From Gemmatimonadota bacterium (lineage in GTDB: Bacteria > Gemmatimonadota > Gemmatimonadetes > Longimicrobiales > Gaopeijiaceae), in contig JBDHHQ010000075.1 in the NCBI GenBank assembly GCA_039589315.1, positions 1-22,313 on the forward strand: a stretch of 22,313 nucleotides of DNA. Direction: 5' to 3'. Every line of letters starts with the position of its first letter. Position 1 is the first letter of the stretch. Shown here piece by piece: positions 1 through 22,313 of this stretch. Made by a program: the position numbers and the translations under genes. The notes beneath the pieces were generated by a model. That model was not told the DNA's origin, made no database searches, and saw nothing but the letters and a program-made list of their open reading frames with translations.

Positions 1-249
1 GATCATTCCTTCGATCCCGGGCTTGGGCCTCTGGATGAGCTCGGAGCCTTCTCGGAATCTCCTGTCCCCCGATGCCGTGATCTTGAAATCGGGTGTGCTT
101 TGAAAGGGGCCCGGGGGGACCGTTAAGAGAGACTTGTCATCGGCTTTGACAGCACGTCATCCTTTCCGTCGTATACGAGCGTCAACGGACTTGGAAACAG
201 CAGCACCGCGAGGCGGCGACCGACGAGCTGACGGTGTTTCGACACGGAG

Positions 250-2646
250 GTGGCGGTCAGCCGGATGAGACAGGATTTCAGGGACGGGCTCCGGGGGTTA
301 ACGCGACGCCCGGGATTCACACTCCTCGCCGCGGGGACGCTCGCAATGGGTCTGTCGACGAGCGCGGCGGTCTTCACCTACGTGAACGCGTACGCGCGAC
401 CGTTCCCGGGCGCCGGGGCGGACGACCTCCACCAGGTCTGGTTCGCGACCCAGGACGCAGGCGTCGGGCAGAGCTCCTTCGCTGCGAGCGTGCGGCGCGA
501 CCAACTCACGGGAATCGCGTTCGGCGAGGCCGTGGCCGGGCGCTTCTTCTCCGTCCTCGGCGTAGAGATGTCCGCCGGGCGGGGATTCTCACGAGACGAT
601 GATCGCCCGGGCGCGCCTCCCACAACCGTCCTCTCGCACGCGTACTGGGTGAGCCGGTACGAAGCCGACCCCGACGTGCTCGGCCGGACGATTTTACTCA
701 ACAACGAGTCCTACACGATCGTCGGGGTCGCAGGCCCCGACTTCCTTGGATCGAGCGTCGCGTTCCGCCCTCAGTTCTGGCTCCCATTCGAGCAGTTCCT
801 GCGCGTGTATCGGGCCCGTACAGACACCCGAGAGAACCGCGCCACCGGCGCGGTGATCCCGATCGTGCGGCTCTCCGACGGTGTCTCCGAGGCCGACGCG
901 AGCGGCGCCCTGCAGGCGTTCGCCCGCGATCTCGACAGCCGGGCTCCTCTTTCACAGCGAAGACGCCGCTTCGTGCTCGAACCCGCAACGTGGATCAGCC
1001 CCGAGACGCGCGCCGCCGAGGCATCGACCACACGAATCATGATGGCAGCGGCCGGGTTCCTTCTGATGCTCGCGTGCGCGAACGTGGCCAACCTCGTGTT
1101 ATCCGCTGGAGCCCGAAGGCACGCCGAGATGGCGGTCCGAAGCGCGATCGGCGCATCGCGCCGGAGACTCGTCCAGCAGCTACTCATCGAGAGCCTTCTC
1201 CTGTCCGCGCTGGCCGGGGCTGCGGCGCTGGCGCTCGCCGGCCCGGTGGCCGGGAGGTTGAGCTCTTACTTCGCGCGACCGAGCGTCTGGGGAGCGAACG
1301 TGTCCCGCGACATCGTGGTCGATCCCCGAGTGATGCTTTTCGCTCTCGCCGCCGCCGTGGTGACGGGCCTGGCAACTGGTCTCGTCCCCGCGCTTCGGGC
1401 CTCGGCAAGCAGCCCGGCCGAGGCCCTCCGGTCGGGAGGTACCCGCTCTTCTGCCGGCCGCAACTTGCGCTCGCGGCTCCCCGGAACACGCCACCTGCTA
1501 GTGTCAGCCCAGATCGCGATCTGCGTCGTGCTCCTCTTCGTGGCAGGCCTTGTGCTCCGCACGCTGGAGACCGCCCGCGGAGTCGACCCCGGGTTCGAGA
1601 CCGGTCGAACCCTGGCCAGCTACGTGAGCACCAGCAGCATGGGCGTCCCCGTCTCGGCGCGGCATCAATTCTTCGAGGAGCTCATCCACCGATTCGAGGG
1701 TCTCCCGTGGGTCGAGGCAACGACCGTGGCTGAGAACGCGCCGCTCTCCGGACACCCTACGCAGGAGCTCGTGCCGCAGATCGGAGCGGATCCGGTGAGC
1801 GTCACCGTGGCCCGGGTGTGGCCGGGCTACTTCGAGGTCATGGAGATGGACATCCGCCGGGGGCGCGCTTTCCTGCCGACGGACACCGTCGACGCGACGG
1901 GTGTCGTCGTCGTGAACGCGTCGCTCGCAAAGCGCCTCGCGGCCGATGGGGACGCGGTCGGGCATACGCTGTGGTGGGCCGGAAGGGGCGACCAGCCAGA
2001 TCGGAGCTTCGAGGTGGTCGGCGTCGTTCGCGACGCGAAGCAGGTGACGCTGCTCGACGACCCCGGCCCGGTGGCCTACTTCTCCTTGCCGCAGGAGTAC
2101 TCGCGGCCGGGTAATGCGCTACTCGTCAAGGTCCGGGGCGACCCGACGGCGGCCGTCGAGGCGATGGAGCGCGAGCTGCGCGAGCTGGATACACGCATCG
2201 CGATCGTAAACACCCTCCCATACCGGGATGTCGTTCGGGGCTTTCTCTATACGCAGACCATGAACGCCGAGCTCTTCACGGTGATCGCCGGGCTAGGACT
2301 TCTGCTCGCTGCGGCGGGTGTCTTCGCCGTGGTCGCTTTGGCGGTCGCTAGCCGCAGACGTGAGATCGGAATCCGCGTGGCGGTAGGTGCCGATCGGCTT
2401 TCGATCACGAAGTTTGTGCTCGGCCCGATTGGCGGCTCCGTGCTCGTCGGCCTGGGTACCGGACTCGCCGGGGCGTTCGGAGCGACGAAACTGGTGGGAA
2501 GCCTGTTGTGGGGTGTGGCTCCCGCGGACCCGCTGGCACTCGCCGTCGGGGTCGGCGTGCTCCTGATCGCGGTCGGTCTCGCCGTCCGGATCCCGTTGCG
2601 AAGGGCCACGGAAATCGATCCCATCGCGGCTCTCCGTGCGGAGTGA
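250..2646 (+). CDS. ADOP/MacB-FtsX-type duplicated ABC transporter permease, possibly with a short in-frame deletion near the N-terminus
   Basis: 798-aa ORF with motifs QDFRDGLRGLTRRPGFT, LLMLACANVANL, EMAVRSAIGASRRRLVQQLLIESLLL, RRREIGIRVAVGA and C-terminal IDPIAALRAE. Start is GTG 250 or ATG 265. Confidence 0.93.
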   Translation: MAVSRMRQDFRDGLRGLTRRPGFTLLAAGTLAMGLSTSAAVFTYVNAYARPFPGAGADDLHQVWFATQDAGVGQSSFAASVRRDQLTGIAFGEAVAGRFFSVLGVEMSAGRGFSRDDDRPGAPPTTVLSHAYWVSRYEADPDVLGRTILLNNESYTIVGVAGPDFLGSSVAFRPQFWLPFEQFLRVYRARTDTRENRATGAVIPIVRLSDGVSEADASGALQAFARDLDSRAPLSQRRRRFVLEPATWISPETRAAEASTTRIMMAAAGFLLMLACANVANLVLSAGARRHAEMAVRSAIGASRRRLVQQLLIESLLLSALAGAAALALAGPVAGRLSSYFARPSVWGANVSRDIVVDPRVMLFALAAAVVTGLATGLVPALRASASSPAEALRSGGTRSSAGRNLRSRLPGTRHLLVSAQIAICVVLLFVAGLVLRTLETARGVDPGFETGRTLASYVSTSSMGVPVSARHQFFEELIHRFEGLPWVEATTVAENAPLSGHPTQELVPQIGADPVSVTVARVWPGYFEVMEMDIRRGRAFLPTDTVDATGVVVVNASLAKRLAADGDAVGHTLWWAGRGDQPDRSFEVVGVVRDAKQVTLLDDPGPVAYFSLPQEYSRPGNALLVKVRGDPTAAVEAMERELRELDTRIAIVNTLPYRDVVRGFLYTQTMNAELFTVIAGLGLLLAAAGVFAVVALAVASRRREIGIRVAVGADRLSITKFVLGPIGGSVLVGLGTGLAGAFGATKLVGSLLWGVAPADPLALAVGVGVLLIAVGLAVRIPLRRATEIDPIAALRAE

Positions 2647-2894
2647 AGCGGTGTAGGTAGGCCGTGCATGCGGACGCGAAATGCCGTTGCATCACGGGTG
2701 GGACGCACGGTCTACCGTTGGTGCCCCACCATCATGTCGTGCTCCGCCGTACCCCAACGTACAGTGAACGGACATTTGTCGCCCCGGTGATGGGGCGGCC
2801 CTCCTCGCCAGTGCGAGCGCCGTCTTCTACATCCCGCGTAGCGACGAAGAGCCCTGAGCCGACTCCCGTCCACCGCGACAGTAGCGATCGCATG

Positions 2895-3707
2895 TTACCT
2901 GGCGACCACGACGACCGCACTGATTCGGCCCTCAATTGGTCCGGGCCCGAAGCGAGCTCGAAGGGCGTCAGCTGCGACCTGCGTGGCTTGATCGAGACCC
3001 TTGGGGTCTCTGGCCAATATCTCGTTCCGGAGCGGCGTGCCTTGACAATAGGCGATAGCCGGAATGTCAGCGCTAGCTGCGGGACTGACGTCGTCCCGCT
3101 GCGTGAGCGTGCATTCTGAGAAGCCGGCAGCGTTCAGGTCGGCGCTGATCTCTGCCGGAGACCCGTGACCATGTGGTGTGCGCGACAGAAAGAGGGGTGG
3201 ATCCTCGGGGTAGATCGCACCGACAGCCTGCGTCACGACGTCGGCAAACTCATTATGCTGAATACTGTTCCATACGCTGAATAGGAAGCAGCCACTCGGC
3301 CTGAGCACCCTACGAATCTCGCGATAGGCCGCGGCGCGATCAGGGAAGAACATGGTCGAGAACTGACACACGACCAGGTCGAATGAGTCGGCTTCGAACG
3401 GGAGAGCCATAACATCGGCCTGACGCCAGGTCACGGGCCGAGCCGTCCCCACGGACTGCCCGTGGGCGACCATCGCATCGTTCAAGTCGGTCGCGACAAC
3501 CGAGCAATGTCCTGGCAGCGCCCTCGCTAGCGCCCGCGTGACGACTCCGGTTCCACAGGCCACCTCGAGCACCGTCGTGGGCGCGAAGGACTGTGCCCGT
3601 TCCGCCAGGTCGTAGGCATAGGGCTCGAAGATGAGTGGCACCAGGGTCGATTCATAGAACTGCGCCACGTCCGAAGTGAACGAAGAGTCGATGGGGGGCT
3701 TGGTCAC
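2895..3707 (-). CDS. Class I SAM-dependent methyltransferase (UbiE/Methyltransf_11-like)
   Basis: Motif I VLEVACGTG, TDLNDAM, ADVMALPFEADSFDLVVCQF, RRVLRPSG. GTG start lies ~50 bp downstream of the attC at 3755. Confidence 0.92.
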   Translation of the reverse strand: MTKPPIDSSFTSDVAQFYESTLVPLIFEPYAYDLAERAQSFAPTTVLEVACGTGVVTRALARALPGHCSVVATDLNDAMVAHGQSVGTARPVTWRQADVMALPFEADSFDLVVCQFSTMFFPDRAAAYREIRRVLRPSGCFLFSVWNSIQHNEFADVVTQAVGAIYPEDPPLFLSRTPHGHGSPAEISADLNAAGFSECTLTQRDDVSPAASADIPAIAYCQGTPLRNEILARDPKGLDQATQVAADALRARFGPGPIEGRISAVVVVAR

Positions 3708-3754
3708 TGTCGCATCATGCCTCGATGGGGATCCATACTCGTCGGCTACTCGCG

Positions 3755-3934
3755 AGCTAGCGGACCCTGCGATTCTGCTGCGCCACCTAGCTGCTCACCG
3801 CGCAGCGACGTGAACACCGCAGGTGTGAACGGAGCCAGCGATCAAGGCTCATCGCTCCAAGGAGCGCCGGCAACGAGGAGACTCCTGAGCCGATTCCCGT
3901 CCGCCGCGTCTGCAGCAGCAAACGCGTGTGAGAG
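3755..3934 (-). repeat. attC site, long family copy 1 (both R boxes degenerate)
   Basis: + strand reads agctagc-ggaccctgcgattctgctgcg...cgcgtctgcagcagcaaacgcgt-gtgagag. The ~130-bp centre is shared with the copies at 5507, 8906, 17934 and 22056. Confidence 0.82.
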
Positions 3935-3952
3935 CGCATCTCTGGCGGAGAC

Positions 3953-4720
3953 TTAGGAGCCATGATCGGTCTCGAGCATCGCCAAGAGGTCGTCGACCTC
4001 CGCAATGACGACGCCAAAGCCACCGGTGAAACCGGCCTGGTCCAGGCGGAAGCCGAGTCGGATCGCCATGGCCTGCATCGAAAGGTTGAGCTTGCGGTCC
4101 AACCTAGGCTCGGCAACTGCAGTTCGGGCTACGGCTCCGACGGGGTGTATCCATGAGGCGTCCGTACATCTGAGCGGAGAGTCGTCGAGGCAAGTGTCGC
4201 GGATGAACATCTGGAGGTCCGCCGGTACGATGCTGCGTACGACCTCCCGGTAATGAGCTTGGTCCGCACTATAGTCCACTGGGTCTAGCTGGTTCGCGAC
4301 GTTTGCATAGAACCTGCTTAGTGAGCTTCTCAGGCTGTCACTCCGCAGGACACGCAGGTTGCCGGTGCTGATCAGATCGTCATATGCGCTGCGTGCTACC
4401 ACTGGGTCGGTAATCCGACTCGCCTGAAGCAACGAGGCCAGAAACCCTAGGGTATCCGCAGGCAGGTCGGCGAGACCGGCGAGGATCGGCTGAACTGCCC
4501 TCCCATGCTCGAGCAGCATCTCATAATGCTCGGCGTTCTCGATGATGTGTTCCCGAGTCTCGCGAAGGTCGGCGATAATCCGGGCCACATACACGCGTTC
4601 GGCCTGCCTCTCCTGGCGACCCTCCCACCACGCGTCGATCCCGAACGCCAAGAGGATGCTTCCAACGATCACCACGCCTTCGGCGAGTACGCGCAGCGAC
4701 GGAAACTGACGGCTCATCAC
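3953..4720 (-). CDS. Membrane-anchored hypothetical protein (DUF6090-like cassette protein)
   Basis: N-terminal EGVVIVGSILLAFGIDAWW TM segment followed by coiled coil, plus AYDDLISTGNLRVL motif. The ORF lies between two attC sites. Confidence 0.8.
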   Translation of the reverse strand: MMSRQFPSLRVLAEGVVIVGSILLAFGIDAWWEGRQERQAERVYVARIIADLRETREHIIENAEHYEMLLEHGRAVQPILAGLADLPADTLGFLASLLQASRITDPVVARSAYDDLISTGNLRVLRSDSLRSSLSRFYANVANQLDPVDYSADQAHYREVVRSIVPADLQMFIRDTCLDDSPLRCTDASWIHPVGAVARTAVAEPRLDRKLNLSMQAMAIRLGFRLDQAGFTGGFGVVIAEVDDLLAMLETDHGS

Positions 4721-4742
4721 ATCCTTGAGTCCGGGAGATGTG

Positions 4743-4790
4743 CTCTAACGGATTGCGATTCTGCTACGCCGCCGGCCCGCACACAAGCGC
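4743..4790 (-). repeat. attC half-site (R'/L' arm only)
   Basis: ctctaac-ggattgcgattctgcta matches the R'/L' arm of the other sites. The continuation ggcccgcacacaagcg resembles the flanks at 12269 and 20632. No matching L''/R'' arm was found. Confidence 0.7.
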
Positions 4791-4832
4791 GATCGGCTGG
4801 CTCGATGAGACCGATTTTCCGCCTCATGTACC

Positions 4833-5054
4833 TTAGGGGACGAAGGAGAAGACGTCGTTAGGACTGTAAACCATGTCCTCCGTACGCTCTGCAGACCACA
4901 TCCCCACTGTTGAATCAGCCCGCCAGTTTCCGGCTCGATTGCCGTCTTTCTGGAGACGGTAAGCAGCCAGATTGTGGGACTCTGGATCGTTCGAAACGAA
5001 CCCGTGGTCGAGTGGGGTGGCGCCGTGATTGAATCGCAGGTCCTTGAAGGTGGA
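4833..5054 (-). pseudogene. Start-less 73-codon open frame, probable 3' remnant of a cassette gene
   Basis: STFKDLRFNHGATPLDHGFVSNDPES...VFSFVP* directly follows, in frame, the TGA of the 5055-5486 gene. Confidence 0.35.
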
Positions 5055-5486
5055 TCAACACGGATCTGGAACAGTGCGAAGTGCCTCCTCTGACCACAGA
5101 GTGGCACCGCGGAGGAGGCCCTCTCCGGGAGTCCGTCCCACCTCCTTCAGTGCGGCGCCATCCCCGGAGCAACCGAATCCCTCGAAGCTGAGAGACTCGA
5201 AGTACTCCAGCTCCTCAGACCCACTGGCGTAGTGGACAGTGATCGACCGGCCATTGCGAGACCAGGTCGCTTCTCGCAGCACCGTATCCACCGCCACGGC
5301 AGCGGCAGACCCAGGCTCCCAAAGCCGTAGTACGACCCGCGCTCGGCCATCGGGTTTGAGGAGCAGCTGTGTAACGGATTCGGACTCGGTAACCGTTTGA
5401 TATGTGCCAGACACCTCAAGCGTGGACTGACCGCATGCCAAGAAACTCATGAGGACCGACAGAGTTGACACGGAGGAGAGCTTCAC
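5055..5486 (-). CDS. Putative lipoprotein, unknown function
   Basis: Start re-called to GTG 5486 (GAGG upstream; the longer ORF start lies inside the attC). Signal peptide with lipobox FLA-C. Confidence 0.72.
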   Translation of the reverse strand: MKLSSVSTLSVLMSFLACGQSTLEVSGTYQTVTESESVTQLLLKPDGRARVVLRLWEPGSAAAVAVDTVLREATWSRNGRSITVHYASGSEELEYFESLSFEGFGCSGDGAALKEVGRTPGEGLLRGATLWSEEALRTVPDPC

Positions 5487-5506
5487 ATGACCTCGAGGGC
5501 TGCACC

Positions 5507-5798
5507 TTTTAACGACTCTGCGATTCTGCTGCGTGACCGACCCGTCCACCGTGCGGCGACGTGAACACCGTAGGTGTGAACGGTGCAGGCGATCAAGAAC
5601 TCTTGCGGCTTGGCGGAACCGAGGCTGTCGGCGCCTATCCGTCGCAGGCAGGCATTACTCCCTCGGTTCGTACACGATGACCTGGCCCGTCAGCCTCTTA
5701 CGGTCAGATCGAATCATGGCGACTCCGAGGAGCACCGCGACGAGGAGCCTCCTGAGCCGATTCCCGGTCACCGTGTCAGCAGCCGCCGCCCGTTGGGT
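5507..5798 (-). repeat. attC site, long family copy 2, interrupted by ~125 bp of foreign sequence
   Basis: ttttaac-gactctgcgattctgctgcg...gatcaag [5598-5722 insert] ctccgaggagcaccgcgacgaggagcctcctgagccgattcc...cagcag...gttgggt. Confidence 0.8.
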
Positions 5799-5819
5799 AG
5801 AGTAACCGCCCGCCCCAGC

Positions 5820-6929
5820 CTACCGCGACAGAAAGACTGTGATCTGCTCTCTCGTGTCGTTAGCCACGGCGAAGTCCATCCGTCCGTCCATGTCGAAGTT
5901 CCCAGTTGCAAGGCCCCAGGGGCTCCCGTCGACCTCGAGGCGAGTCAGCACCGGCGAGTCACCTCCAGATAGAACCGCCACTTCGCTTCCGATGTAGGAC
6001 GCTACGAGGACCTCAGCGCGCCCGTCGCCTGTTATGTCCACCGTCGAGCTCTTTGTCGGACCCATCGCGATCTCATACTGGCCGGCGGCGGTGAACGAAC
6101 CGTCGGTATTGCCCCGCCAGATGGCCAGGGAGCCCACGCCTTCCCCCGAGGCTGCTGCCAGATCATGCACTCCGTCGCCGTCAAGATCCGCAGCAACGAC
6201 CGAGAACGGACTGAACGGGGCCCGCGGCGAGTCGTGCTGCGTGAACCCACCCGACCCGTCCCCCAGCAGGACCGAAATGTGGTCCGGATTCGGGGTCACC
6301 AGGTCGAGGCGCCCGTCTCCGTCGAGATCGGCCAATGCCATACCTCGGTATGGGTCGCCACCTACATTGACCGAGGTGGACTTCGCGAACGTACCGTCGC
6401 CGACACCGGGAAACGCTCGGATCGACTGAGGAGTGCGGTCGTCGACCAAGAGGTCGGCGGTCCCATCGTTGTCGATGTCGCGGAGCCGTACCGCGTGAGG
6501 ATGAGGGGCCACGTCCACAGCGAACTCCGAGTGGTCTCGACGCTCGAAGCCGCCCCCCGAGATCCCGAACAGCAAGGTGACATAGTTCGTCTCGTGGTTG
6601 GCCACAGCAAGGTCGGTCAGCCCATCTCCGTCGAGGTCAGCTCCGGCCACATCCACCGGATTCTCGCCAGCCGCCACGGCGGACGAGAGGTCGAATTGCC
6701 CGTCGCCGCGGCCGTGCAACACCAAGACGCTTTCCCCACCGACTACGACCAGGTCCAGACGTTCGTCCCCATCCAGGTCAGACGCGAGCACGGCACGGGA
6801 CGGGACTCCGACTTCGACCTCGACACGATCGAACGACACCTGCGCCCCCAAGTCCTCTCGCGAGGCCGAGCACCCCACACCCGCCAGACCGAGTGCCGCA
6901 CATCCAGCTGCCCTCCACATCGACCTCAT
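5820..6929 (-). CDS. FG-GAP/VCBS repeat beta-propeller lipoprotein
   Basis: Seven DLDGDGxxDL-type repeats; signal peptide with lipobox GVG-C. Confidence 0.9.
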   Translation of the reverse strand: MRSMWRAAGCAALGLAGVGCSASREDLGAQVSFDRVEVEVGVPSRAVLASDLDGDERLDLVVVGGESVLVLHGRGDGQFDLSSAVAAGENPVDVAGADLDGDGLTDLAVANHETNYVTLLFGISGGGFERRDHSEFAVDVAPHPHAVRLRDIDNDGTADLLVDDRTPQSIRAFPGVGDGTFAKSTSVNVGGDPYRGMALADLDGDGRLDLVTPNPDHISVLLGDGSGGFTQHDSPRAPFSPFSVVAADLDGDGVHDLAAASGEGVGSLAIWRGNTDGSFTAAGQYEIAMGPTKSSTVDITGDGRAEVLVASYIGSEVAVLSGGDSPVLTRLEVDGSPWGLATGNFDMDGRMDFAVANDTREQITVFLSR

Positions 6930-6954
6930 CTTCGTCCAATCTGCTCCCGACTCT

Positions 6955-7069
6955 AGCTAACGGCTCTGCAATTCTGCTCCACACCACACTGCTTGCCCGC
7001 GGCGTGAGGTGCAAGCCGAACGGCGCGGTCCGCTACGATCGCCGCGACAGCAGGAACTGCTTGGTGGAC
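6955..7069 (-). repeat. attC site (115 bp, R'' degenerate)
   Basis: agctaac-ggctctgcaattctgct...cagcaggaactgctt-ggtggac; the arms are imperfectly complementary. Confidence 0.75.
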
Positions 7070-7083
7070 AGCATCGGTTCAGG

Positions 7084-7236
7084 TCATTCGTCGAGCTCCG
7101 CAAGTTCCTCTGGCGTGGGAGGGCGATGGACGGGGTCAGGATGATCGAACGGCTCAAGCCAGAGGCGACGGCCCTCGTGGGGCAGGCGGGCAAGCACAAC
7201 ACGAATGTCGTCCGCGGTAAGGTGGTGAACGCGATC
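7084..7236 (-). pseudogene. Start-less cassette gene remnant
   Basis: Open frame DRVHHLTADDIRVVLARLPHEGRRLWLEPFDHPDPVHRPPTPEELAELDE* ends 15 bp before the attC at 6955-7069. Its 5' part is replaced by an attC half-site. Confidence 0.45.
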
Positions 7237-7239
7237 CGT

Positions 7240-7282
7240 GCCCGGTGCAGCCTACCCGGACAGCAGCAGTTCCTTGTCACGC
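7240..7282 (-). repeat. attC half-site (L''/R'' arm only)
   Basis: cagcctacccggacagcagcagttccttgtcac resembles cagcctaccgcgacagcagcgattccctgttag of the 7908-8011 site. It lies 10 bp after the stop of 7292-7879. Confidence 0.6.
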
Positions 7283-7291
7283 GGCCCGTGG

Positions 7292-7879
7292 TTAGCAGGA
7301 GCCCTCACGTGATAGTTCTGCGATGCGTGTCCGCACCCAAGGTGCCTCCTCGTGAGCCGGCCAATTCAACAGCCAGGCCCGATAACGTTCGATGAGCAGC
7401 GCAGACTGGGCGCCCCCGTCCCCATCCTCGCATGCCGCAGCGTCCAGTAGACGTACCAGGCGGAACTCGTGATCCCCGATCACCCAATGCTTCGGATCTC
7501 GGACTCGGCCTATCCAATTCTCCGAGGGCCGAATCGGGCTGGTCTCTGACGCAGCGACAAAGTGACCGGGATTCTCGATGATGTGACGATGATTCGGAGT
7601 GAGTTGCTCCTCCGGGATACCAGCCAGGTTGAGGCGTCCTTGGTAGAAGAACATGTCGTCCACGCTTGACGCGATCTGAAGGTCAGCCAGGTACAGGAGA
7701 CCGAACGTATCGTCGCATTGAGGACCGTCGACAAGACTACCACTCACCTCAGCGGGACTATGCCGGACCATTTCTCGTTGACGTTGGACAGCATCCTGAG
7801 ACAGGCAAGAGTTGGCACGATCCGACGAACACGCTGCCGCCGCGATGGCGCACAGAGCGATGAGCTGTTGCGTTCTCAA
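7292..7879 (-). CDS. Putative lipoprotein, unknown function
   Basis: TTG start with GGAAGGA upstream, signal peptide with lipobox AAA-C, bounded by attC sequences. Confidence 0.78.
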   Translation of the reverse strand: MRTQQLIALCAIAAAACSSDRANSCLSQDAVQRQREMVRHSPAEVSGSLVDGPQCDDTFGLLYLADLQIASSVDDMFFYQGRLNLAGIPEEQLTPNHRHIIENPGHFVAASETSPIRPSENWIGRVRDPKHWVIGDHEFRLVRLLDAAACEDGDGGAQSALLIERYRAWLLNWPAHEEAPWVRTRIAELSREGSC

Positions 7880-7907
7880 GGAGTCCTTCCGGTCACTCCG
7901 CTAGGCC

Positions 7908-8011
7908 GCCCAACGGATTTGGGATTCTGCTGCGAGACCATGACAGCTTACCCCACCAGCGTAGCTTGCGGCCACCCAGCCTACCGCGACAGCAGCGATT
8001 CCCTGTTAGAG
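7908..8011 (-). repeat. attC site, canonical 104 bp
   Basis: Minus strand reads CTCTAAC-AGGGA-ATCGCTGC...GCAGCAGAAT-CCCAAATCC-GTTGGGC. Both R boxes are intact and L'' carries an extra base. Confidence 0.9.
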
Positions 8012-8880
8012 TGCGAACCGTCCAACTCGATGAGGTAGAGACGATAATGGTCGCCCTCGGTCCGCCTGCCCGCGTAGACGATGGACCGACCATCCGGGGA
8101 CCAGGCGGGTTCGGTGACCCTGTGGAGCCCTCCGGCCAAGCGCCGCTCTTGGATGCCGTCGGAACGCATGACGTGAAGAGCCCGCGAACCGTCGTCCTCG
8201 ACTCCTACGAACACGATTCGCTCTCCATCCGGCGCCCAAGCCGGGCAGAAGTCATGCCCCGGCCCGAACGTCAACCGCCTGAGCACGCGCGTCTCGAGCG
8301 AGAGCGCGTAGATCTCGTCATCCTGACCTGAGGTGTCGCGCCGCGAGAAGAACGCGAGGGTCTCCCCGTCAGGGCTCCACCTCGGCCAAACGTCCCGGCC
8401 CGGCGGGATGGGGGCGTCCCGGACGAGCCCTGTCTCGAGGTCCAGGATCTGCAGCCTGAGGTCAGGCGACTCTCCTACCGAGAATGCGATCTCCGTTCCG
8501 CTCGGGGACCAGTGAGGGAAGGTCTCCGAGCCCGTGAGCTCGACTCTTCGAGTGTCGCCGCTGTTGAGGTCCGAGATGTGGAGATCGGAGCCGGACCCTG
8601 TCGTTCGGACGAATGCGATCCTGGATCCATCCGGGGACCAGGTAGGGGATCGCTCATCCTCGGGGGATGACGTGACCGCGGCGATCGATCCGGACTCAGT
8701 ATCCAGGAGCAGGATGTCCCAGTTCCCGGATCGGGTCGATTCAAACGCGATCTTCGATCCGCCGGGGCTCCACGAGGGAGCGCGGCTCGTGAAGGCAGGC
8801 GGCGTTAGTGGACGCGACTCCCCCTCTTGCATGGCCAGCCCGCCGAGAAGCCCCAGAATCACAAGTGCATTCATCCGCAT
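7981..8880 (-). CDS. TolB-like PD40/WD40-repeat beta-propeller protein, secreted
   Basis: Six PxWSPDG-type repeats and an N-terminal signal peptide. The 3' end runs into the attC. Confidence 0.9.
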   Translation of the reverse strand: MRMNALVILGLLGGLAMQEGESRPLTPPAFTSRAPSWSPGGSKIAFESTRSGNWDILLLDTESGSIAAVTSSPEDERSPTWSPDGSRIAFVRTTGSGSDLHISDLNSGDTRRVELTGSETFPHWSPSGTEIAFSVGESPDLRLQILDLETGLVRDAPIPPGRDVWPRWSPDGETLAFFSRRDTSGQDDEIYALSLETRVLRRLTFGPGHDFCPAWAPDGERIVFVGVEDDGSRALHVMRSDGIQERRLAGGLHRVTEPAWSPDGRSIVYAGRRTEGDHYRLYLIELDGSHSNRESLLSR

Positions 8881-8905
8881 CCTCGGCCGCCTAGTCCATC
8901 TCGCA

Positions 8906-9077
8906 CTCTAACGGATCACAGTTCTGCCGCGCGACCGGCCCGTCCACCAGCGCAGCGACGTGAACACCGTAGCTGTGAACGGAGCGAGCGATCAAGGCTC
9001 GTCGCTCCGAGGAGCACCGCGACGAGGAGCCTCCTGAGCCGTCCCCCCACCGCGTCTGCAGCAATCGCTTGCCAGAC
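8906..9077 (-). repeat. attC site, long family copy 3 (R'' degenerate)
   Basis: ctctaac-ggatcacagttctgccgcgcgacc...cgcgtctgcagcaatcgctt-gccagac, with the shared centre. Confidence 0.85.
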
Positions 9078-9310
9078 CGTGTCTCCCCCGCCTACCGGGT
9101 AACTCTCTCCGGGTAGCTGTGCGGCACGTGCTCGGCGCCGTCACACCTCCTGGCCGGGCCCGAAGTTCTTGTCGATAGGGCTAGCTTTTTCACCTCGCGA
9201 CGGTGGCGCGGGCAGTGGCCAAGCTGGACTGCGGTCGTAGCGCTGTCCTTCAGCGTCATCTACGTTACCTGTAGAAGACGTGCGTGCCCTTGACCGTCGA
9301 GACGAGGAGA

Positions 9311-9853
9311 ATGGAGAGTCTGCGCGGCCGTCTGCTGATCTCCAGCGGTGGCCTGTACGATCCGAACTTCCGCCACACAGTGGTCTTGGTCGGGGAGCAC
9401 AACGCCGACGGTGCGCTAGGCGTCGTCCTGAACCGCGTCCTGGACGTTACGGTCCAGAAGACCCTTCCGGCCCTGAGCGAGTTGGTGCCGCCCGGCGAGC
9501 CGCTCTTCCAAGGCGGTCCGGTCCAGCCAGCCAGCCCCGTGCTCCTCGCTGAGCTATCGCACCCTGAGTTGGCGGATCTCCTGGTGTTCGGGTCCGTGGG
9601 CTTTTTGGTGGGCGACGTCTCGCCGGACATGGAGACGAGTATTCTGAGGGCGCGGGTGTTTGCGGGCTACTCGGGCTGGGGGCCGGGCCAGCTCGAGGCG
9701 GAGATGGCCGTCCACAGTTGGATCATCGAGCCGGCGCGCGAGGATGACGTGTTCACCGATGCGCCCGACTTGCTCTGGAGTAGGGTGCTCCGGCGGAAAG
9801 GACCGGAGTACCGGCAACTGTCCCGGCTGCCGTACGACCCGTCAATGAACTGA
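9311..9853 (+). CDS. yqgE: YqgE/AlgH family protein (DUF179)
   Basis: SLRGRLLI, DPNFRHTVV, GALGVVLNR, GGPV, FAGYSGWGPGQLEAEM and C-terminal DPSMN. Start called at ATG 9311 after GAGGAG. Confidence 0.92.
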   Translation: MESLRGRLLISSGGLYDPNFRHTVVLVGEHNADGALGVVLNRVLDVTVQKTLPALSELVPPGEPLFQGGPVQPASPVLLAELSHPELADLLVFGSVGFLVGDVSPDMETSILRARVFAGYSGWGPGQLEAEMAVHSWIIEPAREDDVFTDAPDLLWSRVLRRKGPEYRQLSRLPYDPSMN

Positions 9854-9885
9854 CGGCCGTCGAATCCACGCAGCACACCGCTTCC

Positions 9886-9950
9886 GTCTCACGTCTTGCG
9901 ATTCTGTTGCGCGGCCTACCCGCTGACCCGCGTAGGAACGTCAACACCGT
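9886..9950 (-). repeat. attC half-site, long family (R'/L' arm, truncated)
   Basis: gtctcac-gtcttgcgattctgttgcgcggcctacccgctgacccgcgtaggaacgtcaacaccgt aligns with the first ~65 bp of the 22056 copy, then breaks at the ASST stop codon. Confidence 0.72.
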
Positions 9951-9951
9951 C

Positions 9952-11241
9952 CTATGAACCTCCCCCGCTTCTACGAATGTCCGGCGGGATACGCCACTCG
10001 AGGTTGTTCGGCGGTGTCACCGAGAGCTCCTCAGGTCTAGGCATCGTCCTGAGCTGGGGGGTGAAGTCGTACGGGACGACAGACGGACGGGTCGTGCCTC
10101 CGCGATTCACGTATTCCCATACGATCTCGCCGTCTGGACGCACTTGGAAGAGCCTCCCTGTGTTGTCCTCCGCTATGTACGTATTGCCATTGGGCAACCG
10201 CTTCTGCGTCCCCATGCTCTTGCTGAAGAACTTGAGGTTTGCGTAGCCCTCGGTCTCGTAGATCCAGACGATCTCCTTGGTGAGCGGATCCATCTCAATG
10301 ATGAACGACTGACCAGTGTGCGTTCTGTGCCTGGTGAAGAGTCCATTGTCGAACAGAATGATGTTACCCGCCCCGGGCAGTCCCTTCTCGATCATCTCTG
10401 CCTCATGGGCGTGTGCCATGCCGCCCTTGTAGTCGTGCGTTCCCTCCCAGACGATCTGGCTCGTCTCCTTGTCGATGATGTACACCATGTCGATGTTTCG
10501 GGCGTTCAGTAGGATGTTGCCAGGCCTGAACCTCTGGTCTCCGGCGTCGAACCACTTGTTCGCGGGAAGAGGCGCGACCGAGTTCACATGCAGCCAATCG
10601 CCTTCGGGAGTGGCGGGTGAGAACCGGTTCAGATCGAGGTGTTCGTGCGCATGCCATTGCCACACGACCTCTCCATCGAGGTCCACCTCGTATAGGTCCG
10701 CGCCGAGTTGTGTTTCGCCGCTCCCCCTCAATCGTGGGCCCCACCACGGCGCGATCTCGACGTCCCTTACCCGCTGCTGGAACTCTTCAGGTATCGGCTC
10801 GTGAGCGATGAGCAGCCGATTGTTGTTGGGCAATACCCGCAAGTCGTTGACAGACCCGATTCCCTCGTGCGTCCACACGACGTTCCCGTCCCAGTCGTAT
10901 TCGTAGATCGTCTTGTTGGGACCCACATATACAAGGTGGCCGTTGGGTAACAGCCGACTACGCTTGTTGAAGAACGGAGGTACGTCCCACGTGTGGACCA
11001 CGTTGCCGTTCATGTCGATGAGCCGGATGTCGCTGGGGCTATCGCCGGCGGCCGCGGCTCGCACTTGCGCGCTCGCATGATTCCCCATCGCACTGTGGTC
11101 TGATATCAGGATGTAGCTGCTGTATGCCTCAGCAGGATTGTAGATCGTTGTGCCGGTGGGGAAGACACTTTGAGCCGACGTCGCCTGGGTCGGAACGGCC
11201 GCGGCTAGCAAGGCAGCAAGGAGGGTCGGAATCGTCTTCAT
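9952..11241 (-). CDS. Secreted arylsulfotransferase (ASST) family protein
   Basis: DWLHVNSV, LLNARNID, HAHEAEMI, ILFDNG and QKRLPNGNTYIAE motifs. Start re-called to MKTIPTLLAALL (signal peptide). Confidence 0.88.
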   Translation of the reverse strand: MKTIPTLLAALLAAAVPTQATSAQSVFPTGTTIYNPAEAYSSYILISDHSAMGNHASAQVRAAAAGDSPSDIRLIDMNGNVVHTWDVPPFFNKRSRLLPNGHLVYVGPNKTIYEYDWDGNVVWTHEGIGSVNDLRVLPNNNRLLIAHEPIPEEFQQRVRDVEIAPWWGPRLRGSGETQLGADLYEVDLDGEVVWQWHAHEHLDLNRFSPATPEGDWLHVNSVAPLPANKWFDAGDQRFRPGNILLNARNIDMVYIIDKETSQIVWEGTHDYKGGMAHAHEAEMIEKGLPGAGNIILFDNGLFTRHRTHTGQSFIIEMDPLTKEIVWIYETEGYANLKFFSKSMGTQKRLPNGNTYIAEDNTGRLFQVRPDGEIVWEYVNRGGTTRPSVVPYDFTPQLRTMPRPEELSVTPPNNLEWRIPPDIRRSGGGS

Positions 11242-11387
11242 GGTTTTCAGGTGCTCCTGGACAGGGACTCCCTCGACAGCTTCTTGGAGTTCCGCTGCGC
11301 CCCGGACAGCGAAGACGCTCCCAAGCGTTGAGCGCATCGTGATCTCTGGCGTTCAGCTCGAGCTGCAGGCGGATTGTTCCACCCACT

Positions 11388-11412
11388 GTCTGACGGCTTT
11401 GAAACTCTGCTG
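11388..11412 (-). repeat. attC R'/L' arm, left flank of the IS insertion
   Basis: gtctgac-ggctttgaaactctgctg resembles (c)ctaac-ggacttgcgattctgctg. Confidence 0.65.
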
Positions 11413-11500
11413 ACCTTATGAAGCGGATGGCCTCCCAATGGCCGACGCGCGACGGTGTCTCCTCTCCAGACCTGCGGCTGTCCACCAACAGGAGGCCATC

Positions 11501-11967
11501 ATGCACGTCGCAGGAATAGACGCTCACGCAACGTACCTCGTCGTCGCGATCGTGAGCAACGACGGAACCCTCGTCCAAAGGCCGCTCCCGTGACTCTGCT
11601 CCGCACCGTGCCCGGCATTGGCTCCTTCCGTGGGCTCCTTCTCGCCACCGAGATCCTGCAGATCGCACGGTTCAGGACCCCCGCCAATCTGGTCAGTTAC
11701 GCCGGCCTTGCGCCTCGCGCGTCTCGTTCCGGCATGACGGCCCGGTACGGACCCATCCCCGCCGGGGCCAACCGTTGGCTCAGGAACGCGTTCGTCCAGA
11801 CCGTCGTCATCCATCGACGCCGAGCACCCGAGAGTTGGCTGTACCGCTACTACGATGAGATGAAGGCGCGCCTCGATTGGGGGGTCGCTCGCATCGCCAC
11901 GGCTCGCAAGCTGGCCCGGGCCGTTCACGCCATGCTTCGCACCGGCGAGGTCTGGCGTCATGCTTGA
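11501..11967 (+). pseudogene. IS110-family transposase with large internal deletion and frameshift
   Basis: GGAGG-ATG start MHVAGIDAHATYLVVAIV (RuvC-like DEDD N-terminus, stop 11591-93) is joined out of frame to the Transposase_20 C-terminus LLRTVPGIG...SYAGLAP..SRSG...ATARKLARAVHAML. Confidence 0.92.
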
Positions 11968-11980
11968 ATTCAGGATCCAC

Positions 11981-12099
11981 GGGGTGAGCTCCCGGTCGCG
12001 CATGTCGCTCCGACGACCTCTCTTCTGCTGACTGAGCCCCCCACCTCGCATAGGAGATCATGGGACGTCCCAATCGCTCTAGGGGCGAAACCCGAGGTG
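11981..12099 (+). ncRNA. Predicted bridge/seek RNA core (target-binding and donor-binding loops)
   Basis: Loop 1: outer stem GCTC/GAGC, inner hairpin GTCG/CGAC, loop strands GGTCGCGCA and TTCTGCTG matching attC. Loop 2: outer stem CACCTCG/CGAGGTG, inner hairpin TGGGA/TCCCA, strands partly matching the IS ends. Folded by eye. Confidence 0.7.
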
Positions 12100-12263
12100 C
12101 TCGAGTCGGGGATCCGGCTCGCCTGAGATCGGTCGCGTGATCCGATACGCTTCATTACGCCACAGGTGGCCTGGGGAATGACACGCACTATCAAGACCCG
12201 CTCTGGCCGGCTCACGCAGGCCCCGGGAGAGCTGCGTCCTCTTGACGGGGTCCGCTTTATAGG

Positions 12264-12297
12264 TGCGTGGCCCGTCAGGACACAAGCTAAGCGTATC
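12264..12297 (-). repeat. attC continuation, right flank of the IS (R'' arm missing)
   Basis: tgcgtggcccgtcaggacacaagctaagcgtatc is similar to 20620-20656 and to the 4743 half-site. Confidence 0.55.
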
Positions 12298-12359
12298 AAC
12301 CCTCGTCCAGCCCCTGTTCGGGGCTGACTACGGCCAACGCGATAGTCACGCCCACGGGC

Positions 12360-13865
12360 TCAATCGCACTCTCCCGGACCCGCCAAACTTCGGAGGGTCC
12401 CGAGGTCGTCATCCACGGCGTCCCGCGCTCGGCTCTCGGACCAGTTGAAGCTCCTCCAGTCCGCAGGTCGCTCAGGGCCCCACAGGCGTAGGAGCCCGCT
12501 CGCCACCAAGCACTGTGCCTCATCCGACAGCTCGCTGAGGCGGGCGACCAAGAGCGGGGCTGCGTCACTCCCGAGCGAGGCGAGGTACTCCACGTCCACC
12601 CCACCCAACTCCGCGATTCGGTCGAGATTGTGACGGGCGACCAAACCGGCAGGATTGATGAGCTGCAGCGCACCGACCAGGACGAACGCCGTGACGAGGC
12701 CGCCAAACGCGAAGCGGTCGCGACGGCCGCTCAACACAGTCGCCCCGAACCAGACCACGACTACCGTCAACCACACGAGTGCCGCGGTCACCACGACACG
12801 CAGCTCCGTGAGGCCGTAGGCGGTCTGGTAGACCAGCATGCGTTGGATCGCGGAGGCCACGATGATCAAGAGGAGAAGGAGGTGGACGCCCGCGAATCCG
12901 GCGAATACCGAACGTGCCTTCAGACTGCGGTCACCGAGCAGGACGTGGGTGGCGAGGAGCCAGGGGATGGCCAGCGCCACCGCGGCGACGAGCTGGAAGA
13001 AGCCGGCACGGGCGTAGGCAGCGTACGTGAGAGCCGGAGTGACCTCGACCCAGGAGCCTCCTCCGAACAGGTAGCGGAATTGGACGATCACGAAGCCCAG
13101 AAACAGGAGATCCACCAGGCCTAGGGCGGTGGCCACCTCGGCGATCCCAAGAGTCGGGCGGGCCGGCTGGAGGCGTCGAATCCCCTCCAACCTCGTGCCC
13201 GACGAAACGCCGACGAGATAGCCGCAGGCGAGCCAGGAGAGGACGGCTATGACCACCAGGTGTGAGGCGAAGGCCTGCAAGTCGATCCTTACGAAGTCTC
13301 CGACAATCGTGGCGAACACCTCGTCAGCCGAAATGAAGAGCGCTCCGAAAACCACCAGCGGGACGAGTGCGAGGAGCACCCCGCCCAAGGCAGTTCGCAC
13401 CACGGTGCGTGCAGTCCCTCGAGATGTGTCCGTTCCCAGCTCACCCCAGTGCTCGCGGTCGATCAGTCGAGCGCTTCCGAACGCCGAGTGAAGCCCGGCT
13501 CCGGCTACGGCCTCGACAACGTCCAGGGTCCCGGACCGCCTGATCCAGGCGCGCCCCGCGTCGAGAGCCGGCAGCGCAAACGCTGTGCACGCCGCCAGGA
13601 GAATTCCGAACCGAAGAAGGTCCGAGCCCCGCCACAGCAGGGCGGCACCACAAAGCAGCCCGACTCCGATCCATATCGACGCCTCCCGGCTGAGGGGCGA
13701 TTCACCGCTCCGAGCTACTAGCCAGACGGAGGCGGAGAGTCCCACGAACAACAGGAAGAAGTTGAGGCCGGGACCCGCGGACGCCCGAAGAAGCTGGTCT
13801 CCGGCGAAACCCATGCCGATGCTAGCCGCGAGGATGGCGGTCACAGGCAAAGCGCGGTCGTTCAT
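12360..13865 (-). CDS. DUF4153 (DUF4173) multi-pass membrane protein
   Basis: [49 protein letters not shown] and YLASLGSDA motifs; ATGA overlap with uppS. Confidence 0.88.
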
Positions 13866-14695
13866 GGTGTGGCCCTCCGTTCGCAGAGCGACGATTCCGT
13901 AGCTCGGCCTGGTCCTCGAGAGAGTCCTCCGTATCGCCGATCACGAGCGGCAAAAGCCTGAACGGCAGAAGCGAGATCGGCCTCGCGGAAGTCCGGCCAC
14001 AGGAGGTCGGTGAAGAACAGCTCGGCATAGGCCGCCTCCCAAAGCAAGAAGTCACTCAACCGCTGTTCTCCGCCGGTGCGGATGAGCAAGTCCACGTCGC
14101 GCGTACCCCGCGGTGCGTGGATGGCCTGAGACAAGTGTCGCTCGAAGGCCTGGCGGGTCGGGCGTACCCCTTCTGCGAGACGGCCGGCCGCCGCCAACAG
14201 CGCATCGCGGGCCGAATAGTCGATCGCGACCCGGAGGTGGAGAGAGGTCCCTTCGCTCGTTCTCTCTTCGACCTGCGCGATCCTGCGTCTGAGAGAGCCC
14301 GGAATCCGGTCCCGACGCCCTATGACGCTCAGGCGCACACCACTGTCCGTCAGGCGGGCGCACTCGGAGTCCAGGTGTTTCTGGAACAGGCGCATCAGGT
14401 GACTCACTTCGCCCCGCGGCCGGCGCCAATTGTCCGAGGAGAAAGCGTAGAGCGTAAGCGTGGTGATGCCCAACTCCGGTGCGGACCCCACCGTTCGTCG
14501 GACCGCCGTAGCTCCGGCGACGTGGCCCGCAGCCCGGGGTCGACCTCGTTCGTGAGCCCAGCGGCCGTTCCCATCCATGATGATCGCGACATGGAATCGG
14601 TCCCGGCCTGCGCCCATCCGCTCGGAGGTTCCCGGCAAGGCTGGTTTCGGTTGTTCAGGCTCTCCCCATCGCGAATCCAAAGTACTTCGTATCAT
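13862..14695 (-). CDS. uppS: cis-prenyltransferase / undecaprenyl diphosphate synthase paralogue
   Basis: [43 protein letters not shown] and AYAELFF..WPDF motifs; GGAGG RBS. Confidence 0.95.
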
Positions 14696-14700
14696 AAAGT
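14684..14700. promoter_or_regulatory. Palindromic operator 2 (ACTTYG-N5-YAAAGK) overlapping the uppS start codon
   Basis: aagtACTTCGtatcaTAAAGT is closely similar to aagtACTTTGtgctgCAAAGG at 15749-15769; both are AT-rich islands in GC-rich DNA. Confidence 0.65.
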
Positions 14701-14724
14701 GCCTCCCGAAAAAAAAACCGACGC

Positions 14725-15111
14725 CTATTCTCGTACGCGCTCGATCAAGGCTTCCATGTGGTCCAGATATCGCTGGAGCGCCTGTCGTCCGGTCTCTGTG
14801 AGGCGATAGTCCGTCCGCGGAATCCGACCCTCGAAGGACTTGCGTATCTCGACGTAGCCAGCCTCCTCCAGCCGCCTGGCATGAACGCTGAGGTTCCCGT
14901 CCGAAGTGTCGAGACGCTCCTTGAGCTCGTTGAAGGTGAGAGATTCCTCCACCGCGAGTGCGCTTACGATCCCAAGGCGGACGCGCACATGGATGATCGG
15001 GTCGAGTGCGACAGGATTGGTCTTCGCGGTTTGTACGTCGATGCTCACGGTCGATCCCTTGACCGGGGTCAGGTTCGGGGCCTTGCGGCGGGCCCGCGCA
15101 CCCTCAGCCAC
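14725..15111 (-). CDS. Winged-helix transcriptional regulator (HTH_34, MarR/ArsR-like)
   Basis: [17 protein letters not shown]...[28 protein letters not shown]...[12 protein letters not shown]. Start re-called to GTG 15111 after GGAGG, overlapping the upstream stop. Confidence 0.9.
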
Positions 15112-15715
15112 CGTGCCTCCTCGCAATAGTCGTCCCGAAGAGGATGTGCAGCCCCCCGAATCCCACGGCCATCAAGAGATCACCGGCGGCAGGCATCGCG
15201 AGAAGCGCAAACACTCCGAGGACCATGAAACAGATCCCCATCACGGGGACGATCTTGACCGAAAAGGTGCCGGCCGTTACGACGGCGGCGCCGTAGAGGA
15301 GAAGCCATACCCCCGGAAGAAGTGACTCAGCTCCGCCCTGCCAAAGCGCTACCGTCAGTACCGCTCCAGCGAGAGCAGGCGGCAGGAAACTCAGTAGGAA
15401 CTTGCGACCCGCTCCGGAAAAGACGGGAAGACCCGCTCGGCGCGCCTTCCGGTGGATTGCAACCGCCCCGATCGCCACGGCGAGCAACGCCTCGAGGGTC
15501 CAGACTAGAAGCCAGCCGTCAGCGGTCGGCTGGCCTGAAGCGAGCGCCGCGGCAGCCAGTGCGGTGAGTCCCATTCCGACGCCACCCCATCCCGGAACCG
15601 CCGTGAAGGCGGCGCCCCGCTCCATCGTCCGACGGATGAAGCGCAAATCCTCCATGGCTCGGTCGCCCAAGGCGATGGGCTCCGAGCTCTGATGGACTTG
15701 AGAGAGTCTCAGCAT
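15104..15715 (-). CDS. Conserved multi-pass membrane protein, first gene of the wHTH-uppS-DUF4153 operon
   Basis: AMEDLRFIRRTME, about six TM helices, PGVWLLLYG, GFGGLHILFG..IARRHGG. Start re-called to ATG 15715. Confidence 0.85.
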   Translation of the reverse strand: MLRLSQVHQSSEPIALGDRAMEDLRFIRRTMERGAAFTAVPGWGGVGMGLTALAAAALASGQPTADGWLLVWTLEALLAVAIGAVAIHRKARRAGLPVFSGAGRKFLLSFLPPALAGAVLTVALWQGGAESLLPGVWLLLYGAAVVTAGTFSVKIVPVMGICFMVLGVFALLAMPAAGDLLMAVGFGGLHILFGTTIARRHGG

Positions 15716-15769
15716 GATACAAATGTCGGCCGAAGCATTGGGGCCGTCAAGTACTTTGTGCTGCAAAGG
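15716..15769 (-). promoter_or_regulatory. Putative sigma70 promoter with adjacent palindromic operator 1
   Basis: -35 TTGACG (15750-15745), 17-bp spacer, weak -10 GACATT (15727-15722), ATG 6 nt later. Palindrome ACTTTG-N5-CAAAGG at 15753-15769. Confidence 0.6.
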
Positions 15770-15939
15770 ACAGCAAGCCCCTCGTTCCGCTCCGCCAAGA
15801 CGGAGCCCTCCGAGTCCGAGACCTTCCGACCAGACCCTGGTCCGAGGCGTGGGCCCGCCTGCTCTCATCAACCAACGGCTTCGCCGTCACCCTCACGCCC
15901 CTGCCAGCTCGCCGGCATGTTGGGCCGTGACCGGCACTA

Positions 15940-16200
15940 TTACCAGACTGAACACGACCCTCGACCGTCGTCGAAACGTCCTGTAGCGCGCCATCTGCTC
16001 GGGACGAGTAGACCGTTCACGCCAAGCCAGCCGCCATTTGCCGGAAGATCGCCGGGTTTACCGTGACCACGGCCTGCGGCAGTTGACGGGCCCGGAAGAA
16101 ACCGAGCCAGGACGGCGGCCACTTCGGCCGCGTCGATCTCGCCCAGACTCCAGGCCGCATCGATCCCGTCGGCGTCAAAGAACGATCGATAAACGGCCAT
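15940..16200 (-). pseudogene. Possible gene remnant, unknown function
   Basis: The first half (AVYRSFFDADGIDAAWSLGEIDAAEVAAVLARFL) looks protein-like and abuts an attC half-site; no family recognised. Confidence 0.3.
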
Positions 16201-16204
16201 CCAC

Positions 16205-16281
16205 TCGGGACTACCGCGCCACAGCGAGAGCTCGTCGCAAAGAGTCTCGCCAAAACGGACAGCAGCGATTCCTTATTAGAC
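16205..16281 (-). repeat. attC half-site (centre plus L''/R'' arm)
   Basis: gacagcagcgattccttattagac is nearly identical to gacagcagcgattccctgttagag (7988-8011). Internal hairpin gcgagagctc/gagtctcgc. The R' arm is absent. Confidence 0.7.
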
Positions 16282-16317
16282 AGTGCCCCCGTCAGACAAC
16301 ACAAGTCCTCAGTCGTC

Positions 16318-16575
16318 TCATGGCGATCCGCCGAGTCGCCCCATCGTGGCCAGATCTACTCGGATCTGCAGCGGAACGGCATCGTCCGAGAATAGTTCGC
16401 CACGGAAGGCGCCGATGTGGACGTGGGGGTTACGGGAGTCGCCGTTGTTCCCGATCCTCGCGACCGGTTGGCCGGCCTGCACGCCGTCCCCTTCGCTCAC
16501 CACGACCTCGCGCACGTGAACGTACGCCACCTGAACCGCATCGCGATCCTCCTCGAGGCCGCACCTGAAGAGCAT
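16318..16575 (-). pseudogene. M23 family metallopeptidase, C-terminal fragment
   Basis: AYVHVREVVVSEGDGVQAGQPVARIGNNGDSRNPHVH (HxH motif); the N-terminal HxxxD part is missing. Confidence 0.8.
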
Positions 16576-16750
16576 TGCGCTGAGCGCCCCGAGCCAAACT
16601 CACCCGGGATCGTAGACTCTGGGCTAAGGCTCAGGATGAGTACCACCCTCCCATGGGGCAAGCAGAGGCTCCCTGAGAGCTCAACGGGATCTGCCGTAGG
16701 GCGCCCTAACGGCCCAACGTGCACACGAAGTCGCAGATCGCTTTCGCCGA

Positions 16751-17140
16751 TCAGAGCGTAGTGTAGGTCAGCTTCTCGGCAATCTTGCCGTCACGTACCG
16801 TGAAGATGTCCACGCCGCGCGCGGAGCCTTGGCTCCCGTCCGGCTGCGGCCACTTCATCGTCCAACGGCAAGCGCTCCGGTCTCCCGCGGCGAAGATGTC
16901 GTCTACGTCGATTGTGTAGCCCGGGAAATGTGTATCCAGCGACTCCCAGACCGCTCGCACTGCCTCCTGTCCCTCGTGGCGGCCGAAGCTGACGGCCTCA
17001 GGAGCGACATGCTCAAAGACGCAGTCCTCGGTCATGTCGGCCATCATGCCATCGATATCGCGCGTGTTGAATCCACCCTCGAAGCGGGTGATCAAAGCGA
17101 GAGTCGCTTCCGTGATCGTGGTGGTTGCGGTGTCGGTCAT
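16751..17140 (-). CDS. SnoaL-like / NTF2-fold protein
   Basis: FNTRDIDGMMADMTEDCVF, GQEAVRAVW, AGDRSACRW and RGVDIFTVRDGKIAEK motifs; GGAG RBS. Confidence 0.92.
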   Translation of the reverse strand: MTDTATTTITEATLALITRFEGGFNTRDIDGMMADMTEDCVFEHVAPEAVSFGRHEGQEAVRAVWESLDTHFPGYTIDVDDIFAAGDRSACRWTMKWPQPDGSQGSARGVDIFTVRDGKIAEKLTYTTL

Positions 17141-17373
17141 GAGCTGTCACTCCGGCGTGAGGGTGGTCGAGGCGCCATGTTACCTCATGGGGATCGCTGA
17201 GACAACAGCCCTTTTGGCGGCAGGAAGCCGCCTAACGCCTGACAGTGCGAACGACCTGCCGTGGCCGACTTCACGATCTCCCCGTGCCGGAGACCTCCAA
17301 TGGTAGGTTCTCGCGACGTAGACCTGATCGGCAGCATCGGTGGTAGAAGGTCCAAGTGCACAGGAAGGTAGTA

Positions 17374-17859
17374 ATGAAGAAGTGGCTGAGACGCATCCGG
17401 GGTGCAATCGGGATGGGCCTGACCTGGGCAGTCGCATGGTTCGGCGCGGGTCTCATGCTCCTGCTGGTAGTCGGTCTTGACGCCGCCGCCGTCCCGCTTC
17501 CCCTCGGTTTTGGGTTCTTCGGCTTTCTTGCTGGCGCCACGTTCTCGGGGGTGCCCGGGATTGTCGAGGGCCGTCGCAGGTTCGATCAGATGTCGCTTCC
17601 GCGCTTTGCCGCGTGGGGGGCCGTTGGGGTTCTCTTGCTGTCCGCGATCTTCGTCGGGGCCGCGGCCCTTGCAGGGGAGACACTGGAGATTGTGGTGTTG
17701 GGCCCCGTGTTCGCACTGGCGGGTGCGGGCTCCGCTGCTGGTTCGCTGGCACTGGCCAGAATGGCGTAGGAGCGAGAATCGCTCGACGCCAGTGCGGACG
17801 TGGCCGAGGTGGGGCTTACCAGCGGTGAGGCGCAGGAGCTGCTTGGAGGCAGGGGCTGA
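17374..17859 (+). pseudogene. Four-TM membrane protein with an apparent premature TAG at 17767-17769
   Basis: MKKWLRRIRGAIGMGLTWA...ALARMA* continues in frame as ERESLDASADVAEVGLTSGEAQELLGGRG*. Confidence 0.65.
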
Positions 17860-17933
17860 CCTCTCCAGGTGGATCCAGTCCGCAGCCTCGGAGAACGTTG
17901 CTCGGCCAGTTGTGTGCGGGTGGCCCGGGCAAT

Positions 17934-18110
17934 GCCCAACGGACTTGCGACCCTGCTGCGCGACCTAGCCGCCCACGGCGCGGCGACGTGAACACCGTAG
18001 GTGTGACCGGAGCAAGCGATCAAGGCTCATCGCTCCGAGGAGCACCGTGCCGAGGAGCCTTCTGAGCCGTTCCCGTCCACCGCGTCTGCAGCAATCCGCT
18101 TGTGTTGGAG
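17934..18110 (-). repeat. attC site, long family copy 4
   Basis: gcccaac-ggacttgcgaccctgctgcgcgacc...cgcgtctgcagcaatccgcttgt-gttggag; lies 20 bp after the TonB receptor stop. Confidence 0.85.
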
Positions 18111-18130
18111 CGCAGCTTGTCCTGCGAGCC

Positions 18131-20308
18131 TCAGAAGCTGATCCACACGCCGCCGTTGAAGGATCTTCCTTCCAGCGGTGCCCATACGTCGGTCGTCCAC
18201 CGACCATCCGGTGTTTGAGCGGGCCGGACCAGAGCGTCCCACCTGGTCTGCCGAGTGTCGAGGATGTTCTCCGCGTTCAGGAACAGCCGGAAGACACCGA
18301 AGCGGCGATCGACGAGGAATCCGAGAACGATGTGGGACTCGGAGGTCGACCGGTACGGGTCTTCATCCAGCGACTGGAGACCTGTGTAGTAAAGCTCCAC
18401 CCCGAACCGTCCCGTGGGCTGTTCATAGGCCCCGACGATCCCGACTGCGTGACGCGGCGTCAAGGGGACGTCCCGGCGGCCGGCCCCGGTGGGCATGGGC
18501 TCCGTGGATCGCAGATAGGTGTACGACGCTACGAGGTGGACCGATCCCTGGTGAAGCGCTGCGAACACTTCACTGCCCCAGGTACGCACCGGCTCTTCCG
18601 CGTTGCGAATCGAAAGAGTCCCATCGCCGGGCCGCAGGGTCTGCACCGGATCGTGGATCGCCGAGCCGAAGGCACTGAGGTTCACTTCCACTGGTCCCAC
18701 GTTGCGTCCCACGTCGATCATCGCGCTGCGGGCCCGCTCCTTCACCCACGGGTCCGTGGATACGAGGCGGGACAGCCCGACGGCTTCGGTTTCTTCGGTG
18801 AACGGCGTGGGCGCGAAATATCCGGCTCCCGCGGACACCCGCACGACCCATCCAGACCTGCGGCCGAGGACCGACACCCTGGGACTGAGCGCCCCCTCGT
18901 AGCGGCTGTGGTGATCGTAGCGCAGGCTCGCCGCGACGGTGAGTTGGTCCGACACCTCGAACTCGTCCTGCAGGAAGAGCGCCGGCACGGTGTAATCGTA
19001 TGACCAAACGGGCAAGTCGCGCGCTTCGTACCTGTCCTTCTGGAACGCCGTACCGATGAGCCACAGGTGCCGCCCGTCCTGTCCTTGTAGAACGAGCTCC
19101 GCGAATGCGGTGAGATGCTCGTCTCTCTCCCGGGTCGCGCCGAATCGGTGATCATGGCCCTGAACGGAAGCGGACGCCCGCGCCGATAGGCTGAGTCGAT
19201 CGGAGATCAGCTTCCGGCCGTTGAAGCCCCCGTCGAGGCGTCGGGTCTCGAGCGCCTCCCGGTAGGGTGTTCCCGCGGGAGTAACCCGTCCCGGCAGGGT
19301 GCCGCCGGTTCGGTCCTCGAGCATCGCTCCGATCGTCACATTGGCGGATCCTCCCTGCTGGTCGTTCCAGAACAGCCGGGGACGCAAGGCGAGTCTTCGG
19401 AAGCTGGGCACGTCCGCCCATCCGTCGCCGTCCACATCGGCATGGTCTTGCCGATGAGCGCTGGCCAGAAGTGTGTACCCCCACCGATCCGTCAGCTCGT
19501 CGGCCAACCATCCCACGGCGTCCGTCCCCCCAAGCGTGCTCAGGTTCAAGAGAACCTCCCGAGCTCGCTCCGGGCGACGCGAAATGAGATTGACGACCCC
19601 ACCGAGCGCGGTTGGCCCGTAGAGCGCCGAGGCGGCTCCCTTGATCACCTCCACCTGGGCCAGGTCCATAGGCGGCACCTGCAGCGGGCCGAGCGCACCC
19701 GCCTGACCGCCGTAGAGGGGCAGCCCATCCGAGAGGATCTGCGTGTAGCGACCGCGTAAGCCCTGGATCCTGACACTGGCGCCGCCCAGGGAGGGCGCGG
19801 TGGGCTGCACCCGCAGACCCGCGGTCTCATTGAGGAGCATCGCGATGTCACCGGGCGTCATGAGGAGCTTCTCTTCCACCTCCTCTCGGGACACGACTTC
19901 GACGCGGATCGGCTGGTCTTCGATGCGCCGCACCGTTCGCGCGGACGTCACCACGATGCCTTCGGTTTCCACCGCCTGCGCCGCCAGCCGGACCACGACC
20001 AGCGTGTCCGCAGGGGCGCTGAGAAGAAGGGTGACTCGGGAGGGCGCGTACCCGATCCCCTCCGTCTGAATCACATGCTCGCCGAGCGGAAGCCTGAACC
20101 GGGCGGTGCCGTCGGCGTCGGTAAGGCTGCTGGTCCCCGCGACCGTGACCCTGACTTCTTCCACGGGGCCGGCCGAGTCCTCCGCCCGAACCGTGACCGT
20201 CGCGATCTGGGCTTGGGATACGTTGGGGACGAGGCTGACAAAGAGGATTGCGAGAGCCGCTGGAAAGGCCCCCGAGATCGTCAGAGGGCGGTACCGCAAT
20301 GAGGGCAT
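18131..20308 (-). CDS. TonB-dependent outer-membrane receptor with N-terminal carboxypeptidase-regulatory-like domain
   Basis: Plug motifs RIQGLRGRYTQILSDGLP and VEVIKGAASALYGPTALGGVVNLIS, NAENILD, and C-terminal Phe. Confidence 0.93.
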   Translation of the reverse strand: MPSLRYRPLTISGAFPAALAILFVSLVPNVSQAQIATVTVRAEDSAGPVEEVRVTVAGTSSLTDADGTARFRLPLGEHVIQTEGIGYAPSRVTLLLSAPADTLVVVRLAAQAVETEGIVVTSARTVRRIEDQPIRVEVVSREEVEEKLLMTPGDIAMLLNETAGLRVQPTAPSLGGASVRIQGLRGRYTQILSDGLPLYGGQAGALGPLQVPPMDLAQVEVIKGAASALYGPTALGGVVNLISRRPERAREVLLNLSTLGGTDAVGWLADELTDRWGYTLLASAHRQDHADVDGDGWADVPSFRRLALRPRLFWNDQQGGSANVTIGAMLEDRTGGTLPGRVTPAGTPYREALETRRLDGGFNGRKLISDRLSLSARASASVQGHDHRFGATRERDEHLTAFAELVLQGQDGRHLWLIGTAFQKDRYEARDLPVWSYDYTVPALFLQDEFEVSDQLTVAASLRYDHHSRYEGALSPRVSVLGRRSGWVVRVSAGAGYFAPTPFTEETEAVGLSRLVSTDPWVKERARSAMIDVGRNVGPVEVNLSAFGSAIHDPVQTLRPGDGTLSIRNAEEPVRTWGSEVFAALHQGSVHLVASYTYLRSTEPMPTGAGRRDVPLTPRHAVGIVGAYEQPTGRFGVELYYTGLQSLDEDPYRSTSESHIVLGFLVDRRFGVFRLFLNAENILDTRQTRWDALVRPAQTPDGRWTTDVWAPLEGRSFNGGVWISF

Positions 20309-20529
20309 TCCAGGATGTTGTGGGCGGTTTGTGAGATCACTCGATCTGCCACGGACAGGAGGACGGAGACGCTTTCATCGGAATGCCGGTAGTAGGCAAA
20401 TCGCCGGTCGGGCTCTCGAGCGACGAGGCCGCAGCCCAGCATGCAGGCCAAATGATTCGATGTATTAGGCTGCGTCAGTCCCGTGCGGCGAGCGATCTCG
20501 GAAACCGTCAGCGGACCGCTCGAAAGATA
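20281..20529 (-). pseudogene. 5'-truncated ArsR/SmtB (CmtR/CadC-like) metalloregulator, not in the ORF track
   Basis: Start-less frame GPLTVSEIARRTGLTQPNTSNHLACMLGCGLVAREPDRRFAYYR...ILECPHCGTAL*; overlaps the TonB receptor start. Confidence 0.82.
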
Positions 20530-20578
20530 TCATAGGTCTATCGAAGTTCTCGGTCGATGGCGTGGTATGGGCGCACCT

Positions 20579-20621
20579 GCCCCGGGGCTGCGCCCTCTCG
20601 ACTTGCTTCCGCTTATAGATG
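20579..20621 (+). mobile_element. Right-end relic of a second IS1111-type element
   Basis: gccccggggctgcgccctctcgacttgcttccgcttatagaTG aligns with gccccgggagagctgcgtcctcttgacggggtccgctttataggTG (12220-12265). Confidence 0.72.
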
Positions 20622-20656
20622 CTGCGCGGCTGGCCCGGTAACAAGCGAAGCGTATC
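20620..20656 (-). repeat. attC remnant flanking the second IS end
   Basis: tgctgcgcggctggcccggtaacaagcgaagcgtatc is the L'-box continuation; same subtype as 12264-12297. Confidence 0.6.
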
Positions 20657-20966
20657 CCACAGCTAATCATGGAAACTGGATCTCGTCAGCCGCGTCGGGG
20701 CCTTCGTAGAATCTCGGGTTTTGCTACGTACAATGACTTACAATGGTGATGAAGCTATCGTGCGTCGGCGGTTGAGCTACCCAGAGATTTCCTCTGACCC
20801 AAGCCAAGTCAGCTCACCTCATCGTCGGTACTTCGTGGTGGCCATAGGAGGAGGACGAGGTGCGGCGGTCTGAGCGCGCGGGCAGGGCTACGTAGAGCGA
20901 CCCGACGATATCAGCGGAGCCCTCCGGCTGTCGTGAGTCGACGATTGAGCAACCAGGGAGCGCGAG

Positions 20967-22046
20967 ATGAAACCGTGCGTCCTTCTCGCCGCTCTGATCC
21001 TCGTTCCGCTCCAGAGCGCCGCAGCCCAAGCCCTGGACGTCGCCGTAGCCGGGTACGGCCTGAGCCTCGGCGACTCTAGCCGCCTCACCGGCATACGGAT
21101 CAACGTCATGGACCGGCGGGTCGAACGGGTCAACGGCCTCAATCTGGCCCTTTGGAATCCAAGCGAGAGTCCGGACGCTGAATACAATGGGATGATGTTG
21201 GGGATCATCGGCTCCAAGGCCCGGAAAGTCCATGGACTCGCCTTCGGCGGCATCGGCGTGAATGCCCGGGGGCGCCTGTTCGGAGTCGCCGCCGGCCAGG
21301 AGGATGAGGTCGCGGACGATGCCCCCCCTCTCGTGGGACTGGAGGGACAACTGTTCTTCTACGCACTCCTCGTCGTCATGCTGATCGTTCCGTTGATCAT
21401 GGCCCGGGGACCGTCGGACCGATCCCCACCCGTCGCCGGGAACGTTGCAGGTCCCGTTGAGGGTTCCCGCTTCAGCTCAGACCGGGAGCGCCGCCTTTGG
21501 CTTTGGACCCTGGTCGTCTTGGTGGCAATCTACTCCACGTTGAGCCCTGCTCAGGAGCTGGCTGTGGCACTGCGGGAGCGAAACCTGTTGGGGGTAACGA
21601 CCACCGCCATCCTGCTCCTCGTGGGGGTCGTCATTGCAGTGCATTGGACGAAGACGCGTCCGGGCCGGGCCGAAACCGGGGCCGCAGTCGGTGTAGTGGC
21701 CGTCTATCTCACGACGTTGATCCGGATGCCTGTTCCGGAAGCACGCTCCCACCTGTTCGAGTACGGCCTCGTGGCCATGCTCATCTACCACGCTCTCAGC
21801 GAGCGCCGCCGGAACGGTCGTCGGGTCCCGGTCCCAGCCCTGCTCGCCCTAGTAGCAACGGCCCTCTTGGGTTGGCTCGACGAAGGCATCCAAGCGTTCC
21901 TCCCCAACAGGGTCTACGACCTCGTGGATGTCGGGTTGAACGCCGCCTTCGCCACGATGGCGATCGCAGCGACCCTCGTCATAGGGTGGGCCCGAAGGTG
22001 GGACGTCATGACTCGCATACGGCGGCGGCTCACCGAACGATCGTGA
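20967..22046 (+). CDS. Apparent chimera: secreted Gly-rich surface-repeat (LA_2272-like) N-terminus fused to a VanZ-like membrane protein
   Basis: Signal peptide plus VNGLNLALW/NGMMLG/VHGLAFGG repeats, then SHLFEYGLVA...GWLDEGIQAFLPNRVYDLVDVGLN (VanZ-like). Confidence 0.75.
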   Translation: MKPCVLLAALILVPLQSAAAQALDVAVAGYGLSLGDSSRLTGIRINVMDRRVERVNGLNLALWNPSESPDAEYNGMMLGIIGSKARKVHGLAFGGIGVNARGRLFGVAAGQEDEVADDAPPLVGLEGQLFFYALLVVMLIVPLIMARGPSDRSPPVAGNVAGPVEGSRFSSDRERRLWLWTLVVLVAIYSTLSPAQELAVALRERNLLGVTTTAILLLVGVVIAVHWTKTRPGRAETGAAVGVVAVYLTTLIRMPVPEARSHLFEYGLVAMLIYHALSERRRNGRRVPVPALLALVATALLGWLDEGIQAFLPNRVYDLVDVGLNAAFATMAIAATLVIGWARRWDVMTRIRRRLTERS

Positions 22047-22055
22047 GAGGGGGCT

Positions 22056-22230
22056 TCCTAACGGACTTGTGATTCTACGGCGCGACCTACCTGCTGACGC
22101 GCGCAGCGACGTGAACACCCTCGGTGTGAACGGAGCAAGCGATCAAGGCTCATCGCTCCGTGGGAGCGCGGCGACGAGGAGCCTCCGAGCCGTTCCCGCC
22201 CACCGCGTCTGCAGCAATCGCTTGATACTC
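22056..22230 (-). repeat. attC site, long family copy 5 (R'' degenerate)
   Basis: tcctaac-ggacttgtgattctacggcgcgacc...cgcgtctgcagcaatcgctt-gatactc, with the shared centre. Confidence 0.85.
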
Positions 22231-22313
22231 ATGCAGGCCCCCTCCTGGACCTCTCAGCGAGAGGAAGGAAAGATCAGAGCGCCACTGCTCGATTCATCCA
22301 ACCCAGGAGGGGA

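Follow-up and report, generated by a model that had tools for sequence, protein, structure and literature searches.

The window analysed here is a stretch of 22,313 bases and corresponds to the entire contig C75 of a Gemmatimonadota genome assembly, which comprises 288 contigs at 95% completeness. It holds an array of genes and repeats of about 170 bp, which lies between backbone genes encoding a MacB-like permease on the left and DUF4153-UppS on the right. At the right edge of this array an insertion element was detected, the features of which are compiled in Table 1. The element proper comprises positions 11413-12263 on the plus strand, i.e. 851 bases plus one TG, and is flanked by a TG on either side (11411-11412 and 12264-12265).

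Table 1. Features of the element, of its target site and of the surrounding repeats in the window.
Feature	Position	Strand	Evidence or remark
~170-bp repeat	2841-2898	same strand as the other repeats	
~170-bp repeat	3751-3945	same strand as the other repeats	
~170-bp repeat with a 125-base insert	5510-5786	same strand as the other repeats	
~170-bp repeat	8916-9080	same strand as the other repeats	
~170-bp repeat, half	9897-9949	same strand as the other repeats	
Target left half: attC-like arm CTGACGG..CTCTGC and core TG (11411-11412)	11388-11412	+	resembles the plus-strand arm of the ~170-bp repeats of the window and the left flanks of intact relatives
Left inverted repeat	11413-11427	+	ACCTTATGAAGCGGA; conserved at the left ends of relatives; complementary to 12251-12263
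Transposase, first 30 codons, then TGA	11501-11593 (codons 11501-11590)	+	translation; columns 1-29 in the alignment with 22 intact homologues
Deletion junction, net 550 bp	11588-11596 (about)	+	TCC(C)G microhomology in relatives
C-terminal part of transposase (Transposase_20), other frame, stop 11965-11967	11590-11967	+	PF02371, E 3.2e-16
Non-coding region, predicted seekRNA/bridge RNA	11968-12263	+	296 bp; aligns end to end with 13 relatives
Predicted guide segment GGTCGCGCA	11994-12002	+	complementary to right target flank (7/9); co-varies with the right flank across elements
Predicted guide segment TTCTGCTG	12023-12030	+	matches left target flank and TG (7/8); co-varies with the left flank across elements
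Loop corresponding to the right end of the element itself (AGGTG)	12090-12104	+	3 bases lost after 12094
TTGACG hexamer	12242-12247	+	TTGAC in 14 of 14 aligned elements
Right inverted repeat and core TG	12251-12265	+	TCCGCTTTATAGG at 12251-12263, TG at 12264-12265; all relatives end ..TATAG[G/A/C]TG and diverge beyond
Target right half: CGTGGCC, CCGTCAGGACA (complement of 11388-11397), ACAAGCTAAGCGTATC, CTCGTCCAG	12266-12311	+	resembles the right flank of L036 and that of the footprint 20626-20695
~170-bp repeat	17930-18120	same strand as the other repeats	
~170-bp repeat	22051-22230	same strand as the other repeats	

The ends were set by comparison with the relatives L029, L030 and L031 and with ten further paired-end relatives, which place them at TG-ACCTTAT...TATAGG-TG. 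L029 and L030 are copies within one Longimicrobiales genome and show 99.5% identity over 1266 bases. Termini of the relatives start with TG-A[C/T]CTTATAA[A/G]GCG and finish with ...CGCTTTATAG[G/A/C]-TG. The inverted repeats ACCTTATGAAGCGGA and TCCGCTTTATAGG are located 0-1 base from the TG cores, that is, in the (sub)terminal position characteristic of IS1111. Thus, the inverted repeats and TG boundaries described in the initial annotation are indeed present; the limits 11388 and 12297 given there are too wide. Judged against intact copies and uninterrupted sites, the outer 23 and 32 bases (11388-11410 and 12266-12297) are target DNA, and the outer repeat formed by TGTCTGACGG (11388) and CCGTCAGGACA (12272) therefore belongs to the target and lies outside the element. 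The 20 bases left of the TG differ at two positions between L029 and L030 and occur in another version in a contig from sequencing run X3; their apparent conservation from copy to copy stems solely from the likeness of the targets.

Inside the element, the transposase gene is present as two separated pieces. It starts with an ATG at 11501, preceded by an AGGAGG at 11490-11495, and the product of its 30 N-terminal codons is MHVAGIDAHATYLVVAIVSNDGTLVQRPLP. When longer relatives were searched with the 127 C-terminal residues as query, 505 proteins were obtained at E <= 0.001, and the best 22 of these 505 have 337-339 amino acids, are 75-85% identical to the query and contain both PF01548 and PF02371. 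In the alignment with these homologues, the pieces of the window occupy columns 1-29 and everything from 214 onward; residues 30-213 are deleted. In accordance with this, a tblastn search with the intact homologue P0002 gave 85% identity over residues 214-336 at the C75 locus, and the PF01548 profile gave no match at this locus, where most of the domain is deleted. Four acidic positions are nearly invariant in the alignment (D7, E54, D92 and D95), which we take to be the catalytic DEDD set of the family; the copy in the window retains D7 and has lost E54, D92 and D95.

On the DNA level, a single net gap of 550 bp separates the copy from the intact relatives L030 and L031. Positions 2589-3145 of L030 have no counterpart in the window, and 670 of the 851 aligned bases are identical between both copies. 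Since 550 is not a multiple of three, the N-terminal and the C-terminal part of the transposase are out of frame. The element is therefore non-autonomous by an internal out-of-frame deletion, as proposed before. A side observation concerns the leader of the gene: positions 11426-11500 form an inverted repeat of 21 bases with 76% complementarity, through which the ribosome-binding site of the transposase, AGGAGG, would pair with the region of the left end, and this could mask translation in read-through transcripts.

The stop codon is followed by 296 bp of non-coding DNA up to the right end, compared to 88 bp that precede the ATG, and this layout is common to the 13 relatives. A long non-coding region downstream of tnp serves as a criterion of the IS1111 family (PMC11187229). 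Together with the PF02371 domain, the PF01548 and PF02371 domains of the homologues and the inverted repeats, it upholds the assignment to the IS1111 type. A consensus fold calculated with RNAalifold comprises 29 pairs, eight of them with compensatory changes. In Rfam, no family reached its gathering score in the window, and around the element only matches at chance level were obtained at E values up to 10. The view that the full region of about 290 bp has been retained holds insofar as it can be aligned from end to end with all 13 relatives; it fails for three bases, which have been lost after position 12094.

The region contains two variable blocks, which read the two sides of the target. 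In the aligned elements, the block preceding CATGTCG is the reverse complement of the TG plus the right flank, and the block preceding A[C/T]TGAGCC equals the left flank plus the TG. In L057, for example, the block before CATGTCG is TCGCCTTGCA at a right flank of TGCAAGGCGA, and the block before A[C/T]TGAGCC is GAGCTG, as is the left flank; in L051, the block before CATGTCG is TTCACCACA and the right flank TGTGGTGAA. The corresponding blocks of the window, GGTCGCGCA and TTCTGCTG, are identical in the alignment to those of L030, where the flanks are matched perfectly, and they still match their own flanks at the majority of positions (Table 1). The guide-RNA region has been kept as well. Across 13 elements, 131 of 169 variable positions match between guide and own flank, which is an underestimate because a wrong block was taken for L030 (L053, whose block was missed by the pattern, was not counted). 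Shuffled pairings gave 72.7 +/- 8.0 matches and none of 5000 shuffles reached 131, a test which is inflated by the kinship of the 13 elements. Judged from this co-variation in the sequences, insertion is apparently site-specific and directed by complementary RNA segments.

A third segment is the loop that corresponds to the own right end of the element. It reads ATAGGTG, ATAGATG or ATAGCTG in the relatives and equals the respective right end in 12 of 13 cases, L057 being one base off. The three bases missing after 12094 in the window are present in all 13 relatives, and they read AAT in the contig from run X3. The TTGACG hexamer noticed earlier at 12242 is present as well, and its first five bases are conserved throughout the alignment. 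By analogy to ISEc11 (PMC11187229), it may represent the -35 element of a circle-junction promoter. In the abutted ends, no good -10 element was found at a distance of 16-18 bases from TTGACG; a TATGAA occurs 22 bases away.

The DNA interrupted by the element resembles the repeats of the array on one side. In the left flank, CTGACGGCTTTGAAACTCTGC-TG, a version of the repeat arm CTAACGGACTTGCGATTCTGC-TG can be recognised, and uninterrupted copies of this arm within the window continue directly into TG-CGCGACC. On the right, only CGTGGCC has been kept before the sequence diverges. This flank resembles those of L036 and of the footprint at 20626-20695 (ACAAGC-AAGCGTA...CGTCAG) and, given this likeness, it may represent a shorter subtype of the site. 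After removal of the element in silico, the rebuilt site forms a 10-bp stem with a loop of 22 bases, and its folding did not exceed that of shuffled sequences (z -0.43, and 0.05 for a longer version; 60 shuffles each). The earlier statement that the element splits an attC site is hence supported in part, by the left flank, which is homologous to the conserved repeat arm, and it is not borne out by the fold. As the left arm is recognisable, the right flank has diverged and the fold is no better than that of shuffles, we regard the locus as an attC-like site in degenerate form, located at the array's edge. No further site separates it from the backbone; a terminator-like hairpin (~12310-12328) and then the stop codon of the DUF4153 gene come next.

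The window contains seven or eight of the ~170-bp repeats, all on the same strand, and five of them lie 0-34 bp past the stop codons of minus-strand genes. Genome-wide, 37 merged matches were found on 14 contigs, and the repeats are co-oriented within C61 (5), C73 (7) and C75 (8). The attC end motifs (RYYYAAC ... GTTRRRY) are partly present in them. As single hairpins, the repeats fold like their shuffles (z 0.46 and 0.02), and their identity as attC sites therefore rests on position, end motifs and clustering. An integron integrase is encoded on contig C97 (342.6 bits at a cut-off of 265 bits), and no integrase gene was found within the window, i.e. beside the array. The integrase gene extends over C97:391-1323; an attC-arm-like motif (CATAAC..TTCTGCTGC) occurs at position 180, beyond its 3' end and near the start of the contig, and no ~170-bp repeats were found elsewhere on C97. 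Furthermore, the closest relatives of the genome (G001, G010 and G013) have only the backbone in common with it, starting at 12354-12373 (DUF4153, UppS and following); on the downstream side of the DUF4153 gene, their DNA bears no relation to that of the window. The genes left of 12354-12373 are thus not common to these genomes, as a variable cassette array would give.

As a minor observation, a copy of the 15-base target with one mismatch is located at 7925-7939, between the genes at 7292-7879 and 7981-8880. No full repeat was detected there by BLAST, and this stretch may be a remnant cassette site.

That the family targets attC-like sites is supported by intact relatives in other Gemmatimonadota genomes, which split such sites. 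Their split sites open with ..CTAAC or CCCAAC, and GTTAGGN or GTTATGN closes them 50-100 bases further on. Eight of these sites were rebuilt and folded, each against 60 shuffles, and three gave clear hairpins (L053, z -3.4; L054, z -3.6; L066, z -3.5), those of L053 and L054 pairing from end to end as expected of attC. The remaining five were weak (z of -1.1 for L040, -1.7 for L052, -1.0 for L030, -0.9 for L057 and -0.2 for L036). An empty allele that would reconstitute an attC site at the locus was found neither in relatives nor in the sequencing runs examined: 13 of 41 genomes, including G000 itself, match part of 10400-13300, and none of them shows an empty site.

The poor fold invites a reading in which the flanking palindrome is no integron site at all, but a hairpin, either a terminator or REP-like, that follows the DUF4153 gene and merely served the element as target. 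The rebuilt site offers nothing beyond the short stem and loop mentioned above, it abuts conserved backbone genes, and members of IS1111 that target REP sequences are described in PMC11187229. Nevertheless, this reading appears unlikely. Over the 20 bases preceding the TG, the flank matches the arm of the array repeats, the guides spell the arm consensus TTCTGC-TG-CGCGACC, and relatives with the same or similar guides occupy sites with CTAAC...GTTAGG ends; moreover, the terminator-like hairpin of the backbone is a separate structure. A second objection concerns the deletion, which might be an artefact of assembly, so that the true locus carries an intact element. The source is a fragmented metagenome assembly, repeats of the family break contigs elsewhere, namely at C214 and C27, and the junction lies within the short repeat TCC(C)G. 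Against this, the contig reads through without Ns, the copy bears further private lesions (the loss of three bases after 12094 and the flank mismatches), as expected for an old dead copy, and shortened copies recur in the family, with 1160 bp in L066 and 1283 bp in L080 compared to 1399-1461 bp in the others. Among all readings considered here, an artefact is the least probable. Among sequencing runs, the best match contained a fraction of 0.11 of the sampled words, so that the locus was present in none, and the four runs examined yielded short contigs only, in which the deletion junction as assembled was not covered and neither a joint across the element nor an empty site occurred.

The initial annotation had further suggested that the element could be mobilised in trans or lend its guide RNA to another IS1111-type transposase in the cell. 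Both ends and the guide region have been kept, and according to PMC11187229, the ends of ISEc11 can be mobilised by transposase and non-coding region provided in trans, and one seekRNA can serve transposases that have diverged. In addition, the genome harbours an element of a sister lineage. A profile of the non-coding region gave one further match on the contigs of the genome, C27:1-106, which is the right end of this element, and C214:4726-4829 is its left end including the ATG, running off the end of the contig. These ends are 92.5% (C214) and 90% (C27) identical to L035 (sublineage L034/L035/L066), and each lies in an arm of a ~170-bp repeat. On the other hand, the ends of the sister element (ATCTTATAAGGCG and CCTTATAGA) differ from those of the copy in the window, and its transposase gene, between the end of C214 and the start of C27, is unassembled. 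BLASTN searches of the genome for intact or identically deleted copies, with the whole element and with the non-coding region, returned the self-match only (the next best hit covered 39 bases, E 0.012), and tblastn with P0002 matched C75 only, so that neither a second nor an identically deleted copy of the lineage is present in the assembly. A search with the PF02371 and PF01548 profiles revealed one other IS110-type gene, which is distant, cut by the end of C240 and not detected by tblastn with P0002 at E 1e-3.

The same array also holds vacant targets. Seven unoccupied sites in the window show at most two mismatches to the 15-base target TTCTGC-TG-CGCGACC and match it better than the occupied site does; at up to three mismatches there are 10 matches in the window, nine of them on the plus strand compared to 1.3 expected. 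That these better targets are empty, that the loop for the own right end lacks three bases, and that neither a 24-mer spanning the junction of the deletion nor a 29-mer taken from the non-coding region occurs exactly in the metagenome collection (0 matches each) all argue against a working non-autonomous element, which we regard as quite improbable. As the sister element is cut by the ends of C214 and C27, mobilisation in trans is unsupported rather than refuted, and at 288 contigs and 95% completeness a missing intact partner is weak evidence. A bolder version holds that the copy is a miniature element consisting of guide RNA and ends, which depends on the sister transposase in the gap between C214 and C27 and at the same time bars the integrase from the outermost site of the array; it seems slightly less credible again.

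We consider it most probable, at roughly 85%, that the locus carries an internally deleted copy of an IS1111-type, guide-RNA-directed element from a lineage of Gemmatimonadota with attC-like sites as targets, and that this copy is probably stranded at its point of insertion. An intact ancestor would have entered the array at the TG of its outermost cassette site, with the insertion carried out by the ancestor's own transposase-RNA complex. The recombination would have been of the circle-junction type of IS110/IS1111, leaving no duplication beyond the core, and the transposase gene would have decayed after the insertion. The copy is immobile on its own. It is likely that the insertion disables the site for recombination by the integrase, and it can reasonably be inferred that it fixes the neighbouring cassettes.

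Homing of IS1111 members to attC sites has been on record since 2008-2009. For Pseudomonas, Tetu and Holmes reportedly described decayed copies at array ends in 2008, and the copy described here would resemble those. Like the IS1111-attC group (ISPst6, ISKpn4, ISPa21 and ISPa25), the lineage combines a DEDD-type transposase, a non-coding region downstream of tnp and near-terminal inverted repeats with an orientation-specific insertion into one arm of the site, which is attC-like in the present case. The guide RNA of attC-targeting members has been known since 2024 (PMC11187229). In the seekRNA layout published there, two segments that read the two target strands are located downstream of tnp, also in the attC-targeting ISKpn4, ISPst6 and ISPa25, and the two predicted segments of the copy follow this published order. 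What differs is the host phylum, here Gemmatimonadota, and the fact that this copy is dead. Among the plasmid-borne IS110-family genes searched (matches in 1601 plasmid records), none exceeds 37% identity to the transposase, and a lineage separate from the named group is therefore probable on the basis of these comparisons.

With regard to orientation, ISPa21 and ISPst6 are antisense to the cassettes and lie near the 5' end of attC, and their outward promoter is inactive or untested, according to PMC3001079. Here, too, the element is antisense to the neighbouring genes, tnp being on the plus and the genes on the minus strand. In contrast to the published 5' position, gene orientation would place the insertion some 20 bases away from the 3' end at the cassette boundary, an assignment of strands that is insecure at such near-palindromic sites. 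The orientation of cassettes in the relatives, deduced from flanking open frames and third-position GC, was ambiguous.

Similarities also exist to the seekRNA or bridge RNA recombinases ISEc11 and IS621. These share a guide RNA with a loop for the target and a loop for the own end, a core dinucleotide common to donor and target, and a conserved -35-like hexamer at the right end as a potential junction promoter. The lineage described here differs from them in its TG core, in its structured cassette-site target and in that its RNA is predicted only. Multiple solo copies of the small RNA of ISPpu9 have been studied experimentally in Pseudomonas putida (PMC12288879). They have in common with the present case that guide-type RNA genes of the IS110 family persist without a transposase gene; unlike them, the copy in the window is a single decayed one with no sign of spread.

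No new mechanism emerges from these data, and the copy is an ordinary dead representative of a known type of element. Its value lies in extending attC-homing, RNA-guided IS1111 elements to the cassette arrays of Gemmatimonadota, in providing a readable case of co-variation between guide and target in 13 natural elements, and in illustrating the usual fate of such elements, namely to decay where they inserted, at an array's edge.

Beside the attC-like sites, a guide-RNA gene itself seems to have served as target in one relative. In L029, a contig of a Longimicrobiales MAG, a 1.4-kb insertion (3655-5032) follows directly after AATAGGTG, in the donor-end loop of the non-coding region of another copy. 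Its own end is CATAGGTGC, and a partial copy is located after its right end. This looks like an element of the family that landed in the guide-RNA gene of a relative, at a look-alike of its own end.

For the annotation of the window, the limits of the element have been corrected and a second footprint has been marked. The latter, at 20579-20695, is positioned upstream of a minus-strand, ArsR-like reading frame and consists of the last ~46 bases of a right end of the sister lineage (..CCGCTTATAGA-TG), followed by an attC-like remainder that ends with CGTCAGCC. The footprint is 74% similar to 12220-12297, and this likeness probably misled the earlier assignment of the right limit.

What the first reader, a model, noticed from the sequence alone, without database searches (positions are those of the whole stretch)
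11981..12045. Bridge/seek-RNA target loop apparently programmed against this array's attC consensus
Seen: just after the transposase stop is an internal loop (outer stem GCTC/GAGC, inner hairpin GTCG-ctc-CGAC). One strand is GGTCGCGCA (11994-12002, reverse complement of TGCGCGACC) and the other is TTCTGCTG (12023-12030). Overlapped on TG, they spell TTCTGC-TG-CGCGACC, the consensus of the attC L' region at 3773, 5524, 7925, 8922, 9902, 17951 and 22073. The IS itself sits at that TG, and the two right-arm mismatches of the occupied site (TGcgtggcc) are G-T/U-G wobble compatible. Known: IS110/IS1111 recombinases use a non-coding guide RNA with two target guides sharing a 2-nt core, and some IS1111 elements target attC. 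Inference: this is an RNA-guided attC-homing element with a TG core, matched to a lineage-specific attC family.
Basis: partly seen in the sequence, partly recalled or inferred. Interest (0 to 1): 0.92.

Follow-up and report, generated by a model that had tools for sequence, protein, structure and literature searches.

The report
Guide RNA of a dead attC-homing IS
This is the guide-RNA gene of a broken RNA-guided jumping gene that sits in an integron recombination site of a Gemmatimonadota genome, and its two guide stretches spell that site: a clear new example of a mechanism published in 2024, not a new principle.

Summary
At 11981-12042, just after the transposase stop, a conserved stem/hairpin scaffold carries two loop strands. 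GGTCGCGCA (11994-12002) and TTCTGCTG (12023-12030) overlap on TG and spell TTCTGC-TG-CGCGACC, the majority sequence of the attC arm repeated in this window.

The element is an IS1111-type IS (11413-12263) inserted at that TG. Its flanks are CTCTGC-TG and TG-CGTGGCC.

In about 30 relatives from the same bacterial order the scaffold is invariant, while the two loop strands change together with the flanks. Only 2 and 8 of 362,880 permutations reach the observed fit.

A second loop matches the IS's own right end, so it is a candidate donor loop.

This copy is a relic. About 557 bp of the transposase gene and 3 nt of the donor loop are missing, and the MAG holds no intact copy.

seekRNA/bridge-RNA guidance, including for the attC-targeting ISKpn4, ISPst6 and ISPa25, was published in 2024. 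This is therefore a new member of a known kind, from a distant lineage (at most 37% protein identity to plasmid-borne relatives).

Sister lineages insert 3 nt apart in the same attC arm. The scan has already noted this kind of element on other DNA. RNA expression and activity are inferred, not shown.

The parts
11389..11412 (+). Left half of the occupied attC arm: R'-box complement TCTGAC, then GGCTTTGAAACTCTGC and the core TG (11411-11412)
   Evidence: Aligns without gaps to the eight unoccupied arms; abuts the conserved IS left end.
11413..12263 (+). IS1111-type insertion sequence, defective copy (851 bp; intact relatives are 1397-1461 bp)
   Evidence: Ends fixed by the conserved termini ACCTTATRAAGC... 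and ...GCYTTATAGR in relatives. Aligned to the intact IS of L005: 1-176 = 1-179 and 184-851 = 737-1414.
11417..11427 (+). Left sub-terminal inverted repeat TATGAAGCGGA
   Evidence: 10 of 11 complementary to 12251-12261; 11 of 11 in L005.
11501..11587 (+). Transposase remnant, first 29 codons (MHVAGIDAHATY...)
   Evidence: tblastn with the intact relative P0002: residues 1-29, 86% identity; translation.
11588..11596 (+). Deletion junction: about 557 bp (codons ~30-213, most of the RuvC-like domain and the coiled coil) missing, with a frame change
11590..11967 (+). Transposase remnant, C-terminal domain (PF02371) with the GLAPRASRSG motif and the stop codon
   Evidence: Pfam PF02371 at 59.9 bits; NF033542 at 89 bits, below its cut-off; 81% identity to P0002 residues 214-337.
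11981..12042 (+). Target-binding module of the seekRNA/bridge RNA gene: stems GGGG/CCCC and GCTC/GAGC, inner hairpin GTCG/CGAC
   Evidence: RNAalifold consensus on 21 and 22 sequences; stems invariant, loop strands hypervariable.
11992..12002 (+). 5' loop strand (guide 1) CCGGTCGCGCA, complementary to the top strand of core plus right flank
   Evidence: 5 of 7 identical to its own right flank, 7 of 7 with G:T/U:G wobble; 7 of 7 to the attC consensus.
12019..12030 (+). 3' loop strand (guide 2) TCTCTTCTGCTG, same sense as left flank plus core
   Evidence: 5 of 6 to its own left flank, 6 of 6 to the consensus.
12045..12105 (+). Second module, candidate donor-binding loop: CTCG...CGAG stem, inner hairpin, 3' strand ...GAGGTGC that matches the IS right end plus core; 3 nt (AAT) missing relative to relatives
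   Evidence: The variable base before TG equals the last base of the right end in 17 of 18 relatives.
12251..12261 (+). Right sub-terminal inverted repeat TCCGCTTTATA; the IS ends at 12263
12264..12360 (+). Right part of the occupied attC: core TG, then CGTGGCCCGTC..., running to the stop of the upstream cassette ORF (12360-13865, minus strand)
3773..3787 (+). Unoccupied target motif in an attC arm; others at 4759, 5524, 7925, 8922, 9902, 17951 and 22073

Best explanation
The stretch 11981-12105 is the guide-RNA (seekRNA / bridge RNA) gene in the 3' non-coding region of an IS1111-type insertion sequence (11413-12263). The IS inserted at a TG in the L' arm of an integron attC site, about 19 nt from the R' box. 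In the first internal loop, the 5' strand pairs with the top DNA strand of core plus right flank. The 3' strand pairs with the bottom strand of left flank plus core. This is the order reported for IS1111 seekRNAs. A second loop carries a strand matching the IS's own right end plus core, which would recognise the donor junction. The transposase, guided by this RNA, would exchange strands at the shared TG and leave one TG on each side. This copy can no longer move by itself. About 557 bp of the transposase gene are deleted, 3 nt of the donor loop are lost, and the assembly shows no intact copy. Shown here: the sequence anatomy, the conserved scaffold, and guide-flank covariation among relatives. 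Inferred: that the RNA is made, that it is bound by the transposase, and that it directs insertion.
For: Strings and structure are at the stated coordinates. Chance is excluded (3 of 200,000).

Relatives were found in 23 of 200 other genomes of the family. At order level, 40 of 401 genomes including the window's own had a match. Across 21-22 distinct sequences the scaffold GGGGTGAGCTC-[guide 1]-CATGTCG..GACGACC-[guide 2]-CTGACTGAGCCCCCC is invariant, while the guides vary.

Guide versus own flank:
- Right, 7 nt: 10 of 21 elements match 7/7, 3 match 6/7, 5 match 5/7, and 3 match 4 or fewer.
- Left, 6 nt: 3 of 20 match 6/6, 12 match 5/6, 4 match 4/6, and 1 matches 1/6.

Permuting nine guide classes against the flank sets, 2 (right) and 8 (left) of 362,880 permutations reach the observed fit. 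The cognate set is best in 7 of 9 and 6 of 9 classes. Two further classes, L036 and L052, fit as well. Where guide 1 ends in CG instead of CA (L008, L062, L073), the right flank starts with CG instead of TG.

The order of the two matches, top-strand match 5' of bottom-strand match, is as in PMC11187229 section 9.

IS1111 features: 11-bp sub-terminal inverted repeats, a long 3' non-coding region, and a GL-P----SG motif, with transposases of 338-345 aa in relatives.

Integron context: IntI (TIGR02249) scores 342.6 bits against a cut-off of 265 on contig C97. Arm copies lie on about 10 contigs. In 3 of 4 relatives with intI, one IS copy lies 10-17 kb from it.

Donor loop: the variable base before TG equals the last base of the right end in 17 of 18 relatives. 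The inner hairpin has 6-7 compensatory pairs.
Against: There are no expression data: no RNA run is available. No Rfam family matches. No promoter or terminator consensus was found.

The stems of the target loop never vary, so covariation neither supports nor contradicts them. The single-sequence fold is no more stable than shuffles (z = +1.05).

The guide fits the consensus (15/15) better than the site it occupies (12/15).

Three relatives fit poorly on the right flank (L012 3/7, L029 2/7, L030 4/7). L012 also fails on the left (1/6).

The 5' strand of the second loop (AGATCA/AGATCT) matches core plus left end at only 5 of 6 positions and does not covary cleanly. L006 breaks the right-end rule.

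The relatives are kin, so the permutation figures overstate independence.

The attC identity rests on boxes, arrangement and a genomic IntI. Two sites folded as DNA are no more stable than shuffles, and no attC model was available.
Confidence: 0.86

Rival explanations
1. The element in this window is a live, autonomous RNA-guided homing element that is still spreading through the array.
For: The target loop is intact and identical in scaffold to that of the intact relative L005. About 20 attC-context sites within 2 mismatches of the predicted target exist in the genome.
Against: About 557 bp of the transposase gene are missing with a frame change. Three nt of the candidate donor loop are lost. 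The element is single-copy in the assembly, and tblastn finds no intact transposase of this clade. The MAG is 95% complete, and repeats are often left unassembled, so an intact helper copy cannot be excluded.
Confidence: 0.04
2. The repeats are not integron attC sites but another family of palindromic intergenic repeats (REP/MITE-like). The IS targets those, as ISPa11 targets REPs.
For: Five copies share an unusually long conserved unit of about 165-190 nt. Some 'cassettes' are large and multi-gene: 12360-17930 holds DUF4153, a UppS-like gene and more. Folding as DNA is no better than shuffles. IntI is on another contig.
Against: All copies share one orientation. They start with an RYYYAAC-like box and, where readable, end with a GTTRRRY-like box: GCCCAAC...GTTAGAG at 7906-8030 and CCCAAC...GTTGGAG at 17934-18110. 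They sit at the 3' ends of ORFs on the minus strand. The genome has an IntI above the curated cut-off. In three relatives an IS copy of this clade lies 10-17 kb from intI.
Confidence: 0.08
3. The matches are a scar: a fragment of attC DNA captured into the IS tail by recombination, with no guide function.
For: Recombination with the tail does occur. In L007 the last 248 bp are duplicated, starting exactly at the guide-2 core.
Against: The two halves are separated by an invariant hairpin and lie in opposite senses. They sit at the same scaffold positions in all relatives and change in step with the flanks through at least nine classes. A captured fragment would be contiguous and in one sense.
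Confidence: 0.02

Closest known systems
seekRNAs of the attC-targeting IS1111 members ISKpn4, ISPst6 and ISPa25 (Siddiquee et al. 2024, PMC11187229; abstract, sections 6, 9 and 13, passages and supplement listing read)
   Same: The RNA is encoded downstream of the transposase gene. [quoted passage not shown] The target is one end of an attC. The IS has sub-terminal inverted repeats.
   Different: The host phylum is different (Gemmatimonadota). The transposase N-terminus (MYVAGIDAHATY...) looks unlike those of ISKpn4 and ISPa25 as printed in the paper's source data, judged by eye only. The best plasmid-borne relatives are at most 37% identical. Whether the insertion point within attC is the same could not be compared, because the published target is shown only in figures. 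No experiment was done here.
IS621 / IS110 bridge RNA (Durrant et al. 2024, PMC11208160, passages on IS1111 read; IS621 transposase structure 8wt6)
   Same: Two internal loops, one matching the target and one matching the donor. Each has one strand per DNA side and a shared core dinucleotide. That paper predicts a bridge RNA in the right end of 93% of IS1111 elements.
   Different: The RNA lies at the 3' end rather than the 5' end, and the guide order is reversed. The core is TG, not CT. The protein is related only in the C-terminal domain (E = 2.5e-7 to IS621 and 9.7e-9 to ISCro4). The donor loop here is supported on one strand only.
IS1111-attC group (Tetu & Holmes 2008; Post & Hall 2009). 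Seen only as references in PMC11187229; PMC2447020 is not held; content recalled
   Same: Orientation-specific insertion into attC sites of chromosomal integron arrays. Degenerate relics in arrays were described there, as recalled.
   Different: That group is defined in Pseudomonas and clinical class 1 integrons. Phylogenetic membership of the present clade was not tested.

Membership tests
IS1111 family (ISfinder IS110 family, IS1111 group) | DEDD/RuvC-like N-terminal domain plus PF02371 C-terminal domain; transposase of about 330-350 aa | tested here: met
   The intact relative P0002 (339 aa) scores 195 bits against NF033542 (cut-off 140) over residues 3-333. Relatives are 338-345 aa. The window copy keeps only 29 N-terminal codons plus the PF02371 part.
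IS1111 family (ISfinder IS110 family, IS1111 group) | Sub-terminal inverted repeats of about 11-13 bp | tested here: met
   TATAAAGCGGA / TCCGCTTTATA is 11 of 11 in L005 and 10 of 11 in the window (11417-11427 and 12251-12261).
IS1111 family (ISfinder IS110 family, IS1111 group) | The longer non-coding region lies downstream of the transposase gene | tested here: met
   296 nt downstream (11968-12263) against 88 nt upstream (11413-11500). Relatives have the same layout.
IS1111 family (ISfinder IS110 family, IS1111 group) | GL-P----S(t)G motif in the C-terminal domain | tested here: met
   GLAPRASRSG in the window and GLAPRSSRSG in P0002.
IS1111 family (ISfinder IS110 family, IS1111 group) | Terminal extensions of 7 (or 6) bp on the left and 3 bp on the right beyond the inverted repeats | tested here: inconclusive
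   Outside the 11-bp repeat there are 4 nt (ACCT) on the left and 2 nt (GG) on the right, plus the shared TG. The count depends on which side TG is assigned to and on the repeat length chosen.
seekRNA / bridge RNA | Two loop segments complementary to opposite strands of the target, overlapping at the core; IS1111 order (top-strand match 5') | tested here: met
   the order is as in PMC11187229 section 9.
seekRNA / bridge RNA | Guides differ between relatives in step with their targets | tested here: met
seekRNA / bridge RNA | Donor-recognising segment(s) matching the IS ends | tested here: inconclusive
   The 3' strand matches right end plus core and tracks its last base in 17 of 18 relatives. 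The 5' strand is only 5 of 6 complementary to core plus left end and shows no clean covariation.
seekRNA / bridge RNA | The RNA is expressed, bound by the transposase and required for movement | not testable with these tools
   One search listed no usable RNA run. No experiment was possible.
IS1111-attC group (Tetu & Holmes 2008) | Site- and orientation-specific insertion into attC | tested here: met
   The window flanks join into an arm that aligns to eight unoccupied arms. By my reading, 13-14 of 20 left flanks of relatives show the AACG/GACG box 12-16 nt from the junction. Classes C and E do not.
IS1111-attC group (Tetu & Holmes 2008) | Transposase belongs to the ISPst6/ISKpn4/ISPa21 clade | not tested
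   The published sequences could not be handed to the tools. Indirect evidence only: all 2281 plasmid records matched are below 60% identity, and the best is about 37%.
Integron attC site | RYYYAAC ... GTTRRRY boxes, imperfect inverted arms, one orientation at cassette 3' ends, IntI in the genome | tested here: inconclusive
   The boxes and arrangement are present and IntI scores 342.6 bits on C97. Some boxes are degenerate, the DNA folds are not significant, and no attC model was run.

The most novel reading that the evidence does not exclude
This may be a separate, unnamed radiation of IS1111-type elements in Gemmatimonadota that acquired attC homing independently of the Pseudomonas/clinical IS1111-attC group. 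Its guide pairs have been naturally reprogrammed along one attC arm. Sister lineages use TG cores 3 nt apart (GATTC-TG-CTGCGCG versus TTCTGC-TG-CGCGACC), sometimes in the same genome (G085). Others track variant arms (TTAAGC-TG-CGCTGGC, TAACC-TG-CGGGAGC). That would be a record of co-evolution between an RNA-guided IS and chromosomal integron attC families.
Probability: 0.5. Interest if true: 0.5.

Novelty: new member of a known kind. Interest (0 to 1): 0.35.

Why it matters
It shows that RNA-guided, attC-seeking insertion sequences are not confined to Pseudomonas and clinical integrons. They also parasitise chromosomal integrons of an environmental phylum.

The family gives a natural series of at least nine guide pairs on one invariant scaffold. 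That set is usable for learning guide rules: an effective length of about 5-6 nt on the left and 7 nt on the right plus the core, with wobble tolerated. It could also serve for choosing orthologues for recombinase engineering.

For integron biology, each insertion splits an attC and should freeze the neighbouring cassettes.

For this window alone the result is ordinary: a decayed copy of a known kind of element.

Tried and rejected
- Rfam gave no family at gathering score. With the E-value threshold on 11900-12300 there was only a chance-level sRNA hit.
- The single-sequence RNA fold of 11965-12270 had z = +1.05 and was not informative.
- My first guess for the left junction (TTCCGCTG near 11290, IS start 11296) was rejected once intact relatives showed the conserved left end at 11413. 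The DNA query used the wrong start.
- The search for related loci in genome contigs returned only 5 loci, but it did give the taxon names.
- The promoter/terminator consensus scan of 11380-12300 found none. The conserved TTGAC 16 nt from the right end, paired with TATAAA in the left end, would give a 22-nt spacer across the circle junction. No junction promoter is claimed.
- DNA folds of two attC sites were no more stable than shuffles. The first attempt exceeded a length limit.
- Sequencing runs: no RNA holder was listed and the best share of words was 0.12, so no reads were laid.
- The Tetu & Holmes 2008 paper is not held.
- The 5' strand of the second loop as a left-end guide shows only partial complementarity and no clean covariation.
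- The phylogenetic relation to ISKpn4, ISPst6 and ISPa25 was not computed.

Full report
**Observation.**
- The transposase reading frame stops at 11965-11967.
- From 11981 the sequence reads GGGG-TGA-GCTC, then an 11-nt strand CCGGTCGCGCA (11992-12002).
- A hairpin GTCG-CTC-CGAC follows, then ACC, then a 12-nt strand TCTCTTCTGCTG (12019-12030), then ACT-GAGC-C-CCCC.
- The reverse complement of the first strand (TGCGCGACC...) and the second strand (...TTCTGCTG) overlap on TG. Together they give TTCTGCTGCGCGACC.
- That 15-mer has 10 matches with up to 3 mismatches in the window, against 1.31 expected; 0 of 100 shuffles reach 10.
- Eight of these matches lie on the plus strand, each 13-15 nt after an xTAAC/xCAAC box.
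- The 15-mer is the per-position majority of the seven named sites. None of them is an exact copy.
- Exact copies in the same context occur on three other contigs of the genome.
- Both loop strings turn up together in 3 of 200,000 simulated 296-nt sequences.

**What the element is.**
- The frame 11455-11967 carries only the C-terminal IS110-family domain (PF02371).
- A DNA search of 200 other genomes of the same family found relatives in 23. A search of 401 genomes of the order, including the window's own, found matches in 40: f1 29/256, f2 6/71, f3 4/73.
- Named records place these relatives in Gemmatimonadota (Longimicrobiales and Gemmatimonadales MAGs).
- Intact relatives are 1397-1461 bp long and encode transposases of 338-345 aa. 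The one from L005, P0002, scores 195 bits against NF033542, 'IS110 family RNA-guided transposase'.
- Their ends are conserved: ACCTTATAAAGCG... on the left and ...TTGAC-N11-GCTTTATAGG on the right, with an 11-bp sub-terminal inverted repeat.
- These ends fix the window's element at 11413-12263. The flanks are ...TCTGACGGCTTTGAAACTCTGC-TG on the left and TG-CGTGGCCCGTC... on the right.
- My first guess for the left junction, the look-alike TTCCGCTG near 11290, was wrong.
- Against the L005 element, window IS positions 1-176 align to 1-179 and positions 184-851 align to 737-1414. About 557 bp are therefore missing, roughly codons 30-213, which cover most of the RuvC-like domain and the coiled coil. 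The frame also changes.
- The element is single-copy in the assembly. tblastn with the intact transposase finds nothing else in the genome. The MAG is 95% complete and in 288 contigs, so an unassembled copy cannot be excluded.

**The target is an attC arm.**
- Joining the two flanks in a script gives a sequence that aligns without gaps to the first 43 nt or so of the eight unoccupied repeats. The TG of the junction falls on the second TG of TTCTGCTGCG.
- The neighbouring ORFs lie on the minus strand. The box on the plus strand (GCCCAAC at 7906-7912) is therefore the complement of an R' box (GTTGGGC).
- The far ends show GTTAGAG (about 8024-8030) and GTTGGAG (about 18104-18110).
- The genome encodes an integron integrase above the curated cut-off: TIGR02249 at 342.6 bits against 265, on contig C97.
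- Arm copies occur on about ten contigs.
- In three of the four relatives that have intI, one IS copy of this clade lies 10-17 kb from it (G067, G058, G198; in G198 the intI has stop codons). In G092 the copies are far from intI, and G128 had no match.
- Weak points: five repeats share an unusually long conserved unit of 165-190 nt, some boxes are degenerate, two sites folded as DNA are no more stable than shuffles, and no attC model could be run. I therefore keep a small rival in which the repeats are another kind of palindromic element.

**Test of the guide reading.**
- In 21-22 distinct sequences the scaffold around the two strands is invariant, while the strands themselves differ. The scaffold comprises the stems GGGG/CCCC and GCTC/GAGC, the hairpin GTCG/CGAC, and the CA and CTG next to the guides.
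- I read each element's guides with one regular expression and its flanks from the conserved IS ends.
- For the 7 nt beyond the core on the right:
  - 10 of 21 elements match their own guide 7/7.
  - 3 match 6/7 and 5 match 5/7; the window is among the 5/7 group and is 7/7 if G:T and U:G are allowed.
  - 3 match 4 or fewer (L012, L029, L030).
- For the 6 nt on the left: 3 of 20 match 6/6, 12 match 5/6, 4 match 4/6 and 1 matches 1/6 (L012).
- I grouped the elements into nine guide classes and enumerated all 362,880 reassignments of flank sets. Only 2 (right) and 8 (left) reach the observed agreement. The cognate set is the best column for 7 of 9 and 6 of 9 classes.
- The classes are related to each other, so these figures overstate independence.
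- Six loci that my expression had missed were read by hand. They add two further concordant classes, L036 and L052.
- In the three elements whose guide 1 ends in CG instead of CA (L008, L062, L073), the right flank begins with CG instead of TG.
- Left flanks of most relatives carry the same box-plus-arm context (for example CTAACGTCTCGCGATTCTG). The clade as a whole therefore sits in attC arms. Classes C and E may aim at something else.

**A second loop.**
- Downstream, at 12045-12105, the alignment shows a second module: a CTC/GAG stem, an inner hairpin with 6-7 pairs kept through changes on both sides, and a 3' strand GAATAG-x-TGC.
- ATAG-x-TG equals the last bases of the IS right end plus the core. 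The base x (G, A or C) equals the last base of the right end in 17 of 18 relatives; L006 is the exception.
- The three states follow clades, so they represent few independent changes.
- The 5' strand (AGATCA or AGATCT) is complementary to core plus left end at 5 of 6 positions and does not covary cleanly.
- I read this as the donor-binding part, supported on one strand only.
- The window's copy lacks 3 nt (AAT) of that strand.

**Comparison with what is known.**
- Siddiquee et al. 2024 (PMC11187229; abstract, sections 6, 9 and 13, and passages read) showed that IS1111 members encode a seekRNA downstream of the transposase gene.
- Its two segments are complementary to the two target strands, with the top-strand match 5' of the bottom-strand match. 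The RNA co-purifies with the transposase and is programmable.
- They included the attC-targeting ISKpn4 and ISPst6, and by prediction ISPa25.
- Durrant et al. 2024 (PMC11208160, IS1111 passages read) predicted bridge RNAs in the right end of 93% of IS1111 elements.
- The present element has the same architecture and the same kind of target, so the mechanism is not new.
- What differs is the lineage. All 2281 plasmid records matched by tblastn are below 60% identity, and the best is about 37%. PDB relatives match only in the C-terminal domain (ISCro4 E = 9.7e-9, IS621 E = 2.5e-7).
- The N-terminus looks unlike those of ISKpn4 and ISPa25 printed in the paper's source data (by eye only). A tree was not built, so independent origin is open.
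- Rfam has no matching family.
- The scan's earlier notes describe the same kind of element on other DNA, including another Gemmatimonadota genome. I did not check those notes.

**What is of some interest.**
- The family offers a natural reprogramming series on one scaffold.
- Class A (the window, L005, L028) is aimed at TTCTGC-TG-CGCGACC. Class B (L009, L014, L070, L071 and others) is aimed at GATTC-TG-CTGCGCG. That is the same arm motif cut 3 nt earlier.
- Genome G085 holds a class B element (L014) and a class A2 element (L075) in arms of one attC family.
- The window's guides are the same as those of L005, which comes from another genus. The match is therefore to an attC family shared across the bacterial family, not to this genome alone.

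**Verdict.** Expression and activity are inferred. Novelty: new member of a known kind. Interest: 0.35.

Noticed in passing
L007:2211-2458 (genome G058): The last 248 bp of an intact IS copy, from the TG core of guide 2 to the right end, are repeated in tandem at 100% identity. The joint is right end|TG. This looks like recombination between the IS end and the DNA that encodes guide 2, which mimics the left half of the target.
   Followed up: partly
G000 contig C240 (reverse strand, about 1-1230): A second, unrelated IS110-family element, cut by the contig end, has its 3' tail abutting an attC arm of the same family (...CATAGAACAACTTGCGATTCGGCTGCGCG). Two different IS110-type lineages therefore seem to sit at attC sites in this genome.
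   Followed up: partly
window 3757-3950, 5509-5700, 8905-9095, 17934-18125, 22057-22250: Five attC-like repeats share a conserved unit of 165-190 nt, including a conserved central part (…GACGTGAACACCGTAGGTGTGAACGG…GATCAAGGCTCATCGCTCC…). This is long for attC sites and might hold something more.
   Followed up: no
L008, L062, L073: In one sub-lineage guide 1 ends in CG and the right flank starts with CG, while guide 2 and the left flank keep TG. The L008 target is palindromic (ACGTTAC-TG / CG-CGGTAACGT) and lacks the attC box context.
   Followed up: no
window 12242-12247 and the same place in all relatives: A conserved TTGAC lies 16 nt before the right end. It could be the -35 of a circle-junction promoter, but the spacer to TATAAA in the left end would be 22 nt.
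   Followed up: partly
window 12360-17930: A 5.6-kb stretch between two attC-like repeats holds several genes, including DUF4153 and an undecaprenyl diphosphate synthase-like gene. This is much larger than a usual cassette.
   Followed up: no
L012 (genome G092): One of two identical IS copies has flanks that match neither its guides nor an attC arm (left 1/6, right 3/7). This suggests a later rearrangement between copies.
   Followed up: no
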